From NCBI GenBank assembly GCA_964558415.1, contig CAZLDI010000002.1, positions 10,712 through 74,711 of the forward strand: 64,000 nucleotides of DNA. The letters run 5' to 3'. Made by a program: the position numbers and the translations under genes. This DNA comes from an uncultured Dehalococcoidia bacterium. GTDB taxonomy: Bacteria; Chloroflexota; Dehalococcoidia; SM23-28-2; RBG-16-64-32. The notes beneath the pieces are model-generated. The model did not search any database. It saw nothing but the letters and a program-made list of their open reading frames with translations, and was not told where the DNA came from. Shown in pieces: positions 1 through 64,000 of the stretch; the first letter of the stretch is position 1; every line of letters begins with the position of its first letter.

Positions 1-356
1 GTCGCTCCGTAGTCCCAGTTAGGGACGTGCATGACGGGCCGGACTTCCACACCAGACGATTGCGCATCCGGGATCCTGGCCGCGTATTCGAGCGCCTCGT
101 CGAGGTCTTTGCAGTCGAGGATGTAGAACCCACCCATCACTTCAGTTGTCTCCGCGAAGGGGCCGTCGGTGATCATCGTCTTGCCGTCCCGGACGCGGAC
201 TGTGGTGGCGGCTGTGGTGCCACCGATGGCCTCACAGAAGACGTAGGCACCGCGTGCGCGGGCTTCGTCCGCGAAGGCGAAATGGGCGCGGATCGCCTCC
301 TCGGGAGTGACGGCCGGGTTATCTTCGTTCCAGTGGAGCAGGAACATGTAGAGCAT
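1..356 (-). CDS. YciI/DGPF-domain protein (3' end runs off window)
   Basis: Manual translation from ATG 356: MLYMFLLHWNED...MITDGPFAETTEVMGGFYILDCKDLDEALEYAARIP...VEVRPV; AGGAG RBS upstream; not in the ORF track. Confidence 0.9.
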   Translation of the reverse strand, partial: MLYMFLLHWNEDNPAVTPEEAIRAHFAFADEARARGAYVFCEAIGGTTAATTVRVRDGKTMITDGPFAETTEVMGGFYILDCKDLDEALEYAARIPDAQSSGVEVRPVMHVPNWDYGA

Positions 357-377
357 GGTGCGTTCTCCTTTCTGAAG

Positions 378-719
378 CTACTTCGGGTGCCAGAGGGCGA
401 TGGGGCGAACGTCTATCCAGGCGCGGCCCTCGGCGGGTATTCGCTTCGCGAACTCGGCCGCTTCTTCGTGGTTGCGGCATTCGATAATGTAGAAGCCGCC
501 AAGCACCTCCTTCGTCTCGGGGAAGGGGCCGTCAGTCGTGAGGACCTTCCCGTTCCTGGATCGGATTGACTTCGTGTGCTCGGCCGGGACGAGGCCGGCG
601 CCGCCTTCGAAGATACCGCGCTCCCGCAGCTCGCCCTCCAGCTTCTGGTGCTCCGCCATCACATTGGTTCCGTCATATGGGACGGTGGGGTCGTAGTTGA
701 TGAGGAAGATGTATCTCAT
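378..719 (-). CDS. YciI/DGPF-domain protein
   Basis: TDGPFPETKEVLGGFYIIEC...IDVRPI; AGGAGG RBS. Confidence 0.92.
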   Translation of the reverse strand: MRYIFLINYDPTVPYDGTNVMAEHQKLEGELRERGIFEGGAGLVPAEHTKSIRSRNGKVLTTDGPFPETKEVLGGFYIIECRNHEEAAEFAKRIPAEGRAWIDVRPIALWHPK

Positions 720-799
720 CTCGTACCTCCTTGAAGTTGGTGCGAGGCCCGTGCCCCGCTCACCTTAGCGACGGACGGCGCGGCCGGAAATCGACAGCT

Positions 800-1231
800 C
801 TACTCGGCAGGTTCGGTCTGCAACTGCCGCAAAATCGTAGCGGAGTCAAAGTATACGCGCTCGCAGACCAGATTCGCCTCTTCAAAGAGGAAGAACGCGG
901 TCATCCGGCACTTGAATGCGCGCCCTGTGGGAGGCATGCTGCCTAGCCGGCCCCTCTGCGTGCCCAGGAGCCAGAATTCTACGATTACCGCGTCAGATGC
1001 GTGGCGGAGCGAGATCAGTTCGTTGCGCTGATCGGGGAACGTGGCGCGGGATTCTGCGTAGTACCTCTGGACCTCGGAAGTGCCGTCATACACCCGGCCG
1101 GTGCTCATGATCTCGTAGCGGGGATGGGAGAAAGTCCGGAGAGCCGCCTCCAGGTCGAGGTCGTTTTCGGCCTGCATGTGCTCACGGACGATTCGTTCGC
1201 GTATCAGGCGCGTGTCGTTCGCCGCGGTCAT
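800..1231 (-). CDS. SnoaL-like ester cyclase (NTF2 fold)
   Basis: EHMQAEN...FPD...VIVEF.L.GT..G...PPTGR.F...CERVYFD; start set at MTAAND next to the upstream stop. Confidence 0.85.
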   Translation of the reverse strand: MTAANDTRLIRERIVREHMQAENDLDLEAALRTFSHPRYEIMSTGRVYDGTSEVQRYYAESRATFPDQRNELISLRHASDAVIVEFWLLGTQRGRLGSMPPTGRAFKCRMTAFFLFEEANLVCERVYFDSATILRQLQTEPAE

Positions 1232-1232
1232 C

Positions 1233-2687
1233 CTAGTCCATCGCGTCGCGCGTCCGCCAGTAGCCGATGGCACGCCGCAGCGCGCGCGCGGCAGCTTGAA
1301 AGCTACCGAAAACCGGGATATCGCGTTCGATTAGCTTCGCGCGGATTTGTGCCATTACGTCCTCGACGTGGCCGGGGTGAGCGATCGCTACGAACGGCTT
1401 CGAGGATCGCCCCTTGTGCTTCGCGAGGGTGTCCGCCATGCCGTCCAGCAGGGCGGGGTTGGCGGCGAGCCGGCGCGCGATGAAGCTGGCGCCCACTTCC
1501 ATCGCGATGGCGTCAACGTTCGCGTCCTCATCGAGGATCTCGAAGAGCCTGTCGAGGTTTCCGGGCGCGAAGCCGTGGCCTATCGTCCCACCGGCATCGA
1601 GGGGGTTCTGATAGCTGCCGCCGATGATGTTGAAGAACGATGACAGCTTCTCGTACGACCCTCCCGTCAACTTTGGCACTTCCAGCCCCTCACGCTCGAA
1701 TGCGTCAGTAATCACGACCGACTGGCCGCCGGTCATCGCGATCAGGCCCATTCGTGTCCCGGTGCCTGGCTTGCAGTGCACCAGGGCCTTCACAACATCG
1801 ATCGTCTCGTCAAGGCTCTCCGCCGGCACAACGCCGGCCTGCCGCATGGCAGCGTCCCAGATGGCGGCGTTTGTGGCCAGCGAGGCGGTGTGAGAATAGA
1901 CCGCGCGGCCACCGGCGGCTGTGACGCCGCCCTTCCAGACCACGACCGGCTTCGTTTTGGCGGCATCCTTGAGCGCGCGGAAGAGACGGCGCCCGTCTTT
2001 CGTCCCTTCCAGGTACATAGCTATAACTTCGGTTTCCGGGTCACCGGCGAAGTAGTCGATGTAGTCCGGCGCGTCGAGTATCACGGCGTTGCCGAAGCTC
2101 ACAGTCTTCGAGCACTTCACGCCCTGCACCGCGCCGACGAGCGAGAAGTTTATCGTGTGCGTGCCGCTCTGGCCGATGAAGCCAACGTTGCCCGCATCGC
2201 CGGTTGGTTGGTCTGTGCTGTGCCGGACTCCCAGCCGGCGGTTGTACAGACCCATACAGTTCGGTCCGATGAGCAGCAGATCGTTCTGCAGCGCGATCTC
2301 GGTGACTTGTCGTTGCGCCTCTATCCCGTCTTCCGTCTCCGTTTCCGCGAAACCGGACGTGAACAGGGCGACCGCACCGACTTTCCTGGCCGCGCAGTCC
2401 GCTACGATCCTGGCCGCTACGGGTCGCGGAACGGCGCAGAGGACGTAATCGATCTCATCGGGAACGTCGGCGAGGCTCGTATAGTTCGTGACGCCCATTG
2501 CCTCGATGCCGGGGATCTCCCCGGGGTCGATCTGGACGGACACGGCATCGCCGGTGAACGTGCTCATGCAGTTCAGCCACATGTAACCCATGGCCCGCTT
2601 ATCGCCAACGACGGCGACCGTGCGCGGGTTAAGGGCGCGTTCGAGACGCTTACGGAGGTCTGTCGCGCGCTCGGCTGTCTGGGTCAC
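1233..2687 (-). CDS. ADP-forming acyl-CoA synthetase alpha subunit (CoA-binding)
   Basis: IGPNCMG, QSGT, SFGN, SHTASL (phospho-His), NPLD motifs. Confidence 0.9.
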   Translation of the reverse strand: MTQTAERATDLRKRLERALNPRTVAVVGDKRAMGYMWLNCMSTFTGDAVSVQIDPGEIPGIEAMGVTNYTSLADVPDEIDYVLCAVPRPVAARIVADCAARKVGAVALFTSGFAETETEDGIEAQRQVTEIALQNDLLLIGPNCMGLYNRRLGVRHSTDQPTGDAGNVGFIGQSGTHTINFSLVGAVQGVKCSKTVSFGNAVILDAPDYIDYFAGDPETEVIAMYLEGTKDGRRLFRALKDAAKTKPVVVWKGGVTAAGGRAVYSHTASLATNAAIWDAAMRQAGVVPAESLDETIDVVKALVHCKPGTGTRMGLIAMTGGQSVVITDAFEREGLEVPKLTGGSYEKLSSFFNIIGGSYQNPLDAGGTIGHGFAPGNLDRLFEILDEDANVDAIAMEVGASFIARRLAANPALLDGMADTLAKHKGRSSKPFVAIAHPGHVEDVMAQIRAKLIERDIPVFGSFQAAARALRRAIGYWRTRDAMD

Positions 2688-2726
2688 GGCGCTAGCCGGC
2701 CAAGCCCTGATGCGGAGCGCTCACGC

Positions 2727-3419
2727 TCACCCGACCACGATCCGCGCGTCCACCGCGATGGCGCCGTCCGCGTATGCGAATACGGGATTCAGGTCCAGTT
2801 CCTCGATCTCCGGGTGTTCTTCCACGAAAGCCGACAGCTTCAGGAGCAGTTCCGCGATGGCGTCCAGGTCCGCCGGCTCCTGGCCGCGCACGCCCTGGAG
2901 TACTGGGAAGCCCTTGATCTCCCTGATCATCTCCCGCGCGTCCTTCGGCTCCAGCGGGACAATGCGGAAGGCGACATCCTTCAGCACTTCGACGAAGATG
3001 CCTCCAAGCCCGAACATCAGGACAGGGCCGAACTGCGGGTCCTTGCTCATGCCGACGATTATCTCGGTGCCTGACGGGGCCATCTTCTGTACGGCGACGC
3101 CGTCGATCGTGGCAGCGGGTTCGTGCTTCTCTACGGAGGCGATAATCTCCTCGAACGCCGCTTGAACCTCAGCCGCCGAGCCCACTCCGACCTTCACGCC
3201 GCCCACGTCCGACTTGTGGGTGACGTTGGGCGACACGATCTTCAGGACCACCGGGAAGCCGGCCTTTTCCGCCGCCGCCGCCGCTTCAGCCGGTGTCTTC
3301 GCCAGCGTCGCCAACGCCACAGGGATACCCGCCTCGTGGAGCACTTGCTTGGACTCGATCTCTGTAAGGACTGTGCGTCCCTGTTTGCGAGCCGTGGCCG
3401 TTACTTCGGCGAGAGACAT
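2727..3419 (-). CDS. ADP-forming acyl-CoA synthetase beta subunit (ATP-grasp)
   Basis: GFPVVLKIVSP..THKSDVGGV, DPQFGPVLMFGLGGIFVEVLKD, ELDLNPV, AVDARI. Confidence 0.92.
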   Translation of the reverse strand: MSLAEVTATARKQGRTVLTEIESKQVLHEAGIPVALATLAKTPAEAAAAAEKAGFPVVLKIVSPNVTHKSDVGGVKVGVGSAAEVQAAFEEIIASVEKHEPAATIDGVAVQKMAPSGTEIIVGMSKDPQFGPVLMFGLGGIFVEVLKDVAFRIVPLEPKDAREMIREIKGFPVLQGVRGQEPADLDAIAELLLKLSAFVEEHPEIEELDLNPVFAYADGAIAVDARIVVG

Positions 3420-3437
3420 CTGACGTGGGTAAGGAGC

Positions 3438-3647
3438 TCAGGCGCGGATTGTGGGCGCCGCCTTGGCGCTGCGGGTCATCGCCTTGCGGGCACTGTAGTT
3501 CGCGAAGCTGCGAGTCGCGCCGCAGTACTTGCAGACGCCGTCGCTTGTCTCTCCGTTCGGCGTCGCGATCTGCCAATGGTGCGCGCAGGCCATGCCAGCG
3601 GCGTCGCTGCTGCTCGTCTGCATCTCAGATCGCGGCTCGGCTACCAT
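3438..3647 (-). CDS. Small putative zinc-ribbon protein
   Basis: CAHHW-x-I-x-TPNG-x-S-x-GVCKYCG (CxH...CxxC); overlaps stop of the RRM gene. Confidence 0.65.
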   Translation of the reverse strand: MVAEPRSEMQTSSSDAAGMACAHHWQIATPNGETSDGVCKYCGATRSFANYSARKAMTRSAKAAPTIRA

Positions 3648-3997
3648 CGCCCGCCTCCACGGCCGCCGCGCCTGCCGCCGCCGCCGCCGCCGCCGTAGCC
3701 GCCTCCACCGCCGCCGCCGCCGTAACCTCCGCCCCCACCGCTTCGGGACTGCGGGGGTTTCGCTTCGTCCACCGTGAGGGTGCGTCCGTCAAGTGTCTTG
3801 CCATTCAGCTCTTCGATCGCCTTTCGAGCGTCACCGGTGTTAGTCATTTCCACGAAGCCAAAGCCACGGGAACGCCCGGAGTAGCGGTCGACGGCGACTG
3901 ATGCGGACTCGACAGCCCCCACCTGCTCGAAAAAAGTGCGTAGGCCTGCGTCTGTCGTGTCATAGGAAATGCCGCCGACATAGAGCTTCGATGCCAC
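3641..3997 (-). CDS. RRM (RNP-1) RNA-binding protein with Gly-rich tail
   Basis: RNP2 LYVGGI, RNP1 RGFGFVEM, GGGY tail encoded by GGC-rich repeats; AAGGAGG RBS. Confidence 0.95.
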   Translation of the reverse strand: MASKLYVGGISYDTTDAGLRTFFEQVGAVESASVAVDRYSGRSRGFGFVEMTNTGDARKAIEELNGKTLDGRTLTVDEAKPPQSRSGGGGGYGGGGGGGGYGGGGGGGRRGGRGGGRW

Positions 3998-4083
3998 TGA
4001 GGTCCTCCTTCAGGTGCCCGGCTATACGCGTCTGACGAGCCTCGGTGCGGGAAACGACTGGGGCGGCGAGGCAAGCTTTCTAA

Positions 4084-4112
4084 CTATAGCGTTAACGTGG
4101 CTACTGAACAAT
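4084..4112 (-). promoter_or_regulatory. Putative sigma70-type promoter of the RRM gene
   Basis: Minus strand TTGTTC-N17-TATAGT, giving a leader of about 80 nt. Confidence 0.5.
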
Positions 4113-4155
4113 AGATCGATCTGAGGACAATCGAGTCTGGGCCTTGCGGCCGGGG

Positions 4156-5796
<1,641 letters not shown>

Positions 5797-5956
5797 GACT
5801 CTTCGTGTGTAGAATAGCACGTTGGCGGATGCGGTTTACGTTGGCTGCGGTGCACGTTCCGAGCCACCCGAGGAGTGCGCGGACGGCGCGGGCCTTGACA
5901 CGTGTGCTAGAATTTGGTCACGCGTCTTAGCGTCTTACTGATGGGGTGTATCATCT

Positions 5957-6172
5957 ATGGCTCTTGAGCCGTTCGACGACTATCTAGATCTGGTGGAAGC
6001 GGCGCGTGTGCTTAACATTCATCCGCAGAGCCTGCGCCGGCTCATCAAGCAGAAGAAGGTGCCGGCCGTCCTCTTCGCGGGGAAGTACTTGATCCAGCGT
6101 GACAAGCTGGAGATGTTCAAGTCGAACTACGACCCGCGGCCCGGGCGCAAGGCCATTCGCACGCTGCTCTGA
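5957..6172 (+). CDS. Excisionase-like helix-turn-helix (HTH_17) DNA-binding protein
   Basis: YLDLVEAARVLNIHPQSLRRLIKQKKVPA...KYLI pattern. Confidence 0.85.
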   Translation: MALEPFDDYLDLVEAARVLNIHPQSLRRLIKQKKVPAVLFAGKYLIQRDKLEMFKSNYDPRPGRKAIRTLL

Positions 6173-6173
6173 G

Positions 6174-6959
6174 CTAGCCGTCGCTGGCGGATACCAACGG
6201 AGCGTCGATTGCGATGCCGGGATCGCCGACGTCACGAAACTCCATGAACAGGTCGAGCCCGATCGCCCTACCCTGTTCGTCAGTTGTCTGCGAGGTGATA
6301 TTCAACCGGACGGGCCACCGTCCCTCATCCGCTACCCAGACGTCCACCTGAAACTTATCGGGCAGCTGTGTCTCCGGGGAGGTTCCGAGCAGCTCAGGGA
6401 GGCGCTCGAGGTCCGCGTCGTCGAGGGCATAGTGTTTCGTCACTATCTCGCTTACGGTTTCAGTCGTCGCCTCTGCGCCCGACAGGGAATCTGACAACCG
6501 CTCAACGATGTCGGTGCACACAACGGCTGGCGTAAGCGAGGCCTCTTCGGAAGACTGCTGCCAGTCCAGCCCGACCCGCACCCAGTTCTCGCCTTCTACG
6601 CTTCGCAGCTCAAGCTCCTCGCCCTGGACGCGGAGGATCGTCTGGGAACGGTCAGGGGCGACGAATGCTCCCTCGAGCCGCATGTCGGAGAAAAGGGCCG
6701 TGAGGGCGTCGGCGAAGGCGCTCAGCGGAGCTGCTGTCGGAGAACCGGGGGTCCTTTCGAACGCCGGAGACGCCAGCTTCAGCGAAATCTCGTAGCGATA
6801 ACTCGGGAGGTTGCTGATGCTGTCGCAAGAGACCGTTAGGCGGTCACTGCCACCGCCACCGTTTCCGCCACTGCACGCGCCAACTACCAGGGCAATTGTT
6901 GCTACAGCTGCGAGCGCGAAACCAAGCAGGCCGCGATTGTCCATCAAGGTCTTGACCAT
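6174..6959 (-). CDS. Lipoprotein, LppX/LprAFG-like
   Basis: Signal peptide with lipobox VGAC; beta-rich body ending DVWV..GRWPVR...F.DVG.P.I.IDAP. Confidence 0.65.
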   Translation of the reverse strand: MVKTLMDNRGLLGFALAAVATIALVVGACSGGNGGGGSDRLTVSCDSISNLPSYRYEISLKLASPAFERTPGSPTAAPLSAFADALTALFSDMRLEGAFVAPDRSQTILRVQGEELELRSVEGENWVRVGLDWQQSSEEASLTPAVVCTDIVERLSDSLSGAEATTETVSEIVTKHYALDDADLERLPELLGTSPETQLPDKFQVDVWVADEGRWPVRLNITSQTTDEQGRAIGLDLFMEFRDVGDPGIAIDAPLVSASDG

Positions 6960-7018
6960 CGACTAAGAGACGCTGGACGAAGCCATGTCCGTTACAGTCC
7001 ACGGCGGCGTGGGGCCGC

Positions 7019-7675
7019 TTAGCCGCCCCGTTCGGTCCTCCGCAGCTGTATGTAGCTAATGCTGTCGCGGTACGGCCCCTCCTCGATCAGGCCGCTCGCC
7101 ATCAAGTAGTTCAGCATCGTCTCCAGACCGAGGATAGAAATGAGGTTATAGCCCTGAGCCCTAAGCTGCTCACGCGCCCCCTCCTGCCTGTCCAGAAGAA
7201 CGAGCACATCGCGCACGCTGAGCTCCGCGTTCCGCTTGAGGAACGCTCCGGTTTCTGCGATGCCCCCACCGCTTGTCACAAGGTCGTCAATCAGCAAGAC
7301 AGTCTCGCCCGCGGCGTGCCTACCTTCGACCCAAACGCGATTGCCGTTGCGCTCCTTAGCGGGGTGAACGTAGATCAACGGACAGCGGCTGCGCAGGGAG
7401 AACGCGGTCGCCAGGTGCAGACCGCCAAAGGGGATCCCGCAGACGCGTTGGAACGACTGTACCTGCGGGTGCAGCATCGCCTGTCGTGTTTGGAGTTCCT
7501 CGTGCATCACGCGCGCCGCCCGCGCCAGAGCGCGAGGGCTGCTAATCAGCAGGCGAAGATTGACGTATACCGGCGAATGCTGCGTCGTTCGCCCCAACGT
7601 GAAATCTCCGAACTGGATCGCACCGAGGTTCCAGAGCTCCTTCGCCAGCCAGAGGTTGCCTGTGTCTTCCGGCAT
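7019..7675 (-). CDS. pyrE: Orotate phosphoribosyltransferase-like type I PRTase (alternative in-frame start at 7729)
   Basis: FGDFTL...SPVYVNLR, GIPFGG, PRPP loop LLIDDLVTSGGG, LLDRQEG. Confidence 0.72.
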   Translation of the reverse strand: MPEDTGNLWLAKELWNLGAIQFGDFTLGRTTQHSPVYVNLRLLISSPRALARAARVMHEELQTRQAMLHPQVQSFQRVCGIPFGGLHLATAFSLRSRCPLIYVHPAKERNGNRVWVEGRHAAGETVLLIDDLVTSGGGIAETGAFLKRNAELSVRDVLVLLDRQEGAREQLRAQGYNLISILGLETMLNYLMASGLIEEGPYRDSISYIQLRRTERGG

Positions 7676-7684
7676 CTCCCACTC

Positions 7685-7726
7685 AACACAGAAAGAGGCC
7701 CCTCCGCCGGAAGCGGAGGCGGCCTT
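7685..7726 (-). terminator. Intrinsic terminator-like hairpin in the pyrE leader
   Basis: Minus strand AAGGCCGCCTCCGC-TTCCG-GCGGAGGGGCCTC followed by TTTCTGTGTT. Confidence 0.6.
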
Positions 7727-7746
7727 CATGATCCGAGATTAGCGCG

Positions 7747-7775
7747 ACGATAACACCCGCGTTCAGTGCTGTCAA
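7747..7775 (-). promoter_or_regulatory. sigma70-type promoter upstream of pyrE
   Basis: TTGACA-N17-TATCGT with extended -10 TG. Confidence 0.65.
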
Positions 7776-8791
7776 GGCGGCGAAAACCGCCGTCGCCAGC
7801 CGGCCCGCCAGCGGCGGCTGATCTCACGGTTTACCGCGTGTTTGGGTACGCGTCCGTTGAGGGCTTCAACGAGGTTTTGCGCCGCCAGCATAGCCATTCG
7901 CGAGCGGGTGGCGATGCTCGCGCTGGCGATGTGCGGCGTGACGATAACGTTCTCCAGCTTAAGCAGAGGGTCGGTCGCAGCCATCGGTTCCGGATCGGTC
8001 ACATCGATCGCGGCGGCTGCGATCGTGCCGCTGACGAGGGCCTCATACAACGCTCCCTGGTCCACCAGCGATCCCCGCGCGGTGTTCACGAGGACGGCGG
8101 ACGCTTTCATGAGAGTCAGTTCACGCGCGGCGATGAGGCCCCGGGTCTGCGGCGTCAGCGGCGCGTGCAGCGAGACAAAGTCGGACTCGCGCAGGAGTTG
8201 GTCGAGCGATGTGTGCGACATCTGCAAGCGGCGCTCGAGCGCTTCTCTTCTAGTGCGGCTGTGATAGAGGATTCGCATTCCAAACGCGCGTGCTCGAAGC
8301 GCCAGCTCTCGGCCGACGCCGCCCATTCCCACGATCCCCAGCGTTGAGCCCTCGAGGTCACGACCGAGCAGCGTTTCGGGTCCCCACGTCCGCCAGAGCC
8401 CATGCCGAACCAGGCGGTCCGCCTCGACCAACCTGCGCCCGGCGGCGATCATAAGGGCGAACGCGAACTCGGCCGTGGTTTCGGCAAGTACGCCGGGCGT
8501 ACGCGCGACGAGTACGCAATGGCGAGTGGCAGCGACTACATCGATGTTATCGAAGCCTGTTGCCATGTTGCTGACGACGAGGAGGCCAGGGGCTGAGTCG
8601 AGCAGGGCGGCGTCTATTTGGTCGGTCAGCAACGTCAGCAGCCCATCGCAGCCCGTTGCTGACTGAACCAACTCCTCACGTGGCGGAGGCACGTGGCCTG
8701 GCCAGACCTTCAGCTCCACGTGCTCGGCCAGATAGTCGAGCGCGCCACCGGGCAGGTGGCGCGTGACGTATATGCGGGGCTTCGATCTCAC
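7772..8791 (-). CDS. D-2-hydroxyacid dehydrogenase (glyoxylate/hydroxypyruvate reductase family)
   Basis: GFDNID, TPGVL, GIVGMGGVG, VNTARG, DVTDPEP, TPHIAS. Confidence 0.92.
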   Translation of the reverse strand: MRSKPRIYVTRHLPGGALDYLAEHVELKVWPGHVPPPREELVQSATGCDGLLTLLTDQIDAALLDSAPGLLVVSNMATGFDNIDVVAATRHCVLVARTPGVLAETTAEFAFALMIAAGRRLVEADRLVRHGLWRTWGPETLLGRDLEGSTLGIVGMGGVGRELALRARAFGMRILYHSRTRREALERRLQMSHTSLDQLLRESDFVSLHAPLTPQTRGLIAARELTLMKASAVLVNTARGSLVDQGALYEALVSGTIAAAAIDVTDPEPMAATDPLLKLENVIVTPHIASASIATRSRMAMLAAQNLVEALNGRVPKHAVNREISRRWRAGWRRRFSPP

Positions 8792-9327
8792 GCGGAGCCG
8801 ATGCGGGGGCCGCGCCGCTGGTCAGGTTCCTTCCCACCCAGAAACTGCGGCTTGTAGGTAGGCTCCTCACCGCGCACCTGGTCGACGTGCATGCGGTCGT
8901 GCCGGTAGTACGAGCGCAGCCACTGCATCGCTGTGAGCGAGCCAAAGATTGAGTTACTGGCCCGGCGGTCGAAGTCCGCAGGTTTCATCGAGGCGATAAC
9001 GGACATGGTGGTCTCACGCTGGCGTCGCATTTCGGCCACGTGCTCCGCCGCGCTATGCTCATTCGCCCGCTCCAGCGGAATCGCGGAACGTTCTCCGGTC
9101 ACGCCGTCGACATTTGCGCCGTCTTCTTCGATCGCGCGCAGCACCCAGGCGCGGTACGCGGACTCCATCTCGCACAAGTGTGACATCTGTTGCTTTTGGT
9201 TCCACTCGCCCGGTTTCGGCGAGCGGGAAGCCTCTTCGTCACTGAGTCCCGCCAGTAGTGAGAGCAAGGTCTCTCTCTGGGATTGCATTTTTTCGATCAG
9301 TTCGTCAATTTGCGCCTGTTCGGCCAT
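8788..9327 (-). CDS. DinB family protein
   Basis: PGEWN.KQQMSHL...YRHDRMH metal triad; GGAGG RBS. Confidence 0.85.
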   Translation of the reverse strand: MAEQAQIDELIEKMQSQRETLLSLLAGLSDEEASRSPKPGEWNQKQQMSHLCEMESAYRAWVLRAIEEDGANVDGVTGERSAIPLERANEHSAAEHVAEMRRQRETTMSVIASMKPADFDRRASNSIFGSLTAMQWLRSYYRHDRMHVDQVRGEEPTYKPQFLGGKEPDQRRGPRIGSA

Positions 9328-9445
9328 ATCTAGCCTCCTGCGGGGAATGATACCGCCTCCGGCTGCGCTGTCAATTACAGGCGCGTCTCGCTACAATGAT
9401 CGTGGGCCTACTGCCCAGAGAGCCAACAGGAGGCGTTCCCAGCAC

Positions 9446-9778
9446 ATGGCTACGAAAGACCCGCGCGAGCCGTTTACGCGCATCACCGTCCAAGAAGCGG
9501 ACGAGATGATAGGTGGTGGCGCAGCCGTCATCGATGTCCGCGAGCCGCACGAATACACAGCCGGCCACGTGCCCGGCGCAGCGCTGATTCCGGTCGCGAC
9601 AGTGTTCAAGCGCAAGGAAGAACTGCCCAAGGACAAGGACCTCATCTTCGTCTGCGCCGTCGGACAGCGCAGTGCGCTGGCCAGTGAGATGGCGGCGGCC
9701 GCCGGCCTGACTCGCCTCTTCAACCTTGAGGGCGGTACCGATGCCTGGATAAAGGCCGGCATGCCCGTCGAAAAGTAG
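9446..9778 (+). CDS. Single-domain rhodanese (sulfurtransferase)
   Basis: IDVREPHEY..GHVPGA, CAVGQRS, NLEGGTDAW; AGGAGG RBS before ATG 9446. Confidence 0.9.
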   Translation: MATKDPREPFTRITVQEADEMIGGGAAVIDVREPHEYTAGHVPGAALIPVATVFKRKEELPKDKDLIFVCAVGQRSALASEMAAAAGLTRLFNLEGGTDAWIKAGMPVEK

Positions 9779-9822
9779 GGCCACCGTTTGGCGAGCCCGA
9801 GCTCACGTTCCCCGACGAACCG

Positions 9823-10503
9823 TTGACCCGCGTCCTGCTGTTCGATATCGATAACACGCTCCTTTATACCGGCGGCGCCGGGGGCTTGGCCATGAGCATC
9901 GCTTTCGAGCAAATGTTTGGCATCGCTGATGGCTTCGGGAAGATTGAGTTCAGCGGCCGCACGGACTTGTTCATCGTCTCCGAAGGGCTCAGGCAGAATG
10001 GCATAGAGGGCGGGGCTGCGGCGCACCTCGATGAGTTCCTGCGCCGATACTATGCTCTACTTCCTGGTACGCTCCGTGATCGTGACGGTTACTTGATGCC
10101 CGGCTTCCCGCAGTTGCTGGAAGCGGCCTCGAAGCGCCCCGACGTCCGTGTCGGCCTCGGTACGGGCAACTTCAGCGAAGCGGCGCGCATCAAACTCGAG
10201 CATTACGGCATCGCAGACTTCTTCTCGGGCGGGGGGTTCGGGGAGGAAAGCGTCGAACGCGCCGAAGTGATCGCCGCTGCGATAGCGCGTCTTGGTGACG
10301 GGGCGCTGCCGGACGACATCTTCGTCATCGGAGATACGCCTCACGACGTAATGTCGGGGCTCGACAACGGCGTGGTCGCTGTTGGAGTGGCCACCGGAAC
10401 CTACACGACGGACCAGTTGCGGGAGAGCGGCGCGCACATGGCGTTTGAGGATTTCTCGGACTGGGAGGCGGCGGCCGCCATGCTGGTGGGGGCCGGCTCC
10501 TAA
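9823..10503 (+). CDS. HAD-superfamily hydrolase
   Basis: LLFDIDNTL, TGN, VIGDTPHD. Confidence 0.9.
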   Translation: MTRVLLFDIDNTLLYTGGAGGLAMSIAFEQMFGIADGFGKIEFSGRTDLFIVSEGLRQNGIEGGAAAHLDEFLRRYYALLPGTLRDRDGYLMPGFPQLLEAASKRPDVRVGLGTGNFSEAARIKLEHYGIADFFSGGGFGEESVERAEVIAAAIARLGDGALPDDIFVIGDTPHDVMSGLDNGVVAVGVATGTYTTDQLRESGAHMAFEDFSDWEAAAAMLVGAGS

Positions 10504-11339
10504 CCTTCGCCCTGTACCGCCCCGGCTGTCCCCGAGCGGCGTCCATAGAACCCTTCGATCGACTGATTGACCTCCGGGACCGACGCCGTTCCCTTCGCGA
10601 GGAGCCGTTGCAGAAACTTTTCGCGGCGCCCGATCTCCCGCTCGAGGTCGCGTGGCGCGAGGATGGCCCAGTTCGCCAGGGCATCCAATTGCTCCGGCTC
10701 CCACAGGACGTCGAAGGCGTCGCGTTCGATGTCCCATTTCGCGACCGTCAGCGTTGAGAGACCGTCATCTCCATCCGGACGAAGGAGCACTACTTCCAGG
10801 ATGCGTCGCATGGCGCCACCGAGCCGTCCGATGTACATCGGGATGACGAAGGTCAGCTTCGCGATCTGGCGCGACGGTATGTGAAGGTCGTCGCGAAGCT
10901 GCCTGATGACACCGGCGGTCGTTTCATCATGCATCGTCGTCGCCAATGAGTATCCCTTCGCCAGGAGCTCGAACGCCCGGCGCGCGTTGTCGTCCCAGGT
11001 ATAGACAGGGATATGGTCGCTCATCTCGTTGATCAGGAGGTACGTCGGATACGACGGCGAGATCGGTGGAACGTCGAATGGCTCGCCGACGCCGCGCGTG
11101 AAGTAGGCGAGCGTGTCAGGCGGGGTGAACGAAAGCAGGGCCGTGACCGTCGTCGTCTTGCCGGAGTTCGGTGGCTCTGCCGCGACAATGATCGAGGCGC
11201 CGCGCTCCATCGCCACCCAGAGCATGGCTGAGAGCCGGGCGTCCATGTTCCCGGCCTTGATCAACTCGATGACAGACATTGGCACGGGCGGCTCCCAGTG
11301 CCAGCCCCACCAGCTGACCGGACGGTTCACGGCGCGCAT
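10500..11339 (-). CDS. Stand-alone VirB11/CpaF-like P-loop ATPase (C-terminal domain only)
   Basis: Walker A-like PPNSGKTT, Walker B-like LLINEM, ATTMH His box, RRILEV. Confidence 0.7.
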   Translation of the reverse strand: MRAVNRPVSWWGWHWEPPVPMSVIELIKAGNMDARLSAMLWVAMERGASIIVAAEPPNSGKTTTVTALLSFTPPDTLAYFTRGVGEPFDVPPISPSYPTYLLINEMSDHIPVYTWDDNARRAFELLAKGYSLATTMHDETTAGVIRQLRDDLHIPSRQIAKLTFVIPMYIGRLGGAMRRILEVVLLRPDGDDGLSTLTVAKWDIERDAFDVLWEPEQLDALANWAILAPRDLEREIGRREKFLQRLLAKGTASVPEVNQSIEGFYGRRSGTAGAVQGEG

Positions 11340-11419
11340 GGCTTAGATAGTAGCAGGCGACGCGAGAGGAACGACAATCAGCATGCTGCCTAATGCGAGC
11401 AGTTTGCTAGAATAGCGCC

Positions 11420-12439
11420 ATGTCCACCATGGCGGCCGCCTTCATCTCCGCGAAGGAACAGATCTCCGTCCGGCAGACCGCGGTCCCTGCGCCCGGGCCG
11501 GGCCAGGTCCTGGTGCGGGTCAGGGCCTGCGGCGTCTGTGGGACCGACCTGCACTTCTACAGCGGCGCACTTCCTATTTCGCCCGAGGCGTCGCCTGGGC
11601 ACGAATACGCGGGCGAGGTGGCGGCGATCGGCGAGGGCGTGGAAGGAGTAGCGCTGGGACAGCGCGTCGCCGTTGAGCCGATCATCAGTTGTCGCGAGTG
11701 CTCTTACTGTCGCACGGGGTCCTACCACCTGTGCCGGAAGCTCGTGCGTCTGGCTACCCCGGGTACCGGCGCGCTGGCGGAATATGTGGCCGTGCCCGCG
11801 TACGCGCTCTACACGCTTCCGGAGGCGCTAGATTTCGAATTGGGCGCGCTCGTGGAGCCGCTCGCGGTCGCCGTGCATGGGCTGCACATCGCGGACCTGA
11901 AGCTGGGTGAGCGAGTGCTCGTTCTGGGCAGTGGGACGATCGGGCTGCTCTCGGTGCTCGCCGCGCGAGCCGCGGGCGCAGGCGAGATCATAGCCACGTA
12001 CCGGCATGAGCACCAGGGCGAGGCGGCGCTGGCGGTGGGCGCAGCCCGCGCCGTCAGGGCGGATGCCGTCTCGGGGCTGTCGAAGGAGAAGATCGACGTA
12101 GTTGTGGAGACGATCGGCGGGACCGCCCCTACGCTGGGAGAGGCGCTGGGCGTTGTCCGCCCGGGCGGGCGCATATCTCTGCTCGGCGTGTTCACCGGCG
12201 CAGTCCAACTGAATGCGCTGGTGCTGATGCTGAAGGAGGTCCGAATCGTGGGGGGCGTTACCTACTGCCGCCCGGGCGCGCACTCCGACTTTGACGTCGC
12301 CCTGCGCATCCTGGAGTCGGACCCAGAGCGCGCACGTGCGTTGATCACGCACCGCTTCCCGCTCGCCGATGCGGGGAAGGCGTTCGCGACGGCGGCAGAC
12401 AAGAGCACGCGCTCGCTTAAGGTGCAGGTGCAGACTTAG
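11420..12439 (+). CDS. Zinc-dependent alcohol dehydrogenase (MDR family)
   Basis: CGTDLH, GHE, CxxCxxC-x7-C, GSGTIG. Confidence 0.92.
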   Translation: MSTMAAAFISAKEQISVRQTAVPAPGPGQVLVRVRACGVCGTDLHFYSGALPISPEASPGHEYAGEVAAIGEGVEGVALGQRVAVEPIISCRECSYCRTGSYHLCRKLVRLATPGTGALAEYVAVPAYALYTLPEALDFELGALVEPLAVAVHGLHIADLKLGERVLVLGSGTIGLLSVLAARAAGAGEIIATYRHEHQGEAALAVGAARAVRADAVSGLSKEKIDVVVETIGGTAPTLGEALGVVRPGGRISLLGVFTGAVQLNALVLMLKEVRIVGGVTYCRPGAHSDFDVALRILESDPERARALITHRFPLADAGKAFATAADKSTRSLKVQVQT

Positions 12440-12446
12440 CTTCGCG

Positions 12447-13097
12447 CTAATTTTCCACGGCGAAGCCGCGCCAGCGCACGGCCCGGGCCGTCTCCACCTG
12501 AGACGTCATCTCCCTGATAGCGTCACCCAGTAGCTGCACCTCGACGGCCAGCCGCGTCCGCGCTGAAAGCTCCTCCAATAGGCGCTGCTTCGTCAGCAGA
12601 TCGGCGGCGACGCGCGAGCCGATATAGTCCGCCAGCCGGTCCGGGTTGCTGGGCATCTCGACGCTGCGCGCCCACTGCTGCGTCATCGCCAGGTAGAGGC
12701 GAATGTATTCCGCGAACAGAGAACCGGCGTCGCCCGCGAGCTCTTGTGTTTTCGGCTCGTCGTCCGCCTTCGTGGCCAGCAACTCGACTTCGCCAACCAG
12801 GTATGGCCTGTCGCTGGAGGTGCTGCTGACACGGAAGCGTTCGCCGCCCAGGCAGATCAGGTTCAGGCGTCCCTCTTCGACCTGCTGCACCTGAGCGATG
12901 TGCGCTGTCGTCCCGACTTCAAAGGATTCGACTGCTTCGGCGACCTCGCGGCCGCGGCGGATCAACAGGACGCCGAAGGGCCGCTTCTCGTTGAGGCACA
13001 TGTTGACCATGGTCTTGTACCGTTCCTCGAAGATGTGCAGAGGGAGAGTCGCTCCAGGAAAGAGGACGGTGTTCAGCGGGAAAAGCGGCAACTCCAT
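12447..13097 (-). CDS. LON peptidase substrate-binding domain protein
   Basis: LPLFPLNTVLFPG..LPLHIFEERY, FGVLLI, G.ERFR. Confidence 0.92.
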   Translation of the reverse strand: MELPLFPLNTVLFPGATLPLHIFEERYKTMVNMCLNEKRPFGVLLIRRGREVAEAVESFEVGTTAHIAQVQQVEEGRLNLICLGGERFRVSSTSSDRPYLVGEVELLATKADDEPKTQELAGDAGSLFAEYIRLYLAMTQQWARSVEMPSNPDRLADYIGSRVAADLLTKQRLLEELSARTRLAVEVQLLGDAIREMTSQVETARAVRWRGFAVEN

Positions 13098-13105
13098 GGG
13101 CGGCC

Positions 13106-13339
13106 TCAGCGCGCCGAGATGCGCTCGCCAAGCAGCCAGCGCGCCCTCTTCTCATCGCTGCTGCGCACGAATACCTGCAGGCTGCCGGGTGTAGGCGGCA
13201 GGCCGAATGGGACTAGTGGGTCAGCGCTTTTAGCGAGTGAAGGGACACCCTCCGCGGCGAGGACGTCCCGCCAGACGATAGCCTCCAGTTCGTCGTGCGC
13301 GATCCCGATGATGATCAGCCGCTCGCCGTCACGGCTCAT
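13106..13339 (-). CDS. DUF2007-like small protein
   Basis: DELEA.VW..VL.AEGVP...QVFV...DEKRAR.LL. Confidence 0.7.
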   Translation of the reverse strand: MSRDGERLIIIGIAHDELEAIVWRDVLAAEGVPSLAKSADPLVPFGLPPTPGSLQVFVRSSDEKRARWLLGERISAR

Positions 13340-13402
13340 GCGCTTATCTTACGCCAAATGACGAACGACGCTCGGTTAGAAGTAGCAGCTGAGGGGGCAT
13401 GT

Positions 13403-16036
13403 CTAGCCCTTAGCGATGTTTACGCTGACCGCCGACGAATCGCCATCGAACAGGCCGACAACTGCCCCGCCGTCATGCAAGAGCGGGGCGTGCAGCGCCT
13501 TCGGTAGCACGGCCTCCGTCAAGTGAGCCTTCAGGCGCAGGTCGCTGCCCCTGCTGTGCAGGACAACGGTGTCACCTTCGCTCAGGCCCAGCGTCGCCGC
13601 GTCCTCGGGGTTGATGCTCACGGCCTCTTCGCGGTGTAACCGGTCTGCGTCGGGCGAGTGGATCGCCGCTGCTTCATAGCTTGTGAACAGCGTGCGGCTC
13701 GTCATCAGCCGGAAGCCACCTCCATCGGCTGCGGCAAGCGCCGGCACATCCTGCCGCTCCGTGTGCCTGGGGCCCAGCCCGTGTAGGTGCTGCTGCGCGC
13801 CGGAGTCCATCTCACGGTAGGTGCAATCTCTGTACAGGGGGACGACCTCAGCGATCTCAGCCATGACCTCGCTGGCGCTCTGGAAGTTGATGCGGATCTC
13901 GCCGGGATTCAGTCTCGCCGCGAGCAGAGATCCAAGCTCGCATAAGATCCGCCAGCCCTGGCGCGCTTCTCCCTGCGCGGCGGCCCCCTCGTGGAGGCGC
14001 AGCACGCGGCGGTCGGCGCTCGTCGTAGTCCCTTCTTTGCTCCAGGCAGGGACGTCCGGCAGCACGACATGCGCTTGTTTCGCAGTGTCCGTCGGCAGGG
14101 AATCGACGACCGCCAGGAAATCCAGAGCCTCTAACGCCTTGCGCACGTTTGCGCGCGGTGGGGCGAGCATGAGCGGGTTGTCGTTCATGACCACAAGGGC
14201 CCTGAGCTTGCCACCGGCGATCATATCGTCGAACGACAGTCCGCTGGCCGCGGGTATAGGCGCGCCCCAGAGCCGCTCCATCTCTTTACGCGCGCCTTCG
14301 TCCGCCACGGCGCGATACGCGGGTAGCAGCTCCGGTGAACCGCCCATGTCGCGCATCCCCCACACGTTGGCCGACTGAGGGAGAAGGAAGAGCGCATCTG
14401 CGGCTGAGTCGCCCGCGCAGGTGATGGCGATGTTGGCGAGCGCCGCGGTGATCGCCTTCGTCTCGCTCGCGCCGAAGTGCGGTAGTGCATACACAACGGA
14501 AACCGGCTGCATGTCAGATTGCCTCGAGGCCGCGCTCAGGACCGCCGCGGCCGCCCGGAGCGTCTCCTCGAATTCGTCCAGTTCGCTGCCGTTGGTCGAG
14601 ACCAGCGCCCCGTCCAGCGCGGTCACCGCGACCGCCTCATCGCCCGGACGCGGTCTGATCCACACGTCGGCGAAGTCGCATAGCTCGCCCCAGACGGGGC
14701 TGATGACCACAAGCTTTGCCTTCATCCCGACGACTGCGTCCTTGACGCGCAGCGCAGCGATGTTGTGGCTCGATTCGAGGTCACCTGCCACGACGAGCAC
14801 AGTCCTGGATTTCGCAATGCGCCGCAGGTCCGCAGGCAGCACCTCGCTGCCGAACGCCGCACGAAGACTGCCGGCGGCGGCGCGCGCGACCGCGCCCGCG
14901 GTGGAGTCCACGTTGTTCGTGCCGATTACGGCCCGCGCGATCTTGCTTACGAGGTAATTCTCTTCGTTCGACGCCAGCGGCGAGCCCAGGAAGCCGATCG
15001 AGTCGGGCCCGTGCTCCTCGCGAATCTGCGCGAGACGCTCCACGGCGAACGCCAGAGCCTCTTCCCAGCTCGCGGCGTGCTGCGGGCCGTTGCGACGAAT
15101 GAGCGGGGTCTGAAGCCTCTGTGACGGCTTGACGGCGTCGTAATGAAAACGGCCGCGCACGCAGAGCTGGCTCCCACTGACCGGGTTAGCCGTCATGTCG
15201 GGCCGTACGATGACGCCACGGCCTTTCTTGCTGCCAAGCGAGATCGAGCAGCCGACCGAGCACTGGGTGCACGTTGTACCCATCCAGCGCTCCGTTTGCG
15301 TCGCGCCCCATTTGTTAGGATGCTCCATCAGCGTCGCTGTTGGGCAGACGTCGATGCACGAGCCGCAGAAGTCGCAGTTCGATTCGTGGACCTGACCGCC
15401 GGCGCCGAAGGCGATGCGAGTGCTGAAGCCGCGACCGGCAAGAGTGATCGCGCCTGTGTGGCGGATCTCGTCGCAGGCGCGGACACAGCGGGTGCAGATG
15501 ATGCACATCTGCGGGTCAAACTCCAGGAACGGATTCGCCTGGTCCGGCTCCGGTTGCTGGATGTTGTAGTAGGTGCGATCATCTCCGTCCCACGGCTCGT
15601 AGCCCGCCATCTCCAGCATCTCGCACGTGGTCTGGAGCTCGCAGCGGTAGTTCTTGGAGCACGTCAAGCAACGATGCGTGACCACGCCGTCCCGCAGACA
15701 CGTATCGCCCGGCTTGCACTTGACCACGCGGTGGCAGGTGAGGCAGCGGTCCGAGTGGTAGGAGAGGATAAGCGAGAGTACGGCCTGGCGCGTAGATTTC
15801 GCCTCTTGCGTATCCGTCCGTACGATCATCCCGTCAGCGACGCGCGTGGTGCAGGAGAGCTGGAGGCCGCGGGCGCCCTCGATATCCACGAGGCAGGTGC
15901 GGCAGCCCGCGTACGCGGGCAAGCCATCGACGTAGCAGAGGTTGGAGATGAACGTCCCGGAGTTCTTGATGACTTCGACGAGCGGAGCGCCCTCGGGCGC
16001 CTCGAGTTCGCTGCCGTTGAGTGTCAGTTTGGCCAC
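13403..16036 (-). CDS. NuoG/formate dehydrogenase alpha-like multi-Fe-S molybdopterin oxidoreductase-family protein
   Basis: N-terminal 2Fe-2S Cys set, HxxxCxxCx5C, CIICTRCVRAC, CDFCGSCIDVCP, CTQCSVGC...C, SNEENYL, C-terminal molybdopterin-binding domain. Confidence 0.85.
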   Translation of the reverse strand: MAKLTLNGSELEAPEGAPLVEVIKNSGTFISNLCYVDGLPAYAGCRTCLVDIEGARGLQLSCTTRVADGMIVRTDTQEAKSTRQAVLSLILSYHSDRCLTCHRVVKCKPGDTCLRDGVVTHRCLTCSKNYRCELQTTCEMLEMAGYEPWDGDDRTYYNIQQPEPDQANPFLEFDPQMCIICTRCVRACDEIRHTGAITLAGRGFSTRIAFGAGGQVHESNCDFCGSCIDVCPTATLMEHPNKWGATQTERWMGTTCTQCSVGCSISLGSKKGRGVIVRPDMTANPVSGSQLCVRGRFHYDAVKPSQRLQTPLIRRNGPQHAASWEEALAFAVERLAQIREEHGPDSIGFLGSPLASNEENYLVSKIARAVIGTNNVDSTAGAVARAAAGSLRAAFGSEVLPADLRRIAKSRTVLVVAGDLESSHNIAALRVKDAVVGMKAKLVVISPVWGELCDFADVWIRPRPGDEAVAVTALDGALVSTNGSELDEFEETLRAAAAVLSAASRQSDMQPVSVVYALPHFGASETKAITAALANIAITCAGDSAADALFLLPQSANVWGMRDMGGSPELLPAYRAVADEGARKEMERLWGAPIPAASGLSFDDMIAGGKLRALVVMNDNPLMLAPPRANVRKALEALDFLAVVDSLPTDTAKQAHVVLPDVPAWSKEGTTTSADRRVLRLHEGAAAQGEARQGWRILCELGSLLAARLNPGEIRINFQSASEVMAEIAEVVPLYRDCTYREMDSGAQQHLHGLGPRHTERQDVPALAAADGGGFRLMTSRTLFTSYEAAAIHSPDADRLHREEAVSINPEDAATLGLSEGDTVVLHSRGSDLRLKAHLTEAVLPKALHAPLLHDGGAVVGLFDGDSSAVSVNIAKG

Positions 16037-16041
16037 AAGCG

Positions 16042-16542
16042 TCAGCGGGTGCGGTCGCGCTCGGCGGGCTTGCCGAGGTGCAGAGGTATCTCCTCCAGCA
16101 CCGGGGCTTTCTTTCCGTTCGGGTAGTTGTGTTCGTGCGTGTGCAGGTGCTGCTGCGCCATCTTCGTCAGCGCGTGCTTGTCGCGGTACAGCTCGTTGAA
16201 GTCATACGTTGCGTCGTCCAGCGGCCCTCCCGCCTGAATCGCTTCGTACGGGCAGGCCTCCACGCAGAGGCCGCAGTACATGCAGAGGCGGAAATCGATT
16301 TCGTAGCGGTCGATGTTCAGCGCGCCGTCTTCGCGGGGCGACGTGTGCACCAGGATGCAGCCGTCCGGGCAGGCCTGTGCGCAGGTGGAGCACCCGGTGC
16401 AACGCTCCTCGAACCAGAGCAGGTTCGTGCGGGCGTTGACGGGGATGGGGCGGATCTCTTCCGGGTACTGGGTTGTGAACGGCCGCCGGATGAGATAACG
16501 GAGGGTTACGCTCAACCCTTTGGCGATACCCGTACCGAACAT
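16042..16542 (-). CDS. nuoI: NADH-quinone oxidoreductase subunit I
   Basis: T.QYPEE, CTGCSTCAQACP, CMYCGLCVEACP; start set at MFGTGIAKG. Confidence 0.88.
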   Translation of the reverse strand: MFGTGIAKGLSVTLRYLIRRPFTTQYPEEIRPIPVNARTNLLWFEERCTGCSTCAQACPDGCILVHTSPREDGALNIDRYEIDFRLCMYCGLCVEACPYEAIQAGGPLDDATYDFNELYRDKHALTKMAQQHLHTHEHNYPNGKKAPVLEEIPLHLGKPAERDRTR

Positions 16543-16597
16543 TAGCTCAGCGTCCTCCAGCGCAAGTGTAACCGAACGCGACCGCTGGTGAAAGAAA

Positions 16598-17389
16598 TCA
16601 CGAGGGCATATGTTGCCCAAGGAGGAAGCTGGAGACGGCCTCGACGAACATCTGGGGCGCCATTGCCTGCGCGACGTGCCCCTGGCCCTTCAGCTCTGCG
16701 ATCTGGTGATTTGGAAGGACGCGGGCGAGGGCATCCGTTACATAGTTGTCCCGAGGGCTCTCGCTACCCACCAACAGGAGGACTGGCATCGTAAGACCAC
16801 GGAAGTGTGAAGCATCGAAGTCGTACCGGGCGAAAGCGCGGATGTCGGCGAGCGTCGCCGGTGCATCGGCCACCATAGGCGGCCAGAACGGCGAAGCTCG
16901 TGCCGCATCCACGAATGGCTGAGGTACCTTCGGTCCCTCGAGCAGAAACGTCCGAACGACACCGTCCCAGTCTCCCTGTGCTGCTGCCTCCTCCATCCGT
17001 GCCAGGGCGCCGTCCGCCACCGCGTCTACCACAGGCGGCTCGTACAGGACGAGCTTGTGGACCAGCGCCGGACTCGCGGCGGCACCGCCCATCGCGCAAT
17101 GAGCGCCGCCCGAGTGTCCCAGGACGAAGGCGGGTTCGCCGACAGCCTGAATTAGCGCCGCCACGTCTCCGAACTCTTCCTCCAGGCGACGGTCTCGCGG
17201 CGCGGTGGTCTCGCCGCGGCCGCGGCGGTCCATGGCGAATACGGTAAAACGCGGACTCAGCAGGCCTTTGACTACCGCCCAAGTCGACTCATGGTCACCC
17301 ATCGCGCCATGGACAAGCACGAGCGACGGGCCATCGCCGTAGCGATCGTACGATACGAAGGAGCCGTCCTCTAACTTCACGCGCTCCAT
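16598..17389 (-). CDS. Alpha/beta hydrolase
   Basis: LVHG, DRRGRG, GHSGG, LYEPP, GQGH. Confidence 0.9.
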   Translation of the reverse strand: MERVKLEDGSFVSYDRYGDGPSLVLVHGAMGDHESTWAVVKGLLSPRFTVFAMDRRGRGETTAPRDRRLEEEFGDVAALIQAVGEPAFVLGHSGGAHCAMGGAAASPALVHKLVLYEPPVVDAVADGALARMEEAAAQGDWDGVVRTFLLEGPKVPQPFVDAARASPFWPPMVADAPATLADIRAFARYDFDASHFRGLTMPVLLLVGSESPRDNYVTDALARVLPNHQIAELKGQGHVAQAMAPQMFVEAVSSFLLGQHMPS

Positions 17390-17455
17390 GGGGATCCTCC
17401 TTCGCGACTAAACGCGGTTCCGCCAAGAGGTTGCTTGGCGCTCAGAATGACACGG

Positions 17456-17956
17456 TCAAGCCGCCGGGACGACGTACTCTCCGCCGGCAGCCTGGTTCGA
17501 AGACACCTTCTTCGTCGCCACGTTCTTCGCCTTCCAGAACGCCTCCGCGAACTGTTTGACCAGGTCAAGCAACTGATTGGCGGCGTCGGCGTCGATATTC
17601 TGGCGCGCCTTGGAGGCGGTCTTCATGATGTTGTCCACCAGCTCTCCCAGACCATCCGGGCTGTTTTCCGGCTTGAAGAAGTCGCCTCGAATGATGCGGA
17701 CCTCGTGCTTGACGATCTCCGCGTGGGATTCCTTGACCGCGGTGTACCGCGCCAGCGCGTGCATGTACTTGTCGCGAGCGGCCTTCTCCATTGCCGGGGC
17801 CTCCAGCGCTTCGATCAGCTGGTTCATGCGGATGACCGAGAGGGCGGCGACCTGCGCGTAGTGCGGGTCGTAGATGCCGCAGGGGATGTCGCAGTGGGCG
17901 TGGCCGTCCTCGGCCGGCAGCAGGCGGTTCACCAGGGCGAAAGCTTGTCGTAGCAT
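17456..17956 (-). CDS. sodN: Nickel superoxide dismutase precursor
   Basis: Ni-hook HCDIPCGIYDP after a 20-aa leader; AAGGAGG RBS. Confidence 0.95.
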   Translation of the reverse strand: MLRQAFALVNRLLPAEDGHAHCDIPCGIYDPHYAQVAALSVIRMNQLIEALEAPAMEKAARDKYMHALARYTAVKESHAEIVKHEVRIIRGDFFKPENSPDGLGELVDNIMKTASKARQNIDADAANQLLDLVKQFAEAFWKAKNVATKKVSSNQAAGGEYVVPAA

Positions 17957-18024
17957 CGGGTTCCTCCTTCGGGTGCGTGTCGTTGGGCGAAATCGTTACG
18001 GGCTAGAATCTACTACAGTTGCCG

Positions 18025-18465
18025 ATGAACCGAAAGACCTTCCGCCGTGTCTTGAGCGCCGCCAGTGCCGTTCCGGGCGCGTATCCGCTCCTGGCGTGCC
18101 TCACGGCGCGCCGCATCGTCGTGCGCGGAGAGAGCATGTGGCCGACGTTGTCGCCGGGAGAACGCGTGATTTTCGATCGGTTGGCGTACGTCCTCCGAGC
18201 GCCGAAGGCAGGGGATATCGTTCTGGCGCGGCACCCCTCGCGGCCGGGGGTGCGGTTCATCAAGCGCGTTGCCGAAGAGCAGGGCGTTGGCGAGGGGCGC
18301 GTCAGTGAGGCGACGCAACCCCTGGGATGGACGTTGCTGGGCGATAACCCGGGTGCCAGCACGGACTCACGGCAGCTTGGGCCGTTCCGGCGCGAGGACA
18401 TCATGGCGCGCGCATGGCTGGTCTACTGGCCCTTGGAGCGATTCCGGGCGATTCGATCGCTGTAG
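18025..18465 (+). CDS. sodX: NiSOD maturation protease (S26 peptidase)
   Basis: V.GESMWPTL..G, GDIV..RHP, IKRV, GDNP..STDSR..G; divergent from sodN. Confidence 0.88.
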   Translation: MNRKTFRRVLSAASAVPGAYPLLACLTARRIVVRGESMWPTLSPGERVIFDRLAYVLRAPKAGDIVLARHPSRPGVRFIKRVAEEQGVGEGRVSEATQPLGWTLLGDNPGASTDSRQLGPFRREDIMARAWLVYWPLERFRAIRSL

Positions 18466-18485
18466 GGCCGCGTCATGATGCGCCC

Positions 18486-18995
18486 CTACCCTTCCGACTG
18501 GGACATCTTCCCGATCTGCGCTACCCACGCCGCCGGGTCCAACCGGGGCGCGTGCTTCACGCCGAGCTGGTGCATCCAGAAGTCCGGACGCTCGATGTCT
18601 GTTCTTCCACGACCGTAGGCGAGGTAGACGTCCCAGGCGAGTCCGGGGCCTTCGCCGAGGCCGATGGATTCTTTCGCGGTAATCGCGAGCGCCCGGCCCA
18701 TGCGGCGCGCAAGGTGGCGCTCGCCGTCCCAGTAGTGCTGCGCTCGACGCTCGGCGAAGCGCTCAGCCGTTAGTCGCGCCGCCGCTTCGTCATCGGGCGG
18801 CAGCATCGGCGCCCACGCGCAATAGACGAGTACATCGGCGTCAGGCATGGCCTCCAGAAGCCCCGCTCCCGCACGGGAAGCGCCCTGAAGGCACATCTCT
18901 CAAGTGGGCGAGACGATCAGGAGCAGGCGGACGTGGGTCGAGGCGGACGTGAAGTCTGAGAGAAGCGGTTCCAGAGTAGAGTCTAGCCGTAGCAT
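18486..18995 (-). CDS. Putative selenoprotein, thioredoxin-like fold, UxxC motif (TGA at 18900-18902 read as Sec), 169 aa
   Basis: MLRLDSTLEPLLSDFTSASTHVRLLLIVSPT-TGA-EMC continues in frame into the ORF-track 136-aa ORF; SECIS-like hairpin follows. Confidence 0.8.
18850..18892 (-). promoter_or_regulatory. Bacterial SECIS-like hairpin
   Basis: GCCTTCAG/CTGGAGGC lower stem; CGCT(T)CCC-GTGC-GGGAGCG upper stem; apical loop starts with G 26 nt after the UGA. Confidence 0.7.
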
Positions 18996-19039
18996 GTGGT
19001 TGTCAGGTGAAGCGCCCCGGTCCCGGTATTGGATGAGGC

Positions 19040-19696
19040 TTACGCTCGCTGTCGAGCGATAGCCGAGTCCGGAACGTGTTCGTCCGTGTACGGCGGGAAG
19101 AGCGACTCCAGCTCCCTGCGCACCGGGTCGCCTTCAGGCAGGTAGCGGCTGAAGTCGCCGCTGGGGAGCTTGCGGTCACGGTCGCCCGAGAGCTTCGCGT
19201 GCTTGATCTTCTCCTGGAGTAGCATCAACCCTTGGAGCAGCGACTCCGGGCGTGGCGGACAACCCGGCACGTAGACGTCCACCGGGATGATCAGGTTGAC
19301 GCCTGGCAGCGTGCTGTAGCCGTAGGCGAACGGCCCGCCGATTGTCGCGCAGGAACCCATGCTGATCACGTAACGCGGCTCCGCCATCTGGAGATAGATG
19401 CGGCGTACGGGCACTGCCATCTTCCACGTGACTGTACCGGCGACGATCATCAGGTCGCTCTGCCGCGGCGACGGCCGGAACAGCTCCGCGCCGAAGCGCG
19501 CGATGTCGTAGCGAGGCATCGCCGTCGCGATCATCTCCATCGCGCAGCAGGCGAGCCCGAAGGCGGCAGGCCAGAGGGAGGACCGCCGCGCCCAGTTCAC
19601 GATTCCTTCGACGGACGCCAGCATGATGTTCTGCCGTATCGACTCTTCGACGGACTCGGCGGCGGTGTCGGTGACACGAATCAGGGGCTCAACCAC
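19040..19696 (-). CDS. nuoB: NADH-quinone oxidoreductase subunit B
   Basis: [45 protein letters not shown]. Confidence 0.95.
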
Positions 19697-19728
19697 GGCG
19701 TTCTCCGATTGGGAATTGTATCACAAGC

Positions 19729-20085
19729 TCATGCGTCGGGATGGTCCCCAGGCCTCGGCCAGATGTTTCGGCGCAGAGCGGTCCCGAGTGCACTGGAAAG
19801 CAGGCATGTTCCGCTAACGAACACGACTACCAAGGCCCCCAGATATGCGCCATTCGCCGAGAGCGCAAACGCGGGCGCTAAGAGCACCAATGGAATCCCT
19901 GTGAGTAGCAGCAGCCAAACTGACATCGTCTTCGCGTTAACGAAGTACCCTACGAGGAACGCACATCCGATTATTACAGACTGCACCAGGAGCCCCGGAA
20001 TGGACTCGGACGCCAGCAGCAACGACAACGCCAGAACGGGACCTGTCAGAATGATTGTTGCCCAGGTCTCAACCAGTCTTCCCAC
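19729..20085 (-). CDS. Hypothetical membrane protein (about 4 TM)
   Basis: Hydrophobic ORF filling the gap between iscS and nuoB on the same strand. Confidence 0.55.
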   Translation of the reverse strand: MGRLVETWATIILTGPVLALSLLLASESIPGLLVQSVIIGCAFLVGYFVNAKTMSVWLLLLTGIPLVLLAPAFALSANGAYLGALVVVFVSGTCLLSSALGTALRRNIWPRPGDHPDA

Positions 20086-21340
20086 TTTCCGTCCTCAGTC
20101 CACCGCGCCACACCGGTGACAGCGACCGCAGCCGCTCGACGATCCCCGGTAGCGTCTCCAGCACGTATTCCATCTGCTCCATCGTGTTGTCCGTGCCCAC
20201 CGTCAGCCGCAGGCTGCCGCGCGCGAGCTCTACCGGCACGCCCATCGCCGTCAGCACGTGCGACGGCTCTAGGGAGCCGCTGGTGCAGGCGCTGCCGCTG
20301 GAGGCCGCGACGGCCGCCAGGTCGAGGGCGATCAGGATCGCTTCACCCTCGATGCCCTCGAAGCAGAAGGACGCGCTGTTTGAGGCGCGGCTGTCGAGAT
20401 GTGAGGGGTGTTGTGTCTCCGCTCGCCCTTCGACGGGCTCAGGGTGAGCGGAACGAGGAATAGGGCCGGTGAGATGCGCGCCGGGCACCCGCTCCGGAAT
20501 GCCAGCGATCAGCCGTTCCCGCAGCGCGTGGTAGTGGGCATTGCGGGCGGCGAACTCCTCGTACGCAAGCTCCATCGCCTTCGCCATCCCGGCGATGCCC
20601 GCGACGTTTTCGGTGCCGGCGCGGCGGTTCTTCTCCTGCGAGCCGCCGAGCTGTTGCGGAAGCCACGCCGTGCGCTGCCGTACGTATAGCGCGCCGACGC
20701 CCTTCGGCCCGTAGAACTTGTGCGCGCCGATGCTGAGCATGTCCACGCCGAGCGCGTCGACGTTCACGTCGAGCGCGCCGACGGCCTGGACGGCGTCTGT
20801 GTGGAACACCGTCAGCGGGTTCTTCGCCTTCGCGACCCTGACGGCTTCCTGGATCGGCTCGATAGTACCAACCTCGTTGTTCACGTGCATGATGCTGATG
20901 ATGGCGGTCTGCCTGGAGACCGATTCCTCGAGCTCGTCAAGGTCGATGAACCCTTCGCCGTCGACGCCGAGATACGTGACGCGGAACCCCTCTTGCTCGA
21001 GCCGTTCGGTTGTGTGAATGACGGCGTGGTGCTCGATGGCGGTCGTAATCACGTGATCCGCGCCGCGCTGCTTTCGACCGGCGTATGCGGCACCGCGCAG
21101 GGCAGCGTTGTCGCTCTCGCTGCCGCCGGAGGTGAAGACGAGCTCTTGCGGCTTGCAGCCGAGGACCTCAGCGATGGAGCGGCGGGCCGCGTCCAGCCCC
21201 TTTCGCGCCTCTTGCGCCTCGGCGTAGAGGCTGGAGGGGTTGCCCCAGTGGTCGCGCAGGTAGGGCAGCATCGCGTCCAGCACGCGCGGGTCCAGAGGCG
21301 TGGTGGCGGCGTGGTCGAGGTAGATGCGATCGGTCATCAC
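20069..21340 (-). CDS. iscS: Cysteine desulfurase (IscS/NifS group I)
   Basis: IYLDHAATTP, FTSGGSESDN, HTDAVQ, AHKFYGPKG, SSGSACTS. Confidence 0.92.
   Translation of the reverse strand: MMTDRIYLDHAATTPLDPRVLDAMLPYLRDHWGNPSSLYAEAQEARKGLDAARRSIAEVLGCKPQELVFTSGGSESDNAALRGAAYAGRKQRGADHVITTAIEHHAVIHTTERLEQEGFRVTYLGVDGEGFIDLDELEESVSRQTAIISIMHVNNEVGTIEPIQEAVRVAKAKNPLTVFHTDAVQAVGALDVNVDALGVDMLSIGAHKFYGPKGVGALYVRQRTAWLPQQLGGSQEKNRRAGTENVAGIAGMAKAMELAYEEFAARNAHYHALRERLIAGIPERVPGAHLTGPIPRSAHPEPVEGRAETQHPSHLDSRASNSASFCFEGIEGEAILIALDLAAVAASSGSACTSGSLEPSHVLTAMGVPVELARGSLRLTVGTDNTMEQMEYVLETLPGIVERLRSLSPVWRGGLRTESGKTG
20418..20452. repeat. REP/MITE-like palindrome inside iscS
   Basis: TCCGCTCGCCCT-TCGACGGGCTC-AGGGTGAGCGGA, 12-bp arms with one G-T pair; encodes RSAHPEPVEGRAE. 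Confidence 0.7.
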
Positions 21341-21356
21341 AAGTCCATTGTAGCGA

Positions 21357-21385
21357 TTGCCGGATGGCGAGTCCTGTAGTACAAT
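21357..21385 (+). promoter_or_regulatory. sigma70-type promoter of the suf operon, back-to-back with the iscS -10 (TACAAT on minus strand, 21347-21352)
   Basis: TTGCCG-N17-TACAAT. Confidence 0.6.
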
Positions 21386-21466
21386 TCAGGCGTAGTGTAG
21401 ATTTAGACAGTCAAATATTGGAAAAGTCTGCCTACCGTATCTGAGAAGGACGCCGAAAGACACAAA

Positions 21467-22930
21467 ATGGCCCGCCCCAGCACCATCTCCCGACAGACCG
21501 CCGCGAGCGAGCTTGACTCCGACTACAAGTGGGGGTTCGTCACCGAGATCGAGACGGATCTCGCACCCAAGGGGCTGAACGAGGATATCGTCCGGCTCAT
21601 CTCGTCGAAGAAGGAAGAGCCGGAGTGGATGACCGAGTGGCGGCTGAAGGCCTACCGTTACTGGATGAAGCTCGGCTACGAGGAGCCGCGCTGGGCCAAG
21701 GTCAAGTTTCCGCACATCGACTACCAGGACGCTTACTACTACTCCGCCCCGGTCCAAACGAAGAAGCCGGGTAGCCTCGAAGAGGTCGATCCGGAGCTAA
21801 TCGAGGCGTTCAACAAGCTGGGCATTCCCCTCGTCGAGCAGAAGGCGCTCACGGGTGTCGCCGTCGACGCCGTTTTCGACAGCGTGTCAGTCGCGACGAC
21901 GTTCCAGAAGCAACTCGGGGAGCTCGGCGTCATCTTCTGCCCAATCAGCGAGGCGATCCAGAAACATCCGGAGCTGGTCAAGAAGTACATGGGCTCCGTG
22001 GTTCCCTATACGGACAACTTCTTTGCCAGCCTCAACTCCGCCGTATTCAGCGACGGCACTTTCGCGTACGTGCCGCCCGGCGTCCGCTGCCCCATTGAGC
22101 TGATGACCTACTTCCGCATCAACAGCGAGGGCACGGGACAGTTTGAGCGCACCCTGATCATCGCCGACAAGGGCAGCTACGTGAGCTATCTGGAGGGCTG
22201 CACGGCGCCTATGCGCAAGACCAACCAGCTTCACGCCGCGGTGGTCGAACTGATCACGCTTGACGACGCCGAGATCAAGTACTCGACGCTGCAGAACTGG
22301 TATCCCGGCGACAAGGATGGCAAAGGCGGCGTCTACAACTTCGTCACGAAGCGCGGGAAGGCCGCCGGGCGCAACTCCAAAATCTCGTGGACGCAGGTGG
22401 AGACCGGCTCCGCGATCACCTGGAAGTACCCGAGCGTAATCCTGCAGGGCGATAACTCCGTGGGCGAGTTCTACTCCGTGGCGCTGGTCAACAACTACCA
22501 GCAGGCGGACACCGGCACGAAGATGATCCACATGGGCAAGAACACGCGGAGCACAATCATCGCCAAGGGCATCTCAGCGGGTCACGGGCAGAACACTTAC
22601 CGCGGACTCGTGAAGATAATGCCGACGGCGGAGCACGCGCGGAACTTCACCCGCTGCGACTCACTTCTGATTGGCGATAAGTGCGGGGCGCACACGGTGC
22701 CGTACATTGAGGTGCGGAATCCGACCGCGCACATGGAGCACGAGGCGACGACGTCTAAGGTGAGCGAGGACCAGCTCTTCTACCTGATGCAGCGCGGCAT
22801 CAGCGAGGAGGCGTCCCAGTATATGATTATCAACGGCTTCTGCCGAGGCGTCTTTCAGGAGCTCCCGTTCGAGTTCGCGATGGAGGCGTCGCAACTCCTC
22901 AAGGTCAGCCTCGAAGGGACCGTGGGCTAG
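21467..22930 (+). CDS. sufB: Fe-S cluster assembly protein SufB
   Basis: [56 protein letters not shown]. Confidence 0.97.
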
Positions 22931-23719
22931 GTGAGCACCAATCACACACGCCCCCTCCTGGAGGTTCGCGGCCTCCACGTCTCCGTGGGCGAAAACGAGA
23001 TCCTTAGCGGGCTGAGCCTCGCGGTCCACCTGGGCGAAGTGCACGCCATCATGGGCCCGAACGGCAGCGGCAAGAGCACCTTCACGAACGTCGTCGCCGG
23101 GCGGCCCGGTTACATCGTGACCGCCGGCGAAGTGCTGTACCGGGGCAAGAACCTGCTTGAGATGACGCCGGACCTGCGCGCCCGCGAGGGCGTTTTCCTC
23201 GCCCTCCAGTACCCAGTTGAGCTCCCCGGCATCCGCAATCGCGAGTTCCTGCGTACCGCAGTGGAGGCCGTCCGTGAGCATCGCGGAGAGTCGAAGCTCC
23301 CGGTACGCGAGTTCAACAAGCTGTTGGACGCCAGGGCGAAGGAGATGGAGTTTGAACCGGACCTGATGAAGCGCTCCGTCAACGAGGGCTTCTCCGGCGG
23401 CGAGAAGAAGCGCAACGAAATTCTCCAGCTCTCTGTCTTGAACCCGACGCTCGCGCTGCTGGACGAGACCGACTCCGGCCTGGACATCGATGCGCTCAAG
23501 GTGGTGGCTGAGGGCGTGAACCGCTTCCGAGGGCCGGATAAAGCGATCGTCCTGGTCACGCACTACCAGCGCATCCTCAACTACATCACCCCGGACTACG
23601 TACACGTGCTGATCGGTGGGCGGATCGTGCGCTCCGGTGGCCGAGAGCTGGCTCTGGAGCTGGAGTCACAAGGGTACGATTGGCTCAAGGAGCCCGCCCA
23701 AACCGGCAGCGCCGGCTAA
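22931..23719 (+). CDS. sufC: Fe-S cluster assembly ATPase SufC
   Basis: GPNGSGKST, QYPVELPG, NEGFSGGEKKRNEILQ, LDETDSGLDIDAL. Confidence 0.97.
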   Translation: MSTNHTRPLLEVRGLHVSVGENEILSGLSLAVHLGEVHAIMGPNGSGKSTFTNVVAGRPGYIVTAGEVLYRGKNLLEMTPDLRAREGVFLALQYPVELPGIRNREFLRTAVEAVREHRGESKLPVREFNKLLDARAKEMEFEPDLMKRSVNEGFSGGEKKRNEILQLSVLNPTLALLDETDSGLDIDALKVVAEGVNRFRGPDKAIVLVTHYQRILNYITPDYVHVLIGGRIVRSGGRELALELESQGYDWLKEPAQTGSAG

Positions 23720-23732
23720 CAGGCGGATCAGC

Positions 23733-25085
23733 GTGACCCAGGCGCCCTCAAAGTACAGCCACTACCTCACCGACTTCGACGCAGATTCCAGGAGATTGGC
23801 CTCGCAACCGGCGTGGCTGTCTGCCCTGAGGAAGGAGGCCCTCGCGCACTTCCGCGAGGTCGGTCTGCCCACCGCCCGTAGCGGCAATGAGCCCTGGAAA
23901 TACACGAACGTGGCGCCTATCGCCGCCGCCCAATTCGTGCTCGAAGCAACACCGGAGCCCGACATCGACCGCGTCACGGCCGTGGCGCCATGGTGCACAG
24001 TCTGGCACGAAGCTGTATTCGTCAACGGCCGCTATTCGCCCGCGCTGTCGGCCAGTCCCGCGACGCACGAGCCGAGAGAAGGGCTCGGAGGAGCCACGAT
24101 TGAGAGTCTGGCGGACGCCATCGCGCGCGATGACGGCCTGATCGAACGGCACCTCTCGCGCCTGGTCCCGTACGATTACGATGGCTTCACGGCTCTGAAC
24201 ACTGCGTTTCTGGCAGACGGGGCGTTCGTTTACGTGCCGGATGGGGCGGAGGTGTTGACCCATATCCATCTCTTATTCATTTCGGCGCCCGCGGCACGTC
24301 CGGGCGTCAGCTACCCGCGCACCCTGATCGTCAGCGGCAGGTCGAGCAAAGTGACGGTGATAGAGAGCTACGTATCGTTGAACGGCGCGCAGTATCTCAA
24401 CGATGCAGTGAGCGAGATCTTCGTTGGGGAAGGCGCGCGGGTGGAGCACTACAGAGTCTTACTTGACCGCGATGCGTATCACGTGGGAGTAACGCGCGTC
24501 GATCAGGGACGGGACAGCAGCTTCACGTCGACGTCATACGCAACCGGCGCCGCGCTGGCCCGCAACGACTTCGCCGTGACGCTGGGCGAACCGGGGGCCG
24601 AGTGCCGTCTGCGAGGGCTTTACGTGGGCGCCGGAACACAGCACATCGACAACTACTTGAACATCGACCACGCAGCGCCGCACTGCAAGAGCCGCCTCTA
24701 CTACAAAGGGATCCTGGACGAGAAGTCGCGTGCCGTCTTCGGTGGCACGGTGCTCGTGCGCCCGGGGGCGATCAAGACAGACTCCCATCAGGAAGATAAG
24801 AACCTGGTCCTTTCGCACGAAGCGGAGGTAGACAGCAAGCCGGCGCTGGAGATATACGCGGACGATGTGAAATGCGGGCACGGCGCGACGGCAGGCGCTC
24901 TAACCGACGAAGCGTTGTTCTACATGCGCAGTCGCGGCATCGACGAGACAACGGCAAACCAGCTCCTGATCAAGGCCTTTGCCAGCGAGATCCTGGACGA
25001 GACGATCGAACCTTTGCGGGAGTACCTCGAGCGGCGGACTGCAGAGGCACTTCCACGCTTTGGGATGGCGCAGGGGATGTCGTGA
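23733..25085 (+). CDS. sufD: Fe-S cluster assembly protein SufD
   Basis: E.WKYT, ALNTAF, KPALEIYADDVKCGHGAT, LFYMRSRGI; GTG start. Confidence 0.95.
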   Translation: MTQAPSKYSHYLTDFDADSRRLASQPAWLSALRKEALAHFREVGLPTARSGNEPWKYTNVAPIAAAQFVLEATPEPDIDRVTAVAPWCTVWHEAVFVNGRYSPALSASPATHEPREGLGGATIESLADAIARDDGLIERHLSRLVPYDYDGFTALNTAFLADGAFVYVPDGAEVLTHIHLLFISAPAARPGVSYPRTLIVSGRSSKVTVIESYVSLNGAQYLNDAVSEIFVGEGARVEHYRVLLDRDAYHVGVTRVDQGRDSSFTSTSYATGAALARNDFAVTLGEPGAECRLRGLYVGAGTQHIDNYLNIDHAAPHCKSRLYYKGILDEKSRAVFGGTVLVRPGAIKTDSHQEDKNLVLSHEAEVDSKPALEIYADDVKCGHGATAGALTDEALFYMRSRGIDETTANQLLIKAFASEILDETIEPLREYLERRTAEALPRFGMAQGMS

Positions 25086-26311
25086 CGCTGGACGTCGCGC
25101 GCATCCGGGCGGACTTTCCGATCCTCAAGCGGGAAGTGTACGGCAAGCCGCTGGTGTACTTCGACAACGCCGCCACGTCCCAGAAACCGCGGCAGGTGAT
25201 CGATGCGATCGTGCGCTATTACGAGCTTCACAACGCGAACATTCACCGCGCGGTGCATTGCCTGGGCGAAGAGGCGACTGCCGCTTACGAGGACGCTCGT
25301 TCCAGGGTCGCCGCGTTCATTAACGCGCCCTCGCCGGAATGTATCGTCTTCACCCGCAACACCACGGAGGCCATTAACCTCGTCGCGTACACCTGGGGCC
25401 ACGCGAACATCAACGCAGGCGATGAGATTCTCCTAACACAGATGGAGCACCACTCTAACCTGGTCCCCTGGCAGCGTCTCGCGGCCGCCAAGGGTGCATC
25501 AATTCGCTATATCGGCCTTACGGCGGCGCAGACGCTCGATCTGCCAGCGCCTGACAAGCTATTCTCTTCCCGCACAAAGCTGCTGGCGATGCCGCACGTC
25601 TCGAACTCGATGGGAACGATCAATCCGGTCGACGAGATCGCGGAAGAGGCGCGGCGCCGCGGCGTGTCGGTGTTGATCGACGGTGCGCAGGCCGTGCCGC
25701 ACCTGGCGGTTGATGTGCAGGCGATCGGCAGTGACTTCTATGCATTCTCGTCGCACAAGATGCTTGGCCCCACAGGAGTCGGCGTGCTGTACGCGCGGCG
25801 CGAGCTGCTTGAAGATATGGAGCCGTTCCTGGGCGGCGGCGAGATGATCCGCAAGGTCACGTTTGAGGACGCCACCTGGAACGACGTCCCCTGGAAGTTC
25901 GAAGCGGGTACGCCCAACATCGCGGATGTCATCGCCCTGGGCGCCGCGATCGACTATCTAGGCGATCTGGGGATGGACAGCGTCCGCTCGCACGAGATGG
26001 AGATCACGGCGTACGCCTTGGACCGCATCCGCGAGCTAGACGACATAACGCTGTACGGTCCTCCGGACCCGGCGGACAGGGGCGGTGTGGTCTCCTTCAA
26101 CTACGGCGACCTGCACCCGCATGACATCGGCCAGGTGCTGGACCATCACGGCGTGGCGATCCGGGCAGGGCACCACTGCACTCAGCCTCTTATGCGGGCG
26201 CTCGGGATCTCCGGAACGGCGCGGGCCAGCTTCTACATCTATAACACGCCGCAAGAGGTGGACGTGATGATCGACGCGCTCAAGGCCGCTCGCGACTTCT
26301 TCAACCGATGA
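25082..26311 (+). CDS. sufS: Cysteine desulfurase SufS (group II)
   Basis: YFDNAATSQKP, EHHSNLVPWQ, SHKMLGPTG, RAGHHC; GTG overlapping the sufD stop. Confidence 0.96.
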   Translation: MTLDVARIRADFPILKREVYGKPLVYFDNAATSQKPRQVIDAIVRYYELHNANIHRAVHCLGEEATAAYEDARSRVAAFINAPSPECIVFTRNTTEAINLVAYTWGHANINAGDEILLTQMEHHSNLVPWQRLAAAKGASIRYIGLTAAQTLDLPAPDKLFSSRTKLLAMPHVSNSMGTINPVDEIAEEARRRGVSVLIDGAQAVPHLAVDVQAIGSDFYAFSSHKMLGPTGVGVLYARRELLEDMEPFLGGGEMIRKVTFEDATWNDVPWKFEAGTPNIADVIALGAAIDYLGDLGMDSVRSHEMEITAYALDRIRELDDITLYGPPDPADRGGVVSFNYGDLHPHDIGQVLDHHGVAIRAGHHCTQPLMRALGISGTARASFYIYNTPQEVDVMIDALKAARDFFNR

Positions 26312-26775
26312 CAACGCCTCGCGACGAGTACGCACGGCAAGAGTCGGAGCTAGACGAGCTCTACCGGGACATCATCATCGACCACTACCGGCACCCGCGT
26401 CACCGTGGCTCTCTGACGAACCCCAGCGCGAGCCACGAGGGATTGAACCCGCTCTGCGGCGACGAGGTCACGGTGGAGGTTACCATCAAGGACGGGCGGA
26501 TCGAGGACATTGGCTACCTCGGCTCCGGCTGCTCCATCAGCCAGTCGTCGGCTTCCATGATGACGGAGGCAGTTTACGGGAAGACACCGGGCGAGGCGCG
26601 CGAGCTCGGCGACTCCTTCACCGCGATGATGCGCGGCTCCGATGGCGTTGACCCCGAATCCCTGGGCGACCTTGAAGCTCTGAGCGGAGTGCGGAAGTTC
26701 CCGGTGAGGGTGAAATGCGCGACGCTGGCGTGGCATACGCTGAACGAGGCGCTGGCGGACGCGAGAGCTTCGTAA
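26308..26775 (+). CDS. sufU: SufU (NifU-like) sulfur acceptor
   Basis: LYRDIIIDHY..P, NPLCGDEV, GCSISQSSASMM, RVKCATLAW. Confidence 0.96.
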   Translation: MTTPRDEYARQESELDELYRDIIIDHYRHPRHRGSLTNPSASHEGLNPLCGDEVTVEVTIKDGRIEDIGYLGSGCSISQSSASMMTEAVYGKTPGEARELGDSFTAMMRGSDGVDPESLGDLEALSGVRKFPVRVKCATLAWHTLNEALADARAS

Positions 26776-26873
26776 GGCGCTACGGCGACGGCCATAAGCC
26801 CGGGGCCGCCAAGTTCGCGGTGCTGTCGCGGGCAAGGGCCCGGCCCGAGCGGAGAAGTCGACGCAATGCGGAA

Positions 26874-27863
26874 CTAGAACGAGAACTCTCGCAGAAACGA
26901 CCGCATCCCCTCCGGCGCGGAGCGTTTTTCGAAAAGCACCGCGTGGACCGTCGCCAGAAGAGGGAACTGCTCAGCGCTTTCGCGGGTTAGTTCCTTGATT
27001 GCCTTGCAGGCGACGACGCCTTCTACGGTACTCTCGAGCAGGAAGCGCTGCCAGTCCGCGCCGCTCCCCAGCTTGTCTCCCAGGGTGCGATTTCGGCTGT
27101 GCTCGCTGTACCCCGTCGTCAGCAGGTCGCCAAGACCGGCGAGCCCGTACGCGGTCTGGCTCAGTCCACCTAGCGCCGTGCAGATGCGCATCATCTCCTC
27201 AACGGCCACTGTGCCAACGAACGCCTTCGTGTTCATGCCCAGCCCCAGGCCGTCGCACATCCCGAGCGATATCGCGTAGATGTTCTTGAGTGTCGCGCAC
27301 AGCTCCAACCCGATGAGGTCCGCGGTTGCCTCCACCTTCAAATGTTCGTTCTGAAGGACACGCTGTACATGGCGGCGTGGCGCCGGTTCAGCGTAGCCGA
27401 CGATGACTGCCATCGGGTGACCGCGCGCCATCTCAATCGCTATGGCCGGTCCACCCATGCTGCCGATCTGGCTGCGATGGCGCCCGCCGAATCCGTCCGA
27501 TATCACCTGGCTCATGCGCTTGTGGCTGCCCGCTTCCAGTCCTTTGGCAACGTTTAGCACGGCCACGCCCTCGGCGAGGTGAGGCGAAACGTCCGCGGCG
27601 ACCTTCGCGACGATTTGGGACGGCACGGTCATGAACACCAGGCTCGCGTCAGCTACTGCGTCCGCAATCTCCCAGCGTGCCTCGATGCGGGGGCTAAGCT
27701 CGATGCCGGCGAGGTACTTCGTGTTCCGGTGGTGGTCCCGGATCTCCTCGAGCACATCCGTCTCGATGCTCCAGAGGACCGCCCGGTGGCCGTTGCTGGC
27801 GATCACGTGGCCGAGTGCGGTTCCCATGTTTCCGGCGCCGAGAATCGCTACGGTTTCAGTCAT
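26874..27863 (-). CDS. gpsA: NAD(P)H-dependent glycerol-3-phosphate dehydrogenase
   Basis: GAGNMGTAL, AKGLE, LKNIYAI, GLAGLGDL, SRNR, VEGV. Confidence 0.92.
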   Translation of the reverse strand: MTETVAILGAGNMGTALGHVIASNGHRAVLWSIETDVLEEIRDHHRNTKYLAGIELSPRIEARWEIADAVADASLVFMTVPSQIVAKVAADVSPHLAEGVAVLNVAKGLEAGSHKRMSQVISDGFGGRHRSQIGSMGGPAIAIEMARGHPMAVIVGYAEPAPRRHVQRVLQNEHLKVEATADLIGLELCATLKNIYAISLGMCDGLGLGMNTKAFVGTVAVEEMMRICTALGGLSQTAYGLAGLGDLLTTGYSEHSRNRTLGDKLGSGADWQRFLLESTVEGVVACKAIKELTRESAEQFPLLATVHAVLFEKRSAPEGMRSFLREFSF

Positions 27864-27923
27864 TGCAACTCGGAGTGGGCCTGTGATCCCGTTCGGGATG
27901 ACGCCCGCTCTTTCACGGGTCGA

Positions 27924-28649
27924 TCAGAATCTGAACGTCTTGAGATCACCCGCAACCAGAGTGTTCGCGAGGCCGTTGAGCACGGGTTGCGAGTTCAGGT
28001 GTGTGAGTACAATCCGCGTGTGGGGTGATATGCGCCCTCGGATGATCTTCGCATCATCCAGACCCATGTGCTGGGGGCCGCTGCCTTCGGTATAGGTGCA
28101 GTCCAGTACCAGTATGTCCGCGCCCTCGGCCAGCTCAAAGATCTCTTCGCAAAACATCGTGTCGCCCGTGTAAGCGATCGTCTTGTCGTTGATGATGGCC
28201 CGGTAGCCGAAGGCGTGCATCTCCTCCTTGACGTGGTTCATGGGCACGGCCTGGAACTTGATGGAGCCCGCGGTCTGCTGCTTTCCGGGCTGCGCGTCGA
28301 TATAGACGCGCTTGTAACCGGATTCGCGAACGATGTTGGGATACACGCGGACGGCGAAGTCTTCCATCCAGTCCTCCACGCCCGGTGGTCCTACGATGTA
28401 CAGGTCGTTCGTCCGCGGTGTCTTGTACATGTACTCCAACAGGAGGAACGGGAGGCCGACGAAATGGTCGCCGTGGTGGTGAGTCAGAAACAGGACTTCT
28501 ATCTCGGCCAGCGGCACCTTCAGTTGTTTCAAATGAGGCAGCAGCGTCGGTGGGGCGTCGAAGAGATATCTCTTGTCGACGACGAAGGAACTCCAGTAGC
28601 GCCCCTCCGAGGCGAAGGCGTTGGCGGATCCGAGAAACGTGAGCTCCAT
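27924..28649 (-). CDS. RNase Z-like metallo-beta-lactamase
   Basis: FLGS, THHHGDH, YTGDT, LTHL. Confidence 0.85.
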   Translation of the reverse strand: MELTFLGSANAFASEGRYWSSFVVDKRYLFDAPPTLLPHLKQLKVPLAEIEVLFLTHHHGDHFVGLPFLLLEYMYKTPRTNDLYIVGPPGVEDWMEDFAVRVYPNIVRESGYKRVYIDAQPGKQQTAGSIKFQAVPMNHVKEEMHAFGYRAIINDKTIAYTGDTMFCEEIFELAEGADILVLDCTYTEGSGPQHMGLDDAKIIRGRISPHTRIVLTHLNSQPVLNGLANTLVAGDLKTFRF

Positions 28650-28651
28650 GG

Positions 28652-29353
28652 TCAGGCGGCGGTAGCGACGTACTCCCGGTGGACGCCGTCAAGGAACGAT
28701 AGAAGCGCTTGCGTGGCCTCGTCTACGGCATCCGTCGCTTCTTCCTGGGTTTCCTCTGTGGTCGCGTACTTCGCGACCATGTTGCGCGTTACCTTCGAAT
28801 GCTCGACGTCGAGGCTGTGGTGCACCACGAAGAAGCGAAGCCCGTCCGGGGTGTCGATGCCATAGAACCTCTTGAGGCCGTCCATCTTGGTGCCGGCGAC
28901 TTCGGGTACCTGCGATTCGTACGCGTAGAGTGCAGAGATACCACGCACGAACGGTGTATCCTTGGTGATGCGCCGGTACGTCTCGATCAACGCTGTCGTC
29001 TCAGGCAGTAGCGTGGACTCGATCAGCTCGCTCCGGGTAAGTCCCAGCGCTTCACCGAACTTGAGCCACAGTTCCGGGTGGTTGTTGGGTCCCTGCTCTT
29101 CTTCCACCAGGTTCTCCAGGAGCTCCTGACGGTCGGGAAGGTCATCACAGTTGGCGTGCGTGCCGCTGACGTAGGTGGGGAACGCGAGTACGTGGTGGTA
29201 GTACTGGCAGGCATATCCTTTGAGCGCCTCGAGGGTGAGCTCGCCGGCCTGCCAGGTCTGATAGAACGGGTGCTTGAGCAGGCTGCGATCCTCGATCAAG
29301 CGATCGAGTTGCTCGCATAGCTCCTCCCCGGTGACGATGTTGGTTGTCGTCAA
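28652..29353 (-). CDS. CADD (CT610)-family heme-oxygenase-like diiron protein, putative pABA synthase
   Basis: LLKHPFYQ.W..G.L, QYY.HV.AFP.Y.S, ENL.EEE...NHPELW, YAYESQVPEVA..K, FF.VH..LD.EH. Confidence 0.88.
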   Translation of the reverse strand: MTTTNIVTGEELCEQLDRLIEDRSLLKHPFYQTWQAGELTLEALKGYACQYYHHVLAFPTYVSGTHANCDDLPDRQELLENLVEEEQGPNNHPELWLKFGEALGLTRSELIESTLLPETTALIETYRRITKDTPFVRGISALYAYESQVPEVAGTKMDGLKRFYGIDTPDGLRFFVVHHSLDVEHSKVTRNMVAKYATTEETQEEATDAVDEATQALLSFLDGVHREYVATAA

Positions 29354-29458
29354 CGTGTCCCCTCCTTATTGGGCGAAGGAGCCGTGACTTGCCGGTCCGC
29401 CTCAGGCGGACTCGTGCAGGTCGCGGCCCCTCCCTATGGTGCCGTTCCGGTTACAATT

Positions 29459-30598
29459 CTACTTCTTCAGGATGTTGATCGTGCACGCTGAGCCCAGGCC
29501 GATGACGTGGGCCAGCCCCACCTTCGAGCCTTCCACCTGGCGATTTCCGGCCTCGCCGCGCAGGTGCCAGACGATCTCCACGATGTTGGCGACCCCGGTA
29601 GCGCCCAATGGGTGCCCCTTGGACAGCAGGCCACCGCTGGCGTTGACGGGAATCCGCCCGCCGATCGAGGTGGCGCCCTCGTCGATGAGCTTGCCGGCTT
29701 CGCCCTCGCCGCACAGCATCAGGTTCTCGTAGTGCAGGATCTCGGCGGTCGCGAAGCAGTCGTGCAACTCCACCTGGCTCAGGTCCTCAGGGCCAATTCC
29801 GGCCTTTGTGTACGCCTCTTTCGCGGCGTTCTTCGTCAGCGTGTTGATGTCGAACATCGTCGGGTTGCGATCAGAATAGGGATCGGAGGTGAGGACTGAA
29901 GCCGCTACCCACACCGGCTTGGTGGTGTACTGCTTCGCCTTCTCAGGAGACATTAGCACCACTGCCGCGGCGCCATCGCCTGTTGGGCAACACATAAACA
30001 GAGTGTTCGGCCAGGAAACTACGCGCGCCGTCAGCACTTCCTCCAGCGGTGTCTCCTTCTGGTACTGTGCGTAGGGGTTGTGCACGCCGTGCTCGTGGTT
30101 CTTCACGGCAACTTTGGCGAACTGGGCCTGCGTGGTGCCGTACTTGCGCATATGTTCCACGCCTGCCTGACCGAAGACCCCCGGCATAAGGCCGGTACCC
30201 ATTACACCCTCGGTGCTGTAGGCCCGGTCGCCGCCTCCACCACCGCCGAGCAGGCCCATCTTGCCCATCTGCTCGCTGCCGACCGCCAGCGCCACATCGT
30301 AGGCGCCGGAGGCGACGGACAGCCATGCCTCGCGGAACGCGGTGGAGCCCGTGGCGCAGGCGTTGGAGACGTTGATCACCGGGACGCCTGTGGCGCCTAT
30401 CTCCTTCATCATGCGCTGACCCACCATCGCGTTCGACTGGTAGAGGTTGCCGCTGACAACGATCTCGACGTCCGTAATCGGCACGCCGGCGTTCTTAAGG
30501 GCGCCGATCGCGGCCTCCGACGCAAGTGTGACAACGTCCTTGTCGGGATAGCGGCCGAACTTCAACATGTTGGCGCCGACAATCGCTACGTCTCGCAT
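29459..30598 (-). CDS. Thiolase family protein (SCP2/lipid-transfer type)
   Basis: NACATGS, ELHDCF, NASGGLLSKGHPLGATG. Confidence 0.92.
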   Translation of the reverse strand: MRDVAIVGANMLKFGRYPDKDVVTLASEAAIGALKNAGVPITDVEIVVSGNLYQSNAMVGQRMMKEIGATGVPVINVSNACATGSTAFREAWLSVASGAYDVALAVGSEQMGKMGLLGGGGGGDRAYSTEGVMGTGLMPGVFGQAGVEHMRKYGTTQAQFAKVAVKNHEHGVHNPYAQYQKETPLEEVLTARVVSWPNTLFMCCPTGDGAAAVVLMSPEKAKQYTTKPVWVAASVLTSDPYSDRNPTMFDINTLTKNAAKEAYTKAGIGPEDLSQVELHDCFATAEILHYENLMLCGEGEAGKLIDEGATSIGGRIPVNASGGLLSKGHPLGATGVANIVEIVWHLRGEAGNRQVEGSKVGLAHVIGLGSACTINILKK

Positions 30599-30629
30599 TC
30601 GAATCTCCTTTTCGCGTTGCTATCGGTGT

Positions 30630-31067
30630 CTAGACGACCTTGAACCTGGCGGCGATCACCTCGTTGCCGTCGCGATCTGTTGCTACCTTCTGGCCGTACA
30701 TCTTGACCTTCTTGCCGAACCAGCTGGTGCTCGGCTGGTTGGCGTCCAGTCCGTCGACGTTTGCACGAACGGCGGGACCATCTTTCAGGTCGATGATGGC
30801 GCCCACATACGGGGTTTCGATGCCTGGCGCGCTCTGGTGAACGACGGAGAAGACGTATATCTCCCCTTCGTCGCTAAAGCGGACTTCCTCGAATGGGCCC
30901 GTTGCGCCACACTTGCCGCAGGCGGTGCGTTCACCCAGGAACTGCGTGCCACATGCGGCGCACTTAACGCCCCACAGATAGGCGTCTTCAGCCGGAAAGT
31001 TGTCGGGCACTCTGATGAAAGGCAAAAGCGGTTTCTTGGTGGCGGTAACGGTTGCTTCCTGAGTCAA
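30630..31067 (-). CDS. DUF35 Zn-ribbon/OB-fold acyl-CoA-binding protein
   Basis: KCAACG...RTACGKC, GEIYVFSVVH, PYV; adjacent to the thiolase. Confidence 0.9.
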   Translation of the reverse strand: MTQEATVTATKKPLLPFIRVPDNFPAEDAYLWGVKCAACGTQFLGERTACGKCGATGPFEEVRFSDEGEIYVFSVVHQSAPGIETPYVGAIIDLKDGPAVRANVDGLDANQPSTSWFGKKVKMYGQKVATDRDGNEVIAARFKVV

Positions 31068-31113
31068 GGGCGGCTCCTCCTTCGTTGGTGCGCCTCGTAT
31101 GTAATCATGACCC

Positions 31114-31127
31114 TGACGCGCACGTCA
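31114..31127. promoter_or_regulatory. Palindromic operator candidate upstream of DUF35-thiolase
   Basis: TGACG-CGCA-CGTCA overlapping a TTGACG hexamer on the minus strand. Confidence 0.3.
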
Positions 31128-31239
31128 AGTGACGATAATCACATGGCGACTACTCCGCCGGGTGCTGGTCGTCACGGTCCAGCGGCGGGATGCTGACAGT
31201 TGTCTAAGGAACCTTCCGGTGCTATCTTCTTCGGCATTG

Positions 31240-31881
31240 ATGGCGAACAGCAATGAGCCGTACAATCCTCTGGACTTGAGGCGGTTGGCCGAGGGGATAG
31301 CTCGGGCGCTCCTTGAGCAACCCGTGAACCCGTTGCCGCCAACGGATAACTTTTCTGGCAGTGGTATCTACGTCATCTATTACACGGGTCAGTTTTCTCC
31401 CTACGATCCGATCACCGAACGCAATCGCGACGACAAGCTTGAACGCCCGATCTACGTTGGCAAGGGGATTCATGAAGGGCGACGGACTGGAGGAGGGGGA
31501 TTCGACCCAACGGAGGGCGCTGAAGTATTTGAGCGGCTCAAGAAGCACGCGAGGAGCATCGCAGATGTTGAAAACCTCGACCTTGGCGACTTCTCGTGTC
31601 GGTACTTGGTCGTTGCACCCGTCTGGATTCCCTTAGGCGAAGAACTGCTAATACGATTGTTCTCGCCACTTTGGAATACTGTTGTGACCGGATTCGGGAA
31701 CAACGACCCGGGCAAGAGAAGGTACACCCAACAGCGATCGATTTGGGACGTGCTGCATCCGGGTCGAAGTTGGGCCGCGAAGTGCGCGGACAATCCTCGG
31801 ACGCAAAGAAAGATAGTCGAGGCAGTGGCGCGCGTTCTTCAACGGCCGCAGGTGGGCGACGACCTTGAGTTAGCGCCGTAG
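31240..31881 (+). CDS. Eco29kI-family GIY-YIG restriction endonuclease
   Basis: GIYVIYY, PIYVGK, WIPLGE, PLWN..VTGFGNNDPG..RY.Q.RS.WDVLHPGR.WA. Confidence 0.92.
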   Translation: MANSNEPYNPLDLRRLAEGIARALLEQPVNPLPPTDNFSGSGIYVIYYTGQFSPYDPITERNRDDKLERPIYVGKGIHEGRRTGGGGFDPTEGAEVFERLKKHARSIADVENLDLGDFSCRYLVVAPVWIPLGEELLIRLFSPLWNTVVTGFGNNDPGKRRYTQQRSIWDVLHPGRSWAAKCADNPRTQRKIVEAVARVLQRPQVGDDLELAP

Positions 31882-33303
31882 CACTACCGCGGCGTCGTAC
31901 AGTTGCACCTTGCCACGATGCCCGTCTGCGTCCCCGTTACGGACTGACGAATCGATAATACTGTTGCCCACGCGTTTGGTGCGGACGATATGGACGTCCT
32001 CAACCTTCAAACCGTTGGATTCGGCCATCTGCGCCATCAGGCGATCCACCGGGAACTCGATGCCTTGAATGATCGAATTTCCAATTACGATGACCGCGTG
32101 ACCCCCAGGCCGCAGGTGAGTCTTTAGCGCCTTCGTCAGTCTATTGGTGTCATTCAAATAGGTCGCCACGTAATTGGCCCAGCCTGACCCTCCGTAGTAG
32201 CCCTTCTCGGTGTTGGTCGCACGTAATCTCTCAAGCGCGGAAGAGATGTCGGGCAAATCGAAGTTGAGATCCACGCGCTCGCCTTGACGGACGGTCTGCC
32301 AGAACTTGCCGAAACTGGATTGCTCCAGCCGTTTCGGAGCCTCGGCATCCTGCAGCAGGTCCAGCCAGTAGATTTGAGGGCGCGTGTTGCGTACATAGTG
32401 ATAGTTGTTCATGTATGGCGGCGATGTCACGACGAGGGAGACGGCGCCCCGTGGGAGTTCGGAATCGAAGTAAGACACCTGATGCACGTCCCGCCGACGG
32501 GCGAGCCAGTTGAATCCAAAACTCTGACGCACCCACTCTATGTCTGTGAGCATCTCTTCCAGCTTGCGACAGACGGGCGTCGCAACAGACGCGTTCTCGA
32601 TGAGCGCCTTCCCTGAACCCGGCCGAGAGGCCAGGGATGGTTCGTAACTGTAGTTCGAGAACGAGACCATCGTCGCTCCGAGGGCGGCGCGAAACAGCGT
32701 TCTATCGGGATCAAGCAGGACGCGCACTCGCGACAGGGCGTACAGAAACTTCGCTTCGATTGGCGGACTAAAGAAGGGTATTCGGCTCCTAAATCCGATC
32801 GGCCGTATGTGGCTCAGTTCGACCAGTATACCGGCGAGTGCATCCGGGCCCCCTTCAATCCATCGCCGGTCGATCTCGACCTCGAATCTTCGCATGGCAT
32901 CCCGGAACGCGGCCACCTCAGATCGGAAGTCATGGATGGGCACCTCAAGGCATCTCAACTTCGCCGCAGTTGCGAGTGCGGCGTAGGGGTTTATCTCGTA
33001 ACCGACGGCGTCGTGTCCTGCCTTGACCGCCTCAACTAGGGTTGTGCCGACGCCGGCGAATGGATCCATCACGAGATGCGGTTTCCGACTTCGCTTCGGC
33101 AGGTACGAATGGATTGCGTCTTCCACGAACTGCGCGGAGAATCCGGCGATCCACGGTACCCACCTATGGACCGGGAGTGACTTGTTCTCGGACGCTGCCG
33201 CATCCCTCAATCCGGCTTCAGTCGCCGCCTGATACCTCAGTTCCAACGCGAGTTGTTCTCGGGTTAACACGCTAGAATCGGCCCTTACCGCCTCGTTTCG
33301 CAT
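31870..33303 (-). CDS. Amino DNA methyltransferase, probably N4-cytosine, alpha motif order
   Basis: DPFAGVGTT precedes catalytic TSPPY; convergent with and overlapping the REase. Confidence 0.85.
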   Translation of the reverse strand: MRNEAVRADSSVLTREQLALELRYQAATEAGLRDAAASENKSLPVHRWVPWIAGFSAQFVEDAIHSYLPKRSRKPHLVMDPFAGVGTTLVEAVKAGHDAVGYEINPYAALATAAKLRCLEVPIHDFRSEVAAFRDAMRRFEVEIDRRWIEGGPDALAGILVELSHIRPIGFRSRIPFFSPPIEAKFLYALSRVRVLLDPDRTLFRAALGATMVSFSNYSYEPSLASRPGSGKALIENASVATPVCRKLEEMLTDIEWVRQSFGFNWLARRRDVHQVSYFDSELPRGAVSLVVTSPPYMNNYHYVRNTRPQIYWLDLLQDAEAPKRLEQSSFGKFWQTVRQGERVDLNFDLPDISSALERLRATNTEKGYYGGSGWANYVATYLNDTNRLTKALKTHLRPGGHAVIVIGNSIIQGIEFPVDRLMAQMAESNGLKVEDVHIVRTKRVGNSIIDSSVRNGDADGHRGKVQLYDAAVVLRR

Positions 33304-33595
33304 GCTTATGACTCTGGTCCCAGTACCTTTCTAAATCGTCAAGATATCGTTCGATCGCTTCGTTCCGCTCGGGGGTTCGCGCTGGCAGCGGAGGCGTGTA
33401 GCCGCTTTCCTTGCGTAGTTGCTGGTACAAGTCCAGCGCTTGCCGTTTGTTCTTGAACTTACCCCTGACTTCGTCGTGCAGAATGACGTAGAAGAATCCA
33501 TCGTCTGAAACCCGGTCGGTCGCTCGTTCGATTGACAGGCAAATGGCAGGCGTCGATTGCCTGAACAGGTTCGAAGCATTCGAACGGCTGTTCAC
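33272..33595 (-). CDS. Hypothetical protein upstream of the MTase
   Basis: TATAAT 9 nt before GTG 33595; 3' end overlaps the MTase start; C-terminal part of ORF-track 33272..34009. Confidence 0.55.
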   Translation of the reverse strand: MNSRSNASNLFRQSTPAICLSIERATDRVSDDGFFYVILHDEVRGKFKNKRQALDLYQQLRKESGYTPPLPARTPERNEAIERYLDDLERYWDQSHKHAKRGGKGRF

Positions 33596-33657
33596 TCTAT
33601 CGCGATTATAAACCCGCGAGTCTTCGCTGGACATCCACAACTGGCACTTTTCAACAA

Positions 33658-33969
33658 CTACGCAGCCGGGTGTTGGTCGTCCCGGTCCAGGGGCGGAATG
33701 CTGAAGCTCATCACCAGCGCCTCGCCCTCCAGCGCGCGGACGCTGTGCACTTCGCCCTTGTCGATGCGGACCGTCTCGTACGGGCGCAGGCGCAGCGTGT
33801 GGTCGCCCACGCGGGCCTCCACAGGGTGCTCCAGCACGGTGTATATCTGTACGGACTTCTCGTGGTAGTGCGCCGAGACGTGCTCTGTCTCCAGCATGCG
33901 GATAATGCGGATGCTGCACTCTTGCATCGATACGTGAGAGAGGATCTCGTAAGCCCCGAGGTCGCTCAT
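33658..33969 (-). CDS. Cupin domain protein
   Basis: HYH....Q.Y.V.E, G.VHSVR. Confidence 0.8.
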   Translation of the reverse strand: MSDLGAYEILSHVSMQECSIRIIRMLETEHVSAHYHEKSVQIYTVLEHPVEARVGDHTLRLRPYETVRIDKGEVHSVRALEGEALVMSFSIPPLDRDDQHPAA

Positions 33970-34583
33970 CTCGGCGCCTCCTGGAAGTACCGTCGCTTCG
34001 CCATCTCATACTCCTCCCGAGTGTTCATGCCAAGGAGAACGATATCAGATTCGAACGGGACCTCGCCCACCTCCGTCTCGTGACGGCGCAAGACCTCCCT
34101 CAACCCCTGCGTGGCTTCCTGCACCTCCCGCAGCTCGCGCAGCAGCGAACCATCCAGCACTGCAGGATGTCCGCGGCGGCCCTCGAAAATCGGCACGGTG
34201 ATCAGATGTCGGTTCAGCCGATGCGACTCCAACAGCCGCCGCGTGATCGACGAAGGTCGGGGCTGGTCCACGCTGAGTACGATCACGGTTCCGGTCGCGT
34301 CCGTCAGTTGCGCCGCTCCGGCGCACAGGGAGGAGGCCCGCCCATCTGTGTAGCCCTCGTTGATCGCGGCCTCGCCGCCTGCTTGTTCGACGTGTGGCAG
34401 GACCTCGCCTGAGCGATGTCCCAGGACGACCACCACACGGTCTACTCCTGATGTCTTCAGCTGGCTGATCTGGTACTCGATTAGAGTTCCCCGCCCCCAG
34501 GCGAGCAGAGGCTTGGGTTCTCCCATTCGCTGCGATTCACCGGCGGCCAGTAGAATCGCCGCTACGACCTTCCCGCGCATCAC
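33966..34583 (-). CDS. mocA: Molybdenum cofactor cytidylyltransferase-like nucleotidyltransferase
   Basis: ILLAAGESQRMG.PKPLL, VDQP, RGHP; located in the XDH-family operon. Confidence 0.8.
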   Translation of the reverse strand: MMRGKVVAAILLAAGESQRMGEPKPLLAWGRGTLIEYQISQLKTSGVDRVVVVLGHRSGEVLPHVEQAGGEAAINEGYTDGRASSLCAGAAQLTDATGTVIVLSVDQPRPSSITRRLLESHRLNRHLITVPIFEGRRGHPAVLDGSLLRELREVQEATQGLREVLRRHETEVGEVPFESDIVLLGMNTREEYEMAKRRYFQEAPR

Positions 34584-34641
34584 CGTGGCGCCACCCGCAG
34601 TAGGTTCGAGAACACGAGACGGCTGATCGGGGGCGGCGCTC

Positions 34642-35493
34642 CTATTCTGCGGAGAACAGGCTGCTCAGCTTCATCGCCAGCGCCGCGTTGCCGCCCAGCT
34701 TCACCTTGCGCATCGTGATCGCCATCACCGGGTTCAGTTCGCCCATCGATAGGTCCATCCAGTGCTCAGGCTTTGTCTTAATCTCCGCGTCAAAGGGTTC
34801 CGCCGGGCCGTCCGCGGATTCGGCTTTACCGTCAGCGATCTGTATGTTCCACTGCCCGCCGCCTTCGCCGTCCATCGTGAACTGGTAGGTGGTGGTCATG
34901 TCGGCGCCTCGGCTGCTCCAGAAGATGAGCGGCATGTAGTGGAAGGTGCGCGAGAGGTGGTAGTTCACCTGGTCGGGCGTGCCCGACTCTATCCAGTGCG
35001 GCACCTTTTTCTTGCTGACCTTGCGGATCTCCTGGTACTGCCCGGCCAGGAACAGGTAGCTGGCGAAGAACAGATCGCGCACAGTGCCTGGCCGGTCCCA
35101 CGCCGGGCTCATCGCCGGCTTATCCAGGTCCGCCTCGCTCAGTCCGTTGAGGGTCGCGAGATGCTCCTCGAAACCGGTCTTTACGCGCGGCAGAAGCTCA
35201 GAGGCCGGCAGATTTCGCGCGCCGTCCAGTGTCTTCTTGCGAAACGCGAGGATGTCCTCCCTCTTCGCGAATCCGGGGATGTTCGCTGGCTCGCCGGCCA
35301 GCGCCTGCTCCGTCAGCCGCAGTCCTTCCTCTTCATGGGTTGTCGCCAAATGCGCCAGGTGCTCGCGCGCCGTCCAGTGGTCGGACGCCTTCTTTTCCCA
35401 CTCCTTCTCGTCAAGCCTGGAGAACGCGTCCAGACAGCGGTCCAGGGTCTGGCGGTAGAACTGCGCGATCTGTTCTTTCGTGGGCTTTTTCAA
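34642..35493 (-). CDS. DinB/MDMPI-like plus C-terminal SCP2 sterol-binding domain protein
   Basis: WTAREHLAHL at N-terminus; YQF..DGEGGGQW...GELNPVMA...KVKLGG at C-terminus. Confidence 0.78.
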   Translation of the reverse strand: MKKPTKEQIAQFYRQTLDRCLDAFSRLDEKEWEKKASDHWTAREHLAHLATTHEEEGLRLTEQALAGEPANIPGFAKREDILAFRKKTLDGARNLPASELLPRVKTGFEEHLATLNGLSEADLDKPAMSPAWDRPGTVRDLFFASYLFLAGQYQEIRKVSKKKVPHWIESGTPDQVNYHLSRTFHYMPLIFWSSRGADMTTTYQFTMDGEGGGQWNIQIADGKAESADGPAEPFDAEIKTKPEHWMDLSMGELNPVMAITMRKVKLGGNAALAMKLSSLFSAE

Positions 35494-35535
35494 GGATCCT
35501 CCCTCTGGCTCGCTATATCGCTAGATCGATTCCGC

Positions 35536-37842
35536 CTAGACCTCGCGCATCGCCCGCCAGACGCGCTCAGGCGTGAGCGGCGCTTCCGTCACGCGCGCAC
35601 CGGTGGCGTTAGCAACGGCGTTCGCTACTGCCGCAGCGCCGGCCACGATTGAGGGCTCGCCCACGATGCGGGCGCCGTATGGGCCTTCCTCTGAAGGTAC
35701 CTCCACGATAATCGCCTCGATCGGCGGCAGGTCGCGTGTCGTCGGCAGCCGGTAGTCCAGCAGGTTTCCATTCAGCAGTCTGCCTCGCTCGTCGTAGAGC
35801 ATCTCCTCCGAGAGCGCGATGCCCAAACCCTGGCTCGCACCGCCTTGCATTTGACCTTCCACGGAAAGAGGATTTATCGCGAAGCCCGCGTCCTGGGCGA
35901 CGGCGAAGCCCAGCACGGTGATTTCGCCGGTCTCCGGGTCCACTTCGATGTCCGCCGCCTGCGCGGTGAAGCCGGGCGCCATCTTGCGGGTCGTGATCGC
36001 ACCGCGGCCGACGATCGCTGCGAACGGCGCCGCGAAGTTCGTACTCATCCGGCCCAGGCGCTGGAATGTTAGCGACTTCTCGTCCGAGCCGGTCACGCGA
36101 ACTACTCCGTCCACCATCTCCAGGTCGTCCGGCGCGACCTCCAGGCGTTGGGTGGCGATCTCCAGCATCTGCCGGCGCGCGTCCTCCGCCGCCAGCTTTA
36201 CGGCTCGCCCCACCGTGTACGTGGTCTTGCTGCCGGCGCTCATGCCCGCGTAAGGCGCGGTCTTCGTGTCGCCGGTGGCTACGTTCACCATCTCCAGAGG
36301 CACGTTCAGCACCTCCGCCGTGATCTGGGCGAACGACGTGTTCGTGCCGGTGATGTCCGCCGAGCCCACTGTTACGTTGATGGTGCCGTCGCTATTCAGG
36401 CAGACGATGGCGCTCGCGGGCTGGAGGCCGCCCATCCACCCGCCGATCGCGAGACCGACGCCACGGTTCGGCCGGCCCCGGGCCGCCGCGCGGCCCTTCC
36501 ATACATTGCTCTCCGCGATCGCCTCAAGACATTGTTTCAGGCCGATGCGCGGGTAGGGTTGGCCGCTGGGCAGCGGGTCGCCCTCCTCAACGGCGTTCTT
36601 CAGCCGCACTTCGAGCGGGTCCAGGCCCAACTCGTTGGCCATCATGTCCATGTGGCTCTCGATGGCGAATGTCGCGTTGTGCGCGCCCGGCGCCCTTAGC
36701 GCTCCCGCACTCGGCTTATTCGTCAGGACTTCGTACCCCTGGATTTCCAGGTTCTCGCACTTGTAGTAGCCGCCGACGAGCAAGCACCCGGGAAGCATCG
36801 GCGCCCCCGGGAAGGCTCCAGAGTCGTAGACCAGCCTCGCCTTGATCGCGGTGAGCGTCCCGTCGCGCTTCATACCGGTTTTCAGATCGACGGCGGCGAA
36901 GGGCGCGGGCGTCGCGGCCAGCATGTCCTCTTTGCGGGACATAATGTGCTTCACCGGTCGGCGCGCCACCATCGCCAGCGCAGCCACCATCAGTTCGTAC
37001 AGGTAAATCTTGCCGCCGAAGCCGCCGCCCATCTCCATGGCGATCACGCGGATCTTGTTTTCTGGAATGCCGAGCGTTTGGGACAGCTCGTCGCGGACGT
37101 AGAACGGCGCCTGCGTACTCGTCCAGACGGTCAGCTCGCCGGAAGCGTCGTAATCTGCGATCGTGGCGTGAGGTTCGATGTAGCTCTGGTGCACCATCGC
37201 CGACCGCCAGGTGCGCTCGACAATGACGTCCGCCTGCGCGAAGCCGGACTCGATGTCCCCGCGCTTGAAGTTCATCTGCGATGCGATGTTCGTCGGCGCC
37301 CCCTCCGCCTCCTTCTGTTGCACCTCAACCGTCACGTGGCCGCGCTCTTCTGAGCGGTCGACGTCGCTAATCGGCGTCCGTACCAGCGGCGAGTCTTCTT
37401 CCATCGCCGCGAGAGCGTCAACGACGGGGGGCAGTTCTTCGTACTCGACCGCGATCAGCGCCAGCGCCTCTTCGGCCACGTGGGGATCACTGGCGAGGAC
37501 AGCCGCGAGCGGCTGGCCATAGAAGAGCACCTCGTCCGGCGGAAAGATGACGCCGCGGCGGTTGGAAGCGTTCATCTTGTACGCGGGGAGGTCTTCCGGG
37601 GTTATGACCATTTCAACACCGGGGTGACTCCGGGCCACTGTGGCGTCGATGGACTTGATCCGGGCGTGCGCGTGCGGGCTGCCGAGCACCTTCGCGTGCA
37701 GCATGCGCGGAAGCTGCAGATCATCGGTGTACGCGGTTTCGCCGGTGACCTTGCCTATGCCGTCGATGCGCTTGTGCCGCTTGCCGACCGCGCGGTAGCC
37801 GTTGGTCTCTTTTTCGTGCCTTACTTTCGTCTCTTGCGCCAT
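35536..37842 (-). CDS. Xanthine dehydrogenase-family molybdopterin-binding subunit (not a form I CODH)
   Basis: KVTG...Y.DD, SPHAHARI, GGGFGGK, ALRAPG, EGQMQGG, YGARIVGE; lacks AYxCSFR. Confidence 0.92.
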   Translation of the reverse strand: MAQETKVRHEKETNGYRAVGKRHKRIDGIGKVTGETAYTDDLQLPRMLHAKVLGSPHAHARIKSIDATVARSHPGVEMVITPEDLPAYKMNASNRRGVIFPPDEVLFYGQPLAAVLASDPHVAEEALALIAVEYEELPPVVDALAAMEEDSPLVRTPISDVDRSEERGHVTVEVQQKEAEGAPTNIASQMNFKRGDIESGFAQADVIVERTWRSAMVHQSYIEPHATIADYDASGELTVWTSTQAPFYVRDELSQTLGIPENKIRVIAMEMGGGFGGKIYLYELMVAALAMVARRPVKHIMSRKEDMLAATPAPFAAVDLKTGMKRDGTLTAIKARLVYDSGAFPGAPMLPGCLLVGGYYKCENLEIQGYEVLTNKPSAGALRAPGAHNATFAIESHMDMMANELGLDPLEVRLKNAVEEGDPLPSGQPYPRIGLKQCLEAIAESNVWKGRAAARGRPNRGVGLAIGGWMGGLQPASAIVCLNSDGTINVTVGSADITGTNTSFAQITAEVLNVPLEMVNVATGDTKTAPYAGMSAGSKTTYTVGRAVKLAAEDARRQMLEIATQRLEVAPDDLEMVDGVVRVTGSDEKSLTFQRLGRMSTNFAAPFAAIVGRGAITTRKMAPGFTAQAADIEVDPETGEITVLGFAVAQDAGFAINPLSVEGQMQGGASQGLGIALSEEMLYDERGRLLNGNLLDYRLPTTRDLPPIEAIIVEVPSEEGPYGARIVGEPSIVAGAAAVANAVANATGARVTEAPLTPERVWRAMREV

Positions 37843-37862
37843 TCTTGTCTCTCTTTCGGCTT

Positions 37863-38333
37863 CTAGCGCAGCCGGTCTGCCGCCAGGAGAACCGATTCGT
37901 ATATCTTCGCGTATCCCGTGCAGCGACAGAGGTTACCGGCGAGCCCCGCGCGCACGTCGTCCAGGTTCGGCTTTGGGTTGTGGTCCAGGAGGGACTTCGC
38001 CGCCATGATCATGCCGGGCGTGCAGATGCCGCACTGGACGCCGCCGGCGTCCACGAACGCCTGCTGGACGGAGTGCAGGGTGCCGTTGGTGGAAACCCCT
38101 TCGACCGTGGTCACGTCGCGTCCCTCGGCCTGCACCGCAAGCATCAGGCAGGACGTCACGAGGCGGCCGTCCACGATGATGGAGCAGGCGCCGCAGTCCC
38201 CGGTCCCGCAGCCTTCCTTGGCGCCCGTCAGACGCAGCTGCTCGCGTACGGTCTCCAGCAACGTCCAGCGCGGCTCGACCGCGACTTCCTGTGGCCTCCC
38301 GTTCACGCTGAGTGTGATGATCCGCTTGCTCAT
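37863..38333 (-). CDS. XDH-family 2Fe-2S subunit (CoxS-like)
   Basis: KEGCGTGDCGAC, QCGICTPG, GNLCRCTGY. Confidence 0.95.
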   Translation of the reverse strand: MSKRIITLSVNGRPQEVAVEPRWTLLETVREQLRLTGAKEGCGTGDCGACSIIVDGRLVTSCLMLAVQAEGRDVTTVEGVSTNGTLHSVQQAFVDAGGVQCGICTPGMIMAAKSLLDHNPKPNLDDVRAGLAGNLCRCTGYAKIYESVLLAADRLR

Positions 38334-38334
38334 G

Positions 38335-38625
38335 CTAACTCGTCTTCTCTCCGACGAACGTCCCGTCCGGCGCGATGATGAAGCTGTCTGTCATCGGCAC
38401 GATCGCTCGTAAGCCGCCGTCGTCAATGCTCACTATTACCCGCAGGTTGCGCTCCTGCCTATCGTCCCACCAGGCTTGGACCTCCACCTGATACTCCGTC
38501 CCCGAGCCTCCGATTACCTCCTGATGCTGCTCGTCGCCGATGAGCTGCGTTAGCTGTGCGTAATTCTGCGCCCGTCGGTGCGAGACTTCGGCAGCCAATA
38601 GCTCCGTGGCCTCCTCCTTATCCAC
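38335..38625 (-). CDS. Hypothetical protein within the XDH-family operon
   Basis: 96-aa ORF overlapping the FAD-subunit stop and ending 1 nt before the Fe-S subunit start. Confidence 0.7.
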   Translation of the reverse strand: MDKEEATELLAAEVSHRRAQNYAQLTQLIGDEQHQEVIGGSGTEYQVEVQAWWDDRQERNLRVIVSIDDGGLRAIVPMTDSFIIAPDGTFVGEKTS

Positions 38626-39496
38626 TGTAGCCGGCGCGCGTCGCCGCCTCCCGGAGGATTCGTCCTGTCATAATGCGCACAAGGTGTGTCCTGAACTCCG
38701 CCGAAGCCCTGACGTCGGAGATGGGGCGGGCCGACTGGGCGGCCGCCTCGGCCGCACGCTCGAACGCGCCGTCGGAAACCTCACGGCCTTCCAGTATCGC
38801 TTCAGCTTCCCGCGCCCGCACCGGCGTCGGCGCCACGGCGCCAAGCGCGATTCGCGCTTGCTTGATTTTTGCGTCGGCGATCGTAAGGACCGCCGCCACG
38901 CCAACGACCGCGATATCCATCTGTTTGCGCGGGGTGTGACGCCGGTACGCACTGCCCGTGCCTGCTGCTGGTGTCGGTACGATGACCTCCACGAGGATCT
39001 CCCCGGGCATCACGGCGGTTCGCCCGGGGCCCAGGAAGAACTCCTCGAGGGGCAGCGTGCGTCGACCGTTCGAGCCCGCGACAACCGCCTCGGCCCCGTA
39101 GGCGAGCAGTGGGGGCGCGATGTCTGCTGAGGGGGCCGCGTTGCACAGATTACCGCCCACGGTCGCCATGTTCATCGTCTGCAAGGAGCCGACGACGCCG
39201 GCCCCTTCGGCTATCGCGCGGATCCGCTCGTTGATCACTGGCGAGGCCGCCACTTCCGCCATCGTGACGCCCGCGCCGATACGAAGTCCGCCGGATTCGC
39301 TGAACTCTATGCCCTGCAGTTCCGGTACGCGCAGCAGGCTGACGATGCAAGAGGGCGAGGGGAATCGGGTCGCACCCTCCTTCATCTGGACCACCAGGTC
39401 TGTTCCGCCCGCCAGAGGGCGCGCGCCACTGTACCTGCTTAGGAGGCCGATCACCTCGTTCAAGCTGTCTGGGGCGTGGTACTCGAATGCGCGCAC
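38618..39496 (-). CDS. XDH-family FAD-binding subunit (CoxM-like)
   Basis: LAGGTDL, ATVGGNLCNAAPSAD, PISDVRASAEFR. Confidence 0.95.
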   Translation of the reverse strand: MRAFEYHAPDSLNEVIGLLSRYSGARPLAGGTDLVVQMKEGATRFPSPSCIVSLLRVPELQGIEFSESGGLRIGAGVTMAEVAASPVINERIRAIAEGAGVVGSLQTMNMATVGGNLCNAAPSADIAPPLLAYGAEAVVAGSNGRRTLPLEEFFLGPGRTAVMPGEILVEVIVPTPAAGTGSAYRRHTPRKQMDIAVVGVAAVLTIADAKIKQARIALGAVAPTPVRAREAEAILEGREVSDGAFERAAEAAAQSARPISDVRASAEFRTHLVRIMTGRILREAATRAGYSG

Positions 39497-39574
39497 TTAA
39501 CCGTCCTTTACGAATGCGTCCCTCATTCTATCCGAGTGGGCGCAAGGGCTACAATACGGGACGGCTTCGAGATT

Positions 39575-40033
39575 CTAGTCTTTAAGACCGAGCGCGCGGA
39601 ATACCGCCTCATATTGCGCCGGGTTGCCGGGCTGGAACCAGCGCTCCGCGTAGGCGATCCGGCCGCCGCGCTCGATCACGAATACCGCGCGGCGCGAGCG
39701 CTTGCCGCTTTCATCCACGACGTCAAACGCCTGCGCTGCCTCGAGCGCTTCATCGCTCGCGAGCGGATAAGGGACGCCGCCGAGCCGCTCTGCGAAGGCG
39801 CGATGCGACTCGATGCTGTCGGCGCTGAGGGCGACCACCTCAGCGCCCAGTTCGCGGACGAATTCGTAGTCGTCGCGGAACGCCGCCAGTTCAGTCGAGC
39901 AGAGAGGGGTGGCGTCCTCGCAATAGAACGCCAACACGGCCTTCTTGTCCTTCGTGAGGGTGAGGAGTCGCAGTTGTCCATGCGTGCTTGGCAGCGAGAT
40001 GTCCGGCGCGCGGTCTCCGACCTCAGGCGTCAC
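39575..40033 (-). CDS. Peroxiredoxin (BCP/AhpC-TSA family)
   Basis: VGD.APD, FY...ATPLCSTE, SADS..SH..F, RAVFVI. Confidence 0.88.
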   Translation of the reverse strand: MTPEVGDRAPDISLPSTHGQLRLLTLTKDKKAVLAFYCEDATPLCSTELAAFRDDYEFVRELGAEVVALSADSIESHRAFAERLGGVPYPLASDEALEAAQAFDVVDESGKRSRRAVFVIERGGRIAYAERWFQPGNPAQYEAVFRALGLKD

Positions 40034-41183
40034 GCAGCGCTCCCGTCAGCCCGCGCAGCTCTCTGCGCTCGATGCTCTTCGACTGGATTAAGACCTTGAT
40101 CCGCCCCAGGCCCGCGGGATCCAGTAGCTCCGTCACAGCGCGCCGGCGGGCGTAGTGCTCCTCCATATTCGTTGCCCCCCCTCGCAAGGCGATCCCTTCC
40201 AACATGCCGAGATTAACGAGAAACTCCGACTGAGTCTTGAGACCGATGGTGGTCAGCCCCGCTTCCTCCGCGATGTGGCGTAGGGTCGTGAAGTCCACGT
40301 GGCTGGTCATGTCCTGGTGGCCGATGCGCGCGTAGGGGTCAGCGCTCGGATTGTGACGGTAGAAGCAGAGCAGAGTGCCGTCTGTCCGCCACGGTGCGAA
40401 TAGCTCAGAGGCCTCATAGCCATAATCGAAGGTGACGAGGAATCCCCGGCGCAGGGACTGAGCCGCGGATTCCATCCACCTCGCCGCCTCCAGGTTCGCC
40501 TCCGCCAGGCAGCCATCACCGGGGAGCAGACTCAGAGCCTCGAAGTAGGCCGCAATTCCGGGGGTGGACGGCGGCCTGAGTTCTTCCCTGAATTGCCCAT
40601 CTCCCCAGGTCACGAACACCTCCCGCAGCACGCCCGCTTCCACGGCGACGCGGTGCACCGGCATACTGTCAAGTAGCTCGTTGGTGAGGATGCAACCATC
40701 GATATCGGCAGGCAGTTCAGCCGCCCAGCGGGCGCGCCCGGAGACGCCCGCGGCTTCAACAGCCTCTCTCTGCACTTGCAGAAGCCGGCGGCTGCGCTCA
40801 ACGATCACGTAGCTCACGCTTTCGTACAGATCTGGTTGGTTGCGCTGCGTCCAGCGCAGCAGATCGCAACACAAGGTGCCATTGCCCGCGCCTGCTTCGA
40901 CAACTTCGAAGCGGTCCGGGCTGCCCATGAGCTGCCACATCTCTCGGATCTGACGACCAATCATGGCGCCGAACAGGGGGCTTGTCTCGGGGCTGGTGAC
41001 GTAGTCTCCGGCGCGCCCGATCCTGGGCCGTGCGGAGTTGTAGTACCCAAGAAGCGGGTGGTACAGCGCCATCTCCATGAAGTCCCGGAAAGTCACGCCG
41101 CCCTCTGACCGAATGCGTGCGACGATCGCATCTTTGAGCGCGACATTCTCAGTGGTGCTTTCGAACTCCTCGACCATCGTCAT
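40023..41183 (-). CDS. MidA/NDUFAF7-family SAM-dependent methyltransferase
   Basis: F.DFM.MALYHP..GYY, GDYVTSPE, VEAGAGNG, NELLDSMPV, FDYG, QDMTSHVDF. Confidence 0.92.
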   Translation of the reverse strand: MTMVEEFESTTENVALKDAIVARIRSEGGVTFRDFMEMALYHPLLGYYNSARPRIGRAGDYVTSPETSPLFGAMIGRQIREMWQLMGSPDRFEVVEAGAGNGTLCCDLLRWTQRNQPDLYESVSYVIVERSRRLLQVQREAVEAAGVSGRARWAAELPADIDGCILTNELLDSMPVHRVAVEAGVLREVFVTWGDGQFREELRPPSTPGIAAYFEALSLLPGDGCLAEANLEAARWMESAAQSLRRGFLVTFDYGYEASELFAPWRTDGTLLCFYRHNPSADPYARIGHQDMTSHVDFTTLRHIAEEAGLTTIGLKTQSEFLVNLGMLEGIALRGGATNMEEHYARRRAVTELLDPAGLGRIKVLIQSKSIERRELRGLTGALRDA

Positions 41184-41276
41184 GCTGCCCGAGCGCACCC
41201 ATCCTACCATTCGTTGCGCCGTCCGTTCCCCGCTGGTAAACTATTGCAAGCGCCACAAAAATTGGCCTCACAGCAA

Positions 41277-41756
41277 ATGACTCCAGGCAGCTATCAGGAC
41301 GACGCACTCTTTGAAGAGGCGTTTCAGTTATTCGGCCGGCTCGTGGCCCGCTCGGACCCTGGCCGCTTCGACACGTGGGCGGAGCTTGGTCTCACGATCA
41401 CCCAGCTGCGTGTTCTGTTCCACCTGCGGGCTCACGATGGTCTTTCTGCGGGCGCACTTGCCGAACGGATAGACGTCACACCATCTACTCTCACGCGAAT
41501 CATGGACCGGCTGGTGCAGGCGAGCCTGATAAGGCGTGAGCCTGACCCGGAAGACCGCCGCCTGGTCCGGCACGGACTCACGGAGCGTGGTCTGCTTGCC
41601 ATAGAGCAGATGGAACGCGCATTCCGAAGCCGCATGAGCAGCATTTACGCGCACCTGAGTCGTAAGCAGCTGGAGCGAATCGTCTGCGCCCTGCGCGATC
41701 TGACATCGGCGTCCGACGTGGTCGATGCCGGTGAAGGCGCCAGGATACCGGCCTGA
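41277..41756 (+). CDS. MarR-family transcriptional regulator
   Basis: LTITQLRVL, STLTRIMDRL...LIRR.PDPEDRR. Confidence 0.92.
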   Translation: MTPGSYQDDALFEEAFQLFGRLVARSDPGRFDTWAELGLTITQLRVLFHLRAHDGLSAGALAERIDVTPSTLTRIMDRLVQASLIRREPDPEDRRLVRHGLTERGLLAIEQMERAFRSRMSSIYAHLSRKQLERIVCALRDLTSASDVVDAGEGARIPA

Positions 41757-41757
41757 C

Positions 41758-43473
41758 ATGACCGCAACCGCCCCACCGCGCGCGGCGCCGGCCGACGAGA
41801 TGAGCGGGCGCACTAAGGCCATTATTATGGCCGGGACGATGCTCGGCATGTTTACGGCGGCGATGGACCAGACGGTCGTCGGCACCTCGATGCCTCGCAT
41901 AATCGCAGACCTGGGAGGCTTCGGGTTGTTCAGTTGGGTCGGCACCGGCTTCATGCTTGCTTCGACCGCCACGGTGCCGATAGTCGGTAAGCTCACGGAT
42001 ATCTACGGACGGAAGCCCTTCTACATGGGCGGAATCTTTCTCCTGATTGTCGGTTCGGCACTTTGCGGCTCGTCCCAGAACGTAGAGCAATTGATCGCCT
42101 TCCGCGTAGTACAGGGCCTTGGCGCGGGAATGATCATGGGAATCGCGTTCGCAGTGCTGGGCGATGTGTTCGCTCCGGCGGAGCGCGGACGCTGGGCCGG
42201 AATGTTGTCCGCCGTCTTCGCCTCTGCCAGCGTGCTTGGTCCGCTGATCGGAGGCACGTTAACGGACCACGTACACTGGCGCTGGGTGTTCTACGTCAAT
42301 CTGCCGTTGGGGGCGATCGCCCTCACCGTTATCGGCCTCGGCATGCCTCGGATCAGGCCCGCCCAGGGTTCACGCCTGGACTGCCGTGGTATCGTCCTGC
42401 TGCTTGCCACCGTTGTTCCGATGCTCTTGGCGTTGTCCTGGGCCGGAAGCCGCTACGAGTGGGTGTCTCCGCAGGTGATTGGCCTCCTCTCTTGGGCCGC
42501 CGCCGGCCTGATCGTCTTTGCGTATGCGGAGTTGCGCACGGAGGAGCCACTCTTCCCGATTTCGCTTTTCGGGAATCGCGTGTTCGCCGTATCAGCGCTC
42601 GTGACGCTTATCAGCGGCGTCGCGATGATGGGCAGCTTTTTCTACCTGCCGCTGTTTGTCCAGGGGGTGATCGGCGCATCGGCCACGAACTCCGGCCTTG
42701 TCACCATGCCGATGATGATCGCGATGGCGATATCCAGCGCCATCGCGGGACAGGTCATGTCGCGTCTTGGATACTATCGCGTCCTGGGGTTTACGGGGCT
42801 GGCGATCATGACCGGAGGAGCGATCATTCTCAGTGGCCTCGACGTCCGCTCGACGCGGAGCGACGCGACGGTGGCGATGATCGTCTTCGGACTGGGGCTA
42901 GGGATGTCGATGCCCCTGTACATGCTTGCGGTGCAGAACGCGGTCCCCTATCGCGTTATGGGCGTCGCCACGTCGTCAATACAGTTCCTGCGCTCCGTCG
43001 GCGGCACTATGGGCGTGGCGATCATGTTCTCGATCATCCAGGGTCAGTACAGCTCAGGACTGAGTGCCATCGTCCCGCCGCAAGTGCAGGCTCAGCCGGA
43101 ACTGCGCGCCGCGTTGGACGACCCCCAGTTCCTCCTCAACACGCAGGCTTTCGCGCGGGAGCGATCGGCCTTCGAAGCCTTCGGCGCGCAAGGGCCGGCG
43201 CTTTTCGAGCAGACTGTGCAGGCCGTGCGCGAATCGCTCGCGAACGCCATTTCGGAAGCGTTCTTCGTTTCCATTTTCGTCCTCGCAGCCGCCGTTGTGA
43301 TCGCCGTGTTCATGAAAGAGATCCCGCTTCGTAAGACGCACCTACCATCCGATGAGGCGTCCGCTCTCGCCACGGAGGAGTTGAGTGTGGGGTTCCCGGG
43401 TCCGGCCCCGTCGCTCCCACCTATCGCAGGAGGTGCGAACGGTTCGCCTCCCGTGGAGTCCGCCGAGAGTTGA
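41758..43473 (+). CDS. MFS drug efflux transporter (DHA2, EmrB/QacA-like)
   Basis: MDQTVV, GKLTDIYGRK, GPLIGG, WRWVFYVNLP; many TM helices. Confidence 0.92.
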   Translation: MTATAPPRAAPADEMSGRTKAIIMAGTMLGMFTAAMDQTVVGTSMPRIIADLGGFGLFSWVGTGFMLASTATVPIVGKLTDIYGRKPFYMGGIFLLIVGSALCGSSQNVEQLIAFRVVQGLGAGMIMGIAFAVLGDVFAPAERGRWAGMLSAVFASASVLGPLIGGTLTDHVHWRWVFYVNLPLGAIALTVIGLGMPRIRPAQGSRLDCRGIVLLLATVVPMLLALSWAGSRYEWVSPQVIGLLSWAAAGLIVFAYAELRTEEPLFPISLFGNRVFAVSALVTLISGVAMMGSFFYLPLFVQGVIGASATNSGLVTMPMMIAMAISSAIAGQVMSRLGYYRVLGFTGLAIMTGGAIILSGLDVRSTRSDATVAMIVFGLGLGMSMPLYMLAVQNAVPYRVMGVATSSIQFLRSVGGTMGVAIMFSIIQGQYSSGLSAIVPPQVQAQPELRAALDDPQFLLNTQAFARERSAFEAFGAQGPALFEQTVQAVRESLANAISEAFFVSIFVLAAAVVIAVFMKEIPLRKTHLPSDEASALATEELSVGFPGPAPSLPPIAGGANGSPPVESAES

Positions 43474-43616
43474 TACCTCTTCGCGCCCTTGTCCTCTCCC
43501 GTTCGCGCTAATATCATCCTCCTCGTCAACCTCATCAGTCGCGGGAAGGATTTCGCAACCATGTCGCGCCGAGCCTGTCTGTTCCCAGTTGCCTTCTGTC
43601 GAATCAAATCGCAACC

Positions 43617-44468
43617 GTGAGGTCGCGGCTACGGCTCCGGGTGGCATTGGCCGCAGGTCCGCTCGCCGTTGCGATAATTGCATCCTGTGGCGGGAGCGGT
43701 GGAAGCGATCTACTGCTCGGTGCCACCACGAGTCTTCAGGACACAGGCCTCCTCGAAGAGATCATACAAGCGTTCGAGGAGCAGACCGGCTATAAAATTA
43801 CGCCAATTGTGGGCGGTTCAGCACAGATTCTCGAAACGGCGCGTCGTGGCGAGCTGGATGTGGTCATTACGCACTCGCCGGACGATGAAGCCGGGTTTGT
43901 ATCGGATGGTCACGGCATCGACAGCCGGGCGGTTATGAAAAACTACTTTGCCACCGTGGGACCACCCGATGATCCAGCCGGGGCGGCGGAGGCCGCGACT
44001 CTGGCGGAAGCGTTCCAGCGCATCGCCTCCCGGCAGGCAGTCTTCGTTAGCCGCGGGGATCGGTCAGGGACGCACCTACGGGAGTTGGCTGTCTGGGAGG
44101 CGGCGGGCATTCAGCCGGCGGGAGAGTCCTGGTACCAGGAATCCGGGTCCGGTCAGGGGCAAAGTCTGCTGGTGGCCAGCGAGAAGCGCGGATACACCCT
44201 CGTCGATACATCAACCGTGGCGGTTTTCCAGACGAGGGTTGATCTCGCGACCTTCCTGATCGATTTCGAGAGTCCCAACGTGTACTCCGTCACACGGGTC
44301 AACCCGGCCATGCACGATGCCGTGAACTCAGCCGTCGCCCTCGCCTTCTCGCAGTTCATCACGTCGATCGCCGGGCAATGCATCATCGAGCAGTTTGGCA
44401 TGGAGGAGTACGGTCAGAGCCTGTTTACGCCGCTGGGCGAATGCACCAGCGCCAAAACGGGTGGATAG
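43617..44468 (+). CDS. tupA: Tungstate ABC transporter substrate-binding lipoprotein
   Basis: Lipobox IASC; ATTS..DTGLL TupA signature; FVSRGDRSGTH. Confidence 0.9.
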   Translation: MRSRLRLRVALAAGPLAVAIIASCGGSGGSDLLLGATTSLQDTGLLEEIIQAFEEQTGYKITPIVGGSAQILETARRGELDVVITHSPDDEAGFVSDGHGIDSRAVMKNYFATVGPPDDPAGAAEAATLAEAFQRIASRQAVFVSRGDRSGTHLRELAVWEAAGIQPAGESWYQESGSGQGQSLLVASEKRGYTLVDTSTVAVFQTRVDLATFLIDFESPNVYSVTRVNPAMHDAVNSAVALAFSQFITSIAGQCIIEQFGMEEYGQSLFTPLGECTSAKTGG

Positions 44469-44486
44469 TGCGAGCGGGCCAGCCTC

Positions 44487-45185
44487 ATGGACCTGATATT
44501 CGATGGCGTCACCGAAGCGCTGGCCCTGATATTCCGTGGGGACGGTTACGTCTATGAAGTAACGCTCACGTCGCTGGCTGTGTCCGGGGCCGCCACCCTC
44601 ATCGCCGTTGTGTTTGGTCTGGCGATCGCTTCCCTTATAGCATTTCGCGCGGCGCCCGGTCGCACAATCGTGATCAGCGCGTTTAACGCGGGGATGGCGC
44701 TTCCGCCAGTCGCGGTTGGCCTGCTGGTCGCGATCATGCTCTGGCGCACCGGTCCGTTCGGACAGCTCCGCCTCCTGTACAGCCCGTCGGCGATTGTGAT
44801 CGCGCAATCGGTGATCGCCACTCCGGTCGTGGCGGCCCTGAGTGTCGCCGCGCTTCAGAGTCTGAACCCGCGCCTCCGGCTGCAAGTGCTGGCGTTGGGG
44901 GCATCCAGGATACAGGCGGCCGTGCTTCTCTTTCGAGAGGCGCGTCTATCGTTACTGGCCGCTGCGATGGCTGGCTTTGGCGCCGCGATCTCCGAGGTCG
45001 GCGCCACGATGATGGTCGGCGGTAATATCAAGGGCTCAACGCGAACGTTAACTTCAGCCATCGTACTCGAGGTCCAGCAGGGCGACTTCGAGACCGCGAT
45101 CGCCCTGTCGTTCATTCTCCTGGCGGTGATCTTTGTCGTGGTTGCCGCGTTCACCATCGTTCAGCAGCGGAGGCCGTCTTCATGA
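44487..45185 (+). CDS. tupB: Tungstate ABC transporter permease
   Basis: LPPVAVGL, GFGAAISEVGA.MMVGGNI...TRTLT.AI.LE. Confidence 0.92.
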   Translation: MDLIFDGVTEALALIFRGDGYVYEVTLTSLAVSGAATLIAVVFGLAIASLIAFRAAPGRTIVISAFNAGMALPPVAVGLLVAIMLWRTGPFGQLRLLYSPSAIVIAQSVIATPVVAALSVAALQSLNPRLRLQVLALGASRIQAAVLLFREARLSLLAAAMAGFGAAISEVGATMMVGGNIKGSTRTLTSAIVLEVQQGDFETAIALSFILLAVIFVVVAAFTIVQQRRPSS

Positions 45186-46264
45186 CCGCGCCGGTGGCGG
45201 AGCTTCGCAGTGTCCAGGTGAAGCGCGGCTCCAGGATCATCCTGCGAGTCGAGCACCTTACGGTGAGTGCGGGCGAGGTTCTCGCTGTCGTCGGACCCAA
45301 CGGCGCGGGGAAGAGCACCCTCATCCACCTGCTGGCCCTGCTCGACCGTCCCCTTCATGGCCAGGTCCTGTTTCATGGCTCACCGGTCGCGGGCAATGGA
45401 TTGGACTCCCGGCGGCGAATGGCCGTCGTGTTCCAGGAGCCTCTGTTGCTGGACACGAGCGTCGAGTCCAACGTGCGTAGCGGCCTGGCCCTTCGCGGCG
45501 TCCCGCGGGAAGAGCAGAAGCGGCGCGCCCGCGATTGGATGGAGCGATTCGGCATCGCCCACCTCGCCCGTCGCTCTGCGCACACCCTCTCCGGCGGAGA
45601 GGCCCAACGCACAAGCCTCGCCCGTGCGCTTGTTTTGCGACCGGACCTGCTCTTGCTGGACGAGCCGTTCGCCGCACTGGACCAGCCGACCCGCCAATCT
45701 CTGATCGATGACCTGGCAGTCGTTCTTTCCTCGACGGCGACAACGACGGTCGTTGTCACGCATGATCGGAGCGAGGCGCTTCGGCTTGGCAGCCGCGTGG
45801 CCGTGCTGATGGGCGGCGTGGTCAAGCAAGTGGGACTACCTGCGGATGTTTTCGCGTCCCCGGTGGACGAGGAGGCCGCGGCGTTCCTCGGAGTGGAGAC
45901 GATAGTTTCGGGCGTAGTCACGTCCAGCGATGATGGTCTCGCTACGGTGGATGTCTCGGGCCATGTCATCGAGTCTGCATCGGACATACAGCCGGGAGCG
46001 GCAGTTCATGTCTGCATTCGCCCCGAGGACGTGACGCTTAGTGCGGAAGACGAAATATCCGGCCAGACCAGCGCGCGCAATCACCTGCGCGCGGCCGTGC
46101 GCCGGATCGTGCCGTCCGGACCGTACATCCGTGTGGAACTGGAAGCGGGCTTTCCGCTGGTCTCGTTCATAACCCGTCGCTCGCTTGACGATCTTGCCCT
46201 GGCGCCGGGGCGAGAGGTGAGCGCCACCTTCAAGGCGACAGCGGTCCACCTGATTCGTCGCTAG
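45182..46264 (+). CDS. tupC: Tungstate ABC transporter ATPase with TOBE domains
   Basis: GPNGAGKST, LSGGE, LLLDEPF, SARN, FKATAVH. Confidence 0.88.
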   Translation: MTAPVAELRSVQVKRGSRIILRVEHLTVSAGEVLAVVGPNGAGKSTLIHLLALLDRPLHGQVLFHGSPVAGNGLDSRRRMAVVFQEPLLLDTSVESNVRSGLALRGVPREEQKRRARDWMERFGIAHLARRSAHTLSGGEAQRTSLARALVLRPDLLLLDEPFAALDQPTRQSLIDDLAVVLSSTATTTVVVTHDRSEALRLGSRVAVLMGGVVKQVGLPADVFASPVDEEAAAFLGVETIVSGVVTSSDDGLATVDVSGHVIESASDIQPGAAVHVCIRPEDVTLSAEDEISGQTSARNHLRAAVRRIVPSGPYIRVELEAGFPLVSFITRRSLDDLALAPGREVSATFKATAVHLIRR

Positions 46265-46986
46265 GGTCGGTCGCCCAGCGCCCCCAGCAGGGACAGGTCG
46301 TTGCTGGTGATCCCCTCGGCGCCGCGTTCGAGGAGTCGCTGCGCGCGCCGCTGGTTGTCCACGGTCCAGCAGTAGACATGTATGCCCCGCTCGGCCAGGA
46401 TCCGGGCGCGCTCTGTTGTGTACAGGCGATGGTACATGCAGACGCCGTGTATAACGTCGCCCTGTTCGAGTCTGCTCAAAAACCGTCTCCATTGGCGCGC
46501 GGATTCCATCGAATACCGCACCTCCAGCTCCGGCGCGGCCTTCCGCAAGCTGTCCAGGACCGGCCAGAACTGTCCACACACCGCCACCCATTGCGTTGCT
46601 CCGGCCTCGCGTATCTGGTGCGCAAGAGTAGTGGCGAACAGTCGAGCATCCTGGACGTCCGGCCAGCACTTGGTGTCCAGCAGCAACATCCGCTTGCCGG
46701 CCGTCAGCTGCAACGCCTCTCGCAGGCGCAACGAGTTCAAGTCCAAGCGGATGTAATAGCCGCGCCAGAGAGGCACGCTCAAGGAGGGAAGTGGATGCCC
46801 GGGCATCCGCCGGTCCACCAGCAAAGGTAGCGGGTTCAGCCGGTGATCATGCCTTACATAGATATCCCCGGCGTGGTACCAGACATCAGTCTCGATAACG
46901 TCTATTTCTGCGGCAAGCGCTGTGCGCAGGCCTTGCCGGGTGTTGCCGTACGCGTGCGCTATGCGAACTGCGGCGGGCGTGGTCAC
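46261..46986 (-). CDS. Glycerophosphodiester phosphodiesterase-like protein (divergent)
   Basis: IAH, IETDV, LLDTK, WTVDN, GITSN. Confidence 0.78.
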   Translation of the reverse strand: MTTPAAVRIAHAYGNTRQGLRTALAAEIDVIETDVWYHAGDIYVRHDHRLNPLPLLVDRRMPGHPLPSLSVPLWRGYYIRLDLNSLRLREALQLTAGKRMLLLDTKCWPDVQDARLFATTLAHQIREAGATQWVAVCGQFWPVLDSLRKAAPELEVRYSMESARQWRRFLSRLEQGDVIHGVCMYHRLYTTERARILAERGIHVYCWTVDNQRRAQRLLERGAEGITSNDLSLLGALGDRP

Positions 46987-47480
46987 TCCGGCGGCTTCGG
47001 CCGTTTTCGTGGGCGTTTTCCCGGCGTGAAGTCTGAAACTATGCGCTCGATCTGCTGCCGACGGTGTTCATAGTGTGCGGCGGACATTCCCAGTATCTGC
47101 CGCAGAGAATAGGTGCCATGTTCCGCATCCACCGCCTGCTTGTCCAGGTCCGCCGGCTGCAGGTCGTGGAGGAGGTTGCCGAACCGCCGCAGCGCCACCT
47201 GAAATGACATAGCTGCCTCCCGGAGCGACGCGAAGTCGGCGGTCTGCAGGCACGGCGGCTGGGGCAGGGCAAGCGAGCGTGCGATCAGCCGACCGTAGTA
47301 GAAGTTCAGTTCGTCGGTCGCTCGCTCGAGCACGCTCTTGATAGAGTCGCCGTCCGCCGTCTCGCGTGCGAACGCATCTGGATCGCAGGAACTGATGCGT
47401 TCGGATAGTCGGCCGCGCCCCTCCTCCAGAGCGCGCAATAGCTCATCGAGTTCCTCGGAGGTGGAGACGACCTCAGTCAT
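46983..47480 (-). CDS. DinB-like protein
   Basis: Helical pattern; C-terminal G.YSLRQIL...AAHYEHRRQQI. Confidence 0.6.
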   Translation of the reverse strand: MTEVVSTSEELDELLRALEEGRGRLSERISSCDPDAFARETADGDSIKSVLERATDELNFYYGRLIARSLALPQPPCLQTADFASLREAAMSFQVALRRFGNLLHDLQPADLDKQAVDAEHGTYSLRQILGMSAAHYEHRRQQIERIVSDFTPGKRPRKRPKPPE

Positions 47481-47895
47481 CGTCAGCAACCCGCTTCACG
47501 GGCAGCGGTTGCCGGCCCGAGAAACCAGCGTTCAACTCATGCCACCACTCTATCCGTTCCTCGCCGAGCTTCCAGCAGAGGTAGACCTCCGTTCCGCCTA
47601 TCACGGTCCGGAAGTCGATCAGGCCCTGCGCCACGTCCTTCAAATCGCAGCCGAGCGAATGAACGCGCTCAATGCGTTCCTTCATCTGGGACGCGATACG
47701 CTGCATCTCCAGGCGAATCTTGCCGGCCATCCCTTCCAGCCCGTGCCCGTTGGACTGAGTCTTCAGCCCAAGCTCAACCAGTTGACGCTGGAGTCTCTCG
47801 TGCTCAGTGTTGAGCGTCGTCAGCTCCCCAAGGATCGTGGTCAAGCGCGGGATCAGCTGGTCGGCCTGCTCGACGCTGAAGTGACGGGGCGGCAT
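47473..47895 (-). CDS. DUF2203 family protein
   Basis: FSVEQA..LIP, LKDV..GLIDF, VYLCWKLGE..I.WWH...GFSGRQP. Confidence 0.9.
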   Translation of the reverse strand: MPPRHFSVEQADQLIPRLTTILGELTTLNTEHERLQRQLVELGLKTQSNGHGLEGMAGKIRLEMQRIASQMKERIERVHSLGCDLKDVAQGLIDFRTVIGGTEVYLCWKLGEERIEWWHELNAGFSGRQPLPVKRVADDD

Positions 47896-47957
47896 CTCGT
47901 CCCCAATCCTACCGCAGCAGGGCTTGCAGTCAAATCGCCGCTGAGGGTCGAGAAGAC

Positions 47958-48779
47958 CTACTTGGCGGACAGAGGTGATCGAGCGTGTTCGCCCAGGAAC
48001 TGCAGCACCGCGCGGTTCACGTGATCGGCGCATTCGACGAGGAACCCGTGACCTGCCCCCTCGAACTCCACCAGTTTCGCGCCCTGAATATGCTCCGCCA
48101 GCAAATGCTGATTCTCGTTCGGCACTATCTTGTCGTGGGTGCCGCTGAGGACCAGCGTTGGCGCGCCTATTGCGCCAAGCCTATCGAACACGTTGAATCC
48201 TGTTACTGCCATAAACTGCCGAATCAGTGCGTGCTGCGGGGCTATCAGGTGGGCGTTGGCGAGGGCCCGTTCCACAAGCTGTGCCTTGTTTGCGTCAAGG
48301 AATCCATCGCTGTAGAGGAGACTCATCCCCTCTTCTATCTGCCTCTCCAGCGGAAGCGAGCGGACGGCTAAGAAGAACTGCGCAATCTCCGCACCAGCGA
48401 TGACTGCCTTCGGCCCGCCGGCCATTGTTCCGCCGAGGATTAGCTTCCGGACCCGCTCCGGGAACGCCAGCACGAACTCCTGCGCGATCATCCCGCCAAG
48501 CGACATCCCGAACACGTGCGCGGTGTCGAGGCCGAGCGCGTCCAGCACCCCGGCGGCGTCGCGCGCCATCTGCGGCATCGTGTACGGCTCGTTCGGCTTC
48601 TCGCTGCGGCCCGCACCCCGGTTGTCGAAGGCGATCACACGGTACTGCTCGCTCAGAGCGGGTATCTGACGCTCCCATGCCGTCACGTTGGCGCCCAGAC
48701 CCATGATCATCAGTAGCGGCTCGCCCGCGCCGTGCACTTCGTAGTAAATCTCGATCCCGTTGGACTTTAGCGTGGGCAT
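47958..48779 (-). CDS. Alpha/beta hydrolase
   Basis: FDNRGAGRS, GMSLGG, GAGH. Confidence 0.92.
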   Translation of the reverse strand: MPTLKSNGIEIYYEVHGAGEPLLMIMGLGANVTAWERQIPALSEQYRVIAFDNRGAGRSEKPNEPYTMPQMARDAAGVLDALGLDTAHVFGMSLGGMIAQEFVLAFPERVRKLILGGTMAGGPKAVIAGAEIAQFFLAVRSLPLERQIEEGMSLLYSDGFLDANKAQLVERALANAHLIAPQHALIRQFMAVTGFNVFDRLGAIGAPTLVLSGTHDKIVPNENQHLLAEHIQGAKLVEFEGAGHGFLVECADHVNRAVLQFLGEHARSPLSAK

Positions 48780-48884
48780 TTGGGCTCTCTCCCGATTGCG
48801 GTCATACGCGTATGTTCTGATGATTTGATGCTCAGCCGCTGCCGGGCGTTGCCATTTGCCGCAAAGCGCCAACCCCGTCGCGCC

Positions 48885-49955
48885 CTACTGTACGATCCCA
48901 ACCAGCTTTACCTCGAAGATCAGAGTCGCGTTCGGCGGCACCTTAGTCCCGAATCCCTCCTCGCCATAGGCCAGAGCGGGCGGGATAATCAGCTTGCGCA
49001 GAGTGCCCACTCTCATGCTGCGTATGCCGTCATCAAAGCCGCGGATCTCGGAATCTGAACCCAGGATGAACTCGTACGGAGCTGCCGTCGGCTTGTCCGG
49101 ATCAACCGTCTGGTCGAAGACTCTTCCATCTTCGAATGTCCCAGTGTAGTGCACCGACACCCTCTGTCCGTCTCGTGGGAATGGTCCGAATCCCGGCTCG
49201 ATGTCGACATACTTCAGCCCGTTGGGCAGAGTGATCTCCTCGCCGGTGCGGACAATCTCCAGTAGTTCAACCTCCATGGTCGTCTGGACGTCCGGTGGTA
49301 TGGCGGGGAGGTGCGGATCGCCGGTAGCGGACTGTGGTGGAATCGTCAGCAGCCGCTTCCCCCCGGCACGCATAGTCGAGACGCCTTCCTGAAGGCTCGG
49401 TAACACCTGCGGCGTGCCAAGCTCGAAGAAGAACGGCTCCTCTGGTACGTCGTACGATTCATCGAACACTGTCCCGTCAAGCAGCGTGCCCCGATAGTGT
49501 AGTACCACGTAGTTCCCTGGGCGGGGTGGGTCTCCGTCACCCTGTTTGATGTCCTGGTAGCTCAGCCCGCTTGCCAGTGTCACGATAGACTGCGGGTCGT
49601 CGTCCAGCAACACCGCCAAGAGGACCACGACCGCGGCCCCCACTGCTACCACGCCGGCGGTGATGAGCCCCAACGGCGCCAGTGGAATGGTCCGCGACGA
49701 CCGAGCCATTGTGGGTTCGTCAGTAGGAACCACGGCTGTGATGTTGTGGGTCAGGTCGTATTCCGCTCGTCGGACGGGGTCATCTAGCAGGTCAAACGCC
49801 TGATCCAGCTCGTGCAGGCGTTCGGGAAACAGAGGCTCCGCGTTCAGATCCGGCTGGTACTCCTGCGCCAGGCGCTCATATGCCGATTCAATTTCAGCGC
49901 GCGGCGCCCCAGGCCTCACGCCCAGCACAGCGTAGTAGTCCATATGGCTGGTCAC
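48885..49955 (-). CDS. J-domain (QPD) - TM - tandem FKBP PPIase fusion
   Basis: DYYAVLGV...EYQPD...RRAEYD; TM; two FKBP domains (HYRGTL..G.VFD; HYTGTF..G.VFD...LAYG...[12 protein letters not shown]). Confidence 0.88.
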   Translation of the reverse strand: MTSHMDYYAVLGVRPGAPRAEIESAYERLAQEYQPDLNAEPLFPERLHELDQAFDLLDDPVRRAEYDLTHNITAVVPTDEPTMARSSRTIPLAPLGLITAGVVAVGAAVVVLLAVLLDDDPQSIVTLASGLSYQDIKQGDGDPPRPGNYVVLHYRGTLLDGTVFDESYDVPEEPFFFELGTPQVLPSLQEGVSTMRAGGKRLLTIPPQSATGDPHLPAIPPDVQTTMEVELLEIVRTGEEITLPNGLKYVDIEPGFGPFPRDGQRVSVHYTGTFEDGRVFDQTVDPDKPTAAPYEFILGSDSEIRGFDDGIRSMRVGTLRKLIIPPALAYGEEGFGTKVPPNATLIFEVKLVGIVQ

Positions 49956-49958
49956 GCC

Positions 49959-50768
49959 TTAACGCACCTCCAGAAGGTCGATATCGAAGATTAACGTGGC
50001 GTTGGGAGGAATTCCCGTGCGTCCTTCTGCCCCATATGCCAGATGCGGAGGAACAATGAGACGCCTCGTCCCCCCGACCTGCATCGTCTGGATGCCTTCG
50101 ACCCAGCCGGCGATCAAGTCTTCCAGGACAAATTCCACAGGTTGGCCTCTGTCGATCGAGCTGTCAAACTTCGTGCCACCGTCCTGCAGCCACCCCGTGT
50201 AGTCCACGCGAACGGTCTGCTCAGGCGTTGGTGATGCTCCGGTACCGATGACGATGTCTATGTATTGAAGCCCGCTCGCGGTCGTTACCGGCTCGGCGGT
50301 AAGTTCGGGAGGTGTTGCTGGTGCCGTCACCGATGGTTCAGGGGGGATTGTCGCGGTTGCCGGAATCGGGGTCATGAGACTTGACACGTTTGCATCTTCG
50401 CCGTCGTCGAACGCCGAGATCGTTATCAGTGCCGCCAACACCGCCAACGTGATAGCCACCGCGCCGCCCGCCAGCGCATAGGGGCTGAAGATGAAGCTAC
50501 TCGCCGCGCCCCAACCCACGGCGCTGCGGGTCGGCGGTCGGTCCGGATTCGGGGATCGGCGTGCAGCATCGTAGGCGGCTCGCCGGTGAGGGTCCCGTAG
50601 CGTCGCGTATGCCTCGTCCAACTGTCGAAGGCCGTGCGGGTCCGCGGGCTCTGCCTCCTCGTCTGGATGGTGCAAACGCGCCAGACGCTCATAGGCGGCC
50701 GCGATCTCCGATTGTGGCGCGCCCGGGCTGACGGCCAGCACGCCGTAGTAGTCGACGTCGTTGCCCAC
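49959..50768 (-). CDS. J-domain (HPD) - TM - FKBP PPIase fusion
   Basis: DYYGVLAV...LHHPD...EAYATL.DP.RRAAYD; TM; Pro/Thr linker; YTGWL..G.KFDSS..RG...GW.EG...LAYG. Confidence 0.9.
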   Translation of the reverse strand: MGNDVDYYGVLAVSPGAPQSEIAAAYERLARLHHPDEEAEPADPHGLRQLDEAYATLRDPHRRAAYDAARRSPNPDRPPTRSAVGWGAASSFIFSPYALAGGAVAITLAVLAALITISAFDDGEDANVSSLMTPIPATATIPPEPSVTAPATPPELTAEPVTTASGLQYIDIVIGTGASPTPEQTVRVDYTGWLQDGGTKFDSSIDRGQPVEFVLEDLIAGWVEGIQTMQVGGTRRLIVPPHLAYGAEGRTGIPPNATLIFDIDLLEVR

Positions 50769-50772
50769 GCCT

Positions 50773-51594
50773 CTACTTTATCTCCAGAAGCTCGATATCG
50801 AAGATGAGCGTGGCGTTTGGTGGGATACTACCGGAACGGCCTTCGGCGCCGTACGCGAGAGCGCCCGGTATGATCAACCTCCGCGTTCCACCTACCTGCA
50901 TCGTCGAGAGCCCCTCAATCCAGCCCTGGATCACCTCACCGAGCACGAACTCAGTCGGCTCGCCTCTGTCGATCGAGCTGTCAAACTTCGTGCCGCCCTC
51001 CTGGAGCCAGCCGGTGTAATTCACTACAACGGTTTGCTCTACCGTTGGTGAAACGCCACCCGTTCCCGGCGTAACGTCGATATACTGCAGCCCGCTGGCT
51101 GTCGTCGTCGGCTCACCCTCTATCTCCGGTGGCGATAGAGGCCCAGAGGGCGGCGGCGTTTGCCCAACCGGTGTCGGAGTGATCGCGGCAACGCTGACCG
51201 TCGGTTGAGCGACCACGGCGCCGCCATCGTCGTCAAGCAGCGATATCAGCACGAGCGCCGCGACAACCGCGATGATGATGCCGACCGCCGCGCCTGCCAG
51301 CGTGTACGGGCTGGCGAGGAAGTCACCGGTCGCCCTGGCCAGCTTACCGCCGCGCGATCGCGGCTCACCGCGTTCTGCGCGCGCCTGCCCGCGATCGTAC
51401 TCTGAGCGCGTCTTAGGATCGCGAAGAGCGTCGTAGGCGGCGGATATCTCTTGCCAGCGCGTCCCCGCCTTCGGTTTCTTGCTCTGCTCGGGGTCGTACA
51501 GCTTCGAAAGTCTCGCGTAGGCCCGCTGGATCGCCTCCTGGCTCGAGCCCCGGTTCACCTGAAGTATCGCGTAGTGGTCTCTGTGCTTCTCCAC
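50773..51594 (-). CDS. J-domain (DPE) - TM - FKBP PPIase fusion
   Basis: DHYAILQV...KLYDPE...[13 protein letters not shown]; TM; intact FKBP ([25 protein letters not shown]); GAGGAG RBS. Confidence 0.9.
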
Positions 51595-51731
51595 ACCCTC
51601 TCCTCGCTGACAGTACGAACGTGAACCAATTGTAGCCGAATCAGTGCCGGAACCTCACCCTCTGTGATTTGCGCACTGGCTTATCGCCCGGCCCTTGACC
51701 CCGTGACCATCGACCCCCGACCCTGTACCTC

Positions 51732-53387
51732 GTGCCCGATCTCCCGCCGATCATCCGCGCCCTCCTCCGTCCTTCTGCGTACTCGCACACGGTCAATGAT
51801 GTGAAGCTCGTCCAGACGCATATCTCGTACGTGATCCTGGTGGGTGAGCATGTCTATAAGATCAAAAAGCCACTGAATTTCGGCTTTCTGGACTACTCCA
51901 CGCTGGGCAAACGCCGCCACAACTGCCTTCGGGAGGTAACCCTGAACTCCCGTCTTTGCTCAGACGTCTATCTGGGGGTCGAAGCGATACGCGACGACGG
52001 TGGTCGCATCGCGGTCGGCGGAAGGCGAGGCCGCGTCGTCGAGTACGCCGTGCACATGCGTCGCCTTCCGGAGGAACGCATGATGCACAGGCTTCTGGAG
52101 CGTGGCGAAGTCAGCATCGAGATGGTGGAGCACGTCGCCGACCGGGTCGCCGCGTTCCATGCCGTGACGGAGACCAGCCCGCGTATCGCGGAGTACGGCG
52201 GCTGGGCGATCCGTTACGCCTGGAACGAGAATATCCGCCAGTGGGCGCCGAACATCGGCCGGACCATCAATGTCGGCCAGGACCGGATACTTCGCGCCTA
52301 CGGAGAGGCGTTCTTCGCCCGCTCGCGGGACATCCTTCAGCGTCGAGTCCGGGAGCTGCGAATACGCGACAACCATAGTGACCTCCGTTGCGACGCCGTT
52401 TGCGTGCGGGAGGACGGCAGCGTATGCATCATGGACTGCGTAGAATTCAACCGCCGCATCCGCCTGGTGGACGTTGCCCGTGACGTGGGGTTCCTCGCGA
52501 TGGACCTTGACTATCGCGGGCGCTCGGACCTGGCGGAAGCGTTCGTCGGCGCGTACGTCCGGGCTTCCGGAGACGGCGAGTTGCGCGAGATCATCGACTT
52601 CTACAAGTGCTACAACGCGTGCGTGCGTGGCAAGGTGGACGGCTTCCGGCTATCCCAGCCGGAAGTCCCGGCCGCGGAACGCCGGGCCACCCAGCGCGCC
52701 GCCCGGCGACACTTCGAGCTCGCCTGCCACTACGCGGCTTCGCTTCCCCCGGCGATGCTTGTCATCACCTGTGGGCTGCCTGGGACGGGGAAATCGACCC
52801 TCGCCCGCGCACTCGGTCAGGCATCCGGCTTCGAGGTGCTCTCGTCCGATGTCGTTCGCAAAGAACAGGCGGGTATTAGCCCGAAGGAGCGCCGTCTTGA
52901 GGAGTATCGCGAGGGCATTTATTCTCCGGACGCCACCGAGCGCACGTACGAAGGTTTGCTTGAGGGTGCGCGTCCGCTGCTTCTGGCCGGCCGCAGTGTG
53001 GTCCTGGACGCCTCGTTTATCCGGCGGGAGCACCGGCGAGCTGCCGCTCGCACAGCGAGGAAGACCGGAGCGCAGTTCGCCTGCCTCGAACTTGTGTTGA
53101 GCGACGAGGCTGCACGGAGGCGCCTGGCCCGCCGGCTGCGCCGCGGCGGCGATCCATCAGACGCTCGCTGGGGGATATATGTGGCGCAAAAGCGGCGATT
53201 CCAGAAACCATCAGAAGTCGGATTGGATCGCCGCATTGTCATCGATGCTGCTCGGCCGATCCGGGTGCAGACGCGCACCGCCCTCGCGTCGCTTCGGGCG
53301 TTGTCGCCTATCTCACTGACCGCTCGTCGCGGACGCCAGCGACTTACTGTCCGGTCGAACCGTGTCCGCCCGTGTCGCGCGCCGTGA
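51732..53387 (+). CDS. Bifunctional aminoglycoside-phosphotransferase-like / AAA_33 kinase protein
   Basis: QTHISYV, YKIKKP..FGFLDYSTL, HSDL, DCVEFN; GLPGTGKST, SSDVVRK. Confidence 0.9.
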   Translation: MPDLPPIIRALLRPSAYSHTVNDVKLVQTHISYVILVGEHVYKIKKPLNFGFLDYSTLGKRRHNCLREVTLNSRLCSDVYLGVEAIRDDGGRIAVGGRRGRVVEYAVHMRRLPEERMMHRLLERGEVSIEMVEHVADRVAAFHAVTETSPRIAEYGGWAIRYAWNENIRQWAPNIGRTINVGQDRILRAYGEAFFARSRDILQRRVRELRIRDNHSDLRCDAVCVREDGSVCIMDCVEFNRRIRLVDVARDVGFLAMDLDYRGRSDLAEAFVGAYVRASGDGELREIIDFYKCYNACVRGKVDGFRLSQPEVPAAERRATQRAARRHFELACHYAASLPPAMLVITCGLPGTGKSTLARALGQASGFEVLSSDVVRKEQAGISPKERRLEEYREGIYSPDATERTYEGLLEGARPLLLAGRSVVLDASFIRREHRRAAARTARKTGAQFACLELVLSDEAARRRLARRLRRGGDPSDARWGIYVAQKRRFQKPSEVGLDRRIVIDAARPIRVQTRTALASLRALSPISLTARRGRQRLTVRSNRVRPCRAP

Positions 53388-53775
53388 CGGCCAGCTCATC
53401 CGCCAACTCAAGGCGTACGTCACCTAAGCGGCTCGCCACCAGCTGTGCGATGCGGTCGCCGTTGCGCACGACGTGTGGGTCGCGGTACGGCAAAACGTAC
53501 ATCGTGACCATCAGCTCGCCCCGGTAGTCAGCATCTATCGTCCCCAGCGCGACCATCACGCCCCGCGAGGATAACCCGGAGCGCGGCCGTATCTGCACGT
53601 CCAGTCCGGGCGGGCTCTCAATCGCGATTCCCGCAGGCACTCGGATGGGCTCTTGCCCCACCGCCAGCTCCCCTGCCACGCACGCGTAAAGATCGTAACC
53701 GGTGGCGTCATCCGTGGCCTTTTCCGGAGTGCGCGCCCCTGCCCGTAGTTTCTTGACACGGATGACCTGCGTCAT
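53344..53775 (-). CDS. dut: dUTP diphosphatase
   Basis: GYDL, IRPRSGL, GTIDADYRGE, GDRIAQL, R..GGHGSTG. Confidence 0.93.
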   Translation of the reverse strand: MTQVIRVKKLRAGARTPEKATDDATGYDLYACVAGELAVGQEPIRVPAGIAIESPPGLDVQIRPRSGLSSRGVMVALGTIDADYRGELMVTMYVLPYRDPHVVRNGDRIAQLVASRLGDVRLELADELAVTARDTGGHGSTGQ

Positions 53776-54641
53776 TGGAGGAACCTCAAGATCTCCGCCG
53801 CAACCACCTCCGGCCGCTCCATCGGGCCCGTGTGCCCGGCACCGGGCGTCACAGCGACTCGCGCGCCCGGTATGCGACCGGCCGCGCGCTCGCTTATCAT
53901 CACCATCATGGGGTCTGTATGCTCGCCCCGCATCACCAGCGTCGGGCAGGAGATGGCCGGCAGGGCTTCCCACGCGCCCAGCGATGCGCTCTGCTCGAAG
54001 ATCTGCGCTTCTATCTCGCCGGGGCACTTCAGCTCAATCTCCCCGTCCTCCCTCCGGAACGTCCCCTCTTCGGCGTAGAGGCGGAGAACGTCCGGGCGGA
54101 AGCGCGCGAACGTCGGCCGCTGCTCGTACGCCTCGACCATCTCGGCGGTGCTGGGCCACACAGCCCGCCGTTTTCGCGCCCCAGCGGCCATCCGCGCCCT
54201 GCCGTCCGCCGCTGGCGGGAACTCGCCGGGCGGGCGGATGATCGGCTCGAAAAGCACCAGGCGCGAGACGTACTCGGGATGTGTGGCCGCCAGCACCGCC
54301 GCGGTGGCGCCGCCGGCGGAGTGGCCGACGATCGGCACGCCGCGCAACATCAAGGCATCCAGGAACGCCTTCAGGTCATCCACGAAGTTCTGCCAGTGAT
54401 AGTCCTCCGGTCGCGGCGACGGCTTGTCGCTGTCGCCGTGGCCGCGAGTGTCGTATGCGTGGATGTGATAGCCGCAACCGGCCAGCGTCTCTGCGACGGG
54501 CTGCCAGAGGCGCGCGAGGAAGCCCGTCGCGTGCACGAGCACGATCGGGGGGAATCCTGCGCGCCCGGCTGAGTCCGGTTGCCACGTCAGGCAGTGCAGC
54601 CGGAGGCCGTTAGCCTCGACGAAGCTCGCGCGCGGCTCCAT
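53772..54641 (-). CDS. Alpha/beta hydrolase
   Basis: LVHATGF, DTRGHGDS, GHSAGG, AGH..PME. Confidence 0.9.
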   Translation of the reverse strand: MEPRASFVEANGLRLHCLTWQPDSAGRAGFPPIVLVHATGFLARLWQPVAETLAGCGYHIHAYDTRGHGDSDKPSPRPEDYHWQNFVDDLKAFLDALMLRGVPIVGHSAGGATAAVLAATHPEYVSRLVLFEPIIRPPGEFPPAADGRARMAAGARKRRAVWPSTAEMVEAYEQRPTFARFRPDVLRLYAEEGTFRREDGEIELKCPGEIEAQIFEQSASLGAWEALPAISCPTLVMRGEHTDPMMVMISERAAGRIPGARVAVTPGAGHTGPMERPEVVAAEILRFLQ

Positions 54642-54718
54642 CAGCGTCGTCCGTCGGCGAGGCTTACCTCGCTCATGTAATCCCGATCATCTGCGTATAG
54701 CTGCGCTTGGGCCAGCGC

Positions 54719-55144
54719 TCATCCTCGCGGGTCACTGACTGCCTCAATCCGCGGTATCCGTTCCCGCTCGAACTCCCACATCCGCCCCTCTCCAAGTTCC
54801 TCGACGCGCTCCAGACACGAACGTACCTCGGCCGCCAGGCGTTCCACATCGATGCCGAGCGCGGCCGGCTGGAAGGGCGCGAGCAGCCGGAGCGAGTCTC
54901 CCAGCACCAGCAGTGTACCCTTATGGTTGCCACGCAGCAGGTGGTGGAATCCAGCCGCAGCCTTGATCAACCCCTGGTAGAAGTTGGTGTAGCCACCCTC
55001 GTCGCCCTTCGAGCCCGATTCAAGCCATACTTCCTCCAGGGTCTCGTGGCAGTCGTAAAATCGCCAGGCGTTGAATTCGGCGATACCCTTCGCGAGGTCC
55101 CCGGAAGCGGCGGGGTCGAGGGCGGCCTCTGGTCGGGTCTTCAT
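54719..55144 (-). CDS. DUF309 family protein
   Basis: FN...FYDCHETLEEVW, QGLI..AAG.HH...GN..G. Confidence 0.9.
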   Translation of the reverse strand: MKTRPEAALDPAASGDLAKGIAEFNAWRFYDCHETLEEVWLESGSKGDEGGYTNFYQGLIKAAAGFHHLLRGNHKGTLLVLGDSLRLLAPFQPAALGIDVERLAAEVRSCLERVEELGEGRMWEFERERIPRIEAVSDPRG

Positions 55145-55256
55145 GGGGTCAGGATAGGGTCAGGGCGTCAGAGGGTCAAAGGGTCATCGCCCCGATTGAC
55201 GTTGCCGCTCCTGCTCTTCATCCTAAGTATCACCGAGCAGGCAGAAGGAGAATCCC

Positions 55257-56198
55257 ATGACTATAGCCCACATCCAGGAGCAGGCCGACATCCCACCGCC
55301 TCAAGTGGTGGAGGTGAGCGCGGGCGTATTCGCCTACGTGCAGCTGGACGGGAGCTGGGGGCTGAACAACGCCGGCTTCATCTTCGGGCGGGACGCGGTG
55401 ACCACCATCGATACGTGCTTCACGGAGCGGCGGTCGCGCTGGTTCGCGGAGGCTATATCCGCAGCGGCCGGCTCGAAGCCGGTGCGCACGCTGGTGAACA
55501 CGCACCATCACGGGGACCACACGCACGGCAACTACCTGTTCGCGCCCGGGGCGACGATCATCGCGCACGAACGCTGCCGCGAAGAGGTGATTGCCACCGC
55601 CTTGGGGACAAAGTCGCTATTTCCCGGGGTCGAATGGGGCGAGATCGAGGTCGCACCGCCGTTCGTGACTTTCGAGGAGCGGCTTACGGTGTGGGTCGAT
55701 GACCTGCGCGTCGAGCTGATCTTCGTGGGGCCGGCGCACACGACGAACGACATCGTGGCCTGGATACCCGAACGCAAAGTGTTGTTCGCAGGCGACGTGA
55801 TCTTCAATGGAGGGACGCCGTTTGTCGTGATGGGCTCCGTGACCGGCTCCCTACAGGCGCTGGAGCGAGTGAGGGCGCTTCGGGCGGAGACGATCGTGCC
55901 CGGGCACGGGTCAGTGTGCGGGCCGGAGGTGATTGACGACGTGGCGGACTACCTGCGCTTTGTGCAGGAGACGGCGCGAGGCGGGTTTGAGGCGGGGCTG
56001 GAGCCACTGGCACTGGCGCGCGAGACGGACCTCGGGCGATTCAGCGAGTGGCTTGACAGCGAGCGCTTCGTCGCGAACGTCCACCGCGCCTACAGCGAGG
56101 TGCGGGGCGAGCCACTGGGCACGGTGCTGCCGCTCGCGGCCGTCGTGCCGGATATGGTGGCGTATAACGGGGGGCAGATGCCTCGTTGCCTGGCGTAG
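55257..56198 (+). CDS. Metallo-beta-lactamase-fold hydrolase (cyclase-like)
   Basis: NTHHHGDHTHGN, AHT..D, FAGD, VPGHG; AGGAG RBS. Confidence 0.9.
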   Translation: MTIAHIQEQADIPPPQVVEVSAGVFAYVQLDGSWGLNNAGFIFGRDAVTTIDTCFTERRSRWFAEAISAAAGSKPVRTLVNTHHHGDHTHGNYLFAPGATIIAHERCREEVIATALGTKSLFPGVEWGEIEVAPPFVTFEERLTVWVDDLRVELIFVGPAHTTNDIVAWIPERKVLFAGDVIFNGGTPFVVMGSVTGSLQALERVRALRAETIVPGHGSVCGPEVIDDVADYLRFVQETARGGFEAGLEPLALARETDLGRFSEWLDSERFVANVHRAYSEVRGEPLGTVLPLAAVVPDMVAYNGGQMPRCLA

Positions 56199-56237
56199 GG
56201 ATAGGAGAAGTAGGTCCGAGGCGGCCGGCAGCCGGTC

Positions 56238-56966
56238 CTACGGCGACCGAAGCGTGTAGCGCTCGGCTGTTTCCAGCGCCGGGGTCTCTGCGGAGAGTCG
56301 TGCGCGGATGAGCTGGACTTCACGGACGGCAAGCGTGGGGCCGGGGCCGCGCTCACGAAGGGCGGCTATTTTCTGCTTAAGGTGAGGCAGGCCTTCGCCT
56401 GAGGTGAAACGGGCGATGCTGATGTGAGGAAGGAACAGAGGGCCGTCGAAGGGATAGCGGACAAGTCCGGGGACCGCGTCCAGCAGACGGACGTTTAGCT
56501 CGCGGACGGGGAGGCTGTCCAGAACTTCGAGGCAGACCACTTCGGGAAAGCCGTTGATGCGCCCCAGCCGCACGTCGAAGGCGCGCTGCGTTGCGAAGGT
56601 GTCGCGGGCGGCAGTGGCTATCCGCTGGAGATCACGCTCGTAGATATCTTCATGGCCGCCGGAATTGACTACCAGGAAGCCCAGACCCTTGATCGTGATG
56701 TGCCAGTACGGTTCGGGGTACGGTTCGACGCCCGGGATCGAGGCGATCTGCTCGCTTAGCGTGCGGATGTAGGCGCAAGCGTCCGGATTATCGACGCGGA
56801 CGAGCAACGCCACGTATTCCGTGCGGCCGCGCGTCCATGCCGACTCGAGAGTGTCGCGGACGAGGACGGGGCTCTTGAGGGCCTGGAGGCGGGCCCAGGC
56901 GGCGGCGAACTCGGCGTTTAGGGCGGCCACCCGGCAAAGCGTAGAGCACGCGGCTGGACCCTGCAA
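56238..56966 (-). CDS. 2H phosphoesterase (2'-5' RNA ligase family); start uncertain
   Basis: Two HxT/S motifs: WHITI and PHISI. Confidence 0.8.
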   Translation of the reverse strand: MQGPAACSTLCRVAALNAEFAAAWARLQALKSPVLVRDTLESAWTRGRTEYVALLVRVDNPDACAYIRTLSEQIASIPGVEPYPEPYWHITIKGLGFLVVNSGGHEDIYERDLQRIATAARDTFATQRAFDVRLGRINGFPEVVCLEVLDSLPVRELNVRLLDAVPGLVRYPFDGPLFLPHISIARFTSGEGLPHLKQKIAALRERGPGPTLAVREVQLIRARLSAETPALETAERYTLRSP

Positions 56967-56973
56967 CCTGTGC

Positions 56974-58575
56974 TCAGGGCATACCCCAGCCGGCGCCGCC
57001 GGGGGTTTCCAGCGTCAGGCGGTCGCCGGGACTGACCTTGATCTGGGTCTTGGCCGGGAGCTCGATTGCGTCTGTGAAGGGACGATTGGCAGGGACGAGT
57101 AGATTGCGGCCCAGAGCGCCGGGACCGCCGCCGGCAAGGGGCCAGGGGGCAATTCCACGGCGTTCCGTTAGCAGCGTGATGGTGGCCGGGGCGAGGAACT
57201 CCCATGTGCGGACGATGCCATCTCCGCCGCGGTGTTGGCCGCTGCCGCCGGAGCCGCGACGCACGGCGTACTCGATCAGCCGGAAGGGATAAGTAGTCTC
57301 GAGTGCTTCTGCGGGGGTGTTGAGGGTGTTGGTCATGTGTGTATGGACGGCATCCAGACCGTCGCCCTGCGCGGACGCCCCGGCGCCGCCGCCCACGGTC
57401 TCGTAGTAGGCGAACGGGCGCTCGCTTTCGGAGTCGTAGCCGCCGATGGTAACGTTGTTCATCGTACCGGCACTCGCCGCGGGGATGAGGTCCGGAAGCG
57501 CCTGTGCCAGCGCGCCCAGAACCAAGTCGACGATGCGCTGAGAGGTCTCGACGTTGCCGGCGGCGACGGCGCGGGGCGGTCCCGCGTTTACCACGCTCCG
57601 GTCCGGCAGCGTGAAGCTGACCGGGCGGAAGCAGCCGTCGTTGGCCGGGACCGCCTCACCGCCTTCGATCAGCGCCTCGAGGAGGCAGCGAACGACGTAG
57701 TAGACTGCGGAGCGCGTGACTGCCGCAACGGCGTTGATTGACGAAGGACGCTCAGGCGCCGAGCCGGTGAAGTCACAGTGCATCTCGCCGTGACGGATGG
57801 AGACCCGGGCCCGGATGGGGACCGGCTCCTCGCTGATGCCGTCGTTGTCCAGGAAGTCCTCGAACGCGTAGTCGCCATCCGGCACGCGCAGGAGGGCGGC
57901 GCGCGTCATACGCTCGGCGTAGTCCAGCAATGCGTTCGTCAGCCTGCTGGATCGATGGACGCCGAAACGCGCGACGGTTTCGTGCAGGCGCCCTTCACCG
58001 GTGCGCTGAGCGGCGATCTGGGCGTCGAGATCGCCCCTGCGTTCGTCGGGGGCGCGCATGTTGCGCAGAAGCAGTTCGAACACACCGCGATTCAAGCGCC
58101 CGCGATCGTACAGCTTGATCGGGGGGATCACGATGCCCTCCTGGATCAGCTCCTCGGCGAGGGGCATTGATCCGGGCGACATGCCGCCGACGTCCGCTTG
58201 GTGAGCGCGAGAAGCGACGAAGCCGATAGTCCGGCGGCCCGAGAAAACGGGTGAGACCATGGTGATATCGGGCAGATGGGTGCCGCCGAGGTAGGGGTCG
58301 TTCAAGATTACGATGTCGCCCGGATGAAACGGCGCGAGCGGCATCACGGCCTCGACCGCGGCGGGCATCGACCCGAGGTGGACAGGGATGTGCGCGGCCT
58401 GGGCGACCAGGCGGCCGCGGGCGTCGAAGACCGCGCAGGAGTAGTCGCGACGCTCTTTGATGTTGGGAGAGTGAGCAGTGCGACCAAGAGTCACGCCCAT
58501 CTCCTCGGCGACGGAGGAGAACAACGCCGCGGCGATGGCGAGCTCGGCGGGATCGAAGGATGCTCGTGTCGTCAC
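56974..58575 (-). CDS. Hydantoinase B / 5-oxoprolinase subunit
   Basis: SPNIKERRDYSCA, HIPVHLG, NDPYLGGTHLPD, MTNTLNTP.E, TPGGAGWG. Confidence 0.93.
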   Translation of the reverse strand: MTTRASFDPAELAIAAALFSSVAEEMGVTLGRTAHSPNIKERRDYSCAVFDARGRLVAQAAHIPVHLGSMPAAVEAVMPLAPFHPGDIVILNDPYLGGTHLPDITMVSPVFSGRRTIGFVASRAHQADVGGMSPGSMPLAEELIQEGIVIPPIKLYDRGRLNRGVFELLLRNMRAPDERRGDLDAQIAAQRTGEGRLHETVARFGVHRSSRLTNALLDYAERMTRAALLRVPDGDYAFEDFLDNDGISEEPVPIRARVSIRHGEMHCDFTGSAPERPSSINAVAAVTRSAVYYVVRCLLEALIEGGEAVPANDGCFRPVSFTLPDRSVVNAGPPRAVAAGNVETSQRIVDLVLGALAQALPDLIPAASAGTMNNVTIGGYDSESERPFAYYETVGGGAGASAQGDGLDAVHTHMTNTLNTPAEALETTYPFRLIEYAVRRGSGGSGQHRGGDGIVRTWEFLAPATITLLTERRGIAPWPLAGGGPGALGRNLLVPANRPFTDAIELPAKTQIKVSPGDRLTLETPGGAGWGMP

Positions 58576-60569
58576 ACCGGCTCCAGAATGAGGTTGCGGA
58601 AGGCATCGACCTCCGCCTGCCACCCGGGGGGAACGACGGTGGTGGAATCCATCTGCATAACGACAGCGGGCGCGGTGATGCGCGCTCCGCGCGCGACGCG
58701 GCGGCGGTCATAGATCGGCGTCTGGGTAGGACCGTTTGCGAACCAGACGTCACGGTACTCGTCGGGATTGGGATTGGTGCTACGCTTGCGCGTCGGTCGG
58801 CTCTGCGGCGGGCTCGGAGCGGTCAGTGATGGCAGCAGCAGTTTGATTCGGAGGGTGACGATCTCGACAGCGCGGGAGGGGTCGCTGTGGCCGTAGCGCT
58901 GCTGGTGGGCGACGTGGAAAGCAGGTATGAAGGCACCCGGGTCGAGGGGATCGACCCGGACCGGTAGCTCGTAAGACTGGCCCACGTATCGCATCTGGAG
59001 GAAGGTCTGGACGGCGAGACCCGCGAGCGCGAAGCCTTCCGCCTCGAATTCGGCGCGGCCTCGATGCTCCAGTTCTGAATGGGCGTGGGCAAGTCGCGCG
59101 ACGAACGTGTCCCCCCCGAGGCGGAGCATCAGCGTTGTGGACACGTCTTTGACGATCGGCGCCGTTGCCATGCCGAGGGCGGACAGGACGCCCGGATGGG
59201 GTGGTATCAGGACCCGCGGGATGTGGAGGGCAGCAGCGAGGCCGCAGGCATGGAGCGGCCCGGCACCGCCGAAGGCGACGAGCGTGAACTCCCGCGGGTC
59301 GTGGCCGCGCTCGACGGAGACGCGGCGCAATGCGGACTCCATGTGGGCGTTGGCGACGCGGACGATAGAGCCTGCGGCGAGATGCGGATCACCGCCGAAC
59401 GGCTCCGCGATGCTCCGAAGAGCCTCCGTGGAGCGGTCAACATCGATCGCCATGCGACCGCCGAGGAAGTGTTGCGGGGCTATGCGTCCCAGAGCGACGT
59501 GCGCGTCGGTGACGGTAGGGCGAGCGCCGAGCCCGTAACAGGCCGGGCCGGGATCCGCTCCGGCGCTCTCCGGCCCCACTCGCAGAATGCCTCCCTCATC
59601 GAGGCGCACGAGGGAGCCGCCGCCCGCGCCAACACTGATGACATCGATGGTGGGCCCGCGGATCGGGAGGTCGCCAACGGCTGTCTCGTCGCGCTCCAGG
59701 ACGGCGCCGGGACAGAGAGAGACATCGGTCGAGGTTCCGCCCATATCCAGCGTGATGATCCGCTGGTACCCCGCCTGCTGCGCGAGGGCGAACGCACCGG
59801 CGACGCCGCCCGCAGGGCCCGAAACGGCGGTGCGGACCGCGAGCCGCCCGGCGGCCTGCGCGCTCATACAGCCGCCGTTCGAAGCCATGATGCGTAGCCG
59901 CGCCACGCCCCGTCCGGCAAGGCCTGCGCTCAGGCGGGTGAGGTAGCGCGAGATCACCGGGGCGACGCAGGCGTTGGCCACGGTTGTGCTCGTGCGTTCG
60001 TACTCGCGGTGCTCGGGTAGCACCTCGTGGGAGACCGACGTGGGGATGCCCCGCAGCCGCGCAGCCGCCGCGACGACCCGCTCGTGCTCCGGATTGAGGA
60101 ACGAAAAGAGGAAGCAGACCGCCAGGGACTCGATGCCGGCGGCCTCCAGCCGGTCGAGCAACGTCTCGACCTCCGTGGCGTCGATCGGCTCGAGGACGTC
60201 TCCGTGATGGTCGAGTCGTTCATTCGCTTCCAGCCGTAGATCCTCTGGGACGAGCGGCGGCGGGCGGTGGGGCGAGAGATCGTACAACTTTGGGCGGGTC
60301 TGGCGGCCGATAACCAGAGTGTCGCGGAAACCACGGGTGGTGATCAGAGCGGTGCGGGCGCCTCGCCGTTCGATGATCGCGTTGGTAGCGACGGTTGTGC
60401 CGTGGACCAGCTCGTCCGGAGTCACGGCCATCTCCGCCAGGCCGTCGAGGATGGCGCGGGCAGGCTCGCCGGGTGTAGCTGGCCGCTTGTGGATCGTGAC
60501 GGAGCCGTCATCAGCGACAAGATAGAAGTCGGTGAAGGTCCCACCGGTGTCGACGCCGAGCACGGCCAT
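58572..60569 (-). CDS. Hydantoinase A / 5-oxoprolinase subunit
   Basis: GVDTGGTFTD, HGTTVATN, SGPAGG, DMGGTSTD, GAGGGS, FGGAGPLH. Confidence 0.93.
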   Translation of the reverse strand: MAVLGVDTGGTFTDFYLVADDGSVTIHKRPATPGEPARAILDGLAEMAVTPDELVHGTTVATNAIIERRGARTALITTRGFRDTLVIGRQTRPKLYDLSPHRPPPLVPEDLRLEANERLDHHGDVLEPIDATEVETLLDRLEAAGIESLAVCFLFSFLNPEHERVVAAAARLRGIPTSVSHEVLPEHREYERTSTTVANACVAPVISRYLTRLSAGLAGRGVARLRIMASNGGCMSAQAAGRLAVRTAVSGPAGGVAGAFALAQQAGYQRIITLDMGGTSTDVSLCPGAVLERDETAVGDLPIRGPTIDVISVGAGGGSLVRLDEGGILRVGPESAGADPGPACYGLGARPTVTDAHVALGRIAPQHFLGGRMAIDVDRSTEALRSIAEPFGGDPHLAAGSIVRVANAHMESALRRVSVERGHDPREFTLVAFGGAGPLHACGLAAALHIPRVLIPPHPGVLSALGMATAPIVKDVSTTLMLRLGGDTFVARLAHAHSELEHRGRAEFEAEGFALAGLAVQTFLQMRYVGQSYELPVRVDPLDPGAFIPAFHVAHQQRYGHSDPSRAVEIVTLRIKLLLPSLTAPSPPQSRPTRKRSTNPNPDEYRDVWFANGPTQTPIYDRRRVARGARITAPAVVMQMDSTTVVPPGWQAEVDAFRNLILEPV

Positions 60570-60703
60570 GAGCGTAGTTTACGAGCGGGGGGCAGACGGT
60601 GCACAGTAGATACCGATCTGCGCGATCGCACCCAAATCGTATCTGAGCTGCTTCGAATCCACACCCTTCCCGTTCACGTTAGGGTTATGGTACTCTGCGG
60701 GCC

Positions 60704-61399
60704 ATGGGAACGCTCATAGATATGCACATCCATACGATCGTCGGGTCGATGGACAGCGACCTCTCGCCGAAGCGGCTGGGGGAGCAGGCGCGGGAGGTGG
60801 GGCTGACCGGGGTGGCGCTGACGGAGCACCTTCACCAGTGGCAGTCGGACGAGGTGCAGCACTTCCGTCAGGAGTACGGGCTGTTCGTGTTCAACGCGCG
60901 AGAGTGGTCCACGGACATGGGCCACATCGTGGTCCTGGGGCTCCCGCGCGAAGTGCGCGGCATCCACCGGGCCAGCGACCTGAGGTCGGCGTGCCAGGAG
61001 TACGGGGCGTTCATGATCCTCTGCCACCCGTTCCGTTACTTTCCCGGGCCCTCCAGCCTGCTGTTCGGCAACCGCCGTGACCAGGGGTCTCTGACGATAG
61101 AGGAGATGGCGGCGCACCCGGTGTTCGCTATGGTTGACGCGATCGAGGTGTTGAACGGCGGTTGCATCGACCGCGAGAACCGGCTGGCTCAGGACGTGGC
61201 GCGCCATCTGCGCATGCCCCAGACTGGCGGGAGCGATGCCCACATGCCGCTCGAAGTCGGGCGGTACGCGACGCTGTTTGAGAAGGACTTGGAGAGCGAA
61301 GACGATATGCTGTCGGAGATGCGCGCAGGTCGGTTCCGGGCCGTTCGGCGCACGATGCCGAAGGTGTTCGAACCTCTGGAAGAGGCAGTCGCCCAGTAA
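60704..61399 (+). CDS. PHP-domain metallophosphoesterase
   Basis: DMHIHT, LTEH, GH, HP, IEVLNG, GGSDAH. Confidence 0.9.
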   Translation: MGTLIDMHIHTIVGSMDSDLSPKRLGEQAREVGLTGVALTEHLHQWQSDEVQHFRQEYGLFVFNAREWSTDMGHIVVLGLPREVRGIHRASDLRSACQEYGAFMILCHPFRYFPGPSSLLFGNRRDQGSLTIEEMAAHPVFAMVDAIEVLNGGCIDRENRLAQDVARHLRMPQTGGSDAHMPLEVGRYATLFEKDLESEDDMLSEMRAGRFRAVRRTMPKVFEPLEEAVAQ

Positions 61400-61463
61400 C
61401 TGTGTAGGAAGCGAGCGCGGGAGGCGGGAACTCCTGAAACCGGACAACCCATAGCACGGAGGC

Positions 61464-61874
61464 ATGATCATGGACGGCTGGCTTCGCGCGGGTCTGGCGT
61501 TTCTGGCGATCGGTTCGCTCGCAGTGGGCATCTGGCAGCTATTCGGACCGCAGTCATTCTACGATGACTTTCCGGGTGCCGGTCACCAGTGGGTCTCCGC
61601 GCTGCCGCCCTACAACGAGCATTTGATGAGGGACGCGGGCGGGTTGAACATCGCCCTCGGGATCGTGGTGGGTTGGGGGGCGGTCTCGCTGCAGCGCGGC
61701 CTCGTGCTGGCCGGACTGATCGCGTACCTGGTGAACGCACTCTCGCACTTCATCTTCCACCTCTTCAACCTTGAGGGGATGGAGATGGACGATCAGGTGG
61801 GCAATGCTGTCACCCTGGGGTTCGTGATTGTGCTGCCGTCCCTGCTGCTGGTGCTGGCCGCGCGGCGGACTTAA
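61464..61874 (+). CDS. Hypothetical membrane protein (4 TM)
   Basis: P.SFYDDFPG..W...PPYNEHLMRD.G; HF.FH; GGAGG RBS. Confidence 0.75.
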   Translation: MIMDGWLRAGLAFLAIGSLAVGIWQLFGPQSFYDDFPGAGHQWVSALPPYNEHLMRDAGGLNIALGIVVGWGAVSLQRGLVLAGLIAYLVNALSHFIFHLFNLEGMEMDDQVGNAVTLGFVIVLPSLLLVLAARRT

Positions 61875-62296
61875 CGGCGGCCGAAGAGGCCGCCCTTGCC
61901 CTTGAGGCCGCCGAGGAACTTACCCCAGGCGGCCTCGGCGGAACCGGCCCGCGCGAGGTCGCGGACGCGTTCGGCGATGATGTCGCGGACGCGGCCCTCT
62001 TCGCCGGCATCCAGCCAGTAACCGTGCTCCTCCTCGCAGGTGTCCAGTTCGAGGTCGTAAGCGCGGTAGTTGAACAAAGTCATGCGCTTGTCGCAGATGG
62101 GGCAGTCCAGCTCGCTCGGACGCTCACCGAAGGAGATAGTGGCACGCCGCTCCTCTGCCGTTGAGGCGGTCGTAGCTTCCAGTTGGTCGAGCTCGTGATG
62201 GTCGAGCCAGCGTCCGTTGCACTTGGCACAGCGGTCAACTTGAATGCCGTGGTGTGATTCCGTGGAGAGGGAGGTGTGATCGCGGGGACAGTTCAT
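61871..62296 (-). CDS. zf-TFIIB-like double zinc-ribbon protein
   Basis: MNCPRD...VDRC.KC.G.WLD..EL and CPIC...LDTC...GYWLDAGE. Confidence 0.85.
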   Translation of the reverse strand: MNCPRDHTSLSTESHHGIQVDRCAKCNGRWLDHHELDQLEATTASTAEERRATISFGERPSELDCPICDKRMTLFNYRAYDLELDTCEEEHGYWLDAGEEGRVRDIIAERVRDLARAGSAEAAWGKFLGGLKGKGGLFGRR

Positions 62297-62342
62297 GCGA
62301 TCAGTGTACAGAGCGCGCGGGTTAAGTGACAGGCGGCGCCGG

Positions 62343-63146
62343 TCACGGTGCGCTGACCTCCCGAAGCGCGATGGACAGTGTGCCGCCGTTTAGCTGTGCA
62401 GCGCGCAGGCGGGCCTCCGCTTCGTTAAGGCCAAAGATGACGGGGCGGCCGTCCGTGATCGCCTGCTGGATTTTCGGAGCGCCGATGAGGATGTCGTCGA
62501 GGAAGATGCCGAGAGGATACCCGGGCAGGCGGCTCGTGATCTCCTCAAGAAGCTCGCTCCCTTCGGTCGTGAGCTGCATCTTCAGGCCTGAGGGCTCCTC
62601 AGCAACTGTCCACTCGCCCGGTACGGCGTCCGCTCCAGTGATCGCTTCCTGCTGCCCGGTCTCTGACGCGAACGTCGACTCCCAGAAGACCTTGCCCCGC
62701 TGCTGGGGCGTGAAGCAATGGGCGGGCTGGCGGCTCACCTCGTCCGGGCCAATCAGGTCGGGGACGACCGCGAACAGCTCGCCCTCCGGCGTCTGGCAGA
62801 CCACGGATCCGCCCTCGATGAGCCTGGGGAAGCGGAACTCCAGGAACGCGCGCTCAAGCACAAGACGGCGCGCTGTCGCTTCGTCGATGCCGCTCATGAT
62901 CGCCGAGATCGTGTCCGGCCCGCTGACCGAAATCTCGGCGTCCGCGCCGTACGCGTCTGCGCGCGCCTGAAGTAGAGCTACGATCGCCGACAGGTCCGGC
63001 GCTTCGTTTGATTGCTCAGGCGACAGCGTCAGGGTGATCGAGGATGAGCCGCAGGCTGTCAGAATGAGGCCAAGCGACGCCAGAAGGGCTCGTAGCGGAC
63101 CGCGGCTCGCGCTAACCAGCGAGTATCGCCCGGATCTGCGCGGCAT
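62343..63146 (-). CDS. Lipoprotein with stand-alone SecD P1-head-like domain
   Basis: Lipobox LTAC; LGIFLDDILIGAPKIQQAITDG..VIFG....EA...A.QL.GG.L; no following TM helices. Confidence 0.7.
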   Translation of the reverse strand: MPRRSGRYSLVSASRGPLRALLASLGLILTACGSSSITLTLSPEQSNEAPDLSAIVALLQARADAYGADAEISVSGPDTISAIMSGIDEATARRLVLERAFLEFRFPRLIEGGSVVCQTPEGELFAVVPDLIGPDEVSRQPAHCFTPQQRGKVFWESTFASETGQQEAITGADAVPGEWTVAEEPSGLKMQLTTEGSELLEEITSRLPGYPLGIFLDDILIGAPKIQQAITDGRPVIFGLNEAEARLRAAQLNGGTLSIALREVSAP

Positions 63147-63549
63147 GCTCGTGGTCGTGAGCGGATGTGTTCTCCAGTACGCTAAGGATGCTGTACTCGT
63201 CGTGGCCGAGCGTCCGGATGGTGTAGAAGGTGTCCTCAGTCGTGCCTTCGAGCGCGCCGATGATGCGTGCGCGGCTGGCTTCGAGTTGCCGGTGCGCGTC
63301 GGATGCGGATGTGGGTGAATCCTCGGCGACGACATTGGCCGGACGGCTGTTGAGGAACGCGATCGCCTGGGTGTACAGTCGCTCGGAATGAATGACGTGC
63401 TCCAGCACGCGCCGGACGGTCCAACCGCCGCGGCGGCCGCGCTCGAAGTCGGTGTCCGAGAGAGCGTCGACGACCGCGAGAAGATCCCGGCGCGAGGCCT
63501 CTATGTCCTGCCGGTTGGACGTTAGTTCTGCGTGGAAGGTGCAGGTCAT
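63112..63549 (-). CDS. DinB family protein
   Basis: GGWTVRRVLEHV...AHDHEHAAQI. Confidence 0.85.
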   Translation of the reverse strand: MTCTFHAELTSNRQDIEASRRDLLAVVDALSDTDFERGRRGGWTVRRVLEHVIHSERLYTQAIAFLNSRPANVVAEDSPTSASDAHRQLEASRARIIGALEGTTEDTFYTIRTLGHDEYSILSVLENTSAHDHEHAAQIRAILAG

Positions 63550-64000
63550 TGGCGCGCCCGGCTCTTCAGACCCTCGTTCATGCTTCCCATTCGGTACCCG
63601 CCGAGGTCGAACGTCACGTACAGATAGCCCAGGGCGTTGAGCTTTTCGGTGACTTCCTGCCGCTTCGCCAGCAGCGCGTCCATTCCCGGGCCGTCTGTTT
63701 CTATCCGCGCGAGTGTGTCGCCGGAGGGGAGGACGTGGTGGCGGACGCGTAGTTGGCGCAGGCCCAGCGTACGCAGGAACTGCTCGGCGCGATCGACGCT
63801 GCTCAGCGCCTCCACGGTGACCGCCGTGCCGTAGGGGATGCGAGAGGAGAGACAGGCCATCGCGGGCTTGTCCCACGTCGGCAGGCCACGTTCGCGGGAT
63901 AGCTCGCGGATCTCCGCCTTGTTTAAGCCGGCGTCGATGAGCGGGCTGCGGACGGCGTGGCTTGCGGCGGCGCGGCGGCCGGGGCGGAAGTCGCCGGTGT
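63546..64000 (-). CDS. larE: ATP-dependent sacrificial sulfur transferase LarE-like (5' part outside window)
   Basis: DFRPG...SPL..AGL.K.EIR..S...GLPTWDKPAMACLSSRIPYG, RVRHH, DL.GYR.GSMN. Confidence 0.9.
   Translation of the reverse strand, partial: TGDFRPGRRAAASHAVRSPLIDAGLNKAEIRELSRERGLPTWDKPAMACLSSRIPYGTAVTVEALSSVDRAEQFLRTLGLRQLRVRHHVLPSGDTLARIETDGPGMDALLAKRQEVTEKLNALGYLYVTFDLGGYRMGSMNEGLKSRARQ

Follow-up and report, generated by a model that had tools for sequence, protein, structure and literature searches.

An in-frame TGA almost certainly encodes selenocysteine in a small thioredoxin-like protein of a Dehalococcoidia bacterium, a member of a large bacterial family without a Pfam or NCBIfam model

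In this study, we analyzed a stretch of 64,000 nucleotides from an uncultured Dehalococcoidia bacterium (hereafter the window), and asked whether an in-frame TGA on its minus strand ends a gene or encodes selenocysteine (Sec), and what kind of protein the recoded gene would specify. From an ATG at 18995, the minus strand reads MLRLDSTLEPLLSDFTSASTHVRLLLIVSPT, then TGA (18900-18902), EMCLQGAS... and finally a TAG stop at 18486-18488. A first-pass annotation had described this arrangement (31 codons ending in VRLLLIVSPT, the TGA, EMC and an in-frame continuation to a 169-aa product), and the sequence is as described. The features that define the gene are as follows.

18486-18995, minus strand: complete predicted selenoprotein gene of 169 codons and a TAG stop; codon 32 is the predicted Sec codon
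18900-18902, minus strand: UGA predicted to be read as Sec (U32), first position of a U-x-x-C motif; a TGA/Cys column in relatives
18891-18893, minus strand: codon of the conserved Cys35, which pairs with U32 as the resolving or second-ligand residue

Homologues align across residues 1-169 of the window protein, in which U32 has the context LIVSPT-U-EM-C, and C35 was invariant in the alignment of database homologues (A1) and at least 90% conserved in alignment A2. The mechanical list of open reading frames holds only 18486-18896 (136 aa), just as the first-pass annotation had remarked that the ORF track cuts the gene short, and in the public protein collection the window gene is present solely as a truncated form (P0002). 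Thus, gene callers truncate the window gene. Our comparisons of relatives, set out below, leave little doubt that the in-frame TGA encodes Sec, in a small thioredoxin-like protein.

A word-indexed protein search returned 143 proteins at E <= 0.001, and most of the 120 matches listed were 129-143 aa long and started at 'MC' just past the TGA column. Four of the homologues listed were full-length (169-171 aa; P0003, P0005, P0007 and P0008) and read LIVSPT-C-D-x-C, with Cys at the TGA position, a conserved N-terminus and a continuous frame. An exhaustive HMMER search found 829 representative clusters at E <= 0.001 (184 at E <= 1e-10). Going by the record titles of its loci, the family is found in Chloroflexota, Acidobacteriota, Eremiobacterota, Gemmatimonadota, Planctomycetota, Myxococcota and others. 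Analysis of genomic loci revealed that TGA was by far the most frequent codon at position 32. Among 80 loci from species-representative genomes, 79 covered the column, with TGA in 63, TGC in eight, TGT in six, CAC in one (L036) and TAA in one (L077). Among 80 metagenome loci, 76 covered it and 75 of these had TGA; the remaining one (L158) was aligned out of frame there. S-P-T stood immediately before the column in 118 of the 138 TGA loci, a Cys followed at +3 in every motif variant listed, and both VR.LLL.SPT upstream and x-x-C-L-x-G-A downstream were conserved in these 138 loci. Cys homologues aligned to the TGA, with conservation on both sides, had been named in the first-pass annotation as a check on the recoding, and both were found (TGC or TGT in 14 of the 79 loci, plus the four full-length Cys proteins). 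Sequencing error, another concern raised there, does not account for the TGA: contigs from four public runs of two studies showed no differing letters over 18900-18902, and although one run (X1) is possibly the source sample and so not independent, the codon was reproduced in contigs of the second study.

The genome also carries the machinery that the first-pass annotation had proposed to look for. The window's assembly (2.93 Mb) contains selA, selB, selD and tRNA-Sec: SelA scored 465 bits (cut-off 22.8), SelB 334 bits (summed) and SelD 370 bits, the selD gene itself having one in-frame TGA (SCAG-U-AGK) followed by a 9-bp hairpin, and a tRNA-Sec with anticodon UCA lies at C3:112651-112747. SelA was detected in 31 of 34 genomes with the Sec form (28 at E <= 1e-28 and three as weak or partial matches; three had no match), these 34 being taken from 63 Sec-form genomes and including MAGs of unstated completeness. 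SelA was also present in 10 of 14 Cys-form genomes; thus, its presence supports the Sec reading and does not discriminate.

Downstream of the recoded UGA, comparison of relatives showed a predicted SECIS hairpin that is conserved within the clade. Two versions of it are listed here.

18865-18881, minus strand: conserved SECIS upper hairpin, predicted stem 18876-18881 with 18865-18870 and loop 18871-18875 (CGUGC)
18850-18892, minus strand: extended two-stem hairpin of the first-pass annotation, present in the MFE fold; lower stem in the window sequence only

The close set comprised 57 distinct Sec sequences, which align without gaps from the TGA onwards. RNAalifold placed a helix at columns 22-27/33-38 with loop positions G29 and G31 invariant; 98.2% of the cells of this upper stem were paired, compared with 53-70% when the partner column was slid, 14 cells had changed on both sides, and none of 500 shuffles reached the covariation score. 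The pair 24/36 was CG in 42 sequences, UA in 11, UG in four and broken in none. Both columns of this pair fall on the third base of a codon (Ala GCY and Gly GGR), and the coupling is therefore not explained by protein coding. A set of 66 distant Sec sequences had its stem at columns 13-19/25-31, nine columns nearer to the UGA than the close-set stem, with 79.9% of cells paired, 70 double-change cells and a score that 0 of 500 shuffles matched. At least six of the seven pairs formed in 47 of these 66 Sec forms, as against 0 of 13 Cys forms of the family (Mann-Whitney p = 6e-6), and the 19 Sec exceptions included copies with the stem one register off.

Thermodynamic stability was far less informative than this comparative evidence. 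The single-sequence fold of the window hairpin (-29.8 kcal/mol) was not significantly stable (z = -1.5; 20 of 200 shuffles equally stable), the MFE of the 60 nt that follow codon 32, scored against codon shuffles, did not separate 125 Sec sequences (mean z 0.00) from 14 Cys sequences (mean z -0.16; p = 0.77), and an Rfam search at E <= 10 gave chance matches only, with no SECIS family. The two-stem hairpin that the first-pass annotation drew at 18850-18892 is therefore borne out in part: it is predicted there, its upper stem covaries and its loop contains G, whereas the lower stem (18885-18892 with 18850-18857; 47.1% of cells paired across relatives) is not conserved. The loop spacing given there, 26 nt, was close to the 24-25 nt past the TGA at which the apical loop begins.

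Taken in the light of these data, it is highly improbable that the TGA ends the gene or results from an error, with the product being the 136-residue ORF from ATG 18896 and the upstream 31 codons being non-coding or a small peptide, or the locus a pseudogene. Such a reading would agree with gene callers and public databases, which record the short form only, with the ATG found two codons past the TGA in the window and in 80 of the 138 Sec loci, and with the TAA at the column in one relative (L077). However, in the other 58 Sec loci no start codon stands two codons past the TGA (two of them have no start at all inside the 40 codons scanned), and because of this the short ORF cannot be the gene that is conserved. 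The upstream 31 codons are conserved as protein in both Sec and Cys forms, the close loci have a start codon 31 codons upstream of the U column, and the Cys forms run continuously through it. In a domain modelled with confidence, the short form would also be missing strand 1 and the first residue of the active site, and both the covarying hairpin and the identity of the TGA in contigs of two studies argue against it.

With regard to the protein, an AlphaFold2 model built on a 60-sequence alignment had a pLDDT of 96.2 and a pTM of 0.92. In this model a strand (22-28) leads to U32, from which helix 33-49 follows directly; U32 thus lies just ahead of helix 1, which agrees with the first-pass placement of the TGA at the first-Cys site of a CxxC motif behind a beta strand. 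Top Foldseek matches in the PDB were DsbF, poplar GPx5, ResA, TlpA-like proteins, CcmG and Sco1, all of the thioredoxin fold (E 5e-4 to 4e-3, TMq 0.43-0.57, identity 8-18%), with GPx structures at ranks 2, 4, 6 and 8 (TMq 0.47-0.52). The modelled window protein has a thioredoxin fold, in which the predicted Sec takes the attacking position and is followed, one helical turn further on, by Cys. Residues conserved at 90% or more were F15, R23, S29, P30, T31, U/C32, C35, G38, W61 and L103, and, in the C-terminal part, A120, W121, D122, Y124, P137 and W140. As judged from the alignment, P137 is the sole Pro at this level outside the motif, which is relevant to the cis-Pro loop. The earlier reading of the gene as a thioredoxin-fold selenoprotein is hence supported by the Sec machinery, the TGA/Cys column, the hairpin, the independent contigs and the fold. 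The word selenoenzyme used there goes further, as an enzymatic role is putative.

Sequence models did not place the protein in any described family. The window protein had no match in Pfam or NCBIfam at E <= 10. Searched against Pfam, 60 members matched 22 families at E <= 1, and PF00837, PF00255 and PF00578 were not among them; sub-threshold matches included Thioredoxin_4 in six members (best E = 0.0053) and Redoxin in four (best E = 0.029), and no thioredoxin-clan sequence model was matched above threshold. The best hit of a sequence-profile search of the PDB had E = 0.054, and all 30 nearest ESM Atlas clusters of a natural Cys homologue were annotated as 'hypothetical protein' and did not share a Pfam family. 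This is a large bacterial family without a Pfam or NCBIfam model.

The neighbourhood of the gene in the window contains the following features.

19040-19696, minus strand: NuoB-like (Oxidored_q6) paralogue, PF01058, 92 bits; 44 nt upstream of the selenoprotein gene, on the same strand
18019-18465, plus strand: sodX (NiSOD maturation peptidase, S26), PF10502, 69.8 bits; convergent, 20 nt past the stop
17456-17956, minus strand: sodN (nickel superoxide dismutase), PF09055, 123.4 bits

The NuoB-like gene is the second of two Oxidored_q6 copies in the genome, and is probably co-transcribed with the selenoprotein gene. Beyond it, upstream (at higher coordinates), lie a class-V aminotransferase gene and sufB, and downstream beyond sodN is a NuoG/Fdh-like gene. 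A scan of 18300-19900 gave 0 promoters and 0 terminators. The position between nuoB and sodX/sodN is as the first-pass annotation had stated. The 'redox island' seen in it is present at this locus, but is conserved in the closest clade only: the NuoB-like, sodX and sodN neighbours were each found in eight of 80 sources including the window, all close Chloroflexota. Members of this clade have no N-terminal extension and are thus predicted to be cytoplasmic, and neither MerT-like nor MerR neighbours occur at the window gene or in its clade.

Most distant members have a hydrophobic N-terminus. A strongly hydrophobic stretch preceded the domain in 35 of 79 loci, several with lipobox-like LxxC segments. 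A single-linkage cluster of neighbours, present in 23 of 80 sources, brought together ORFs for CC-motif membrane proteins (21 loci, counted by eye), CopZ-N-terminal-like proteins and DF-family-like proteins, and MerR-type regulators were found in 19 of 80 sources. The model matches of these neighbours were as follows.

MerT-like, two loci: PF02411, 33.7 and 58 bits (cut-off 32.9)
MerT-like: NF010314, 64.5 bits (cut-off 150)
CopZ-N-terminal-like: NF047645 (CopZ_Nterm_CC), 118.6 bits (cut-off 100)
DF-family-like: NF049942 (DF family (seleno)protein), 32.7 bits (cut-off 70)

The MerT-like scores are therefore to be read as near or under the curated cut-offs (33.7 against 32.9 in Pfam, 64.5 against 150 in NCBIfam). 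In two distant loci extended to ~19.5 kb (~10 kb around; ten selected ORFs compared with Pfam and NCBIfam), no MerA, MerP or HMA gene was found. An HMA domain was fused to the family domain in four of the ten long homologues scanned.

In our view the whole is best explained, with a probability of roughly 85%, by a recoded cytoplasmic thioredoxin-fold selenoprotein from a family without a Pfam or NCBIfam model, for which a role in servicing metal sites is proposed. Comparative evidence indicates that UGA codon 32 is decoded as Sec by SelA, SelB, SelD and tRNA-Sec, directed by the hairpin, the loop of which starts ~24 nt downstream. Sec32, at the N-terminus of helix 1, would occupy the site of the attacking Cys of thioredoxin, with Cys35 one helical turn later. 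The selenolate may attack a client protein at an oxidised cysteine or at a soft-metal thiolate, and Cys35 would then resolve the adduct as a selenenylsulfide; most likely, U32 and C35 form a selenol-thiol redox site or a soft-metal site. TlpA reduces Cys-based metal sites (Sco, CoxB), and by analogy the family protein may service Cys-rich metal sites, which we regard as having not quite an even chance. The link to metals comes from the MerT-like and MerR neighbours and the HMA fusions of relatives. Likely clients of the exported relatives would be the MerT-like 'CC' membrane transporters in the MerR-regulated clusters, whereas candidates for the cytoplasmic clade of the window are the adjacent NuoB-like Fe-S protein and the Cys2/Cys6 nickel hook of NiSOD. 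The NuoB paralogue is also, by position, a candidate recycling reductant. Several observations count against this functional reading: neither MerA nor MerP was found among the ORFs compared in the two extended loci, the MerT-like scores are near or under the cut-offs, the window clade has none of these neighbours, no His that would complete a Sco-like metal site is conserved at 90% or more, and sodX is convergent and not co-transcribed with the selenoprotein gene.

Two other functions would fit the same fold. The family might mainly bind and hand off soft metals instead of acting as a redox enzyme, the exported members being MerP analogues that capture Hg(II) or another thiophilic metal on a Se/S pair and pass it to the MerT-like CC proteins, and the cytoplasmic clade a metallochaperone, for example for NiSOD. 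We consider this rather unlikely, although several observations point to it: the MerT-like and MerR neighbours in 23 and 19 of 80 sources, the HMA fusions in four of ten long homologues, Sco among the fold matches, and sodN and sodX adjoining in eight sources. The motif T-[U/C]-x-x-C also resembles that of HMA domains (MTCxxC), and since no HMA or MerP gene was found among the ORFs compared in the two extended loci, these leave the exported family member as the sole candidate periplasmic partner. On the other hand, the nearest structures are mostly thiol-disulfide oxidoreductases and peroxidases, no third ligand is conserved at 90% or more (nor, at this level, a His that would complete a Sco-like metal site), and the window clade has no MerT or MerR neighbours. 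A selenoperoxidase of GPx or Prx type, which would clear the H2O2 that the adjacent NiSOD makes, Cys35 serving to resolve the selenenic acid, is clearly improbable. In its favour, GPx structures rank high in the fold comparison, sodN is only ~0.5 kb away, and the conserved W121-D122 lies 89 residues past U32, much as the W-N of the catalytic tetrad of GPx4 lies ~90 residues past its Sec. But the similarity to glutathione peroxidase is at the level of the fold only: none of the 60 members matched PF00255 or PF00578 at E <= 1, W121-D122 is kept whereas no equivalent of the Gln is conserved, and a U-x-x-C pair spaced by one helical turn is a usual mark of disulfide exchange. Most of the family lies in a MerT-like context, which is unsuited to a peroxidase, and sodX and sodN are outside the transcription unit of the selenoprotein gene. 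As for how the two branches of the family came about, it is conceivable, though quite doubtful, that the ancestral protein used a selenolate/thiolate pair to capture thiophilic metals at MerT-like transporters, as a functional replacement of MerP based on selenium and a thioredoxin fold, and that the window clade was redeployed to the building or upkeep of the Cys2/Cys6 nickel site of NiSOD. If true, this clade would be the first dedicated NiSOD accessory factor besides the SodX peptidase.

The reading as a metal-servicing thioredoxin-fold selenoprotein can be set against known systems. The best structural matches of the window protein are the TlpA/ResA/CcmG/DsbF reductases (3ios, 2f9s, 1st9, 1kng and 4evm; TMq 0.43-0.54), which are extracytoplasmic, as are many window-family members that are likewise exported or lipoproteins. 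However, identity to these reductases is 8-18% with E ~1e-3, their motif is W-C-x-x-C in contrast with SPT-[U/C]-x-x-C, and the window clade is predicted to be cytoplasmic. With MerP/HMA proteins and MerT the family shares, in its distant members, the position next to a MerT-like membrane protein with a CC motif, controlled by a MerR-type regulator, and also a two-chalcogen T-[U/C]-x-x-C site that is sometimes HMA-fused. It differs in having a thioredoxin fold as opposed to the ferredoxin-like fold of MerP/HMA; in addition, no MerA was found among the ORFs compared in the two extended loci, and the window gene has no such neighbours. A loose likeness to iodothyronine deiodinases, suggested in the first-pass annotation, holds at the level of the motif, as S-x-T-U on a thioredoxin/peroxiredoxin-like fold is common to both (S-P-T-U occurs in 118 of 138 Sec loci). 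It does not extend further, since the deiodinase motif continues with P-x-F and that of the window family with x-x-C, and no member among the 60 matched PF00837 at E <= 1.

In kind, the window family belongs with the known bacterial UxxC thioredoxin-fold selenoproteins. In both, the residue replaced by Sec is the first Cys of a CxxC motif at the N-terminal end of helix 1, there are homologues with Cys, the Sec codon is directly followed by a SECIS hairpin, and callers truncate the genes. Selenoproteins of this kind are also common in Dehalococcoidia, the host group of the window protein. Table 1 of a 2026 review (PMC13188914) includes, as UxxC types, Trx, Grx, Prx-like thiol:disulfide oxidoreductase, thiol:disulfide interchange protein, cd02966 'thiol-disulfide isomerase-like' and Redoxin-family proteins, and the families compared here all carry Pfam, NCBIfam, CDD or PANTHER identifiers. 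Compared with the families of that table, the window protein had no Pfam or NCBIfam match; cd02966 and cd02970 are CDD-only models and lie outside this comparison (PMC13188914). Besides a general association of Sec with heavy metals, Haft and Gwadz (10.1101/2022.07.06.499078) described selenoproteins of the MerT family, SO_0444 and SaoT, and the window family is not among the selenoproteins described in the available portion of that work. Our literature search found no description of the window family, which the supplementary tables of selenoproteome surveys might list. The window gene thus represents a new family within an already known kind, the UxxC thioredoxin-fold selenoproteins.

These results bear on both annotation and biology. 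A family of 829 representative clusters, in which most copies in the sampled loci carry Sec, is stored mostly as N-terminally truncated 'hypothetical proteins' without the active-site residue; once the Sec codon is recognised, the true protein is restored, and annotation pipelines would have grounds for adding a family model. Its recurrence in MerR/MerT-like heavy-metal clusters, beside the DF family and CopZ-N-terminal CC/CU (seleno)proteins, makes it a new candidate for the proposed link between Sec and mercury-like metals. Finally, the NiSOD-linked cytoplasmic clade to which the window protein belongs provides a testable lead on the servicing of NiSOD in Chloroflexota.

We analyzed the gene context of the thioredoxin-fold selenoprotein gene and found that it was preceded by a NuoB-like gene (19040-19696, minus strand), which sits between a class-V aminotransferase gene and the selenoprotein gene. 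This is one of two NuoB-like genes in the same genome, the other being located at G000:C1:153309-153644, and no other nuo genes were observed beside it among the flanking ORFs scanned. Two further ORFs of the window were considered:

13403-16036, minus strand: NuoG/formate-dehydrogenase-like molybdopterin protein of 877 aa, with N-terminal 2Fe-2S and 4Fe-4S domains
18003-18404, minus strand: 133-aa ORF on the strand opposite sodX, matching no Pfam family

The former lies about 2.5 kb downstream of the selenoprotein gene and contains no in-frame stop, and the latter is probably a shadow ORF of GC-rich DNA.

Outside the window, the same genome carries another selenoprotein gene, which itself belongs to the Sec machinery:

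G000:C6:8496-9425, minus strand: selD, motif SCAG-U-AGK

About 25-45 nt past its TGA, a hairpin of 9 bp was observed, with a loop of the GGUCC type. One in-frame TGA was also present within the SelA match (G012:C1:507447-508541) of the Planctomycetota-type genome that harbors the relative L071.

Distant members of the family occurred in metal-type gene clusters, each compact and composed of genes for MerR, a DF-family or CopZ-N-terminal-CC protein, a MerT-like protein and the family member:

L177:8333-10600: cluster of this type
L178:9255-11140: cluster of this type

Ten ORFs of these two loci were scanned, and none of them was identified as MerA or MerP. Several families represented among the neighbors have themselves been catalogued as (seleno)protein families. 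The family also includes multi-domain database proteins: P0125 and P0127 each contain two copies of the family domain, P0125 having in addition an HMA domain and, at the C-terminus, a Thioredoxin_3-like part, while the domain is combined with an aspartyl-protease domain in P0150 and with beta-lactamase and PDZ domains in P0181.

Two relatives had neither Sec nor Cys at the aligned position, and SelA was present in the genomes of both. One has TAA (L077:3079-3081), which may reflect either an error in the assembly or a pseudogene. The other has CAC, encoding His (L036:3094-3096; SPT-H-PTC), and the attacking residue would be missing from it.

Finally, comparison of the ungapped nucleotide alignments of close (A3) and distant (A4) Sec forms revealed that, in columns counted from the TGA, the SECIS stem starts 18 nt past the UGA in the clade of the window gene, whereas it starts 9 nt past it in distant clades. 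As judged from these alignments, the SECIS element has changed its position within the coding sequence, and the encoded proteins still align without gaps.
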